NCBI RefSeq assembly: GCF_035084215.1
Contig: NC_090332.1
Span: 16,244,001 to 16,308,000, forward strand
Length of the DNA stretch: 64,000 nt
From: Heptranchias perlo
Lineage: Eukaryota
Direction of reading: 5' to 3'
Part shown: positions 1-64,000 of the stretch, in pieces
Layout of the letters: each line of letters opens with the position of its first letter
Numbering within the stretch: position 1 is the stretch's first letter
Position numbers and translations under genes: made by a program
Notes under the pieces: generated by a model
Database searches by the model: none
What the model saw: only the letters and a program-made list of their open reading frames with translations
What the model was told of the DNA's origin: nothing

Positions 1-20
1 GTCAGCAGCCAGAGCTCCAC

Positions 21-200
21 AGAATCAGAGAACATTACAGCACGGAAACAGACCTTTTGGTACCTCAAGTCTGTTTCCTCCACATGAGCCGCCTAATTAA
101 TCCCACTCTCCCGGTTGCTCCCCATACCCTTTAATATAACTCTTTATCAAGCAAATACCTGACTCCTTTTTATAAGGAACTTACAGGCTCTGACTGCTTC
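21..200 (-). mobile_element. Old CR1 LINE 3' end fragment
   Basis: 'agaacattacagcacggaaacagacc...cccactctccc...ccccataccc' resembles the reverse-complement CR1 3' UTR seen in younger copies in this window. Confidence 0.5.
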
Positions 201-413
201 AACAATGGATGAAGCAGATATCATACTAAAAAATTTAAAATATATTTTGTGTGTGGTGATTAAAAGGGGAGGATTTCTTTCTATTCAAAGAGCTCCTTTC
301 TTTAGTAATATTCTCCTTTTTAAAACTGGGTAATTAAAAATCAAGAATAATGTCAGAAATATTCAATGGCCATTTTGTGCGGTCTTTTGTAGAATCTCAG
401 ACGTCATAAATAC

Positions 414-718
414 ATAATATCATAGTAGGTACACACAGGAGGAGGCCATTCAACACACCGTGCCTGTGCTGGCCGTATCCAATTAGTCCCATTCCCCTGC
501 TCTTTCCCAATAGCCCTGCAAATTTTTTCCCTTCAAGTATTTATCCAATTCCGTTTTGAAAGTTACTATTGAATCTGCTTCCACCACGCTTTTGGGCAGT
601 GCATTCCAGATCATTACAACTTGCTGCGTAAAAAAAATGTTTCCTCAATTCGCCTCTGGCTCTTTTGCCGATCACCTTAAATCTATGTCCTCTGATTACC
701 GACCCGTCTGCCACTGGA
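414..718 (-). mobile_element. CR1 LINE 3' end (subfamily A)
   Basis: Minus frame gives 'RGHRFKVIG..RGELRKHFF' (CR1 ORF2 C-terminus); similar copies at 35.8, 44.4, 55.5, 57.4 and 61.4 kb. Confidence 0.9.
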
Positions 719-1599
719 CAGGCAAAAAAAAGATGAATTTTCAAACAACACTGATATGTGAAGGACAAACCATATCTTAATTCCACAAAAACAATGTAGA
801 TATTTCAGAATGAAGTAAAAATAAACATAAATCTGTATTGTATAAAATAAAGCTGGAACTGCGAAAAGTAGAATCAATTGGGATGGGATACGTGAGGGAG
901 TCTTTGTGTGGAAATCAAAAAAATAAAGAGGCGTGCTGTCAGAAATAAAATGTAATAATTTCAAACATTTAGGTGAAAAATTCAGAAAGCGTGTTTCAAG
1001 GCATTGAGCGACAATTGCACATCGTTTCAAATATCATATCCGACAGCCGACAAGCTTCCTACATTCATGGTGAGCACTGGTCCGCTTGGCAAAGCCCAAC
1101 ACAATTAACCAAAAACTAGTGACTTTCAGGATTTGGCTGGTCGAATGGACCAGTTAACATCGTTCATCAACTAGTGTATTATACTCCCACACACAAGAAA
1201 GATGCTTGTGCAGTCTTTTTAATAACCTCTTTCAAGAAACAACTGCAGGATGTTTCTAGCAGTTACAACAAGTTATTTTTTAGTTTCTGTCCTTATTGGT
1301 GGGGGGGGTGGGGGAACCATTTTTTATTATGGATCAGCAATCCTATCGGGTCCTGGCCCGGTTCTGTCAACCTTGGAGCCTTAAATTGAAGTTTCTGGCC
1401 TTGGTTCTAGTGCTCAATCACCTTCATTATCCCACACACAGTCTCTTCAAACAAGCCTTTAAGGACTTTTAAAGTCAGTTTTTATTGGCAATTTAAAAAT
1501 TGGCTATTCTGTTTTTTTCAGGTTTTATTTTCAGTGTAAAAAAATGAGAGAAAATCAGAGGAAAAACTTGGTCCTCAAAAAAAAAACTAGGTAAATTCG

Positions 1600-1778
1600 A
1601 CAGCAACTCCCAAACCAGAGACCTCCACCACCTAGAAAGAAAAGGACAGCAGGTGTATGGGAACACCATCACCTCCAAGTTCCACTCAAGTCACACACCA
1701 TCCTGGTTTGGACATATACCGCCATTCCTTAATTGTAGCTGGGTCAAAACCTGGAACTCCTTACTTAGCAGCACTGTT
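1600..1778 (+). mobile_element. 3' region of a CR1-group (Zenon-like?) LINE, left half of an interrupted copy
   Basis: Homologous to ~24408-24585 ('cagcacctcccaaacc...gggtcaaaatcctggaactccc'); resumes at 4268. Confidence 0.8.
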
Positions 1779-1781
1779 ACA

Positions 1782-1993
1782 TTGAGTCTACAGCACAGAA
1801 ACAGGCCATTCGGCCCAACTGGTCCATGCCGGCATTTATGCTCCACACGAGCCTCCTCCCTCCCTAATTCATCGACCTCTATCAGCATACCCTTCTATTC
1901 CTTTCTCCTTCGTGTGCTTATCTAGCGTTCCCTTAAATGCATCTATGCTATTTGCCTCAACTACTCTTTGTGGTAGCGCGTTCCACATTCTTA
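1782..1993 (-). mobile_element. CR1 LINE 3' end (subfamily B), left part of an interrupted copy
   Basis: Minus frame 'VRMWNALPQRVVEANSIDAFKGTLDKH'; matches the 3' end of the 42766-43655 copy. Confidence 0.9.
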
Positions 1994-3506
1994 CATCCCC
2001 AGGACCAAATGGTTTCCATCCCAGGGTTTTAAAGGAAGTAGGTGAGAACATTGTAGATGCCCTAATTATAATCTTCCAAAGTTCTCTCAATTCAGGAACC
2101 GTTCCTAGAAAATTGCATATGCCACTCCGCTATTTAAGAAAGGTGAGAGAGGGAAACCAGGGAATCACAGACCAGTTAGCCTAACATCTGTTGTCAGGAA
2201 ATTACGAGAGTTTATAATTAAGGACAGAGTGACTGAACACCTTGAAAATTTTCAGCTGATCAGAGAGAGCCAGCATGGATTTGTAAAGGGTAGGTCATGC
2301 CTGACGAACCTGATTGAATTTTTTGAAGCGGTGACTAAAGTAGTGGACAGGGGAATGTGTATGGATGTTGTTTATATGGTCTTCCAGAAGGCATTCGATA
2401 AAGTCCCTCATAAGAGACTGTTAGCTTAAGTTGAAGCTAATGGAATTGAGGGTAAATTATTGACCTGGTCAGGAAATTGGCTGAGCAGCAGGAGACAGAG
2501 AGTAGTGATAATGGACAGGTACTCAAATTGGCAGGATGTGACTAGTGGTGTCCCACAGGGATGTGTGTTGGGACCTCAACTTTTCACTGTATTTATTTAT
2601 GACTTAGATGACGGGATAGAGAGCTACATATTCAAGTTTGCCGATGACACAAAGTTAGGCAGCATTGTAAGCAGTGTAGATGGAAGCATAAAATTACAGA
2701 GAGATATTAATAGTGAATGGGCAAAACTATGGCAAATGGATTTCATTGCAGGTAAATGTGAGGTCATCCACTTTGGACCTAAAAAGGATAGATCAGAGTA
2801 CTTTCTAAATGGTGAAAAGCTCGAAACAGTGGAGGTCCAAAGAGGCTCAGGGGTCCATGTACATAGATCATTAAAATATCATGGACAGGTACAGAAAATA
2901 ATCAAAAAGACTAATGGAATGCTGGCCTTTATATCTAGGAATAGCCCTGGTTTGACCACACCTGGAATACTGTGTTCAGTTCTGGGCACCGCACCTTAGG
3001 AAGGATATATTGGCCTTGGAGGGAGTGCAGTGTAAATTTACTAGAATGATATCTGGACTCCAAGGGTTAAGTTACGAGGAGAGATTATACAAACTCGGGT
3101 TGTATTCCCTGGAATTTAGAAGATTAAGGGGCGATTTGATCGAAGTTTTCAAGATATTAAGGGGAACTGATAGAACTTTCTAAATAGAGAGAAACTATTT
3201 CCACTGGTTGGGGAGTCTAGGACTAGGGGACATAGCCTAAAAATTAGTGCCAGGACTTTCAGGAGTGAAGTCAGGAAACACTTCTACACGCAAAGGGTGG
3301 TAGAAGTTTGGAACTCTCTTCCGCAAACGGCAGTTGATGCTAGCTCAATTGTTAATTTTAAGTCTGAGATTGTTATATTTTTGTTAACCAAAGGGACATG
3401 GGGCTAAGCCGGGTGTATGGAGTTAGGTCACAGATCAGCCATGATCTCATTGAATGGCAGAACAGGCTCAAGGGGCTAAATGGCCTACTCCTGTTACTAT
3501 GTTCCT
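1994..3506 (+). mobile_element. 5'-truncated CR1 LINE with decayed reverse transcriptase
   Basis: [52 protein letters not shown] motifs broken by stops/frameshifts; 3' UTR ends 'ggcctactcctgttactatgttcctat'. Confidence 0.95.
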
Positions 3507-4266
3507 ATTACCACTCTTTTGGTAAAGAAGTTTCTCCTGAATTCCCAATTGGATTTATTAGTGACGATCTTATCTTGGTGACCTCTAGTTTTGGACTCCC
3601 CCATAAGTAGAAACATTTTCTCTACGTCTACCCTATCAAACCCTATCATTATCTTAAAGACCTCTATTAGGTCACCCCTCAGCCTACAATTTTCTAGAGA
3701 AAAGAGTCCCAGCCTGTTTGTCTTTCCTGATGAGTATATCCTTTCAGTTCTGGTATCATCCTAGTAAATCTTTTTTGCACCTTTCCCAGTGCCTCTATAT
3801 ACTTTTTATAATATGGAGACCAGAACTGTTCATAGTACTCCAAGTGTGGTTTAACCAAGGTTCCATACACATTTAACATAACTTCTCTGCTTTTCAATTC
3901 CATCCCTGTAGAAATGAACCCCAGTGCTTGGTTTGTTTTTTTATGGCCTTATTAACCTGTGACACTACATTTAGTGATTTGTATATCTGTCCCCCAGATC
4001 CTTCTGCTCCTCTGCCCCATTTAGACCCTTATTATCCAAGCAGTAAGTGGCCTCCTTATTCTTCCTACTGAAATGTAATACCTCACACTTATCTATATTG
4101 AAATTCATTTGCCAATTACATGCCCATTCTGCAAGTTTATTAATGTCTTCCTGTATTTTTTCGCAGTCTTCCTCAGTGTTAACTATACCCCCCAATTTGG
4201 TCGGGTCCGCAAATTTTGAAATTGTACTTCAGATCCCCAAGTCCAAATTGTTTATGTTAATAGTGA
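3507..4266 (-). mobile_element. CR1 LINE (subfamily B), right part of the interrupted copy
   Basis: Minus ORFs 'LVKPHLEY..QFWSPY' and 'WQMNFNIDKCEVLHF'; continues 1782-1993 colinearly. Confidence 0.92.
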
Positions 4267-4267
4267 A

Positions 4268-4410
4268 TGCGAGAATACCATCACCACATGGACTGCAGCG
4301 GTTCAAGAAGACGGCCCACCATCACCTTCTCAAGGGCAACTTGGGATAAGCAATAAACTCTGGCCTTGTTAGCAATGCCCACATCCCAAGAATGAATATT
4401 TTTTAAAAAA
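4268..4410 (+). mobile_element. LINE 3' tail, right half of the copy starting at 1600
   Basis: 'PSPHGLQRFKKTAHHHLLKGN' then 'gggataagcaataaactctggcc...cccacatcccaagaatgaat' and an A/T-rich tail. Confidence 0.85.
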
Positions 4411-4589
4411 ATTCAGAGAAAATCATTAAAAGAAAACAGTTTTTATTTTGAACACCACTAAAAGTCAAGGAAACGAGCAAGAGTGCAGTGAAGCTAAATG
4501 AAAACTCACATTTATTTACACCATTTACAGGTACCACTTTTATTGTGCTCACAATCAGACTCTCGCCCTCCACCCAGAAATAATAAAAA

Positions 4590-4822
4590 TAATAGCAAGG
4601 CCAGCATTTATTGTCCATCTGTAGGTGCCCTTGAGAAGGTGGTGGTGAGCCACTTTCTTGAACCACTGCAGTTCATGTGGTGAAGGTGCTCCCACAATGC
4701 TGTTAGGTAGGGAGTTCCAGGATTTTGACCCAGTGACGATGAAGGAACGGCGATATATGTCAAAGTCAGGATGGTGTGTGATTTGGAGGGGAACTTGGAG
4801 GTGATGGCATTCCCATTTCCAC
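4590..4822 (-). mobile_element. LINE 3' end, same family as 24262-24722
   Basis: Minus frame 'RRSFIVTGSKSWNSLPNSIVGAPSPH..FKKVAHHHLLKG'. Confidence 0.85.
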
Positions 4823-5234
4823 AGCATGTAATACTGTGCCACCATGGAGAAACTGTTGAATACTTACTAGAGCTTAGGGGAGTGTCGTGCTGTGATTGGA
4901 GACAATAAGGGCTCATGGGCCTGCACTGTTCCACCCATGAGGTATCATTTTTAATTTCATTCATTGTAGAAATCGTTAAAGATAAAGAATTTAATAGAAA
5001 ACAGCTGTTTATACAGCAACCGCCACCTGCTGCAGGAGAAATGTTCCCTTGACAACCCACGGTCACCAGTGAACACACCATACACAGGGACCTAAACCAG
5101 CTAATTATCTCTAAAATGTACAATTGACCTACATTTGAGCTAATATCCATTGTAAGTGTGTTAGTACCTCAGCTAAAATAGTGAACAGAGGAATGTCATA
5201 GAAGTGTGTTAAGTGTTTGTTCTCTGATACCACT

Positions 5235-5600
5235 AACTGTCCCTGTCACTGCACTGAAACGGCTCTGATCAGACTCACAACTGACATCCTCTGTGACTGT
5301 GACCATGATGCAGTTTCCTTCCTCATCTTCCTCGACCAGACTTTGACCCAGTCGATTACACTGTTCTTATTGCCTCTCCTCTGTTGTCCAGCTCAACTGG
5401 ATTCGCTTGATTCCACTCTTCCCTATCCAATCTTAGCTAGAGCATCTCCAGCAATAGCTTCCTGCCACTGCGCCGTTGCCTCTGGAGTCCCCCAAGAATC
5501 TATCCTTGGCCTCCTCCTCTTCATCATCTACATGCTGACCCTTAGCAACATCATCCACAAACATGGGGTCAGGTTCTATGTGTATGCTGATGACACCCTG
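5235..5600 (+). mobile_element. L2 LINE RT fragment
   Basis: 'TETALIRLTTDIL', 'SGVPQESILGLLLFIIYM', 'YADDT'. Confidence 0.85.
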
Positions 5601-7140
5601 GTATTAGTAACATATGGGCAGCAGAATTTTGGATGTACTGAAGATTACGGAGGATGGGAGACCAGCCAGGAGAGCATTGGAATTGCTGAGTATGGAGATG
5701 ACAAAGGCATGGATGAGGGTTTCAGCAACAGATGGGCAGAGGTAGGGCCGGAGGTGGGTGATGCTACAGAGGTGGAAGAAGGTGGTCTTTGTGAGGGAAA
5801 GGATATGGGATTAGAAGCTCAGTTTGGGGTCAAATAGGATACTGAGGTTGTGAACAATCTAGTTCAACCTGAGCCAATGGCCAGGGAGAGGGATGGTGCT
5901 CAAGACAATGCCTTAGGTCTTCCTAATGTTTAATTGGAGGAAACTGCAGCTCATCACAAAAGACTGGATGTCAGGCAACAGTCTGACAACACAGAAGCAG
6001 TGGAGAGAAGCCTTTGCAGGAGATGACTGGCTACAATTGGATTGTTTAGAATGGAACCAAGCAAAAACAATAGAGGAGATGCAATGGAGGAGGATGGCAT
6101 GGTCAACCATGTCAAAGGCTGCAAGGTCAAGGAGGAAGAGGACAGACCATTCATCACAGTCACAGTGAAAGAGGATGTTATTTTGACCTTGGTTCAGGCC
6201 CATTTAAAGCTGTGGCAGAGGCTAAAGCCTGATTGGAGAGATTCAAATAGTGAGTTTGCGAGAAAGATGGGCATGGATTTGGGAGGCAACAACACTTTCA
6301 AGTACTTATGAGAGGAAAGAGATGTTGGAGATGGGACAGTCATTTTTAAGGATAGGCGGGTCGAAGGTGGGTTTTTTGATGGGGGGAGTGATGATGGAGG
6401 ATTTGAAAGGGAAGGAGACAGTACCTGAGGAGAGAGAATCATTTACAATGTCAAGTAGCATGGTGGGGGGGGGGTGGGGGGTGGTGGGGGGGTGGGGGTG
6501 CTAGGAAAAAAAATTGGGTAGTCAGCAGTATGGTGGAAATGGGGTCAAGAGAGCAGGAGGTGGGTCTCATGGACAAGATGCATCAGGAGAGAGCATGAGG
6601 GGGGAGATGGGAGAGAAATTAGAGAGGGACATGGGTTCAAGGCTAGGGCAGGAGAAGCCCGAGGAAGGTTTGGCTTGGTGGGCAACGGGAAGGGGGGAAG
6701 CACTTAAATGGATATTCTCAATCGTAGTGACTAAGAAGTCCATGAGCTCCTCGCATTTGCTGTTGGAGGTGAGGATGGAGGGGGCAGGGGAGAAGGGATT
6801 AAGGAGACAGTAGGTGGTAAAGAGAAAAGAAGCCAGTTGTTACCTTTGCTCTCCTGGATGGTCATCGTGTAATGGATTTGCAGAGGAGAATGAGGCCCAA
6901 TATCACTTGATGTGGTCGAGCCAGATCGGGTAATAAAGCAGTTGTGCACCAGATATGCTCAAGTCTGCATCCTTGAATTTGAGGGAGCAAAGATGAGGGG
7001 CATAGCAGGGGGAATGACCCAGATGAGAGAGGTAAAGGTTTTTCTAGGGACAAGGGGAATGAAGGCAAATTGATGATTGCAGAAGTATGATGTTAAATGA
7101 AGGACCAAAGGCTAGGCCAGATTATAAACCTAGATCTGGT
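5601..7140 (-). mobile_element. L2 LINE fragment (linker and RT)
   Basis: Minus frames 'NSLFESLQSGF', 'LLDLAAFDMVDHAILL'; homologous to ~18950-20650. Confidence 0.88.
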
Positions 7141-8479
7141 GCCTACAAGGGGAACAATGAATAGAGTGCTGGGATTAATAGTTATAATTGTAGGTATTTA
7201 AAATGTTCATTATGTTATTAATATTCTGCACTGCAGAGGTCATTTTTTTATTGATCTCAATTATAGCTACAGCATCAGTATGTAAACAAGTGTGTTTCAA
7301 ATACTTTGGACTGCAGGAACTGACCCATTTTGACATTAATTCACCCTCTGTGAAGTTATGAAGTGAAAGGCTTTATCAATGCTTTCAATAAAAGAAATGG
7401 CTCACAAGAGGATTATTATGCTGCTGACCAGTTAGCAGGAGTTTGTGGGAATATGTTAATTCTGCCGAGCACTGAAATTTCTTTGAAGTTTATCAAGTAG
7501 ACATTTTCTATCACAGAGCACAGATCTGTACAATCACAAAACATTTCCTTCTTTCCAGAATTCATCACATGAACTAAAATGTATAACAACTAATGTATGT
7601 CTTGTGGTGTTGTTCACCGGTGAGTGTGGGTAATATGCTGGTTTTTGGTTTTTTTATTTAATCAAAAAATACTTACATACGTTTTGCAAAGTCACTGTAC
7701 AGTCTTGTTACTTCGTACTTTCAGGGGAATACAATGACAAATTGGATTTCAAATGTCCCATATGTCACTGAAGAACTCATTTTAATTGCTGATCTCAATC
7801 ATAATGTTAAGAGAAATGGGAATCGCATGCTTTTGGGGGGTGATTTGGTGGCATCCCTCAGCTGAGTCAGGTAGATGTCCAGGGCCCAGCCTACCCAGGG
7901 GTCTCACAAAGCTTTGTTACCTTACGTGGGGCTTTCTTGGTCCCATGGAAGAGAATCCATGAGAGCATGTGACAGTGTTCCCAGTTGAGTTGGGATCTCT
8001 GGGTACCATAGGTATCCAGGAAAGGATTCCAAACTGCCTGGTGCTTCCAGGTGGAGTCTGTATTTTACCCATTCCAACTGGCATATATCCTACAAATGTT
8101 CCACCCATGTTTTTCGTGGGGAGGCTTGCATTCCATCAGGTGGGGTGGCGGGGTGGGGGGGGAGAATGGATCAGCTTGCAGCTAACATTGACAGCTGGAT
8201 TAGCTTATGAGTTGCTGAGGTGCTTTTCTGCAATGGGTACACTCAGTGGACACTGGCTATTTTATTATGTGAGCAACAACAAATATCTCTTCACCCCCCC
8301 TCCCAGCAGAACGAGAGTAAGACAATATTCTCCCTACCCACCATCGCTGGGGTTCTGTCTCTCTCTTCCCACAACACTCCCTAGATTTAACGGGCATAGG
8401 TACAACCACTGAGGGGAGGAGGGGGAAATATTCTTCCTTCCCTAAATTTTGGTTATGTCCTTCTATCCCCCACTCCAAA

Positions 8480-9550
8480 TCACAGAATTACTCTTAATAT
8501 CCCCCCCCCTCAAAATTCTTTATTTGTGTTGGTGCCTTTATCTCTTATCCCACTTTAACAGCATTTTTCTCTCCCTTTCCCCTTCAACTTGTTCTCTCTC
8601 TCATCCTTCCCACCCCCACATACAATAAGTTATCTCTCCATCTCTTTTCTTGGCTGTGCAGAACCCTCTTCCTCTTGTGTCGTATCTCTTCCTCCCTCTT
8701 TCTCTCCTCTTCGATCCCACATGGTATCTCTCTTGCTCTCTGTCAACCTGATTCCCAAGAAAGTATTTTCCCTTTCTCTACACCCCTTCCCCAATAACAC
8801 CTCTATGTCTCCCTCTGTCCTCGTCATTCACTGGGCTGCAGTGCTGCTAAAATCACTGTTACTAGATTTTCAGTGTTGTCGTCAAATAGTCATTAAAGAC
8901 AAGCCTAAAATGGGCCAAAAAACAAAATGGAACATGTGATAAAGATATATGCTGTTTTATGCAGCACAACTTCATTTCTGATGTATTATTTCTCTAATTT
9001 TTGCAATTTGTTCTTTCTGATTTTCATATTCTATCTGGTATTTCTGTACTTTCTCAATTCCTGTTTTTCAGTTTCTACAATTTCTGTAACATTTCTCCTC
9101 CTGCCTTGTTTTGCCTTTCTTTGCAGTTAATGTCATTTTTTCTTCTTAATCTAGATGTTTGTTTCTTCCCTGTTTGACTGACTGTGTGTTGTCTGTCTGT
9201 CTCTCATTTGCTCTCTCTCCCTCTACGGTTATTGTAATATTTTCTCCCTCTCTTTCTAGGTGGCTGTTTTCTCCCCCTCCTCCTCTTTAGTTTCTCTGCT
9301 GTTCGTTAATCCCACTCATCCTGTCTGTTCAGTCCTGTCTTTCTTTCTCCTCTTGGTCTCTGTTTCTATCTAATATTGCTGTATCTCCTTCTCAGATTGT
9401 CCCAGCCCTGCCACTGGGATGCAATTAAATTAAAAACAAAACAAAAAAACATCTTTCTGCATCTTTTATGCCCAACTGTCATTTTATTGCTCTCATCTGT
9501 CAAATACAACATTTTCAGTCAATCACTCTCATCTCTCTGCCTCCTCCCAA
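8480..9550. repeat. Pyrimidine-rich low-complexity tract
   Basis: Long C/T-biased stretch with imperfect (CT)n/(CTT)n runs. Confidence 0.6.
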
Positions 9551-9879
9551 TCTCTGCCTGTAAGAAAGAGTCAAGGGTTCTTTCATTGAAAACAAACGCT
9601 TGTACATCTACATATCACTCGGACACTGCTTAATGGCAAGAATAGTACAAAAGGGAGGAAAATGTGACACAACTCAAGAAGACTTTATTAGAATCTTTGC
9701 GACACAACCAGATTTCAAGTTAAAGTAGATTTTATTGTAAAGCTGCTCTGAAGTGGCTATTTCAAAAGGAACCAGCCTACATTGGAAAAATTTCTTTTCA
9801 ATTTAATTAACAAGTAGATGTAATTTTGGGAGGATTTAAAAAGAAAATGCATTGCATGCCCTGATTGCTCAGTCTGTAA

Positions 9880-10240
9880 ATGCACCACTTTGTGTACTAA
9901 TGAGCCCTAAGGTCCAGGGAAAGCCCCAAATTTATTTCTTGCCCTGTGTGGAATTAGCTGGTCTCAGTCTGAACAATTCCAGGACACTACACTGGTATCT
10001 TGTGACCTTCGTCTGGGGAGGGACGTAAATAGTCTGCTTTAGCAGTGCTGATCACTACCCTATGATCTCTGCTGGATGTCAGACGAGAACAGGATCAGAC
10101 TTGGTTGCAGTGCATCCCATGATCAAATGCCCCGTGGACACTCACTGCCTTGACTCAGATTTGAAACATGACCATTTCCACAAAGGGTGCCGTGGAACTG
10201 ACTCGCCAGCAGAGAGCTGCTACATCCTCGAGAGGATGAG
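9880..10240 (+). mobile_element. Old tRNA-derived SINE, decayed
   Basis: Shares ordered blocks ('ggaaa..cc', 'ctgatc.cta', 'acagg.tcag.cttg.ctg', 'actcactg') with copies at 13440, 31790 and 33560. Confidence 0.55.
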
Positions 10241-11604
10241 TGAGGGAAATAAAACAAGAAATAAAGTACTATTCTGTATATGTTATAAGCAATCATCAAT
10301 TCTGCCCTGTAGTACTGCTGACATTTGAAACCTGCTCAAGCTGCTCTGCTGTGGGTGACGATGTCTACAGAATCTATTAATGGAATTGCAGCTCACAAAA
10401 CTTTGTCACTTACAGTTTTAACTAAAAAGGTACGAATGATCTCAAAGGGTTAATTTGCTGCATGATTTACAAATGAGATTACTGGGGAATTGGTCTTAAT
10501 GCTGCAATTGGCTGTTGTGGCTAACCCGCAAGATATACTCACTCTGAAGGTTGATTTTGGAATTTTAATGTGCCCTCCTTATATCTCTGCATTAAGATTC
10601 TGTTCACATGAATAGCTGCATTTAGATGTTGGAAAACCATTGAGAGGTTGTAACATTTTAATTTTAAAACGGTGATTGATGTTTTCCCATTCTGACAGAT
10701 CAGTGAGTGGAATACAAGAGCTAATTTGAATGATGAGTTCAAAGACGCGGCAGAATTGGGCAGTTTTTAACTATGCCGTTGAAAGGTTTAGCTTCTCTGG
10801 TTATAAAAAAATTGATTACGCGCATCTCCTCATCCAATATTGCTTAAACAGATAAAAGTACTGTTGGAACGTTTATATGATTGGAAAGTAAAATTTGGCA
10901 CTACCAAGCAGAAATGATGCAGAGGCCTTCTATGGGAAATTTGGTTTGCAACATGATAAACTTTTACTTGTTGTATGAGGAATTGATACAGTGCAGTTTT
11001 TCTTTCTCATTCACTGGCATTGCTTATCTTTTATGGATTGCAGCTGAATGAAATACATGGTACTTTACACTGAATGACTCTAATATTAAGTGGATAATTA
11101 ACTCGTATAACACTAGCTGCACTGGCCAATATTAGTTATCATTACAAATTATGTAGGAATAGGAGAAACATACAGTATTTGAGAAGCAGGGCATTTGCAA
11201 ATGTTTGCATTATCTGTTCTCGCAATGTATTTTAAAAACACAAAAGCAGGATGAAGTTGAAATGACCTTTCTAACATTGTCCACGAGAGGTGAGCAAATC
11301 TGTGACCTTAGCGGAGCAGCACGGCCTGTCGCTTTGTGAATCAACATTCATCATCTATCCTTCAATTCACACTGTGCATATAGATCAAGTAGGTGTGCCG
11401 GCCATGACATCACAGGCACAGCAACAAATCAGCCCAGCACATGGGCGGCAGCAATTCACAAGTGCCTGAAGGCATTCCAGTACAAGTCAGTTGAACAGAG
11501 GTTTGAAGCCAAAAGCAGTCTGTAGTAGTGTGCTATACAGGGGCTAACTGAAGGCGCTACAGTGAGAGGACCTCATTAGAATTGGACATGTTTTTGGTGG
11601 ATTA

Positions 11605-11686
11605 ATGTATACGATGGGACAGAAAAGTTACCGTGCTGATTATTCTGTACCTCACGTCCAATTCACACGTGTGCAGCAGGTAAAAG
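11605..11686 (+). other. Candidate exon ending at a strong 5' splice site
   Basis: ATG at 11605, open frame MYTMGQKSYRADYSVPHVQFTRVQQVK, donors CAG|GTAAAA (after 11679) and AAG|GTAAGA (after 11686); repeat-poor context with retained CpG. Confidence 0.3.
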
Positions 11687-12038
11687 GTAAGAGATGCATT
11701 TTTTTTTGTTATCTGTAGCTAGGTGGAAGGTTGAATAAAGTCCATTGTAATTGTAATGTGACATTGATAATGTTTACATAATGTGTTGCATTCTGCCAGT
11801 TAGATGATAGCTAAAGTACTTAAAGGTCAAGTGTATGATCCTCCAAACTAGGCTCTTTAAGCAGCTTTTGCATCCTGTAGCAAACTGAAGTTTTGATTCG
11901 TATCAACAACCATGTTGTAGCTGACAAATGTTGCAAAGTCATTTTTCCTCTTTTTTTTTGATAGTCAAGATATTAACTCATCAGCATTTTGGAGATCTCA
12001 TTTAAAAGCGTTTTGGGGGCTAATTATTTTTTTCTCAG

Positions 12039-12350
12039 GGTCCAGCTTTGATGAGATGAAGTAGCGGCTGTGCCATTGTATTCTGTGCTTGTGTCCGATC
12101 GACTGGAGAAGTCGATGACACCACAACCTCCAACTGCAGGACATGGCAAACACGCAGCCTATATTGAGTGAACGTTTCCATTGAAGTCAGTGTAATTCCG
12201 GTGTCTCTGGTTTACTGTTGAGGAATTCGCACGCTTTCAGCATATTAAAAGAAAAGTAATAGATCTGCTGTTTGTTTCTGGCAGTCGGTCTTTTACAAAG
12301 ACACCCTTTTGACTTTTAACTGATTATAGTTCGATTTCACGTACAGACAG
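12039..12350 (+). other. Candidate exon (non-coding or UTR)
   Basis: Branch-like CTAAT (12020-12024), poly-T tract and CAG acceptor at 12036-12038; possible donor CAG|GTGGGT after 12350. Confidence 0.3.
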
Positions 12351-13439
12351 GTGGGTGATTAAATGTGAACCAAGTTAAATCTGAGGGTAAACGCACAGAC
12401 TCGGTAGTGGTCTATGGATGTGGTACTTCAGAGCGATTGAGGGAAGTTCGGTCAGTCACCAACAACTACAGAAGAGAAAGGGGGGGGGGGAAACACACAA
12501 TCCCCTCCCACCCCCGAGGAAAATCTGTTCGAAAACCAGCTGTCATGAATTACTGGTTGTAACGGCCAGGCAGCTGTCCATTTATTGTTGTTCACAACCT
12601 GCCAGGATTCGCTATTGCACTTGACTTTGCCATTTGCAAAAATAAACAGCTAGCCCTTAATCCCATGACTTCTCCCTTGCTTATGCTTTTCCTAACTAAA
12701 CAATGCACATCTTGTATCAGAAAAACAAACTGGCTGCAACCATTCATTAAATTGAGAGATTTCAACAGATAGACTGGTTTAAAAATTGCTCGATGAGATG
12801 ATATAAAGATGCTCAAATGTTCTCTTTAAAAAGAGTAATCATGGATTGATCGACTTTTGAGCACTTACGTCAGACTCCCCTGAAGTGCCTTGTCTTTGTG
12901 AGATTTTGCTAAGGTTGAAAGCTGGAGTGTATTAGTATGGATTGATTATTCGTTAATTTTTGTACATTGTTAAAAAAAAAGCAGTCTTTGAGCCCAATCA
13001 TCCCTGCAGCTTATAAAACACAAACTGAATTTAAATCTTAATGTTTGTAAAAATGTACTTGTGCAGAGAACTGATGCTGAATAATCGCAATGAGCAACAC
13101 GTACAGACCTGTAGAATGGTTCTGCAGCTTGCCTTAAATAAATTCAATAAAGACATGACAAGATTTAGATCTGGGAGAAAAATGTACTTCAGCCTTCAAA
13201 TGGTTAACTATCTCTTAGGATGTCTGCAATGCAGTATCAGACTTTAAAGGGTTAAGTGACTGCTTGTATTCCCTGGATTAATAAAGTTAGTGTGAAATAA
13301 TAGATACTTGCAATGTACTGACTCAGAGTCATTGATACCTTTCATGACTGTCATCATGCATCAAGGACAAATAGTGTACACATCAGCTGTCATCAATTTT
13401 TTTTTTAAATCCCAACTCATTCCCCCAACAAGACAGAAG

Positions 13440-13800
13440 GGGAATGCACTTTGTGATGTGCCACTGAGCCACGTAGCCAAGGAAAATCCTGATTTCAATC
13501 CCTGTTCTGTTCCGACCCAGCTAATTTCAGTGGGGCTGCGGCATTTGGACTCCGTGTTCCTGGAATAGGGAGGGGGAAGAAATGATCCATGGATCCTGCT
13601 GCTGATCTCTATCCACTGACCCTTCTACATGTGAGAGATGTTTTCAATGACAGGTTCAGGCTTGACTGTGACACTCCCACTGTCAAATGGTCTGTCACGA
13701 CTCACTGTCTGGGCTTATGGACCAAGATTGGGCTTTTGATGAGGTACAAGGGAGCAGTTAATACCTCTAGAATCGTACGCCAACAATAGTCCACACACAC
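13440..13800 (+). mobile_element. Old tRNA-derived SINE, decayed
   Basis: 'ctgagccacgtagccaaggaaaatcctgatttcaatccc' (B-box-like) plus body blocks shared with 9880 and 31790. Confidence 0.6.
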
Positions 13801-14740
13801 ATCTTTAAAAAAAAGACCAACTCCTAATCAAAACAAACTGTATTTAAATACGTTTTTAAAAAATAAAACAAATGAGAAAGAGTTATAAGGGCTGTAATCT
13901 TAGCTGAGTTGAGATAACAATTTTAACATGACCAAGCTTCTTGCTCTTTATGATGCGTTCTGTGCCCCCTCAGTGAGATCAATCTGGTAACTCACTGTTG
14001 GATCACAATTGTTTTCTATGTACTGTTTTTTTGCTGCAAATGAGCAAAAAATATTGATTTTTGATATTGTCTGGTGGCATTGAACTTCAGGGGATTATGA
14101 CTATTTACTGTGTTGCCCAAGGTTGTTAACAGGAGGCATTCTGCGCAAATACATGACTGCTAATTTAAAGATACTACCCGAAATGGCAACAGAATCTTGG
14201 AAATTCTATTCAAGAATTCTATAAGGTAATTGAGGCCATATATAGGAATGGCTTTCTGTGAGAGAAGACAATTTTTAAAGGAGAGACAAAAATATACCAA
14301 TTATTCATGTGTATATATGTGCAGATGAAAGGTTCATTACTTTCCCTGAGCTGTCACCAATTCACCTTCAAGTGAAGCTCTTTTAACCTTTTGCCCTTAA
14401 TTTAGACAATAGGTAAGAGAAGCATAGTCATCCAACTAGCGATTCTGATGAAAATATTGTTTTAGAGAGCAAAAATGTGTGTCGCAACAGAATCCAATTC
14501 TCTTCTGTCATGTTACTGCAAAGGGATTTAAAAAAAAATAAACTGAAGCATACAATTGGCATAATACTTTTACAAGCTTGTTAGTTTTGTCAGCTCGTCT
14601 CTGTATTTGGCAGTTTCCCTCCAAAACAATTTACACCCGTATTATCCTTCTCCGTCAGGGTGCCTGAATTGTCCAGCCGTGTAGTACTCCAGAACTGACA
14701 TATCACACATGACAGTCCCATAGGACTGCCCCTTCATGCA

Positions 14741-15022
14741 TCTGTCAGTAAACCTGCCATGAGGTACACTTGTGAGGGGCAGGAATACCCTCTGTCAGTC
14801 AAGCTAGCAGGGAAATATTTGATGGGTACAAGAATTGATATTTTCCCAGTCAACCTGCCTGTCGGGTGCAATTGAGAGGTGGAAGATTGTCTCCCCATCT
14901 CCTGGTCGACCTGCCATACGCATAATTGAATAGTTAGTCAGGAGGTGTTCCTTTCCAGTCAACCTGCCACGGTGCACCAGGAGAAGGGGCCTGTACCTCC
15001 TCACCTTACTGAATGACCTGCC
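14741..15022 (+). repeat. Degenerate tandem array: six copies of a CAGTCAACCTGCC-like motif, 50-56 bp period
   Basis: Motif starts at 14746, 14796, 14847, 14903, 14956 and 15010. Confidence 0.7.
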
Positions 15023-15426
15023 AAAGGACACTCCCGAATGTTATAATTTTATTGTTTTAGAACTGGATATCTAATTTTTTTACTACTTACAGTTTTCAAC
15101 AAAATACATTTAATATTTGATTTAAATGTGTACAATTCATTGAGCACCCCAGTATCGCAGGATTCTTATATTAGAGCGAGAGAGAAATTTCATCCCATCA
15201 GTTTGCGTTGGGTACAAACCGAGATCCCAGAGATGAAAAAGTATTATGCCAATTGTATGCTTCAGTTTATTTTTTTTTAAAATCCCTTTGCAGTAACATG
15301 ACAGAAGTGAATTGGATTCTGTTGCGACACACATTTTTGCTCTCCATGATGCCACAGAGCTAATGATATCCAGCAAAACTCTCAACTGTAAGGAGCCCGT
15401 GTGCCCAAGTATGTTCGAATAGTCCT

Positions 15427-15522
15427 AAAATAAAAACAGATAATGCTGGAAACATTCAGCAGGTCAGGCAGCATCTGTCGAGAGAGGAAGGTAGGGTTAA
15501 CGTTTCGGGTCGATGACCTATC
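15427..15522 (-). mobile_element. Penelope-like element terminal-repeat fragment with partial hammerhead motif
   Basis: Similar to 49800-49890; minus strand 'ggtcatcgacccGAAACGTT' keeps stem II and GAAA but lacks CUGANGA. Confidence 0.75.
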
Positions 15523-16893
15523 GGCAATTTTAATTGCACTATTGTAAAGCCAGAAAAATGCACATATTAAGTGCCAGACTGACTTCAGGAAATTCTTCAC
15601 AATGGTTAAATGATGTAATCTGATAGGTCCCTATCTCCTAGTGTATGCACTTTGCAAAGAGAAATATGTTTAATTTTGAAGGACAGTTCTTTTTCATTGT
15701 AAACACTGCACTACACATTATTTCATTGGATATCTGTTTAAAACTGCTACTCAGGCATAAAGAAGTCCGACATTGTGGGACCCACTTAAGCTGCAGAAAA
15801 TTGATCCTGGTTCCCCACAGAGTTCTTGTAACCCTTTCACAAAAAATAAAATAACAAGGTTACAGACCTTTTTCCCCCTTCCTTTTTAATGTGTTCTTTT
15901 TGGTGGATTTTTGTTCTCATTGAGATGAGGGATGTCAATACTAATCAATGGAACACTTTTCCAATTTGACAACCAGCACACTTATAGGTTAACAGCACCG
16001 AAGCTCATTCATGTATGACTCTCTCAGGTGAGTAAGAGGAGACTTTAACCCCATCAGTCTGTGCTTGATTCAAACCCAGTACTAACTTACTGCACCTCAC
16101 CTATTCTTCCCAGTTTCCACTTCCTGTAATCATCCGCCTCTACCCCATTTTATTTTATTCTAAGAATTTTATGAATCAGTAAATGTTTTATAGTTCTAAA
16201 TGTTTCTTTAATTTACAACAATCAGAACAGAAAGTGCTAGATTTTCCTTTACTATCATGCCTGTAATCGGGCATGGGAAAGGATGCAAATTTGGGCATTA
16301 AGGCCTATTGTCCCGTTTTTGACCCAAGCTCGATTTCTCTTCTCATGCCCCGCTGGCACCCCCCACCAGCTGCCCCTTCCCTGCCTACCATGTGTAAATA
16401 CTTGCGGGGCCCAGGTTCTCGGCCCGATTGCCTCCTTACCCCCGCCCTCTCCACCATCCCCAAGGACTGGTCGGTCTTGGGGCAACAGCGGTAAGTCTCC
16501 AAAGTCCTTCAGTGGAGGAAGAGGGCCTAGAAGTGGCCTTAATAGTCCCCTCAGCACTAACCTTTTTAGGCCTCGGTCTCAGCCAAGGCCTAAAAAGCAA
16601 TCTTCTGCCCCCTTTGATTGGCTGACCATCTCTTCTGGTGTGGCAGTGGCATTACTGTCTGGATTGTCCCCTTCTGCAGCGACAGGCACCCTCTGGGTGA
16701 TGGAGGTCCTGCAGGAAAATGGATCAGGGTTACCGTGAGGTCAAAGTGGCTGATGGAATTTCTGCCCCACAGCGAAGAGGAGAATCCAGCCCGAAGTGCC
16801 TTGAATTTCTTTCTACAAGTGTCTCACAAAAGATAATCTAGTAATATTTTGAAAGCTGCAAAGTACTCTCTGAGCTCAAAAGGATGATTCGAT

Positions 16894-17624
16894 GGGCTGG
16901 ATCTTGCTGGAAAAATAATGGCGTGTTAATGACGTACACCATTATTAGTGTGCAAATTGGCCAGCAAGTTCAGGGGATTAAGAGATACACCGTGAGTTGG
17001 AAATCTCCAGAACTTGCTGGTCAATTTACCCCGCTCTGTTGTTTACTTTGCATCTCGCCCTTAGCCTCTCCGTCATTTTTAAGTATTTGCTGGATTTGCA
17101 CATTAATTAATTGCCCATTAAACAAGCCACAGAAAGCAAAGTCTGCTAATTACAAGCACAAGTACCCTTTTAACAATGTGATAATTGTTAATACAATGCC
17201 AATCAACCTCTCTGGCACAGAAACGGAACAACTTAAATTGTTCCATCTCATTCCTGCATGTAGTAAATTGATGTTGGAGATTTTAAAAAACTTTTAAAAA
17301 AATGTTCCTACTTTTCCTTTCTGTCTCTCTTCTCTCACTATTCTTTCTGTGCCTGATTTGACATTGAATTCACCCACTCTAATTCACCCCCTTCTCCGTT
17401 GTTCCTCTGTTTCTTTCTCGATCCTTAAACTTTGATTAAGGAGATACACTGTTGGTCCCGCCGTTCACTAAGGTCCCAGATGCCTCGTTTCCCTCTCCAT
17501 GCCGTTATAAGCTCACACTTCCAGCAAGTTACGGCACAAAAATAATTTTGAGCTGAAGGGTGCAGGATAAAGTCTAACTAACCCCGCATGCCGCAAGCTG
17601 CCCCGTTCCAGCAAGGTATGGCCC
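16894..17624. mobile_element. Non-autonomous DNA transposon (MITE)
   Basis: Imperfect TIRs GGGCtggatCTTGCTGGAA ... TTCCAGCAAGgtatgGCCC; no transposase frame. Confidence 0.65.
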
Positions 17625-18399
17625 ATTATGTCTCTTTAGGTTCTTGTGCTGGAATTACACTGTCAAATCACATGCTAAGGACACTGGTCTCTTCCCCCTT
17701 CCTTAAATAAAGATTTTTCTGTCATCTGTTTAAGTGGGTTATGGAAAAGCCCTTAAAATACTGAAGATTCTTATGTGGTGTCAGTACATGTGCATTGATT
17801 TTGTAAATAATCTGAAATGCTATTGAGTTCAATTTGGGAAATATATGGTCTACAAATATGTGTATGAGTTTGCGTGTACATATGTGTTTGTATCTTTGCA
17901 TATATGTATTTCTGTTTCTTGTATGAACAGATCTATTTGCGTGTATCCAAGTGTGTGTGTTTTATTTTAGTGTCCGTAATCGATCTATCTTTGCCCATTC
18001 CTCTTCCTCTTCGACATGCTCCCACTTGACAGCAGCAATGCAAGTTTTTTTCGTCGTTGACTTAAGAACAAAACAAACAATCCACAGCAGAGTGGCAATA
18101 TCTCCACTCCAATACTTGCGGTGCTGTTTGAACTTTTTTTCTGCTTTTGGAGGGTCGAGCGATAGAACTTGAAGGTTCTGCAGTTTTTTTTTGATGCAAA
18201 ACTGAGATTATAAGAAAAAAAAATTAGTGTTTTTTGTTTCACAAAGGGTTGAAGCCTTGTGCTGTAGGAGATGAGTACACACACATTACCCTTTTCATAG
18301 TGGCAGCCCTGGTAACTGCCATAAACGTCCTTTTGATTAAGGGATTTGATGGGGCACCTTGGCATTAGCACCAAGGGGATAGATATATGCAGGTTACAA

Positions 18400-18490
18400 A
18401 GCAAAATACTGCAAATGCTGGAAAATTGAAACAGTACCAGAAAAAAATTGGAAAAATTCAGCAGGTGAATCAGCTTCTGAGGAGACAACA
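18400..18490 (-). mobile_element. Penelope-like terminal-repeat fragment
   Basis: 'gcaaaatactgcaaatgctggaaa...ttcagcaggtgaatcagcttctg' matches ~49770-49855. Confidence 0.65.
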
Positions 18491-18491
18491 G

Positions 18492-21400
18492 ACAAGACAA
18501 CAACAACTTGCATTTATAGAGCGCCTTTTTAAGTAGTAAAATGTCCCAAGGCGCTTCACAGGAGAGATTTTCAAACAAAATTTGACACCGAGCTACATGA
18601 GGAGGTATTAGGACAGGTGACAAGTTTTAAGGAGCGTCTTAAAGGAGGTAGCGAGGCGGAGAGGTTTAGGGAAGGAATTGCAGAGCTTGGGGCCTATACA
18701 GCTGTAGGCACTGCTGTCAATGGTGGAGCAATTAAAATCTGGGATATGCAAGAGGCAAGAATTGGAGGAGTGCAGAGATCTTGGAGGGTTGTAGGGCTGG
18801 AGGAGATTAGAGAGATAGGGAGGGGCGAGGCCATGGAGGGATTTGGAAATAAGGATGAGAATTTTAAAATCGAGGTGTTCCTGGTTTAGGAACACGTTGT
18901 CGGCCAGCGAGCACGTGGGTGATGGGTGAACGGGACTTGGTGTGATTTAGGATACGGGCAGCAGAGTTTTGGATGAGCTCAAGTTGATGGAGGGTGGAAG
19001 AGGGGATGCCACCCAGGAGAGCATTGGACTAGTTGAGTCCAAAGGTAACAAAGGCATGGATGAGGGTTTCAGCAGCAGATGAGCTGAGGCAGGGGTGCAG
19101 ACGGGCGATGTTACGGAGGTGGAAGTAGGTGGTCTTGGTGATGGAGCGGATATGTGGTCGGAAACTGATCTCAATCATATAGGAGGCCGAGGTTGCGAAC
19201 GATCTGGTTCAGCCTCAGGCAGTGGCCAGGGAGAGGGATGGAGTTGGTGGCTAGGGAACGGAGTTTATGGCGGGGACTGAAGACAATGGCTTCGATCTTC
19301 CCAATACTTAGTTGGAGGAAATTTTTGCTCATCCAGAACTGGATGTCGGATAAGCAGTGTGACAAATGAGAGACAGTGGAGGGGTCGTGGGAGGTGTAAG
19401 TTACCCTGATGACCACCAGCTCTATATGTGGCACCTGACGTTGTGTTTTCGGATGATGTTGCCGAGGGGCAGCATGTAGATGAGAAATAGGAGGGGGCCA
19501 AGGATCGATCCTTGGGGGACTCCAGAGGTAACGGGGCGGGAGCAAGAAGAGAAGCCATTGCAGGTGACTCTCTGGGCACAACTGGATTGATCAGAATGGA
19601 ACCAGGCGAGCGCAGTCCCACCCAGATGGATGATTGAGGAGAGATGTTGGAGGAGGATGGTGTGGTCAACCATGTCAAAGGCTGCAGACAAGTTGAGGAG
19701 AGATAGTTTACCACGGTCATTGTCATATAGGATGTCATTTGTGACTTTTTAATAAGGGCTGTTTCAGTACTGTGGTGGGGGAAACCTGATTGGAGGGATT
19801 CAAACATGGAGTTGCGGGAAAGATGGGCGCAGATTAGGGAGGCAACAACGCATTCAAGGACCTTGGAGAGAAAAGAGAAGTTGGAGATGGGGCGATAGTT
19901 TGCAAGGACAGAAGGGTCAGGGGTGTGTTTTTTGAGGACGGGCGGTGATGATGGCAGATTTGAAGGGGAGGGGCACAGTACCTGATGGGAGGGAACCGTT
20001 AACAATATCAGCCAGCATGGGGGCCAGGAAGGGAAGTTGGGCAGTCAGCAATTTGGTGGGAATAGGGTCGAGGGAGCAGGAGGTGGGTCTTGTGGTGAAG
20101 ATGAGCTCCGAGAGGGCACGAGGGGCAATAGGAGAAAAACTAGAAATAACAAGGGGGAAACTGTAGGGGAAGTTTGGTTTGGTGGGCTAGGGGAAGGGAG
20201 GGCAGAGGCAGCTGAGCGAATGGTCTCAATCTTAGTGACAAAGTAGTCCATGACCTCCTTGCACTCGTTGTTGGAGGCGAGGGTGGAGGAGGTGGAGAGA
20301 GGGGTTTAAGAAGGCGGTTTTTAGTGGAGAAGAGAAGCCGGAGATTATCTTTGCATTCCAGGATGATCATGAATAGTGATCAGTTTTGGTAGAGGAGAGC
20401 AGGACCTTTATATGCAGTCCAGCCAGATCTGGCCATGAATGACTAAACCAGTTGTCCATCATAAACATTCAAGTCTGCATCCCATGGTCTTAAGGGAGAG
20501 GAGATGAGGGCTGCACCTGGGGAACGACCAGGGTGAGAGAGAGTGATAGTTTTAATGGGTTCAAGGGCATCAAAGGTGAAAGTGAGGGTGTGATTGAGCA
20601 GATCGGTAGCTGCAGAAATGTCATGGTGAATGGAGGACCAAAGGTTAGATAGTTGGGAATTTTAAAGTGCCGTTGTAAGTGACTTAGGGGAGAGTTTTTT
20701 TCCAGGAGCGAACACGGAAGGAAGTGGGGTTGGGAGGGGGAAGGGGGATATGGGTGGCGAGGGATACAAGGAAGTGATTGGAGATGGCCTTACCTGTGAT
20801 ATGATGGGAGTCGAAAGGCCACGTGAGATGGCAAGGTTGAGGGGGTGGCCGTGAATATGGGTTGGGGAGTTTATGTGGAGGGAGAGATTAAGGGAGGATA
20901 GGAGGTCAGTGAACTCAGAGGAGAGAGAGCATGATGAGTTCAGGTGGAGGTTGAAATCACTGAGGATGAGAAGTTGCTCAGTGCAGAGGCTGAGGGAGGA
21001 AAGCAGTGAAGATATCTTGGTGAGAAACTTGGCGTGGTATTTGGGTGGGCGGTAGAGAACGAGGATTTTAAAGGAGCGACAAGAGGGGTGGAACAAGGTG
21101 AGATGCTCAAAGGAAGAGAAGGTGCCAGAGGTGTAGGGGGACAGACCAAGGTGTGATTTGGTGATAAGGGCCACACCACCACCACGGCGGTCTGGACGAG
21201 GCAAGTGTTGGAACAGGTAGCCAGGTGAGGAGGCTTCATTAAGGGGGAAGGTATCATCACCCGTCAGCCAGGTTTCTGTCAAGGCCATGATGTTAATGCA
21301 ATCATCCACAATAAGCTCATTGATGGCAAGGGCCTTAATCACAAGCGAACGGACATTCTGGTGGGAGATACGGAGAGGGGCGGTGATAGCTGATTCGCTG

Positions 21401-21870
21401 GCAGAGTATACAGGGTCAGGGGTGGGAGGGGTGAGTGGAACGGGAAGGAGACTAGCCCCCAGCGGGCACGCTGGGCGGGAAAGTCGATGAGAGTAGGATG
21501 GGGCAGTTGGGGTTGCTGCTCATAAGGAGGCAGCGACGAGTGCCTCGATGGGCCCTTCGGAGGATGCCAAGAGAGGCACAGAGGGAAGCTGTAGGCTTAT
21601 CAAAGAGGGAGCCAAGACTGGGACGGCGGCAGGCGAGTAGGAAGGTCGAGGAGAGCCGAAGAGTTGGGATAGGGATTTGGGGGGGGGGGGCAGAGTACCC
21701 GAGAGGGGAGAAATGAAACGAGGCATGATGACGGGAGAGAGGGGCCTTGGAGGGGTAAAGAGAAAAGAAGAAAAAAGGGGAAATAGAGGCGATGGGCTCG
21801 GGTGCGTAGCAGCAGCCAAAACGCACACGCGAATGGACACAGTTAACGCTTAGGGTGCGTAAACACTGAG
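18492..21870 (-). mobile_element. Near full-length L2 LINE (APE plus RT), inactivated
   Basis: 3' tail '...ataaatgcaagttgttgttg'; RT motifs NYRPISN, SKVLE, QSGF, AAFDMVDH, GVPQGSILGP; APE upstream; multiple frameshifts. Confidence 0.95.
20662..21342 (-). pseudogene. APE-type endonuclease domain of L2 ORF2
   Basis: ALTETWL, RRGGGVALI, VLYRPP, SDFNLH, PTHIHGHPLNL motifs. Confidence 0.9.
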
Positions 21871-22625
21871 AAATAAATGGCAGGCAGGCATATTAATAAA
21901 CCAGGTGAACAAATATAGAAAGTAAGCATCAGTGGAATGATGTAACAGACAGCAGTATTAAGACATTAAAGAAACCAACATGTGAATAGCTGAGGAAGTG
22001 GGAAAAGTGGAAAGCCTGCGGGTCGGCAATGAGATACCTGCAGCTCTAGGTGCTGCGTCTTTGACAAGAGATGGGAGGCAATATACTCAGGAAAAAACAT
22101 TACAGCCTTGGATATGCACAGGCTAAATATCATCAATTTGCATATATTCCTTGGTGCTAATGATAAGGTGCTCCACCATAAATTATATGGTCTCAAAGGG
22201 ATTCTTGTGATGAGATATCTTGCCTGTACACATCCCGATATATGAAGGATAAGATACCTTGTCATTGACTGGGGGAGGGGGCGGATTTACTTAGCATTGA
22301 TAATTCATCATTGACTGCAGACAAATAAACATCAGGTGAAGTGTCCCATTGATTTAGGAGGTATATACAGAAGGAACTCTCTTCATTAACTCCACGACAT
22401 ACGCATGATTGCTCACAGCTGAGGGGGTTAGCTGGTGACTTGCTGCTCTATGGCTGTCCACTGGGAGGTGTAAGAAAACCTCCGAGCGGATTTGAACGTG
22501 GATTTTCCCTGCCTGACTGTAAGGAAGTATTCGAACTCCACTCAACAACCCCAGCCGAGATCAGAATACATCTCGCAAGGAAAATAAGCACTGTCATTAG
22601 CTGTTGGTTAATATTCCGCATTTAA

Positions 22626-22690
22626 ATAGGCAATAAATGCTGGCCTTGCCAGCGACGCCCACATCACATGAACGAATATTAAAAAAAAAT
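22626..22690 (+). mobile_element. Short LINE/SINE 3' tail insertion
   Basis: 'ggcaataaatgctggccttgccagcgacgcccacatcacatgaacgaat' followed by poly-A. Confidence 0.8.
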
Positions 22691-23095
22691 GTGTATATAC
22701 CATTGAAATATTCCTGTTAAATATATTTGCTCCCCCCCCCCCCACTCCGCTACCGATTTTTTTTCAGCCGATCTGGGGTGGGCAGATGTGGAAAGCAACT
22801 CATTGCATTCCCATCTTTCTGCTAGCTGGTCCATTGGGATGAGGGGGAGGGAGAATGCAGCTGCCCATGTAGGGCCATGGTAAATATGCCTCTACCGTGC
22901 TTCCTGCCCTTTGCACTACAGGAATGCAGGATGCAGGAGCTGCCTGTTAGGCCCGGACACCTGGAATTCTGGAGGCGCCTTGGGCCAGAAAGAGAAGCTG
23001 GGGCTGTGCCAGCACTGTCTGAGTGTGACCACACACAGACCGCACTCACAAAAGGTAATATTTTAAGATTTTTTTTTAAAAAGAAATTCCACAGA

Positions 23096-23295
23096 NNNNN
23101 NNNNNNNNNNNNNNNNNNNNNNNNNNNNNNNNNNNNNNNNNNNNNNNNNNNNNNNNNNNNNNNNNNNNNNNNNNNNNNNNNNNNNNNNNNNNNNNNNNNN
23201 NNNNNNNNNNNNNNNNNNNNNNNNNNNNNNNNNNNNNNNNNNNNNNNNNNNNNNNNNNNNNNNNNNNNNNNNNNNNNNNNNNNNNNNNNNNNNNN
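23096..23295. other. Assembly gap (200 N)
   Basis: Run of N. Confidence 1.
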
Positions 23296-23460
23296 TAATC
23301 ACCATCACCAAAATTCATTTATTTTCTATTCTGTGGGATCTTGCTGTGCACAAGTTGACTACCATATTTGCCTACATAACAATACTTCCAAAGTAATTCA
23401 TTGGCTGTGAAGCATTTTGGGATGGTATGAGGGCTATATAAATGCAAATCCTTCTTTCTT
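23296..23460 (+). mobile_element. Deu-domain SINE, 3' part
   Basis: 'tgtgggatcttgctgtgcacaagttg...ttggctgtgaagcattttggga...gctatataaatgcaa'; reverse complement of ~28775-28920. Confidence 0.75.
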
Positions 23461-23496
23461 TAAAAGCATTTATTATAATAGTTAATCTTTGTTTAC

Positions 23497-23798
23497 ATTT
23501 GTTCTTGGGATGTGAACCACATTGGAAAGGCATCTTTATTACCCAGCCCCAGTTGCCCTGAGGACTTTAAGAGTCAACCATGTAGTGTAGGACTGGAGTC
23601 ACATGTAGGCCGGAGCAGGTAGGAGACAGGTAAGAGCAGCAGGTTCCCTTCTCTGAAGGACATTATTGAATTTTTTTACACAGTAGCTTTCAAGGGCATT
23701 TTCTCTGCTACCAGCCCATAGACTTTATTGGTCAGATATGAATTTATAGATCTCTGGGTTGTTAGTCCAGTACCAAAACTACTAGGCCAGCCTAACCC
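23497..23798 (-). mobile_element. SINE composed of the 63411-type tRNA head/5' region fused to the LINE 3' tail
   Basis: Minus strand: head 'ggcctagtagttttggtactggactaacaacccagag', body 'taatgtccttcagagaagggaacctgc...tgtgactccag...tggttgactcttaa', then tail 'gggcaactggggctgggtaataaa...cacatcccaagaac'. Confidence 0.75.
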
Positions 23799-24261
23799 TT
23801 ACAGAAATAATAGTTTGATTCCAATTTGTTTTCCATTCATGTAGAAGTTTCTCCTTAAACACAGTTTGGGTGATTTATGAGGCAATAAATGTCTAGAAGT
23901 CTCCGCCATGGATCAAATAAAATGTAGATTTGTGAGGCGCATGTTAAGAGTCCCCGTGCACTATATCATGAACTAGTAGGAAGATGATCTTCCCAGCAGA
24001 CCACCAAAACATACTGACCCAGAGTCAAGCTATCAGGAAGTGAAAAACATCCTAGTTTAATCTGTTGTACTGACATTTATATTTGAGCTAAAACGTAAAA
24101 CAAACAGATTTCAGGTAGCCAATTAGTAGTAATTTGCAAGCAGCGATATCTAGAGGAGTCATGGGAATAGCCTGAGACTAGGAAATGGACCTGGTGCAGG
24201 ACAACTGGGAGAAAAAGGGGGGAAGAAAATAAAAGAAGGAAGGAAAATCTCCTCTAAAAAA

Positions 24262-24722
24262 TGGAGTTCATCCAGGACAAAGCAGCCCGCTTGATTGGCA
24301 CTCCATCCACCACCCTAAACATTCACTCCCTTCACCACCGGCGCACTGTGGCTGCAGTGTATACCATCCCCAGGATGCACTGCAGCAACTCGCCAAGGAT
24401 TCTTCGACAGCACCTCCCAAACCCGCGACCTCTACCACCTAGAAGGACAAGAGCAGCAGGCATATGGGAACAACACTACCTGCACGTTCCCCTCCAAGTC
24501 ACACACCATCCCGACTTGGAAATATATCGCCGTTCCTTCATCGTCGCTGGGTCAAAATCCTGGAACTCCCTACCTAACAATACTGTGGGAGAACCGTCAC
24601 CACGTGGACTGCAACGATTCAAGAAGGCAGCTCACCACCACCTTCTCGAGGGCAATTAGGGATGGGCAATAAATGCTGGCCTCGCCAGCGATGCCCATGA
24701 ACGAATTTAAAAAAAAAAAAAA
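24262..24722 (+). mobile_element. Young 5'-truncated LINE 3' end (CR1 group, Zenon-like?)
   Basis: 132-aa frame 'IQDKAARLIG..HSLHHRRTVAA..RRSFIVAGSKSWNSLP', 3' tail and poly-A, many intact CpGs. Confidence 0.88.
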
Positions 24723-25726
24723 ATTGTATTAAAGGATCTGCCATCAGCACAAGGTTCAATGAATACATTCGTTAGTTGGCTGCTGTTGTTCTCCACTCTT
24801 TCAGGCCACATATTCTGTAGCAGCAATAATGTCAACAACAAGCATTTATAAAGTGCCTTTGATGCAGAAGAACGTCCCAAGGCGCTTCACTGACCTAAGT
24901 GGCAAAACAATGGATGCTGAGCCAAAGAAGGTGATATCAGGAGGGGTGACCAAAAGATTGGACGAAGAAATGGGTTTGATAGAGAAAATTAGAGGAGGAG
25001 AGGGAGGTAGATGTATAGGGGTTCAGGGAGGGAATTCCAGAGCATGGAGCTTAGACGACTGAAGGCAGGGTCGCGATGGTGGGGAGTGCACAAGAGGCCA
25101 GATTTAGAGGAAGGAGAATTCAAGGGGGAAGAGGGCTTATAGCACAGGAGAGGAGATTACAGAGGTAGGGACAAGTGAACCCACAGAGAAATTTAAGCAC
25201 AAAGATGAAGATTTTGAAATTTGAGGCACTGTGGGACTGGGAGCCAATGTAGGTCAGTATGGAAAGAGATGATATATGAGCTTGACTGGGTGTCAGATAG
25301 GATAAACTGAAGTTTACAGAGTGTTCAGGTTGTCGAGGCTGGTCAGGAGAGCATTGGAATAATCGAGCCTGGAGGTAACAAAGGCATGGATAAGGGTTTC
25401 GGCAGGAGATGAGCTGAGGTAGGGTTGGAGGTAGGCGATATTACGGAGGTATAAGTAGACGGTCTTTAGGATGCAGAAGGTATAGAGGCAGTTCGGGGTC
25501 AAATAGGATGTGAACAGTCTGTGATGTGGCCAGGAAGGGGTAATGGAACTGATGGCAGGGGCATGGATTGCTTGGCTTCGGTCTTCCTGATGTTTAACTG
25601 GAGGAAATTGTGCTAGATCAAAGACTAGGTGTTGGGCTGGCAGCAGAGAGACAATGGAGGGGTCAAGAGAGGTGATGGAGAGGTAGAGCTAGTTGTCATC
25701 TGAATATATATAGAAGCTGACCTCAT

Positions 25727-26235
25727 GGCCTAGAAATCCATTGCTGCTGCGCCCATTTTACAGGCGTAAAACTGGCAACTAAGGGCCCAATAGGGCAGAC
25801 GGCAAGCGAGCTCATTCTGTGCTGGGAGTGCGTCGCCCACCATGTTGATTAAGGCCAAACTAACTTTCCCTTAAAGGGAAACCTGCCGCAGGGAAGGTGA
25901 GTTAAAAGTTTTTTTTTACTTATTGTGCTTCTTCTGGCTCCATGGGTCGCTGACAGCCACTGCTCAACAACCCCCACCCCCCCACCCCCCACACTGATTG
26001 TCTTCACCCCCTTCCGGACCCTCAGCCGGCATCCAAGCCAACCGATCTTGCTGCTCCACTACGACTGGGGAGCTGCCTCTGGGGCCGCAAATGGTGCCCG
26101 CAGTCTCGCGGTGCTATCTTAATGGGGCCAGTGGACCAACTTGCTGTGCTCCTGCCACCGGCCTTATTTGGTGCATGTAGCATGTGCTGCACTGGGAATG
26201 CTCTCCTATTCAGGCGTGGTTCAATTCCTAGGCCC
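25727..26235. mobile_element. MITE inserted in L2
   Basis: TIRs GGCCTAGAAAT ... ATTCCTAGGCC; L2 homology resumes immediately after. Confidence 0.7.
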
Positions 26236-26253
26236 ATATATTTGGATGATGTC

Positions 26254-26313
26254 AGCAATAAATGCTGGCCTCGCCAGCGACGCCCACATCCCATGAACAA
26301 ATTTTTTTTAAAA
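26254..26313 (+). mobile_element. Short LINE/SINE 3' tail insertion
   Basis: 'gcaataaatgctggcctcgccagcgacgcccacatcccatgaac' followed by T/A run. Confidence 0.8.
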
Positions 26314-27159
26314 AGAGACAGGCTGTAGTTGTAGCTGACAAGGCCAAGGAAAGATCTTTGGGGGATTCCTGAGGTGATGGTGGGGAGTGGGAAGAGAAGG
26401 TGTTACTGGAGATGCGACTGGCTAGGTAAGAGTGGCACCAAGCTGGATAACAGATGAAAGGCGTTGGAAGAGGATGACATGGTAAATCCTGTCAAAGGCT
26501 GCAGAGAGGACAAGGAGGGATAATGCACCACGGGCACCGTTCTAGTCATAGAGAATGTCATTCATGACTTTTTGGTTATGGCTGTTTTGGTGCTGTTGTG
26601 GGGAGTGGGGGGAATAGTTGATTGGAGCGATTCAAGCTGCGATATGTGGGAGAACTGGGCAGTAATCTGAGAGTAAGCACATCGTAGCAACTACACCCCA
26701 AGCCTTCTCTTTTATTGCTTTGTTATTATTTAATGGGAAGATTGTAGTGGATCCGATAATAAAAGCAGTTAGTTATTACCCCACCAATTTGAGTGTCAGT
26801 ATTGACCCAGTTTAACTTCAGGCTATGAAACCAATCTCAGCACATCAATGAGGAACTTTTGCCCTTAACTACAATTACAGACAATTGTTTTGTCTGATTT
26901 TTGTATTTTACTTGGACAACGGGTCCGATCTTCAGGGTCATTTCTGCTTGTTCTAAGGTCCCTTTCCAGCTCTTCTGTTGCTACAGCGGTTTGCCTGCTG
27001 CAGCACTGTCAATATTTCCCTCCTCACGTTGCTGGGCCCCCTCTCGGCTTTGGAAATCCCGCCAGGGGCCGGCCATGCATCTCGAATCAGGCCCATCCCG
27101 GGGAAATGGGTTGGGGGTGGAGTGGATTCAGAGAGGTGGCTGAAAGTCCCACCCTGCTG

Positions 27160-27260
27160 GAACTCCGCCCCAAAGAGGATAATCACGGCCAGAATGACGT
27201 ACTCAGCCAGGATTCCCAGAGGTGTGGTGTTTGACCAAAGGAAGTGAAAGGATTGGCTGT
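27160..27260. promoter_or_regulatory. Candidate cis-regulatory motif cluster
   Basis: GC box CTCCGCCC, CRE-like TGACGTA, RUNX TGTGGT, ETS/IRF-like AGGAAGTGAAA and reverse CCAAT GATTGGCT within ~100 bp. Confidence 0.25.
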
Positions 27261-27502
27261 ACAACCAGCGCACCTCTTAGTGGGCACATGGGATTCAAGA
27301 TGCCACCAAAGCAAACAGACAAGGTCTGCTGGTCAGGGATGGTCACTTGGGTACAGTTGATGCTGTAACATGAGGAGCAGGTTAACACCAGAAAAAAAAT
27401 ATTGTGATAACTTTAACTAACACTGCTACCACCAAACTGATTCCATATGATGAGGGTAGTTGGATGAACTTTTTTCCCCTTTTCTATCTGAATATTAGTG
27501 TT

Positions 27503-27780
27503 AAGAACATAAGAAATAGGAGCAGGAGTGGGCCATACGACCCCTCGAGCCTGCTCCGCCATTGAATAAGATCGTGGCTGACCTTCGACCTCAACTCCAC
27601 TTTCCCGCCTCATCCCCATATCCCTTGCTTCCCTTAAGAGTCCAAAAATCTTTTGATTTCAGTCTTGAATATACTCAATGACTGACCATCCACAGCCCTC
27701 TGGGGTAGAGAATTCCAAAGATTCACAACTCTGAGTGGTGAAATTTCTCCTCATCTCGGTCCTAAATGGCCGACTCCTTT
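27503..27780 (-). mobile_element. CR1 LINE 3' end
   Basis: 'aagaacataagaaataggagcaggagtgggccat...ctctggggtagagaattccaaag' typical reverse CR1 terminus. Confidence 0.88.
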
Positions 27781-28774
27781 CCATGAACTGGATAGAAGCT
27801 GTGGCAGAACTCACAGGAATAGAATATCACGATGTGATTGAAATAATTCCCCATTTCCCCCCCCCCCTCAACAAATGATTTTCAAATCTAGAGTCTGGAT
27901 CACCAAACACTGGGACAGGAGAGGACTCGTGATAAGGCCAGTTATTGTCTGGATTTGAAACATTTCTCCTTCAGCCAAGGACTGTGTGAATATTGTTGTC
28001 AGAACAAACAGAAACAGATGACTCCTTTCAGTGTAATCAATTTGCCATTTACATGTAGTACCCAAGGGTGACACAAAGACAATGACAGCAATCTCATTGT
28101 TCCTAATAATGCAGAATCCGTGGCAGTCAGCACTTATACTGAGAACGGACAAAGTTGATATCCAGCACCTTGTCATTGCTGTTGTGTTTCGAGCACCCTT
28201 GGTTTTAATTAACTGCAGTGAGTTACCCTGTCGCTTGGCAGTGAAGCTATCATTCGCACTCACGGGATAATTCTTTTTCATTACACATTTCATTCAGACT
28301 GCAAAGTGTGGGACCAAGACATTACCAAGGACTTGTTTCAGTGTTTATTTAGGCTGTGTTTGCACTGTGTGTTTCAGGTGCACTGATGACGTGCAGCATA
28401 TACATTTCATTGAAAAACTTCCCTGCCAACTCCTGAGTTCTTTCATGTCTTTCAACATGTGGGATTGGAACTGATTTGAACATTTCTCACCCTGCTATTA
28501 ATTCGGCTAAACTGCCCAAGTTTGTAGTGTTCATACTCGGTGATGCATCGCTATATCTATTATGAATCATCTTTATTGCTTTTAATCCATCAATTTTAGT
28601 AAGTTTACACTGTCATGAATACACTATGTATCTCCAAATGTGTCATTTCTCAGCGGAAATCAAGCTCACTGCTTTTATTTTATCTCGCTTTGCCCTTCAT
28701 TTGTAATGATTGTTCAGTCCTACCTTCTTTGAGTGGTGGAAGATTATGGAAGGATATCTTTTTAGACCAAAAAG

Positions 28775-29325
28775 GAAAGAAAGACTTTCATTTATACAAT
28801 GCCTTTCATGACCAAAGCGCTTTACAGCCAATGAGGTGCTTGTGAAGTAACTCACTGTTGTAATGTAGGAAATGCAGCAGCCAATTTGCACACAGCAAGG
28901 TTCCACAAACAACACTGTGATAATGACCAGATAATCTGTTTTAGTGATGTTGGTTGAGGGATAACTATTGGCCAGGACATCAGGGAGAACTCCCCTGCTC
29001 CTCTTCTTCGAAATTGTGCCATGGGATCTTTTACATCCACCTGAGAGGGTAGACGGGGCCTCTGTTTAACGTCTCATCTGAAAGACGACACCTCCGCCTC
29101 CAAACCAAGGGAAGGGAACTTTCCCACTGAGTGTAAAATTTTACATGAGGTCTAATATTGTAGAATAACTGGAAAGTCTCGTGTGAATGGTACAAGAGCT
29201 GATAACTGGATCCCTCAGTACTGAACTGGAATGTCAGCCTGGATCATGTGCTCAAATCTCTGGACTGGGGCTTGAGCCTACAACCTTCTGACTCTGATGC
29301 GAGAGTGCCACCACTGAGTAAGGGC
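28775..29325 (-). mobile_element. Deu-domain tRNA SINE (SacSINE1/AmnSINE1-like), full length with internal insert
   Basis: Minus strand: tRNA head 'ctcagtggtggcactctcgcatcagagtcagaaggttgtaggctcaagcccc', Deu-like core 'gtctttcagatgagacgttaaac...aaagatcccatggcac...tgtcctggccaa', L2-like tail. Confidence 0.88.
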
Positions 29326-29429
29326 AGTTCAGCTTGCTGAAAGGGAATTGTCTATTTTGAGTTCCTGGAATAGCTGCCTTGGAAAACCTCATCTTGCAGC
29401 TAACAGACTGGCTGGCAGGAAAGTTTAAG

Positions 29430-29612
29430 TTATAGTAGGATGTGTGATAATGTGATGTACATTACACTTTGCACCAGAGCTTGCAGGATAGCTCTCAGAA
29501 GCAAGAACTCTGATCTTTCCCTTTCTAACCCGGGTATGCCAAGTTGTAGCATCCAATTGCTGACCCTGCTGAGGCCACCTAACTCGGCATAGACCTGGAA
29601 TGGAACATGGGA
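29430..29612 (-). mobile_element. Old tRNA SINE fragment
   Basis: Similar in reverse to ~9910-10070 and ~13490-13630. Confidence 0.45.
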
Positions 29613-29619
29613 TATATGG

Positions 29620-29760
29620 AGCAAAACCAGAAAACACTCATCTGGTCAGGCAGCAACTGTGGAGAGAACAGATAAGTTAATATTTTGGGTGTGGGCCCTT
29701 CATCAAAACTAGAGGATGTGACCGATGAACAGACCAAAGGGAACTGGGGGAGGGAAAGAA
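29620..29760 (-). mobile_element. Penelope-like terminal-repeat fragment with decayed hammerhead
   Basis: 'tggtcaggcagcaactgtggagag'; minus strand 'agttTTGATGAagggcccacacccAAAATATTaact' is a mutated CUGANGA/GAAACGUU. Confidence 0.6.
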
Positions 29761-30499
29761 CACATCAATCATAAGACCAAGTCATTCTATTACTTTACTT
29801 AAGTAGAAAACAGGAAACAGTTAAATGGCAGAAGTGATATTAGATATGCATTGGGATATATTAGTGCTACAGCAGGCAGTGTCTCACTTGGCCATTGGGA
29901 TAACGTCTCTTTAAAAATAACATGTGGGTATCATCATAAACTGCCCTAGATCTCCAGTGCAATTGATTGTGGCATATTCTAACCTCAGAAGATACACTCA
30001 ACGTTAAGAGAAATATCTGGAACTTTCACAGTCCACCTGGAATCTCACTCTTCAGTTTCCAGTTTGTCCTTGGTTTGGTATTCACATGTGCCCAAGCCCG
30101 TCACAGCAGAATTCACACAAAACAGTTAATTTCAGTGATCTTTTCAAAGCTCTGACTGCAGAGCTGACAACTAGGAAAAGATGGAAATGTCCTTCAAACT
30201 AATTTGTAATCCATAGTGTTAAATAGAGAGTAATGAGTGGGCAGGAGAGATTGGAGGAAACTTATCTCATTAATGTTTGTTTATAGCCATATCAATCCTG
30301 AGATGAGATTAGTTTCATTGCAGTTGCTTGCAATACTTCGATACAATGGCGATGTTTGTTAGCAACTATAAATATGTGGGGTATTTCCATATGGAAGCTT
30401 TTATGATAAGTAACATGACTGGAGCATCCCAGCTACCTGTGCCATTCAGAATACATGTAATGGTGCCAAGAACAGTAACTTATACTTCTGTGATACACA

Positions 30500-31070
30500 T
30501 CATAAATAGAGATGTCTCAGAGGGCTTTACAGGGCAGTGGGTAAAGAGTAGACATTTAGCAGTGGGAGAAAGAGGGATTGGAAGTGCATGTCCTGTCAAA
30601 GAGAAGGATCTTTAACGAGGCTTTTGAAAACAGGGAAGGAGGTGACAAAAGCAAGGTGCTGAGGGAGGGAGTTTGAGGACAGGGACATAATGGGTGGAGG
30701 AATGGCTACTGCTGGTGGAACAGAGTAAGTGGGAACAGGGAGTAAGCCGATGTTGTTGGGGGGGCGGGGATAGGAGGGTTCGTGCAGGGATCCTTGATTG
30801 GAGGACATCTGAGCTATTGTGGAGTGAGGCCATGGAGGTATTTGAAAGTGAGGACAGTGAGCCAGTGAAACTAGTTATGGACAGGGGGTGAAGGTGTGGG
30901 CTGCAGTGCGGGTAAAGACGCAGTTGATGACGTTTTTAGACGAGTTGTAGTTTGGGGTCAAGCAGAGTTCAGATGTTTCCCCAAAAGGAGTGAAGGAGGC
31001 CAGCATGGAGAACATTGGAGAATGAAGCAGTAGAATGCTTTGAAAAAACACAGCCAAGACTGAGGCCTGC
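30500..31070 (-). mobile_element. Old L2 LINE 3' fragment
   Basis: Purine-rich strand, 'gggagggagtttgag', 'gaggccatggaggtatttgaaagtgagga' similar to ~18640-19050. Confidence 0.6.
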
Positions 31071-31789
31071 AGCAAATAAGTGCTGGGTATGACTTGGAGG
31101 GAGAAGTAGCTGCTACAAGACCGCAGCTCCCACGGGGGATCTTAGGGCTTTTATCGCCACTTCTCAAGACCGTCCACATGGCAGTCCTGGGAAGTGGTAG
31201 TAAGTGGGGTGGATGGGAGGTAAATCCTTTGGGGACACAGGCCACCCCCACCTCCCATTGTATGTGATGGTTAGAGAAGGAGCGGTCGGTGGCAGCCTTG
31301 GCAGGGGAAGGGAAGTCCTGGTTGGGGTGGTGAGGTGGCGGTCACGTAAAGGGCTGCATTGAATAAATATAAGGGCTGATTTTACAAATGCACTGTACGG
31401 GGAGCCTTATCGGGAGTGCTTTTCATGAATTGCGTGGACAACGCCCATGACATCTCTCTCAGGGCTCCTGGTGGACAAGGCTTCTGCAGTGCACGTTCGT
31501 AACCTCGGTCCCATTGTATCCAGAGGACCAGCAGCATTTTCAGTTTACACGTTGGCTGTAAAATTGAAAATGATTGTAGGTAGATAAGATAGAGAATATT
31601 GTCTGGGAGAGAGATTACCAGCTATTAATCTTATTAGGTTTGGGTGATATCACCGACCAGAAAGAGAAAGCTCCCAGGCAGATTGTAACTTTCATCTGAA
31701 CTGCAAAAAAAGAGATTACTGCCTGGAAGTTAGTCCAGTGAAACCAATTTTCCTACTTTTTTGTCCATTTCCCCCACGTCCCTATTTTG

Positions 31790-32148
31790 CTCCCCTTCTT
31801 TGCTGGAGGTCATGCAAAGGTACAGTTCCACAAATGCATTCAGCCCTTTGGTATCTTACCCATGTAATCATCATCCCTTATGTGTCAGCCAAGAGAGTGA
31901 GTCTGGGCCAACAGGTATCGTAGCCAAACCTGAGCCTGTCCTCACCAGGTTTTCCAATCAGATTCCCTACATCGTGGATGGGCCAGGTACAATGCCTGGT
32001 TTTATTATTCTCCCCCTGGTCAAGATGCAGCACGTTCAACTGTAGCACCCCAGCCAACGCAGTGTACAACAAAGATTGAACCTTGACCTTCCTGGTCTGT
32101 GGCTCGTTTGCACTCTGGGCAGTACATTTGCAGACTGAGCCCCAGGGG
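31790..32148 (-). mobile_element. Old tRNA-derived SINE
   Basis: Minus strand begins 'ggggctcagtctg...agaccaggaaggtcaaggttcaatc' (A/B-box-like); body shared with 13440 and 33560. Confidence 0.65.
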
Positions 32149-32714
32149 AAATGGTTCTTAATTTCTTTTAATACTTGATGAATGTTGATGGCAGTTTTAT
32201 TTTGTTTTTGCCTTTTTTTTGGTGGTTACCATGGTGAACATTGCAATCCGGGACATTTGGTGTGGTTCAAGAGTGACGATGGGCTTGCTCATGACTAATG
32301 GCTAAAACATTCTCACCAAAACCTTGAGAGATAATCTCTGGCTGATATGCTGACTTTAGCAATTTCTGTTAATGTTCTAAGTTTTTATATGGTAATAAAA
32401 TAAAAGCCAATTTACCATCGGTGCTGATAAAATTCAGGACATACAGTGATGTCTTGACAACACAAAAGACCTTGATGTCATTCCTTTTGCCTAAAGCAAA
32501 CTGGCGGTCACAGTCCTTGTGCAGTGCATCAAACATTTATATTGAATGCAGCTAGTTGAGCCAAGATGTGAGGTTTCCACCAGCTGCAGGCTGAGCCTGT
32601 TAAAATTGCTGTCCTGAATAATAATCTCTGTGTGGTAGTCTTTATTGGGTGGTGTTGTCAGGATTATAGTACAGCACAAGCAAGTTTTTTTTTTAAAAAA
32701 ACAAGCTTTTCAAA

Positions 32715-33132
32715 AAGCAATATGTGAACTTATATAGTACCTTATGACATCCCAAAGCGCTGCACCATTTTGGAATGCATTGACTGTTGTTATGCAGCCA
32801 TTTTTATTGTATGGACAAACATGGCATTTTGCACCATCACCATCCCATAGCGATGGGTGACATTTGTTGAGGGAGAAATAGCAGCTGGAACACTGGGAGG
32901 AAACTCTTGCTTTGTTTCAGTAGTGTTTTACGATCTTTAAATTCCACTTAAACTAGTAGGTGGGACCTTGGCTTCACGTCGTATCTGAAGGACAGCCACC
33001 CAAACAATGCAGCTCCTCCTCAGTATTGCACTGGTGTGTCAACTTAGTTTATGCACATCAATCCTGGATTGGGACATGAACCCACAACCTTTAAGACCCA
33101 GAGGTAGGAGCTCTACCAACTAAGCCAAGCTG
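32715..33132 (-). mobile_element. Deu-domain SINE, decayed
   Basis: 'cctcagtattgcactggtgtgtcaac...gggacatgaacccacaacc...ctaccaactaagcca' homologous to 28775-29325. Confidence 0.75.
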
Positions 33133-33559
33133 TCCTCATACATTTTTCAACCATGATAATGTCTTGCACAATAGTCCTTAGCCCATCAACTTGTTTTCTA
33201 TTGTCAGTCATGCTGTCAGGCTTAGTATCTTGCTCTGCTCTTTTATTCCCCAGTGTCTCGGTGTGGAATCACAAAATGATTTTATAAGTGAGAAAAGTTG
33301 TTGAAGGAGCCATTGTGGCAGGTGAAGGTGCCTCACAGTGTTTGCAGGTAGATGTGAAAATAATCACCGGATTGGTAATAGAGCTGCAGCATCACATCAC
33401 CAGCCATGTCTTCCCCCAGTAACTCTGCCAACTAGTTTTTCACCAATTCTAATTCAGATAATTAATCAAGCAATAATTTAATGACCATGCGCGGGAGCTG
33501 CCGCTGATCACGTCAGATGATTCCACGTGTACAGAGGTGTTGCGTATATCTCTGTCATG

Positions 33560-34000
33560 TTTTTTTTGCTTTTCTTTCCTCAGTTATCTGCCCTCCTCTG
33601 CTGAAGACAGTGACTCATGCCGGGGTACAATTCTACGAGTGTCCATAACCTTCGAGTCCCCCTCACAAGTGGCCATTCTTCATGTGTGCACCCAGATGGT
33701 GAGTTTTAGCTTGCTTCTCGACTATGTGGGGCGTCACAGCTGCGCATGATTCAGTCCTCGCTGACGTCTACATACGTGGTCTTTCCAACAGCTGGTCATC
33801 GAACAGCAATCAGAAACTGATTGTTTTTATTTTTGCTCCTCACCGAGCTCGAGAACATTAAGGCCAATAGAGGTGCCCCCACCACTGACGCAGCTAAAAT
33901 CAGCCAGTTCAGCATCGCACAGATATAGAGCGTGGGACGTTCCTGACCTGTAGAGTTCACACCATCACGTGAAATGCACTTATCCACGAACCCATTGGTG
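33560..34000 (-). mobile_element. Old tRNA-derived SINE
   Basis: Colinear with 31790-32148 ('ggtacaattctac', 'cattcttcatgtgtg', 'ttcctgacctgta'). Confidence 0.6.
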
Positions 34001-34049
34001 AACTATTTTGCTTATTACTGAAGTTATGGAGTGAGTTAACTACATTGCT

Positions 34050-34585
34050 TCTTGGCCTTGGCCAGACCCCATCTGGAGTATTGGGTTCGGTTTTGGGCAC
34101 AGCACCTCAGGGACATTATATTGGTCTTGGACTGGGTACACCACAGATTCACCAAAATGATGGCAGGGCTTAAAGGGTTAAATTATGAAGACAGGCTGCA
34201 TAAACTTGGTTATATTCCCTTGAGTTTAGAGGATTGATGGATGATCTAATTGACATATTTAAAATGGAAAAGGCATTCGATAGAGTAGATCCAGAGAAAC
34301 TATTTCCTCTGGTGGGGGAATCCAGAACAAGGGGGTATAATAAAATTAGAGCTAGGCCATTCAAGAGTGGAATCAGAAAGCACTTTTTCACACAGTGGGT
34401 AGTGGAAATCTGTACCTGTCTCACCCAAAAGGCTGTGGATGCTGGGCCAATCAAGATTTTCAAGGCTGAGATCAATAGATTTTAGTTAGGTACCGGTAAG
34501 GATTCAAAGGAATTGAGGTACAGATCAACCATGATCTGGTTGGGACAGGCTCAAGAGGCTGAATGGCCTACTCTCCTATGTTTCT
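34050..34585 (+). mobile_element. CR1 LINE 3' fragment
   Basis: 'RPHLEYWVRFWAQHLR', 'KLFPLVGESRTRG...IRKHFFTQWVVE'. Confidence 0.9.
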
Positions 34586-35777
34586 CATGGGTTTAAGAAC
34601 CTCAGAGAAGTTTAAAGGAGACTACAATCATCAATATTGTCACTGATTGCAATACTGTAGAAAAATGGGACCTATATGTTTCGGTCACTTTTTGAAACAA
34701 CCAATTTTCTGTCTTGCCTAGCCTTCCAATTAGTTTCACATCATATCACCTAATTGACAGAGGCTATCACTCGGTTAAATGAGTAATGTGGCTGTCCAAT
34801 CCCATGACTAAATTTGTGGTTCAGGCACTGGGCCTAGTAAATTGTTGGCAGGCCGGTCACTGGAGAACCAGTTGCTCTCGAGAAGCTTTATTTCAATGAG
34901 GCCCGGGGTTTAGGGGTCAAACCTTACTTGGCTGAGGGTTAAACGGACACTGTGTGGTGGAATTACAAATCGATATGTATAAAATAATTGGCTTTTCTTG
35001 ACCTGTCACTTAATGCCTATCAGCAACACATGTACAGTTGGTTACAGACGTTGCTGCTGGCTTTGCTTCTACCGTGAAACCTGACAGAGTGATGGCATAA
35101 TAATCATGTGCCTAATATAAATCCGAGAAGCAAACCTGCAGTGAGGTTTCACCGCAGTGTGAACTGCCACAACCATCGGACGCATTTTTTTTCAAAAGAA
35201 GAGCCAGCTGGTACAATCAGCATTTTTGTGGTGGGGGGAGGGAGTGATTTATTTATTTTATTCTCCTCTTTCTTGGTTTCATGCCATACCATCTGTGGTT
35301 GAGAGGTCAGCCAGATGATCTCTGGTGGTGACATTTTATTTGTCATCACTGGGAGTAGTTAGCTTCGAGTGAAGGTCACACATCCTCAGTTTTCTCCCTA
35401 CAACTGTCTAAGGAGATTGAACAATGAGCAGACAGTGAGCTTCTCCACAGAGTTAAACCAGTCTGTTTCAGTCCAGGAGGTGGGGTGAGAGCATATGATT
35501 GAAGTTTTTAAATGACCGAAAAGGTTCAATAAGGTCAACATAGAGAGGTGGACAAGAGGATATTATTCAGCTGAAGAAAGTCTAGGTGCTTAGCTTAGGG
35601 AATCACTTCTTCACAATTAGCTAGCAAACACTGACTCCTCTTCAGACGGCAATTGGACCATTTCCTGATTCAACACAGGGCAGCGAGAAATGGATTTGGG
35701 TTACGAAAATGGCCAGATGAGTCTCTGATGAGGCGAGCTGTGTCAGCTGAGTGACCTCTTCTCATTCCGAAGCAGCT

Positions 35778-36145
35778 CTCATAGAATCTTACAGGCACAG
35801 AAGGAGGCCATTCGACCCATTGTGGCCGTGACAGCTCTTTGAAAGAGCTATCCAATTAGTCCCGTAGCCCTACAATTTTCTCCTTCAAGTATTCAATTCC
35901 CTTTGGAAAGTTAGTATTGAATCTGCTTTCATCACCCCTTCAGGCAGTGCATTCCCAATCATCAGAACTCACGGCGAAAAGAAAATTCTCCTCATTTTGC
36001 CTCTGGCTCTTTTGCCAATTACCTTAAATCTGTGGCCTCTGGTTACCGACCCTTCTACCAGTGGAGCAGTTTCTCCCTATTTACTCCAGCAAAACCCTTC
36101 GTGATTTTGAACAGCTCTATCAAATCTCCCCTTGACCATCTCTGT
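35778..36145 (-). mobile_element. CR1 LINE 3' end (subfamily A)
   Basis: 'RGDLIELFKITKGF'; matches 414-718. Confidence 0.88.
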
Positions 36146-36699
36146 TTTTCTATGTAACTCTCCTTAACTTTTTTTCCCCAAATGTTATATTCTTGAGACT
36201 TTCTGCCCTCTTTAATACAGGGACACTGAGGTTTGGTGCAGAGAGAACAGGACACCAACATCTGGGCTTTTGTCTGATTTATCTTGAAGGATAAGGGAGA
36301 AATTATGGAAGAAATGAAATAAATGGGATAGGATCAATGATTGGACTGATTGTACATGGTCTATGGAAAGGGCAGGCTTGATGGGACAAGGATTCTTTTC
36401 TTGCTCTATGCACTATTGTATTCTGTTGCATTTTAGGTCTTATCTGCTTTATGTGGCTAAGATCAGGAACTGCCTGGAATTAGGCAGATGGAAGAAGAGA
36501 TTTGAACTTGTATCCAGTCACTCTGTACTGCTACATGTTAGTGTTTCAATGTTCTGTGTGCCTGAGCTGTCCTGAATGGGGAAGAAATAACTTAGTTTCA
36601 ATGGGACAAAAATCGGGCAGGTTCTACAACAGGTGGGCGATCCACTGTGCCAAGTTACCACCCAGGCAGCGAAGTTGAAAATTCCCCCCGCAACTCTGC

Positions 36700-37082
36700 C
36701 ACACTCTATCCCTTACTGTACCAAATCCTCGCGACTTCCAATGACTCCCATCCCTCAGTATGTCGACTTCACAGCCTTGTGACAATCTACTTCTGCAACC
36801 TTCTCCAACTCTACTTACTCACTCACACTACCTGCTTCTCTGCCTCTGGTTTACTGTGCATTCACCTCCTCTCCCTGCTCTACCATCAGTGGCAGAACCT
36901 TCAGCCAACTTGTTCCCATTCTCTGGAACTATCTCCCTCTGAAGTCCTCCCATCTTGTTGAGTCGCTCCCCACCTCAAAAGCCTCCTTAAATTCGACCTC
37001 TTCAGTTGTGCCTTTGGCCACTTTTAACTTCTCCCTCACCCTGGCTGAGGTTCAATCCCATTTGTGAACTGCACTTGGGACT
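36700..37082 (+). mobile_element. Old L2 LINE 3' fragment
   Basis: 'tctacttctgcaaccttctcc...ctctggaact...aagcctccttaaa...ctcttc' similar to the reverse of ~18550-18880. Confidence 0.6.
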
Positions 37083-39396
37083 GCAGGATTTCCACTGGCA
37101 AGAGGAAGGGCACTGCCCCTGTCAACAGAGGAATCATGTCTTAATGGAAAGAAATCGGCAGATTCCTTGAAAGGCATGAACTCTGACCTGATCAGTTTTC
37201 TGACATTCATTACACCTGGGCACAGACCCCAGGAAAATCTCCCCTATAATTGTTACATTGCATAATGCCCCAGAATCCATTCCCACAGTCCATTATAAAA
37301 CCAATGAAGTAAAATAACTGAGAGGTCCTATAATCAGTAGTGATTATAGTTTTTGTTGTGTTATTTTTAATGACGGAGAAAAGCAATGCCGTTTTGATAT
37401 AATCCAGCCAAAGCCAGTTTGATGCTTCGTAGGAATCTGACGGCTCGTACTCTTTCTTTAAGGTCATTTGGAACATACTGACGGACACAGCTACTTCTAA
37501 TGGAGAGATTTAATTGTATTCCTCTTGATGGTGTGAAGTCTTTCACAATGCTGCTGATAAAGCTGTTCCGTGCTCATTCAGTGAGGAGGTCAAGGGAGAT
37601 CTTTGCAATCTCATCACAAAGGTTAAGGGCAAGATGATTTGGTCTCTGATTAATTTGCTGAAAGCCTTAGTTAACTCTAGCATTACACTGACATTTTCAT
37701 CTCAGTTTATGCATTGTTTTTGTGTTTAATAGTTCCTTCCATCTTTGAACCTAAACACTTGTCGGAGTGCCAAATTCCCATCAGACATCAACCACAGCTC
37801 ATCATAAACTGTACTTCCTCCATGACATTTTTTAAGTGTAAATTCAATGGTCGTAGAACTTGCTGAAGATTTGGAACACTTCATTGTTGTTTGATTGAGA
37901 AGTCAATAGATTTCCAGATGTGACCTGTCAATCAGGCTGTGATGTTGTGCCTTGCTTCTATAGAAAAGGCTGAGAAAATTGCAATTGAACGAGTTGAAGC
38001 AGCAGGTGCCCATGAATCTATTTTGAAAATAAGGTAATTGCAAGGGCCCGATCTGACTGCATTTAAAATCATTGCTCGGAGGCATTAATATGATACTGTG
38101 CCACCAATTATCACTGCAGAATTTTCGGAATAAAGAAAGGTGGTGAAATCGAAACACGAGTGCCCAGGGGTAGGAAACCTGTTCGACCCAGCTGTTGCCC
38201 AAATGGTAAGTTCTCAATTTCAGCAATATCATTAGTGGATGGAAGTTGGGGCCAGGAGCTTACTCTGATCATGCAAGGGAAAGAGACTTGGAGCATGAGG
38301 GAAAGCACTTTCATACCGCTTCTGCAGCTAGTTACAGAGCTGGACTGGGAGAGGCCCCAGAGCAGCCCTTCAGTCATACTAACTGATGGATGTTGTGCAA
38401 CACTGGGGGTGGAGAGACAATCTAATGGAGATAAAAGTGTGGGAAAATATCAAATAAAACAAAGGCTATATTTGCAAATGAAATACAAGACATACTTAAT
38501 ACAGCAAATAGGAATTGCTGTTGTTCCACAGTTTGAGGGGGTGGGGAAGAGAATTAACGGAGGACATTTTCCCTTTAAGAATGTCAAATTGTTACAATTC
38601 TTCTTATCAGGTGATTTCTGCTCCATTTCATACAAGGCCTTGTTCTTCTTCTCTCATTATTGGCAACGGCTTTAATTGTTGTCTGCACCTACCCCAATGA
38701 GTTCTTTTTTCACCATTTAGCCATAATTCTTCACTGAGTTCAGCACAGTTTGCAACACACAATCTGGCAATAGTTATGTAAACGCTTTCATGAAAGCCTA
38801 TTGCATTTTGAAAAGTTTTGCTGAAGTTTCACGGTCATCAATACCAATATTCCTGGATCGAGTAGCAGCCGGTCAAAGCCAACTCTTTCACACGCTTTCT
38901 TTCAGTCGACTCATCCGGTAAATCCCAGTTTCTAAAATTTGCATTGGATAATATGGGATCCTTCCCAGAGACTGATACCCATGACATCTTTGCCTGTTGC
39001 TTCCGACATTGGTCAATTTTCAGGCGTGTGAAATGTGCTTCAAATTCAACGGGTGCACTGGATGCCATTGCTTAATTCACTGAACCAATGACAGGTATGT
39101 CCAATTGTAAATCCTCCAGGCTCTTGGATTTTGCTTCTGCCAACAAACGCACTGCTAGCCTCAGGTCAGAAAGACGTTGAGTTTAAAGTGGGAGTTCTCG
39201 GGAGCATTCCTGCAAATAACATACTGGCTGAGCAGTGTTCAGTACTGAATCGGGTGTCCAGGGAGAAGGGGTGAAAGCCATTCTGTACTCGTAAACCCTC
39301 ATCCAGCACAAGTTACAAACCTGCTGAGCATCAGGGTTCTGCAGCTGGACCAGGGCCATCTACCACTTGGTCTGATTGAGTGAATAGAGTGTTGAT

Positions 39397-39985
39397 AGCC
39401 CCAATTTTAACCCTTCCCCGGGAATGCTGTGGGTGAGGAATTAAAATGGTGGGCTGGATGCCACCCGCTATGTTCCCACAGCAATCATGCACCCTGCCAT
39501 TTTAACTCCAGGCTTTTCAGGGACGCCTAAGCCGCCTGCCGGAGTCGATGATGTAATTCGGATCCAGACACTACTTTAACTGTTAAATGTGGGAATTGCG
39601 CACAGTTGCGGAGCTGCCAGCAAAAGCTGGCGATAAACAGGATCAGTGGCTGCTCCTGGCCCCACACAGAAACCTTGGGGTCCCTTCTGCCTTGGGCTTC
39701 CCCCACCACCCAACTATGATCGTCAGAACCCCCATCCCCCACTAACCTTGCTGGGGACCATTTCCTTGCTTCCCTGCTGGCGGCCTACAGTCGTGCAATT
39801 TCCCGCTCCCGCCCTCAGACCTCCACGCCTTCCCCGCCAGCTTCAGACGGGAGTCAGTGTTGCCATATTTTAATGAGGCCCGGGAGTAAATATTGCCTGG
39901 GCCTCACGATGGCGTGTCATGGACACTCTTCCTTCTGCTCCTCTCCCCTCATGCCGCAACCCCGCTTCAGGTTTCAATTGGGGCT
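39397..39985. mobile_element. MITE with 3-bp TSD (PIF/Harbinger-like)
   Basis: TIRs AGCCCCAATTttAACC ... GGTTtcAATTGGGGCT, flanked by GAT on both sides. Confidence 0.75.
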
Positions 39986-42765
39986 GATGTCTTAAATAAA
40001 ATTCAGTTGACAATGTTGTGCTGCTTGTTGCAGCTGGTCACTGATGGTTGATGCAAATGCCTAAGGCTCAGCTAGTTGTCGCTCCAAATAGTACCAAGAG
40101 CAATGCACACGGGAGGAGTTGGCGCCAGGCTTCTTTATTCTCCTACTGACTCCTCTCATGGACTTGCTGAATAACCCTGCCTTAAAGAGTCCTCATTGCA
40201 TATTGCTGGCTTTCTTAAGATGGTCACTGTGACATTAACTCTGGTTGTGTCATTGGCTTACAAGACCTCAGTTGTGATGCTGATCCTGGCACTGGTGTAA
40301 GCCAGTAATGCATCAGTATTGTCTGCAGTAGTTGGTATGGTATTACTGACTGATTAACCTGAAGCCAATGCATTTTACCATGAAATTCAGGAAGCATAGA
40401 CCACATTTTCAGACAAAGAAAAGTTCCTGCAGACACAGACAACTGGACTCCAGCCTTTATGTGGCCCTGACTCAGTTCACATTTCTTTTAATAAAGTCCT
40501 CATGTGGCCTTTCAACCAGAGACCCAGGTGCCAGAACACCCCAGTACTAAGAGGGACTCCAGTTATATATGTAGTCAGTCACTATGATTATAGGGGAGAA
40601 CTTCAGTTTGATTGCACCCATGGCTTTCAGGCCTGATACAAAGGCTCCATAAAATTCCCATGATAATTGAGAAACATCTGTTCACGCAGCTAATTGCAAC
40701 ATTTACAATTGTTTTCCATGAGTAAATAAATTATGGACAGTCTGCACAAGGCAATGCTTCTATCCCAACTGAAAAAGAGTCAAAGCAGTTCAACACTTTT
40801 GGGCAAAAATACTATATTCACGGGGAATATTGCAGATATAAAAGAAAATACTCAAAATACGTAGCAGGTCAGTCAGCAGTGTGGGATTATGTGATCAAAG
40901 AGACAGTACAATGGTGCAAATTTCTTAAAGGAATAGTCTTCTGAGCTGATTCTTTTGCCCGTTGGAATACAGCAATTCCACTTTGATATATGGAGGTTGA
41001 ACTTCTCTCAAAGAATAAGGAAGACGGAATAGGTAATCTAACCTTAGCATTGCTTTTGTATCTGCATTAATAGTGTCTCATTCCACATCGCTACTTTCTT
41101 GTCTGCACACTGATCCATGGAGAGACATTTTCATCATAAATCATCATTATTGCTTTTGTTGACCTGCTTGGACTTGTTCTAAATCAAAAAAATGTGATTG
41201 TCCAACATCTAACCTAAGGCAGTATGGTCTCTACACTGGGACTTAGCCCTTACTGTCATATGTTTTTACCAAGAAGCCTTTTGCTCCAGAAGAATTTATT
41301 ATTCCGATAAGAACACTAACATTTCTCTGAAGTCGACGGTTATGCTTCATGAGGGAGATGGGATAAGTGAGAGATGAAGTACAACACAGTTAGATTGAAC
41401 AGAAATGATTAATAAGCAGCAATCCTTAGTGTAAATTTGAATTTACTGTTACATTACCTTGCCTCAAATAACCAAGGCTCCATTGTATTCAATGGGTGAT
41501 ATTCACTGGAACCTTTTCAGTGATATAAATGTGAATATAAAAATAAGATAATGTTGATTGAATCTGAACTTTACCATTGAAGTCAGTTCTCTAACCATTT
41601 TAATGCAAATTTAATTTTTAGAAAGGATACAGTTATAGTTGATAAGTACAGAACATAGCTCAATTTGCATTTCTAATGCAATATGATAGGTTTGTGTTTC
41701 AGTCAAATGCAAAAATCCGTATTCAGTTTGTTATACAAACAGAACTGGAATTGCAGTCTGAATATAATAATCATTCGCATTGTACTAGATGGAAACCTAT
41801 TTACTGAAGGGTCAGAGTTCAAACCAATGCAATTATTTCCAGACTTTGTATTAAAAACATATTTATTTGATAACTCAAGCTATTATCCCTGAGTTGATCC
41901 ATTGGTTTCGAGACATAATTGCGATTGTAAAGTAAATTGGGGTGAAATTCAACTATGGTGGCAGCACAAAACAGGCGGCAGTGAATCAGCAGCCTGTTTT
42001 GCACCTCGCCTGCTTTCTTTTCCATTGAAGTGCTGTGCCATGCTAAATTTCCTGGTGAGGAGCAGAGCTAGACCCTTGTTATTAGTTGAGTACAATTTCA
42101 GCTCCCACTTTACTTTTTTGGTCCTTGGCTACATTGTTGCTGTAATAACCAGCTGAGAAAACACTCCTTTACTGTTGATGGTGCAGTGATTAATTGACAC
42201 CCCATTACCGTGTAAGCATTAATTGGGCCTGGCCATTTTCAGTCTAGTTTGAAAGTATTGCCTTTCAACTTCCACTTTGTTGAGTTTTACAAAATTGTCC
42301 AAGCTGGTAAATCACACCAGTGTATAAATAACATTTCCATTGATGTGTACAAATCCATTTGAAGCCTCAACAGAGACCAAATATTAAGAGAAGTCTCTCC
42401 CAGAGTGAAATGTGAAATTGAATCTTTGTTTTTTAATATTCTGCAGTACTCAAATTTACAAACAAATGTGTAAACCTGTAGTAGATAATTTATTTATTTT
42501 GTTGGATGCTGCAGTGTATCTCCTTCAATGTCCTCTATCTCTGTGTGTACGTGCATGTCGAACCTTGTCTGTCTTTTATCACTGTGTATATTTTCTCACT
42601 GTATTTCCAATCTTGCTCTTGTATTCCCTACCTAGCTTATTCTTCGCTCCTTCTTACCCCTTAACTTTGTCAGGCACCCAAAAGAAGGCCAACAGGAGGT
42701 ATGTGAGCATGAACCCCCAAGCTACTCATCATTCCACAGACTTGGGGGTCAGCTTCTACGTGTAC

Positions 42766-43655
42766 AGTTAATACTGAGGAGGACAGTGATAAAATACAGG
42801 AAGACATTAATAAAAGTTCAGAATAGTTGTGTAATTGGCAAATGAATTTCAATATAGCTAAGTGTGAGGTGGTACATTTTGGCAGGAAGAATAAGGAGGT
42901 CACATAAACCTTGGAAAATAAGAGTCTAAATGGGGTAGAGGAGCAGAGGGATCTGGGGGTACAGATACACAAATCACTTAACCTGAGTAGCTATTTTTAT
43001 AAGGCCATAAAAAAGCAAACAGAGCACTGGGGTTTATTTCTAGAGGGATAGAATTGAAAAGCAGAGAAGTTATGTTAAATTTGTATAGAACCTTGGTTAG
43101 ATGACACTTGGAGTACTGTGTGAAATTTTGGTCTCCATATTACAAAAAGGATATAGATGCACTGGAGATGGTGCAAAAAAGATTTACTAGGATAATACCA
43201 GAACTGAGAGGTTATATCTATCAGGAAAGATTGAGCAGGCTCTTTTTTCTTTAGAAAAGATAAGACTGAGGGGTGACCTGATAGAGGTATTTAAGATTAT
43301 GAAAGGGTTTGATAGGGTAGACGTAGAGAAGATGTTTCCACTTGTGGGGGAGACCAGAACTAAGGACCATAAATATAAGATAGTCAGTAATAAATCCAAT
43401 AGGGAATTCAGAAGAAACTTCTTTACCCAGAGAGTGGTTAGAATATGGAACTCGCTACCACAAGGAGTAATTGAAGCGACTAGCATAGGTGCATTTAAGG
43501 GGTAGCTAGATAAGCATATGAGGGAGAAAGGAATTGAAGGATGTGTTAATGGGGTTAGATGAAGAAGGATGGGAGGAGGCTCGTGTGGAGCATAAATACC
43601 GGCATGGACCTGTTGTGCAGAATGGTTTGTTTCTGTGCCATACATTCTATATAAT
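42766..43655 (+). mobile_element. CR1 LINE 3' fragment (subfamily B)
   Basis: 'KMFPLVGETRTKDHKYKI...RNFFTQRVVRIWNSLP'; tail 'ttctat'. Confidence 0.93.
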
Positions 43656-43679
43656 TCTACCTCTCCACCACCTCTCTCG

Positions 43680-43772
43680 ATCACTCCACTGACTGCTTGC
43701 CAACATTGACTTTTGGATGAGGCATAATTCCCTCCAGCTAAACATTGAGAAGATTGAAACCATCATTTTTGG
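43680..43772 (+). mobile_element. L2 RT fragment
   Basis: 'WMRHNSLQLNIEKIETIIFG' (L2 'WM..NFLQLN..KTE' motif). Confidence 0.7.
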
Positions 43773-43860
43773 TGACGAAGGGGATAATCTCCGAAAGCTT
43801 GTGATTTTAAAATAAAATTGTTGGACTATAACCTGGTGTTGTAAGATTCCTTACATTTGT
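43773..43860 (+). mobile_element. Single Penelope-type terminal fragment with hammerhead core
   Basis: Nearly identical to 53076-53160. Confidence 0.85.
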
Positions 43861-44330
43861 ATTCTACTGTTCTCTTTTTATGTAGTTCAACATTTGGCTT
43901 TGTTGATTGCTGCTCTGCCTTCCTGGGCATGTTAAGCATTGAGACTACCAAGACTTCTAGATCTCTTTCCACTTCATCCTTTGCTATTTCAACACCATTC
44001 ATGAAGTATGACTGTTTCCCATTTTTCCTTCCTACATGCAGTACTTTACATTTGTCAGCATTAAATTGCATTTGCCATTGTTTGGTCCACTTATGTATTT
44101 TGTTTCGCCCATTCTCTAGTTTCTGAGCTACCTCCTTCAATTCCATTGTCCCACCCAGTTTGGTATCCTTTGCAAATGTAACCAGTTTGCTTTGTGTTTC
44201 AGAATTCAAGTCACTGATGTGAATTAGAAACAGTAGTGGTCCCAACACTAAGCCTTGAGGCACCCACTCTGTACCTCCCCCACATCTTGGCATTATCCTT
44301 CTAACCAGTACCAGTTGTTTCTTACCCATA
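43861..44330 (-). mobile_element. CR1-type RT fragment
   Basis: Minus ORF '[14 protein letters not shown]...FAKDTKLGG...WQMQFNADKCKVLHVG'. Confidence 0.9.
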
Positions 44331-44407
44331 CCCGAGTTTTGCGTTGAACCTCCACGGCCTTTATATGTGTGTACTTGTCCTGTATGTCCAGCATTATTCT
44401 TTTAAAA

Positions 44408-44645
44408 GTATCATAGTATGGTACAGCACAGAAAGAGGCCATTTGGCCCACCATGCCTGTGCCAGCTCTTTGAAAGAGCTATCCAATTAGTCTCACTCCC
44501 CTGTTCGTTCCCCATAGCCCTGTAAAATTTTTCCTTTCAAGTATTTATCCAATTCCCTTTTGAAAGTTCTTATTGAATCTGTTTCCACCACCCTTTCAGG
44601 CAGTGTATTCCAGATCATCATAACTCACGGAGTAAGAAAAAAAAA
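44408..44645 (-). mobile_element. CR1 LINE 3' end (subfamily A)
   Basis: Near-identical to 414-640 and 61418-61660. Confidence 0.9.
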
Positions 44646-44649
44646 GTGT

Positions 44650-44860
44650 TCCATTTTGTCTTCTACTGAAATGTTGAGGAACATCTTTCTCCAATCCAAT
44701 GGTCCCAATTCATCCCTTGTCCCTTTGAAATTAAGTTTTTTAAAGCTATCAACCTGGTTCCTGTTTTTTGTTCTCATTGGGTCCCAGATCATGTTAAACT
44801 TGATCATTCTGTGGTCACCATGACTTCCATTTCTTGTACGTTATCTGGGTCATTTACAAA
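44650..44860 (-). mobile_element. CR1 fragment (end of APE and linker)
   Basis: Minus frame 'DHRMIKFNM...LNFKGTRDELGPLDW'. Confidence 0.55.
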
Positions 44861-46326
44861 AATTTCAGAAGTTGATCTCTGAAGAAGAAATGGGCTTCTT
44901 GGGCCCAATTTTCCTGCTCCTTGAAATTATTTTGTGTTACAAGAAGTAAGTACATATTTACGTCAATTCATTCTACTTTCCAACCTGTGAAGGTTTTTTT
45001 GCTCGAACCAAAAATCTTGAAAAGACAATGAAGAGTAAAATTACTAAATATTTCTCATTCTGCTGTGTTCCAAAGGTTGCCACAGTCCTTTCTTTCCTCC
45101 GCATTGTGTCGCCAGTCATCATTAGGTATTATGTGCCTGTAAAAGCAATTGCTGCCCTTTTAAGTTACAAATTCCCCAGACTATATAGATATGGAGGAAA
45201 GAAAGATTATTTATCTTTTGTGTGTTCAGTCTGTCATCATCCATTCAGATCTGACGCTGTACTCCAGACCATAGTTATTTTCCAATAGCATTTCTGCCTG
45301 AAGTAACGGCCACATTCTGGGTGAAAATATTGTACAATTTGTTTATATACGAAGAAATTGGAAGCCGAAGCTCGGTTTAATCTTTCCATCAACTCTTTCT
45401 CCTTCAGTCTGAAGTTTCATTTTGTGCAATTTACAGATGAGAATCTCTGCCGCCTATTCTCTGTTCCCATCTGTAAGTATATTTGAACTATTGCAGTCAC
45501 TGCCTGCTTATGGACTCTCTTGCACATTGAGTCCGAGATAGCCATTCCTGTTTCTTTAAAGTGCTAGTGGTGGGCTACAATGAGGTTTTTTTTAATGCAC
45601 ATGGGAAAATGGACTATACTTTTTTTTCACCATGAATCTAGGCTGCGTTAAAGTAGATTTTAATTGGTAATCAAACATATTGGTGCGTTGCTATGAAATT
45701 ATTTTATCTGCTACTTTTACCAAAGCCATTAACCCATTTATTTTGTGTTAAAATGGCAGATGGAGGTATTTCACATGAATGTGTTAATGATTTGCTGATA
45801 GAAGCTGATATTGCACTGTGCACTAAGTAGCTGCAGGCCCAAACTATCTTGGGTTGTTTAGTCAAAGTGATGCTTCCTTAATAGGAGTTTATCATATCAC
45901 ATTTCAGCATTAAACGTACTGTGGTCTACCTTAATAATCAGGTTCACAGAAATAGATAGTTTACATCCATTGTTGCAATCGGCTGTTACTTTATTATGCC
46001 AAGAACAATATCTTTCAATCCATTCATCAAATAACATTGTATAGACACACGTCTTCTATGGCATTGCACCGTCGATGTACACTGTAATCCACAACAAGCC
46101 TCTGTCACTTATAATCTGCTGTTTCCTTGTTTATTTATGAAGGTGTTAAAACCATCTATTTTATCCCTGATTCCCTCACACGCAACCTGTAGTTAAGAGG
46201 CAGGTAGACAGGCAACTGCTTCCAAATCTCTCTCCTGCTGCTTTGAGCCAGCCAGTAGGAAACGCATCAGAATGTTGGGGGGAACCACCCTTCCTCCAAT
46301 TCCCCTCAGCTGTGGCAGGGACATTT

Positions 46327-47005
46327 GAGGGGTGAAACTGGACCTTGTTGCGCCCATTTTCCAGGCCAGGCCACAGAGGCCCAATTTAGAGGGCCAACCT
46401 CCAATGCCCAAATAGTGCGGAAACACTCCTCCGCCATATTGGTTTGGGCACTGCAGTGGTGTCCCTGACCGCCAACTAAAACTGGTATTAGGCCCCATGA
46501 TATTGCTAATGAGGGACCTAATGCTTGTTTTAGAACCCATCCCAGAAAGTCATTTGCCCTGAGCAAAGCAGGCATCAGACCTGATGCATCCAGGTTGCAT
46601 ATGGACCAGATAATACAAACCAGTGGTCCTTAAAGGGACCGTGAGAGGCTGCCACCTAAAAGATGAGTTTTTTTTTTAAAAGTAATTACCTGAACGTAGA
46701 TCTAGGAATGGTAGGAGTGCCCCTCCTGGGTCCTTAGCAATATAGTGGGTCGCTGCCAGCCTGCACTCAGCCACCTTCCTGCACTCCTTTCCCCCCCGGG
46801 ACTTACCTTGGGGCACTGACGGCAAGGCAGGCAGCCTGAAATACAAACGGACCAGAGCAGCACGCTGCCTCCAGATGCGAGTGATGTTGGCAGCTCGCCC
46901 GAAATATTAAGGTGAGCACGGAGGACCAAATTTTGGGTGGTTCTTGGGCTGGCCTCTTCTGGCGCGTGCACCCAGTAAACGGGCACAAACCAATTTAACC
47001 CCCTC
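46327..47005. mobile_element. MITE
   Basis: TIRs GAGGGGTGAAACTGG ... CCAATTTAACCCCCTC; GC-rich non-coding interior. Confidence 0.7.
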
Positions 47006-48180
47006 GACCATCACTTGATACATCCTCGCAGCTGCGTGTTAGTGTGTACTGTACCTCAAACCCACTCCAACATACAGCAGTACTGTGCCATGCTACTATG
47101 GCACTCTAACAGCAGTTTAATATTTTTAAGCGCCTATGATTCATTCTTTGATGTTCAGATTCAGTCTTTAAGCTTTTATGCCTAAGGCAGATAGCTACGA
47201 AGTACTAAAATCTATCTTCTGTCAATTCAATTCCAGTGAGTTTGTCGCAGAGGATGTTTTTACTGGGAGATGTGGCAACAAACCATACTTTGGAATATCC
47301 CATGCACCCTGCTATCCATTTTGAGAAGGCGAAACAAAGCCAGTGTAAAATGGAAACAAGGAAAAGTATGGTGAAAAGAATAAATAAAGGAAAACAAAAT
47401 TAAAAAAGCAAAGGAATAAAAGTAAATGATAAGATATTGAATAGAGTCAAATAACACATTATAACTTTTGGTGGCGCGCTTGTTTAGCAAGAATTCTTGA
47501 AGCCGCTGTGACAATAGAAGAATTGGCAATTCTTTCAGGGATTCTGTCTTCCGTCTTTTCACTTGAAAATGCACCTTGTAAATGCTTCCTGGTCTGAGAG
47601 GAACTCATCTGCATTAATTTTCATCAAAAAGCTCAGTTGATGGCAGAATTCTGCACTAAACAGAAGGCAGAAATTGCAGAGAGCACAGAATCAGTGTTGC
47701 AATGCTAGGAACATGGGAATGTACCAGACCTGGAAAGACCATCGCAGTCCATGTGGCTGGTCCCAGTGTCCAGTGAATATCACATCACATGATACCTCTC
47801 CTACCCCTTTTTTCACCAGATACTTATGCAACTCTTCCGTTGATTTATAGAAACGTATGAAAAATGTTGTAGTTCTATCTTCAATTTTCACTCTAGACCT
47901 TTCCACCACGTACATCATCAAATAATTGAATGACCTGCTCCCAATGGTGTTGAGCAAATGACTACTAGGAAGTGCCTGAGGCAACTCTCCCCATAATTTC
48001 TTCTTCCTTCCTTTGGAGAAGTGCCAGGCCCCTCTTCAGCAGCTGCTCTTAATGCCATGGTAGGGATTCTGAACTTAATATGTGGGGAATCATTCGGCAT
48101 GAATATAAGTTCTCCCATTCCACGGCACAGTGAAGTGGGGCTGTACACAGGGCTTATTCCTGCTTATAATTTTTTCAAGT

Positions 48181-48790
48181 TACAGTGAAATCTGTAAATT
48201 ACGGACACCCTAGGGATTAGCATCAGCTGTTAATTTTTGCAGGTGTCCTTATTTTCAAAATGGCCATTGTATGCACTGTAAACATTTTCAGTAGCATAGG
48301 GAGTTCTTTACCCAGCATCCACAGCAGCAGAGAAACCGCTCTATCCCTGGGATAGAGCCATGCAAGCATTCAATCCCAGAGATAGAGTGGTTTCTCTGCC
48401 GCTATGGATGCTGGGTAAAGACCTCCCCATTCCACAAAAGCCATTTCTTTCACAAAACCTGCTGCCGCCTCGCGCTGACCGGCATACGCTGACCTCACGA
48501 GGATTTGGGGGTAGAAAGGAAGCAAGCTGCAAGAGGAAGCACCAGTGATCCCGACTCAGTGAAAGTTCCAGATACTGTAGCTCTGCAACAGGCTGTGTAC
48601 CGTATTTTAAGTTATGAAAAGGCTTGGTGCATTGAAGGCTTGTCTGCAGGCCCTAATTTGTGAGAGTGCGTTATTTCAGAGTGCCTCTCGTGTATTTTAC
48701 CATACAAGTTATTTGGATCTGTCAGTAAGTGTCCGCCTTTTGCAGGTGTCCATTTTTTGGGCGTGCCGTTTATACAAGTTTCGCTATTAT
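48181..48790. mobile_element. Possible decayed pogo/Tigger-like non-autonomous element
   Basis: Left end TA|CAGTGAAATCTGT, right end 'acaagtttcgctatta', internal repeat 'ttttgcaggtgtcc' twice. Confidence 0.35.
48299..48427. repeat. Inverted repeat, 48-bp core arms with 19-nt loop
   Basis: 48306-48353 versus 48373-48420 with 4 mismatches. Confidence 0.9.
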
Positions 48791-49767
48791 AGTCTTCATT
48801 TGTGCATGCGGCTGCTTTCAATAAAGTGGCTGTGATAAAAGCTGAACTCATCCCGCTGCAAAATTCTAAAACCGTGGTTCGGGATTTTTTTTTTTCCTTT
48901 TTGATAACTTTAATTACATATAAGGAAATGTGAATGATTTTTGGAGTGAAAATGGGAAACTCTTTCCTCACGAGACCTGCAACTGAGGGCCGGGGTCAGG
49001 CTGCCTGTGAGAAAGGAGCTCAGAAGGCCCGACGTGGCAGTTAATCATATCGAGGGCAGATGGTGCACTTTGCACTTCCTGGGTACGCGAGACCTGGAAG
49101 GGGTATCGGCTGTTACACTTCAATCTGTGTCAGGATACTCCAGTGCCTCTTCAAAGCTGCCTTGACTGACTGTTCTGTGCATGGACACCTCTTGAGCTGC
49201 GATAAACACACGATCAGTTGGCCATTTCTTTAGTTCACTCTATTTCCAAGTCACTGCAGCAAGAAGCAACCCAGTGAGTGCCAAGGCGAGCGCTTGCATC
49301 AAAGCTCATAAAAAGCTTCAGTATAAAGCCCAAAGAATCTCAAAATGATTTGTTATGTTAGGCTCAGAAAACCAGTTCAATGTACCGGTGAACATTAAGT
49401 ACTATCTTACTAATTTTATCTGCTGATTTAACTTGCTTCAGTGTATCTCTCTTCTTTGGAATTTCTTTCTCCTGAAATATATGGTCTGTCAGGGTGGTGA
49501 TTTTCCACCAATTAGATAGGCCAGGAGCATTCTGTGAACATTCCCTGCTATTTCTGGTATAACCCAGCAGTTAAAGGGTAGATTGATATCCCTGAGGCAC
49601 ACTATAATCCCATTCACTACAGGCATATGGTTAAGTTTTAGTTCATAAGAGAAGCGTACCTGCTTATGGAGGTTGTCCTTTCCGGTGAGCGGGAGTAAAG
49701 AATGCTGGAAGATGACCTGAATTGTAATCGTGGCCCCTCTGCACAATCTGTACTTGAGAACCATATC

Positions 49768-50387
49768 AAGCGCAAAATACTGCAGATGCTGGAAATCTGA
49801 AATAAAAACAGAAGATGCTGGAAAAGCTCAGCAAGTCAGGCAGCATCTGTGGAGAAAGAAACAGAGTTAACGTTTCAGGTCGGAGACCTTTCGTCAGATG
49901 GTGAAGAGTTAACAGTTTTTAAGCAAGTTCAGAGCCAGGGTAAGGGGGGATGGTGGAGGAAGGGGAGGGAAGAATAAAAGGGAAGGTCTGTGATAGGGTA
50001 GAGGGCAAGAGTGATTAAATGACAAAAGGGATGAAGGTGCAAAGCAAAGAGGGTGGGACAAGTTAAGAAACAGAAGATGGGTCTAGAGGAGCTGTAAATG
50101 GCAACAGCAGAACCATTACCAGCAGCTGCAGTCCCACAAAAAAACAATGGGAGCAGTGGTTATGGTCTGAAGTTATTGAAATCAGTGTTGAGTGGGGAAG
50201 GTTGTAAAATGCCTGAACGAAAGATGAGATGAGGAAAGATGCGCCATTTAATTCCCACTCCCACTCTGAACTCTCTGTCCTCAGCCTCTTGCACTGTTCC
50301 ATAGAAGCTCGAGGAACAGCACCTCATCTTTTGATTAGACACTTTACAACCTTCCGGACTCTACATTGATTTTGATAACTTCAGACC
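49768..50387. mobile_element. Penelope-like element remnant with inverted structure
   Basis: Minus-strand terminal repeat with hammerhead core (49865-49900); plus-strand endonuclease C-terminus remnant 'HFNSHSHSELSVL..LH...EEQHLIF.L.TLQPSGL.IDF' at ~50245-50385. Confidence 0.85.
49865..49900 (-). ncRNA. Minimal type I hammerhead ribozyme motif
   Basis: CUGACGA-A-[AGGUC ucc GACCU]-GAAA-CG-UU; stem I poorly paired. Confidence 0.6.
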
Positions 50388-50519
50388 TGCTTTCTATATT
50401 ACTATAGGAACTGTAAATCAGATGTGCTGCAGTATCTCTGAAATTTTGGTGATTCAAAGGGTACATTTATATTGCCATTTTAGCATCACTGCAAAGTGGT
50501 TACAGATTTGCAGTGACTA

Positions 50520-50903
50520 AGGAAAGAATGACTTCCATTTATAACGTACTTGTCACATCCTCTGCTGCATGGCCAATGGATTATTTTGAACTGTTGTTAT
50601 GTAGGTAAATTCAGTAAGGTCCCACAATGAGATAAATTACCAGATAATGTGCTTTTTGGTGGTGGTGGTTAAGGGATAAATATAGGCCAGGACTCTAGGA
50701 GAACGCCCCTTCTTCTAATAATGCCATTGGATCTTTTATATCCACCTGAGTGGGCAGGCAGGGCTCTAGTTTAACAATTTGTCTGAAAGACAAGCAGCAC
50801 TCCCTCAGTACAGCCTACATTATATGCTCAAGTCTCTGGAGTGGGACTTGAACCAACAATCTTCTGATTCAGAGGTAGCTGTGCTACCAGAGAGCCAAGC
50901 TGA
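50520..50903 (-). mobile_element. Deu-domain SINE
   Basis: 'gccattggatcttttatatccacctgag...ctcaagtctctggagtgggacttgaacc...gtgctaccagagagcca'. Confidence 0.8.
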
Positions 50904-51949
50904 CCCTGTTCCTTGTAACTTCAGAGTCTGGGCCTGAGCCAACTCCAGCATAAACAGTGTGAAACTGCTGGAGGAAATTACCTTACACTAAATGGGGTTG
51001 ACACTGCATGGAGTGTTAAACCAACTTGAATATGTTGGGGCCCCTGAATATGTGCATTAGGGGCCAAACATCTGTTAAACGTCCCCTTTTGAAAATTTAT
51101 CAGCGATGAGAGGGGCAGGAATCAGGCCTGCGTCACTCAGGATTTTTCATTGGCCCCCCCACCAGAGCTGGCAACAAAAGGTAAGCTGTTCATTTTTTTT
51201 TAAAAACCCTTCCTGGGGAGCCAGGAGGAGCAGGAGTGCTCCACAGTGTTCCCGAAGACCACTGCTAGTCCCTGCTTGGCTCCTCCCTGTCGTGCCCCTT
51301 CCCTGCCCCCCAAACCAGGACATATCTGAAGGCCACTGCCAGCATCTCAGCACCAGCAAGTTGCTTGGGGATGTGCAACAGGTGCCCACAGCTCACCGGT
51401 CTAATTTAAACGAGGCCCGAGGCCTAATTTTGTTCAGGCCTTGGGCCTACTTGTTCCAGCGCAGGGATTGTTCCCTGTACCCAGTGTGCACCATTTAAAA
51501 ATGTATTTAAGCACTTTTGTACAACACAATTAATAGATTTTTGATTTTAAAACAACAATGGAAAAACAAAGTGACATTTGGATTTTCAACATGCCAGTCA
51601 GATCACCAAAGTTACCTCAACGGTCTCTCTTCCACATTCACAGAGGTAGTCCCCCCCCCGCCCCCCCCTCTCTGGACCCAATTCAGAGATGCTGCATTCC
51701 ATCCAATTCCCCACTATTTTACAGAGATACTGGTCTTGATAATACTTGGTAGAAAATCGATCCGGAGAACCCCCAAGAAATGCTTGGTAAAAGTTTGCCC
51801 ACAACTGATGTTGGACTAACTGATCTATCGTTACGTGGTTTAACCTTCTCTTCCTCTTGAACAAAGCTGTTTTATTATTCTTCAGTCCAATGTCTTTTTT
51901 TCCAGTCCCGCACTCTAATCTTTGACACTTTCTTATCCTTTTCGAATCT

Positions 51950-52270
51950 TCCATGCAGTCTGTGTTTTGGTGCTATTTCCCACTTGTTTGCCTACTCTAC
52001 CACATTATTTTCTGGAACTAAATCAAGCAATGCTTCTTTCCCTGTTGGACTGGAAACATACTGATCTAGGAAGCAGTGATGGAGCATTCTAAAATAGCGT
52101 TCCTCACTTTGCCACATGCATTGTCTTTATTCCAGTCTGTCTTGAGATAATTAAAATCCCCCAATACTATCGTCCTGTTCTTACAAATATCTCTGAACTC
52201 TCTCCAGATCTCTCTTATCTCCACTGTTTGGTGGCCTGAAATGCACATCAAAAATGTTAGCATTTCCCTT
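51950..52270 (-). mobile_element. Old CR1 APE-domain fragment
   Basis: Minus frame 'IVLGDFNYLKTDW'. Confidence 0.6.
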
Positions 52271-52679
52271 CATAATTGTTAATTCTGTGCATATGGATTG
52301 TGCTTTAATGCAGCCCTTAGGACATTGTTCCAACACCATAATAGAATCCTTTTATTAACACTACCCCATCCTGACCCCCCCCCCCCCCCCCAATTCCCTC
52401 TCCCAGTTCATGCTGGTGCTCCTCGCACTCCTTCAAACCAGTTCAGGCTGGTACTTATCTTCCAACCTCCCATTCAAGCTGGCATTTTTTTCCCCCCTCC
52501 AACTCCATCTGTGCCATGCTTGCACCCTTTCCTCACCCACCCCAATTTCATGCTGGCACTCTTTGCCACCCTCCCTTCACAGTTAGTATAGGTACTCTCC
52601 CTTCCCCCCGCCTAGTCAGTAAAATGCTGGTATTCTTTCTCCCCCCACCCCCCGCACTTCAAAGTGCTACCCCCAGATT

Positions 52680-52883
52680 CTGTCCCCTTCATTCTCAATT
52701 TCCTTTTCCCTCATCCCTTCATTGCCATTTATTGCCCTGTCTCCCTCACTGTACCTTTCCCTTCTCCATTGCCCCTTTCATTGCAACCCATTAATGCCCT
52801 TCCTTGCCCTTCATTGTTACCCATTCCCCCTTCATTGCCATCCATTTCCCCTTCTCCACTCCTTGATTGCCATTCATTATCTC
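52680..52883. repeat. Degenerate minisatellite ('cccttcattgcca'-like units), resuming at ~53195-53250
   Basis: Repeated ccc(t)ttcattg motif. Confidence 0.55.
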
Positions 52884-53194
52884 AAATGTAAGGAATCTTA
52901 CACCAGGTTATAGTCCAACAAATTTATTTTAAAATCACAAGCTTTCGGAGATTATCCCCTTAGTCAGATGAATGAGTGAAAAGGTTCTCAAATCGCATAT
53001 CTTATACTAGGCTGGGACAGCATCACACCAATTGGTGTAAGATATGCGATTTGAGAACCTTTTCACTCATTCATCTGACGAAGGGGATAATCTCCGAAAG
53101 CTTGTGATTTTAAAATAAATTTGTTGGACTATAACCTGGTGTAAGATTCCTTACATTTGTCCACCCCAATCCATCACCGGCATCTCCACATCAT
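52884..53194 (+). mobile_element. Palindromic Penelope-derived insertion with TSD
   Basis: 121-bp arms 52884-53004 and 53038-53158 (1 mismatch), 36-bp 3' extension, TSD TCATTATCTC (52874-52883 and 53195-53204). Confidence 0.9.
53071..53107 (+). ncRNA. Minimal type I hammerhead ribozyme motif
   Basis: ucau-CUGACGA-A-[GGGGA uaa UCUCC]-GAAA-GC-UU-guga. Confidence 0.75.
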
Positions 53195-55511
53195 TCATTA
53201 TCTCGACCACTATCCATTCCCCCTTTCATTATGATCTATTCCCCCCATCTCATTCCTACATGAGTTTGGCTGCTAATGGACTGGACCGGGACCCCTCTCT
53301 CCTCGATGCTGCTAATGACAGTGATTCAGGCCACTGTGTAATGTAAACGGGGATTTCTGTTCTTGCAAGAGTTCCCTCCTACAGTATACAGCGGCTGGAC
53401 TCCCTTCTATTTGTGGTAGTGAGGAGATAGGACCCTGGGCCAATTAATTTGTAGCTGGACTTGGGTTGGAGCAAGTTGGCGGGTGCTTTGAGAGGTGAAT
53501 GATTGAGGAGAAAAGACCCATTTCTCACTGATTTTTGTCAGCAAATGCTGACAGCTTGACTCGACCCCCTAAAAAGGCTACTGTCAGCATGAAAGGCTGA
53601 AGGTTGGCATGTATGTAAACATTTACATTTTAAACACTGGGAGTAGACTGGTATAAATTGCAGTGCTATTATAGCATGTAGTTTCTTTTTTCTATGTTTA
53701 GTGAAGATGTAGTCATGAGTATAAAGCTGTGATCCTCACTTTACACTCGGAGCTACTTTTCGAACTAAAAGTAGTGAACAGAGGAAACCTGTCCCCGTAT
53801 CTCATGGACTTTGACTACAAGAGAGTGGAAATGTTTTAGCCCTTGGATATATTCCAAAGCCAAAGCAGTGATCCTTTTTGTTAATGTAGCTTGCACTGCG
53901 CCAATCAGTTACAAACAACGTAACAGAGTCGAGCCCTGTAGCAGTTCAACTAAATCCATGGAGAGACAGATGGATATGAAAAACAGAAACGTAGAAACCA
54001 AAGGCCAATGGTTCTTGTAGCTGTAACTGAATGATACCAAAGACTGGTTGTTGCTTTCACGTTGTGGATTGTTTGGGGTATTGTATAGATGAAGTCATCT
54101 ACGTCACATTGTTGTAGAAGCAAATAACACCAGAGTACAATGGTTCAGTGTTATCTGTCCTGAGCAGCCTGAGCCTGGAGGGTCAATCTTCTGAGTTACA
54201 GGGTTGAAGCAATCTTCAGTGCAATGCAGAAGTGCCTAAGAACATAGTTTTTATTAAGCCCCAACATCTTGCACAACAGAATAGAAAGTTGGAGGGTGGG
54301 AGGGAAATCCAAAGGCAAATGGTTCAGGCCTTTTTTGAGTACTCCAGAGTGTGATTGGCATCATTTTGGAGAAAAAAATATACATCGCCTCTCAGCCAGA
54401 AATAGTCTGTAAACGAGGAGAAGAGCAGACAATTTTTTTTGGTGATGGGGTTCACAAGATGACATGGTTGGATCTTCTGCATCTGCATTCAGCCCACATT
54501 GATTCATCCATTCAGAAAGTATTTTACAGTTCCCTCATTGCAACATGCAATTGTTGTATTAAATGATTCTAGTGCTCTATTCAGGATTCCATTCCATATA
54601 TTGATCACTGGAAGAACTGCCTGATGTCCATCTTAAATTTGCCTTTAACTAGCTTGCACCTGCGTCCTTTTATCTCACTCTTGCAATTTTGTTAGATTAT
54701 GGTGAAGAAAACGATTAAGTTTCTATAAGTATTCCCCTGTTAAGTTCTGGCCAAAAGAAAAGAGGGGTGTGATGGGGATGGGGACATTCACTTGCTGTGC
54801 AAGGTGAAAAAAAATGTGTCAAGTAATTTCTTGACACAAAGTTTAGACTTTGAACTTCATGGCACAGAAAATCTGCGGCTCTTCCGGCATACTGCCACCT
54901 ATAGCGTTGGCAAGGATCCTCCAGAACAGCCAGAAATTAGGCCGGACGATCATGGCCTGGGGCCCAAAAGAACAAAGCCAAAATTAATTTGGGAAATTTT
55001 CAAGCAGCCCCCTTGCTAAGGTAACCATGGCAGCATCTCGCTCTTGGTTCTGTGGGGGGGATTGGCGACCCCACCCCCCCACAATTGACGCAATTTCCTG
55101 GCAAGACTTTGCGGCCTCCTCAGTGGGCGCGTGCCCCTTATAGTGCGGAAACCAGCCAATGGGACAGAAGTCAGGGAACTTCCTTCTCTGGGGTCAACGA
55201 TGGAGGCTTCTGGCAGGTGCGTCATGGTAATTATGCCAAGATGCTTCCAATCGTGGAGTTTTTGAGGCTAATATCTGTGACAATCAGTGAATTAAAAATG
55301 TTTCCTTTCTTGCAGCTACTGAACTCACTGTCAGCTTTGAGAAGTGAAGTGACCTTTTCAGTTCCTAAATAATATTTCCCCCCCCCCCTTTTCTCTGCTC
55401 CCCAGATAGATAATTGGGCTCATTAACTAGCACCTCCTACCTGAATGGACAGACAGAACATAGCAGTAAAGGTGCACAAATGTTCCAGGAGCATGAAAGA
55501 ATTGCAATTTG

Positions 55512-55815
55512 CATCATAGAATGATACAGCACAGAAGGAGGCTATTCGGCCCATCATGCCTGTGCTGCCCTCTGAAAGAGCTACCAATTCGTCCCACTCC
55601 CCTGCTCTTTCCCCATAGCCCTGCAGATTTTTCCTTTTTAAGTATATATCCAATTCTCTTTTGAAAGTTACTACTGAATCTGCTTCCACCACCCTATCGG
55701 GCAATGTATTCTAGATCATTACAACTCACTGAGTAAAACAAATTTCTCCTCGTCTCCTCCTTTTGACAATTATCTTAAATCTGAGTCCTCTGGTTACTGA
55801 CCCTCCTGCCAATGG
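55512..55815 (-). mobile_element. CR1 LINE 3' end (subfamily A)
   Basis: 'PDRVVEADSVVTFKRELDIYLKRKNLQGYGERAGEWD'. Confidence 0.9.
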
Positions 55816-56199
55816 AGTATGTACACACTGCATTTCTTTTGTTTGTATCATAGTATTTTATAAAATGTATTTAGATGACTCATAGTTTCAGTGCTTATAA
55901 TAATAATAACAATTACAGAATTGGGGTCCCAACCTCTCAATGTAGGGAAGCCACTAATTTACCTCTACTGTTACAAAGCAAATCTTCAGAACAATTAAGA
56001 TCAATAGGGATACACAATATGTGGAATACTAGATAATCAACAAATGTATCAGACACACGAGGAATGCAGGGGTCATAAGCAATAGAAATAGTTTGCAAGG
56101 TTTTAGAAATAATTCCTCATGAATCTACTGGAATATTTTATGGCGGTAATAAAATTACAGCCAAAGGCTACCCAGTAGATATAATTCACTTTGTTTTTC

Positions 56200-56505
56200 A
56201 GAAAGAAAGCAGGAACTGACATTTATATAGGTACCTTATCACATCCACAGGCATTTTGCAATAAGTGGATTACTTTTTGAAGTGTAGTCACTACTGTTAT
56301 GTAGGTAGAAGTGGCAGCCAATCTACGTGAAACAATGTCCTACAAACAATTAAAGAATGAGCGACCAGATAATCTGATGATGGATGAGGGAGGAATGGTG
56401 ACCAGGACACTGGGAGAACTTCCTTGGAATAATGCCATGGGATCTTTTACGTCCGCATGAACAGGCAGCCAGGGCCTTCATTTAATGTCTCCTCCAAAAG
56501 AAAGC
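56200..56505 (-). mobile_element. Deu-domain SINE, headless
   Basis: 'ccaggacactgggagaact...gccatgggatcttttacgtcc'. Confidence 0.75.
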
Positions 56506-56774
56506 ATTTGATCAAGTTCTACATGTCAGATTTCGAAACAAGTTTAAGGCTTATGGAATTTACAGTAAGTTAGTCGGATTGAAAATTGGCTTGACAGCAC
56601 AAAGCAGAAGGTGAATGATAAAAAGGAAGGCTGTGTCTGGGGGAAGTGGTGAACAATGATTCGCGTAGTTTCGCAGGATAATCTCCTGTTTACATAATTC
56701 ATGAATGATACACAAGAGAATGGTTCTAATAATATTATACATTGTTCTGATAACTTCAGCTGTGTAGCCGAGAT

Positions 56775-56876
56775 ATAAATTTTGTCTGATGACGCTCCTG
56801 TGAAGTGCTTTGGGACGTATTACTACGTTAAAGGAGCTATGTAAGTGCAAGTTGTTGTTGTTGTTGTTGTTGTTGT
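56775..56876 (+). mobile_element. L2 3' terminus with (GTT)n tail
   Basis: 'ctcctgtgaagtgctttgggacg...aaaggagctatgtaagtgcaa(gtt)8'. Confidence 0.85.
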
Positions 56877-57364
56877 GTTGGGAAACCTCAGGGTTGTGAA
56901 CAAATTAACCAGTTGGGTTAAGGAATTGCAGACTGAATTTAATGTGAGTCCATCAAAGATACTGCATATTAGTCCATGTATTTGCTTTGGCAAAGGTAGA
57001 AAAGATAAAAACTCAACCGTAATTATCGACAACTCATCTAGTCAACTTGAGGCCGCTGTCAACGAGGTTAATCAAATACAGGAATACATCTCATTGGCAA
57101 TTGATTAAAAGTCAAGCAAATCATTTTAACTCTGTTGTACTCATTCATTAAAATATAGAATTTTGTGCGCAATATGTTGGAAACTCTGACCGGCGAAGTT
57201 CCTGCCGAATGCTTAATACATTCATTCTACGTTCCTGGCTGTGGTATTTTTCATAGCTGTTAATCCATTTACTTTAAATGGACTAACATCTGCATTAAAA
57301 ATAGCACTGCTACAAATTTCACAGGTCGACACTAGATATTCTTTAGTGTTCGGCATCACCGTAG

Positions 57365-58075
57365 TGAATCATAGAAAGGCTACAGCCAGGAAGGAGGCCG
57401 ATCGGCCCATCGAGTCCATGCCTGTTCTATGCAAGAGCAATCCAGCTAGTCCCACTCCCCTGTCCTTTCCCCGTACCCCTGCAATTTTTTTCCTTTCAAA
57501 TACTTATCCAGCTCCCTTTTGAAGGCCATGATTGAATCTGCCTCTACCACCCCCTCGGGCAGTGCATTCCAGATCCTAACCACTCGCTGTGTTTAAAAAA
57601 AAGTTTTTCCTCCTGTCACCTTTTGGTTCTTTTGCCAGTTGCCTTAAATCTATGTCCTCTGGTCCTTAACCCTTCCACCAATGGGAACAGTTTCTCTCTT
57701 TCTACTCTGTCTAGACCCTTCATGGTTTTGAATACCTCTATCAAATCTCCTCTCAACCATCTCTGTTCCAAGGAGAACAAGCCCAGCTTCTCCAGTCTAT
57801 CCACGTAACTAAAGTCCCTCATCCCTGGAATCATTCTAGTGAATCTCTTCTGCACCCTTTCTAAGGCCTTCACATCTTTCCTAAAGTGCGGTGCCCAGAA
57901 CTGGACACAATACTCCAGATGTGGCCGAACTAGTGTTTTATAAAGGTCATCATGACTTCCATACTTTTGTACTCCATGCCTCTATTTATGAAGCCCAGGA
58001 TCCCGTATGCGTTTTTAACTGCTATCTCAACCTGCCCTGCCACCTTCAGTGGACCTCAAGTCTCCAATGCACTGG
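57365..58075 (-). mobile_element. CR1 LINE 3' fragment (subfamily A-like)
   Basis: '[46 protein letters not shown]'. Confidence 0.93.
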
Positions 58076-59500
58076 AGTGCAACTTTACTGCCCGTTATCC
58101 AGTTACATGATAGTGTCGCCCAGGGAATGGTAATATAGGCCCCCTTGTTACTTATACTGGATACTATAATTTTGCATATGTTGCCATGTTCGTTCTCCTG
58201 CCTTTACAGAAGGTGGACTGAAAAGCACTGTAGTGGAATGAGGCACAATTATAAACCAACTAATTGGTTTATGATACAGAGAACACATAATGAACGGAAT
58301 AAAAATATACAACTTTGCCAATATTTTAGTCAAAACTCACTTACAAGTTAGTTGTTCCTCAGCTAACTGGTCCTCATTCCTCTGTTAAAAGCTGTGCACA
58401 TTTGTATTCAGGTATAGAGCCTCTCGATCTACCTGACTGACTTACACTGTCCCTACGGAGAGAAAAGAGAGCAAAAACCATAAAGGCTCCTCTGACCTCT
58501 CCCTCAATTCTGTATGCTGAGGATTGGCCTACTGAGCTGCAAATCAGTGATACTACCCTTAATGAACTGCCCCCCCCCTTGATGGTAGGGTTTACAGCAT
58601 CTGTATGTCTAGTTAAGTCAAGTGCCCTGCTGCATTTCATTCTATCATAATGGCAAAAAAATAACCAGGGCTAGGCCTTAATGGATCTCATTGTCTCAAA
58701 GCTAATGTTACATCCAAAAATAATCAGACTATGATGAATGGCCTATCTGGTATCCCACCCTGGGAACTTTTCTATCACCATGGTGCAAACCGTTATGGAA
58801 AGCATTCAATGACGTGCCACTGTTTCTTAATTAATATCCTAAATGACTCTGAATTTTAGAATTTAAAATGTTGTATCCTGGGGAACTAATGGAATGACAT
58901 GAATTAAAAGAAAATCCTTCCAGACCATATAGGTAAAAGTCCCAAACTGTTGCAAAAGCACGCACACTACTGTAATGTGAGCACGTTAAGTATTTGTGAA
59001 GCCAAGCTGAATTTCTATTGTCATATTTTTAAAAGGGAATTGATTTGCTGCAGGGAGCTGAGAGAGGAGCAGCAAAGATGATTATGGAACTGAGCCTCTA
59101 AAGTAGGCTGATAGGTTTATGTATACAAAGGTTTCTGATCTTTGTCTCATACATCCAGAAAAACTTCATGATTAGTAAAGAGCAATGCAATTGTTTGTCA
59201 TCCCTGCTGTTCTGCCAGTATTACATTTTTCTACACAAAGTGCTGCTGGTAGAGACTCCCTTCTTGGATACTCCAAGCACATCTCCAAAAAGAGCAGCCG
59301 CATGTCTACAAACTTGCGCTAGAATGGATAGTTCATTGGCTTTGATCTGTATGTATAAATTACTCTTCCTTTAGATCCAACTTCAAGATGCATTTCTAGT
59401 TAACTCACAGTCCTTCAATGCTGACAATATTGAAGGACCAGTTGCCTTCAGTCTTCAGCTAACCAGCCACTGCGCAGGTATTTATCAATTTAACGGATGA

Positions 59501-59649
59501 TGGGGGTGAAACTGGCTTTCAGAGATAGCGCCAAACATTCAAGAATGAATCAGCAGCCCATTTTACACCATGCCCGATTTTGTAGAAAACGGGCTGCCGA
59601 TTCACTATCGCCAGTTTTGTGCTTTCACTGAAGACTATTTTCACCCCCA
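59501..59649. mobile_element. Short MITE
   Basis: TIRs TGGGGGTGAAActGgctTTCAG ... CTGAAgaCtatTTTCACCCCCA; end similar to the 46327 element and to 41938. Confidence 0.7.
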
Positions 59650-60830
59650 ATATAGTTTAATGCAGGCTTCTGCCAAGAATGAATGGATCTATCACCTCAT
59701 CAATATTCTTTGTGCCGAGCACCATTCCTGGCTACTGACCCTCATTCCAATACCCCCACAACTGCAGCTAACTGTCAATCCACTTTGGCCAAGACATCCA
59801 AGAAAATGAGTAATGTAGCTGGCAACTGCTTGCTTAAGGTTTACTCTATACAATTGATATACAGCTCGCATGTGCAAAATAGGAGCTTTCATATTGGTAT
59901 GGAATTACTCCGCATGAAAAGACTGGATAGTGATGGGCAATTAATACTGCACATCAGTCTGTTAATCAGGTCGGTATCAACAGGCACGGACAAACTGGTT
60001 TCAAATACTTTTCATAGCTACTTGAATTTAAATATATGAGCTATCAGACAGTGGCATATCTGAAGTTATCATTAAAGGAGAAGGTAACTCCATGGATAAG
60101 TACTATTGATGAAAATTACTTACTTACAAATTGCCTCTTGTGTTTTATTTCCATTTTTGCTTTTTTATATGTGTATGCATAGGGCTCCTGTGTGGAGCCT
60201 TGTATATTCATTTAATTCAGCAAACAATAGACACACTGGAGCAATGGCAATAACACGAGGATCCCATTGGAGGACATCTTTCATGACCAATCAAAGGTTG
60301 CCCCTATTTATTTCTCCCCCTCACAGTATTTGCTATGTCTTGCGTTTCCACTGATATCAATCTCATGGAATGGATGTGCTCCAAGATTATCTACTTGTTT
60401 AATATAGAAGCCATTATTCAGTGGCTCTGTGAACAAACTAAATAAATAAGCAATCTGAAATGCCAAAGAATGATTCTAAGGCATTTTACTATCTCCTTTC
60501 TGGGCAGAATTCCACCAAGTGAATCACGGTTATCTCCTACGTGTCTGTTGGAAAATATTATTACTGCTACCAAGGGTTGTTAATCCTTTCTAATAATATT
60601 CCACATTGTTCGGACACGAGTGTGTTTGTAACAGCAAGCTTTATTACAGACCCAAGAAAAATGTTCCTGTATAGTTATATCAAACAACAAGCATTTGTAC
60701 AACTTGTTTTTTCCTGCGGACTTCAAGGTGATCGGGCTTGGCTTCCGTAGGGTTTTGGACCTCCAACCGTCCCGCGAGCTCTAAAATTGGGGTCCCACAT
60801 ACCCTGTTTTTATATTATTCAGCTGTTATG

Positions 60831-60910
60831 TTCTATGGTGCTAGACTGCTTCAATAGTCCTTCATTGATCAGTTCTATGGTGCTAACTGTTCCAACAGTC
60901 TTTCAATGGC
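60831..60910. repeat. Imperfect ~42-bp tandem duplication
   Basis: 'ttctatggtgctagactgcttcaatagtccttcattg' and 'ttctatggtgctaactgttccaacagtctttcaatg'. Confidence 0.75.
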
Positions 60911-61113
60911 CCAAGTAATTTCAGTTGTTGTTAGTAATCACATGCCTAGCTGCAGACTTCATGACCCAGATTGTCTTTGTCAACCCAGAGATGAGAAGCT
61001 CTGTCTTCGCAAACTGCCCTCTTGGAAATGCTTGGGGCTTGTCAGGATACTTGACTCTGTTGGTGTAAACTACATTCTTACAATGCTTCAATAGTGTTTG
61101 CTTTATTTAAACC

Positions 61114-61340
61114 ATGATGTGGAGATGCCGGTGATGGACTGGGGTTGACAATTGTAAACAATTTTACAACACCAAGTTATAGTCCAGCAATTTTATTTTA
61201 AATTCACAAGCTTTCGGAGGCTTCCCCCTTCGTCAGGTTTTTCACATCGTTCACCTGACGAAGGGGGAAGCCTCCGAAAGCTTGTGAATTTAAAATAAAA
61301 TTGCTGGACTATAACTTGGTGTTGTAAAATTGTTTACAAT
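61114..61340 (-). mobile_element. Palindromic Penelope-derived insertion with TSD
   Basis: Perfect 89-bp arms 61150-61238 and 61253-61341, 14-nt loop, 36-bp extension homologous to 53159-53194, TSD TATTTAAACC (61104-61113 and 61341-61350). Confidence 0.9.
61250..61288 (+). ncRNA. Minimal type I hammerhead ribozyme motif
   Basis: uucac-CUGACGA-A-[GGGGG aag CCUCC]-GAAA-GC-UU-gugaa; fully paired 5-bp stem I. Confidence 0.8.
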
Positions 61341-61417
61341 TATTTAAACCAGCTCAATCAGTTCTTTCAAAGAATGTGGCACAACTAAGGAAACCAGGAA
61401 AGTAATGTTTTAAACTT

Positions 61418-63045
61418 CATCATAGTACCATAGTGGGTACAGTGCAGGAGGAGGCCATTCGACCGACATGTCTGTGCCGGCTCTTGGAAAGAGCTATCCA
61501 ATTAGTCCCATTCCCCTGCTCTTTCCCTATAGCCTTGTAACTTTTTTCCCTTCTAGTATTTATCCAATTCCCTTTTGAAAGTTACTATTGAATCGGCTTC
61601 CACCACCCTTTCAGGCAGTGCATTCCAGATCATTACAACTCACTGTTTAAAAAAAAATGTTTCCTCATTTCGCCTCTGGCTCTTTTGCCAATCACCTTTA
61701 AATCTGTGTCCTCTGTTTGCCAATCCTTCTGCCACTGGAAACAGTTTCTCCTTATTTACTCTGTCAAAACTCTTCATAATTTTGAACACCTCTATCAAAT
61801 CTCCCCTTAACCTTCTCTGTTCTAAGGAGAACAATCCCAGCTTCTGTAGTCTCTCCACATAACTGAAGTCGCTCATCTTTGGTACCATTCTGGTAAATCT
61901 CTTCTGCACCCTCTCTAAGGCCTTAACATCCTTCCTAAAGTGTGGTGCCCAGAATTGAACACAATACTCCAGTTGAGGCTTAACCAGTGTTTTATAAAGG
62001 TTTAGCATAACTTCCTTGCTTTTGTACTCTATGCCTCTGTTAATAAAGCCCAGGATCCCATATGCTTTTTTTAATAGCCTTCTTAACTTGTCCTGCCACC
62101 TTCAAAGATTTGTGTACGTGCACCCCCAGGTGTCTCTGTTCTTAATCATAGAATCATAGAATCATAGAAGTTACAACATGGAAACAGGCCCTTCGGCCCA
62201 ACATGTCCATGTCACCCAGTTTATACCACTAAGCTAGTCCCAATTGCCTGCACTTGGCCCATATCCCTCTATACCCATCTTACCCATGTAACTGTTCTTG
62301 CACCCCCTTTAAAATTGTACCATTTAGTTTATATTGCTTCTCCTCATTCTTCCTCCCAAAATGCATCACTTCACATTTCTTTGCATTAAATTTCATCTGC
62401 CATGTGTCTGCCTGTTTCACCCGTCTCTCTATGTCCTCCTAAAGCCTGTTACTATCCTACATGTTGTTTACTACATTTCAGAGTTTTGTGTCATCTGCAA
62501 ACTTTGAAATTATACCCTCTATATCCAAGTCCAGGTCATTAATATATATCAAAAAGAGCAGTGGTCCTAATACTGACCCCTGGGGAACACCTCTGTGTAC
62601 TTCCCTCCAGTCTGAAAAACAACCGTTCACCACTACTCTCTGCTTTCTGTCCCCGAGCCAATTTTATATCCACGCTGCCACTGTCCCTTTAATCCCATAG
62701 GCTTTAATTTTGCTAACAAGTCTATTATGTGGTACTTTATCAAAAGCCTTTTGGAAGTCCATATACACGTCAACTGCACTACCCTCTTCAACCCTCTCTG
62801 TTACTTCATCAAAGAACTCAATCAAGTTAGTCAAACACTATTTTCCTTTAACACATCCGTGCCAACTTTCATTTATTAGCCCATTCTATCCCAAGTGCCA
62901 TTTAATTTTGTCCCAGATCATTGTCTCTAAAAGTTTCCCCACCACCGACATTAGGCTGACTGACCTGTAATTGCTGGGTTTATCCCTCTCCCCTTTTTTG
63001 AACAGGGTTGTAACATTTGCAGTCCTCCGGCACCATCCCCATATG
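61418..63045 (-). mobile_element. 5'-truncated CR1 LINE (subfamily A) with RT
   Basis: Minus frames: [51 protein letters not shown]. Confidence 0.95.
62144..62291 (-). mobile_element. Young short CR1 3'-end insertion with octamer tail
   Basis: (AATCATAG)3 tail; TSD CTGTTCTT at 62136-62143 and 62292-62299. Confidence 0.85.
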
Positions 63046-63410
63046 CAGAACCAACCTAGACCAAAATCCGGTATTAGGGAGCTGAATTTTGTATGTAGGC
63101 CCTTTCACAAATCAGATACCTCTCCCAAGTGAGGCAGTGAAACTACCTGTCACCAGTGGACAATTAAATATCTTCTTCATTGTATACAAAGAAAGCTAAA
63201 GGCTTTATTCATTGACAATCTGTCCAAATATGTTCGAACTCTCTTCGTTTTAAGATATTAGATAGAGATCCAGGTGGCGCAATTGGTTAGACTTTACAAG
63301 GAGGACTTTTTGATGGAGTTGCATTGGACTCCAGCAAACATGGGTGGAAAATTCTTTGACCTGCTGCCTCTAGCTCCCCACTATTTCTGCAATCTTCTGC
63401 GGGAAGTGAT

Positions 63411-64000
63411 GGGGGAATACGGTAGCATAGTGGTTATGCGACTGGGCTAGTAATCCAGAGGCCTGGACTAAAATCCAGAGTCATGAGTTCAAATCCTGCC
63501 ACGGCAGCTGACGAATTTAATTTCAATTAATTAATTAAATTCAATTAATTAAATAAAAATCTGGAATTAAAATACTAGTATCAGTAATGATGGCCATGAA
63601 ACTACCGGATTGTCGTAAAAACCCATCTGGTTCACTAATGTCCTTTAGGGAAGGAAGCCTGCCGCCCTTACCCGGTCTGGCCGAAATGTGACTCCAGACC
63701 CACAGCAATGTGGTTGATTCTTAATTGCCCTCTGAAATGGCCTAGCAAGCCACTCAGTTGTAAAATCTCGCTACGAAAAGTCATAATAAGAATAAAACCG
63801 GACGGACCACTAGGCACCGGACACGACAACGGCAAAACACCAAGCCCAGTCGACCCTGCAAGGTCCTCCTTACTAACATCTGGGGACTTGTGCCAAAATT
63901 GGGAGAGCTGTCCCACAGACTAGTCAAGCAACAGCCTGACATAGCCATACTCACAGAATCATATCTTTCAGCCAACGTCCCCGACTCTTCCATCACCATC
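63411..64000 (+). mobile_element. 5' end of a LINE with tRNA-like Pol III head and APE frame (runs off the window)
   Basis: A box TAGCATAGTGG (63423-63433), B box GTTCAAATCC (63487-63496); open frame 63764-64000 '..KVLLTNIWGLVPKLGELSHRLVKQQPDIAILTESYL..' is an APE N-terminus. Confidence 0.85.

Follow-up and report, generated by a model that had tools for sequence, protein, structure and literature searches.

A tRNA-derived head and an ATG-less endonuclease frame at the 5′ end of an elasmobranch Zenon LINE

In the textbook division of retroelements, SINEs are non-coding and transcribed by Pol III, whereas LINEs are coding and transcribed by Pol II. We analysed a 64,000-nt stretch of the Heptranchias perlo genome (NC_090332.1, positions 16,244,001 to 16,308,000; hereafter the window), the right end of which (63411–64000) raises a question about this division. 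There, a tRNA-derived head leads on the plus strand into an endonuclease reading frame that has no ATG. A first-pass annotation made from the letters alone had suggested that this is an autonomous, SINE-headed LINE that uses Pol III and initiates translation in a non-canonical way. We asked whether the parts make up one element, to which family it belongs, and how such an element would be transcribed and translated.

The tRNA-derived head spans 63411–63500 as judged from an Rfam match, the loose ends of aligned contigs and the starts of published consensuses, and the element itself starts at about 63411–63415. It contains a Pol III A box (TAGCATAGTGG, 63423–63433) and a Pol III B box (GTTCAAATCC, 63487–63496), both recognised by pattern match and from published consensuses; a tRNA-like 5′ region with both boxes, one mark of a tRNA-derived Pol III unit, is found at 63411–63500. 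The pair of boxes matched once on the two strands of the window, where at most 0.01 matches would be expected by chance in a Markov simulation whose pattern was composed with the site already known. An Rfam tRNA match at 63423–63478 (22.8 bits, E 0.034) falls below the gathering score of 29, and ARAGORN called no tRNA in the head, as is expected for a derived head. An anticodon-like arm and a second, similar arm occupy 63442–63480 (copies at 63442–63460 and 63463–63480), and the loop of the first, CTAGTAA, would give AGT (Thr) if read as an anticodon. The head opens a leader of 353 nt (63411–63763) that holds nine ATGs, an AT-rich 18-nt tandem duplication (63517–63552) and a body (63575–63740) that is common to this element and to a short SINE described below. 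Folding of the head (z −1.83) and of the leader at 63600–63900 (z −0.18) revealed no special structure. The boxes, the duplicated arm and a leader of about 350 nt had all been proposed in the first-pass annotation, and each was recovered at the positions given here.

The leader ends in a frame of 79 codons with no ATG (63764–64000, cut by the end of the window), where a basic N-terminal segment is followed by the apparent start of an APE endonuclease, with motif residues Asn at 63875 and Glu at 63956. An ATG-GCC-TAG mini-ORF (63737–63745) and a second stop, TAA at 63761, together take up 63737–63763, and a 71-codon ORF that does begin with ATG overlaps the APE frame in the +1 frame on the same strand (63708–63923). 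The ATG-less frame and the mini-ORF, which in this copy is in frame with APE, had been reported before; the TAA, the nine leader ATGs and the +1 ORF are additions to that description. A direct Pfam search with the 79-aa piece gave no APE match and a PDB search with the endonuclease frame gave 0 matches. The piece aligns at 33% over 78 aa (E 2e-12) with P0018, a protein in which Exo_endo_phos scores 4.5e-10. It shares 76% identity with P0008, where Exo_endo_phos has an E of 0.0014, below the cut-off. Through these two alignments the frame can be assigned to an APE endonuclease by a route that is indirect but sound, and the identity suggested earlier from motifs holds on the same indirect terms. 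All seven of the close relatives that bear accessions are whale-shark gene models or shark-named, which places the host among the elasmobranchs. Longer relatives were sought in three protein searches, but no full-length protein came up, the 1, 1 and 6 matches being host models with LINE pieces. A metagenome scan found two loci, both unrelated bacterial genes, and scans of viral contigs and prokaryote genomes gave 0 each. Shark gene models P0020–P0026 and P0001 (for example PSMG2, JMJD8, KCNH2 and PBX4 isoforms) carry in-frame pieces of the LINE ORF, which are either exonisation or annotation artefacts.

A simple explanation of this layout would be a SINE that inserted by chance beside a 5′-truncated LINE, making the junction unique to this locus. 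Both parts are indeed very abundant, and a stand-alone SINE and LINE tail fragments are present in the window. We compared the window with four runs (X1, X5, X8 and X10), all of them contigs aligned at 80% likeness or more, X5 being RNA by guess only. In X1, the unique flank had a depth of 9.02, as against a summed depth of 0.18–2.1 million in every bin of 63406–64000. Depth was 1.74 million before the frame, 0.86–1.17 million over its first 84 nt and 1.3–1.6 million over APE, and thus stays far above background at the junction, although summed depth does not equal copy number. Contigs with a 5′ loose end at 63418 numbered 229 in X1, 10 in X5 and 12 in X8, and agreement among their flanks was only 0.38–0.55, which is to say that the flanks are unrelated. 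The junction was bridged with at least 31 bases on each side by X1 records 3, 6 and 7 and X8 records 30 and 31, found among 32 listed of about 37,750 pieces; these five contigs come from two organisms and carry 15–33 differences each. X10, from a third organism and with 57 contigs, contained no bridge with 31 bases on each flank of the junction. Among protein models, P0006 (whale shark) and P0012 continue from the body into APE, and the junction recurs in all seven of the published consensuses considered below. Because bridging contigs occur in two organisms and copies start at the head, we regard a chance SINE beside a LINE as ruled out, with a vanishingly small probability. Head, body and APE frame almost certainly form one unit, which is multi-copy and is represented in five published species, and the multi-copy head/ORF junction predicted beforehand is supported by both contigs and consensuses.

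The coding frame of this unit is under protein-level constraint that starts within the basic segment. Among the in-frame X1 variants listed at 10% of depth or more, all five are synonymous, including those at 63775 (a CpG site) and 63830, which lie upstream of the APE motifs; 13 of the 32 X1 variant places are outside those listed and may be non-synonymous. Over all runs, 7 of the 11 listed variants are synonymous as compared with an expected 25–33%, and the remaining four are minor, come from the other runs and are non-synonymous. Four common X1 variants fall in the overlap with the +1 ORF, and all four alter the +1 protein and are silent in the APE frame; the +1 ORF is probably not under protein selection. 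Since the head enters a coding frame with synonymous-biased variation, 63411–64000 is not a short, non-coding SINE. The basic segment also varies in length, with a 12-nt in-frame deletion at 63805–63815 relative to published consensuses (compared by eye) and a 3-nt deletion at 63836–63838 in 4–49% of depth across runs. The second stop codon differs among subfamilies (TAA, TAC or TAT). At 63763, A>C accounts for 16% of depth in X1, 62% in X5 and 10% in X8, and 316 loose ends run on as TAT.

The family to which this unit belongs has been described. Zenon LINEs with no ORF1 and a poly-A tail are reported from five elasmobranch species in the accessible part of PMC13343379 (Genome Biol Evol 2026), and its Supplementary Table 2 gives seven elasmobranch consensuses of 2.9–3.3 kb (2,886–3,314 characters): SquAca_Zenon-1, -2 and -3 (three dogfish families), CarCar_Zenon-1 (white shark), RhiTyp_Zenon-1 (whale shark), ScyCan_Zenon-1 (catshark) and HypSab_Zenon-1 (stingray). 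The comparison was made by eye and covered the first 400 nt of every row. All seven open with the tRNA-derived head and continue with the body and then the basic frame; the hagfish and coelacanth Zenon rows (0/3) do not open with the head. A 15-nt junction motif matched five rows of the supplement, all Zenon, and two further rows have the same layout. The A box (TRGCNNAGTGG) was seen in 7/7 elasmobranch consensuses, 6–11 nt from the consensus 5′ end, and the B box (GTTCRANNC) in 6/7, being absent from HypSab; the spacer between the boxes varies. Of the dogfish families, SquAca_Zenon-1 and -3 have the duplicated arm and SquAca_Zenon-2 has it in part. Six of the seven also have the ATG-GCC-TAG mini-ORF, and six have an out-of-frame ATG at the position of 63792, just 5′ of the basic segment. 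The match in 5′ sequence, the absence of ORF1 and the APE at the start of the ORF (through P0018 and P0008) all agree with Zenon, and we take 63411–64000 to be the 5′-terminal part of one single-ORF elasmobranch Zenon LINE of about 3.3 kb.

The window copy is like elasmobranch Zenon in its head, body, mini-ORF motif, basic N-terminal frame and lack of ORF1, and the SquAca forms additionally share with it the duplicated arm and the TAA. It differs from published Zenon in the 18-nt duplication, in an in-frame deletion of 12 nt and in having ATA where the +1 ATG would stand. The subfamily of this copy, with its two stops, ATA at 63792 and 12-nt deletion, may not be autonomous and may have been moved in trans. 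Intact Zenon ORFs are rare in the accessible counts of PMC13343379 (0/2313, 1/1419, 3/612, 1/294, 0/396 and 0/59, with one cell garbled). As anticipated by the first-pass annotation, there is no conventional upstream 5′ UTR, ORF1 or in-frame ATG in the seven elasmobranch consensuses. Because these consensuses share the head, both the family and the absence of ORF1 from it are already published (PMC13343379), and to that extent the structure is not new. The part of the novelty claim that stands concerns the head: the words tRNA, promoter and start codon do not occur in the accessible text of that paper or of its preprint, nor does tRNA occur in the text of the supplement. In the CC-licensed literature we found no account of shark Zenon with a tRNA head; Repbase, Dfam, Ogiwara 1999/2002, the supplements of the preprint and the Zenodo files may contain one. 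The family is thus known, and its tRNA-derived head seems to have gone unremarked in the text covered here.

The window also contains a short, non-coding SINE on the minus strand (23488–23797), an older element that consists of head, body and Zenon tail without the second arm. Aligned bases of the SINE and the LINE agree at 51/64 in the head, 121/151 in the body and 55/70 in the tail, and all scores exceed those of 300 shuffles; the body alignment (63575–63740 with 23714–23549 on the minus strand) scored 137 as against a shuffle maximum of 69.5. Judged by these alignments, the SINE corresponds to the LINE minus its ORF, and it was likely mobilised by the Zenon LINE, with which it shares head and tail. 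A 5′-truncated 3′ end at 24262–24722 on the plus strand has an ORF stop, AATAAA and poly-A. We infer that it is the tail of the same LINE family, the link between head and tail being known from the SINE at 23488–23797 alone. Among CR1-group elements, a poly-A tail is found in Zenon only, according to the accessible text of PMC13343379. The SINE may have arisen from the LINE by internal deletion; the alternative is that, in an elasmobranch ancestor, the LINE acquired the 5′ part of the SINE by capture. That hagfish and coelacanth Zenons are headless weakly suggests capture of the head in the elasmobranch line; the suggestion is weak because vertebrate Zenons are not monophyletic (PMC13343379, accessible text).

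Six 5′-truncated 3′ ends of the same poly-A LINE family are found in the 64 kb, at 1596–1777(+), 4277–4415(+), 4595–4816(−), 22626–22689(+), 26255–26314(+) and 24262–24722(+), and they are 82–97% alike to the copy at 24.3–24.7 kb. A 200-base N gap (23096–23295) lies immediately to the left of the SINE.

From this anatomy we infer, on the strength of sequence comparison, a mechanism that combines Pol III transcription with a non-AUG start. The tRNA-derived head probably acts as an internal Pol III promoter, and we lean slightly towards a polymerase that starts at the head and reads through to the poly-A tail. The rival reading is that full-length RNA is made by Pol II, from an internal promoter in the body or by host read-through, the head being a captured relic or serving the SINE only. 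Such an origin would fit the AATAAA that precedes the poly-A tail, as expected of Pol II processing, and in insects Zenon derivatives lack a Pol III head and presumably rely on the promoter in the 5′ UTR of the LINE (PMC6740152, accessible text). It is at odds with the persistence of the A box (7/7) and B box (6/7) in shark and ray LINE consensuses while the spacer changed, and with copies that begin at the tRNA 5′ end. Capped RNA is easier to translate, which would also speak for Pol II, but the nine upstream ATGs would impede cap-dependent scanning. On balance we consider transcription by Pol II unlikely.

Pol III terminators bear on the same choice. No TTTT run occurs in the sense strand of 63411–64000 plus 24262–24708 (1,037 nt), and none was seen by eye in the first 400 nt of each of the seven consensuses. 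Because 1.36 runs would be expected by chance in the 1,037 nt, their absence is not significant (P 0.225). About 2.2 kb of ORF lies outside this count, and a T4-free stretch that covers only 1,037 nt of about 3.3 kb leaves room for Pol II. In X5, depth rose to 46,000 on the body as against 545–3,800 on the APE frame, and six of the eight listed pieces end at 63736–63760. This pattern suggests that the signal comes from SINE-type copies and not from transcripts of the LINE, and the depth is unsuited to ranking.

Because the APE motifs lie 5′ of any in-frame ATG, a working endonuclease requires a non-standard start. Synthesis of the endonuclease-RT protein would begin at a non-AUG codon immediately 3′ of the ATG-GCC-TAG mini-ORF, and the case for translation of an uncapped RNA by non-AUG initiation or reinitiation at about 63746–63800 seems to us evenly balanced. 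The protein would then copy the RNA from its tail by target-primed reverse transcription, which is established LINE biology.

Two other starts were weighed. Initiation at the mini-ORF ATG (63737) with readthrough of TAG would fuse M-A-X-Q-A-T-Q-L-Y to APE. UAG-CAA may act as a leaky stop context, the mini-ORF is kept in six of the seven consensuses, and in CarCar, ScyCan and HypSab it is in the APE frame with one stop and the same 27-nt spacer as in the window. By contrast, RhiTyp, SquAca-1 and SquAca-2 have it out of frame, the shift in RhiTyp is seen again in whale-shark model P0002, and the second stop TAA is common to the window and all three SquAca families. Readthrough is therefore improbable in our view. 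The earlier description of a same-frame mini-ORF is right as to conservation of the motif, but the same-frame relation is not constant, holding in only 3/6. The other possibility is a start at an ATG of the +1 frame (63708, or 63792 in most relatives) with a −1 frameshift into APE. The +1 frame is open over 63708–63923 in the window, and the 63792 ATG recurs in 6/7 consensuses. Against this, the window has ATA at 63792, A>G there is below 10% in X1 and X8 (counted by kind, and divergent copies may be clipped), the variants at 63775 and 63830 alter the +1 frame and leave the APE residues as they are, and no canonical slippery heptamer was found. We think a frameshift quite improbable. Both readthrough and frameshift nevertheless keep some weight because A-rich indels can be misplaced in consensuses built mainly from dead copies. 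A non-AUG start after the mini-ORF is the sole arrangement compatible with every lineage. A Zenon 5′ end, a Pol III head and a non-AUG start after the mini-ORF may thus together be the best explanation, one that we would accept or doubt with equal readiness.

As a comparison, separate parts of this arrangement are known from other elements. RTE-1_DAn and the elements akin to it, like shark Zenon, are LINEs noted to contain tRNA-like sequence; they differ in belonging to the RTE clade, and the accessible text has this as a passing remark without position, promoter role or mechanism (PMC5786205). Persaeus/Zenon of Lepidoptera resembles shark Zenon in having a single ORF and a short derivative made from the 5′ and 3′ ends, but according to the accessible account Persaeus has neither homology to tRNA nor a Pol III promoter (PMC6740152). 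Translation of an ORF that has no standard start is a likeness to R2, the LINE ORF of which can lack an initiating Met (PMC13188248, accessible text), and to L1 and SART1, where ORF2 is translated by termination–reinitiation (PMC5972666, accessible text). Unlike shark Zenon, L1 and SART1 have a real ORF1, and R2, L1 and SART1 are all without a tRNA head. R2 depends on Pol I co-transcription and a ribozyme.

Several other identities were considered. HE1 (V-SINE)/HER1 of sharks and rays is similar to the present case in that a tRNA-headed SINE shares its tail with a shark LINE (PMC3747384, accessible text), and an HE1/V-SINE mobilised on HER1 was dropped once the Zenon consensuses matched. No V-domain core was seen by eye in the Zenon body on comparison with bivalve V-SINEs, the HE1/HER1 sequences being outside this comparison. 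A search by eye for a Meta or V domain after the head found no likeness to bivalve SINEs, and four words from the body had 0 matches there; a Meta domain (MetaSINE) identity for the body was dropped. SINE2-1_CM was also set aside, being a CORE SINE with an L2 tail that is absent from sharks (PMC5499810, accessible text), as was an rRNA-headed AviRTE LINE as a precedent, the rRNA head belonging to a SINE (PMC4844689, accessible text).

We tentatively propose an autonomous LINE that would be transcribed by Pol III from a tRNA promoter, captured and then retained in both sharks and rays, would make an APE-RT of about 950 aa from an uncapped RNA with no in-frame AUG, and would give rise to its own SINE by internal deletion. 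A LINE whose usual 5′ end bears a conserved tRNA promoter would blur the split between SINEs and LINEs, and would offer a one-step route to a SINE, namely deletion of the ORF. It would also show, in a natural setting, whether an uncapped Pol III RNA of 3 kb yields enough protein to maintain near-full-length copies in the thousands. If the head is instead a relic in an element transcribed by Pol II, this would still be capture of a promoter module by a LINE, of modest significance.

Other repeats are present in the window. An 88-base, MITE-like module occurs as inverted pairs at 52883–53194 and 61114–61341 and singly at 43773–43860, the copies being 82–95% alike. An inverted repeat of 111 bases with 97% identity is formed by 14465–14574 and 15234–15344, about 660 bases apart. 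A second abundant repeat family, presumably CR1-like LINE fragments, is found at 413–718, 35779–36146, 44407–44661, 55510–55817, 57365–58048, 61421–62104 and 62485–63021.
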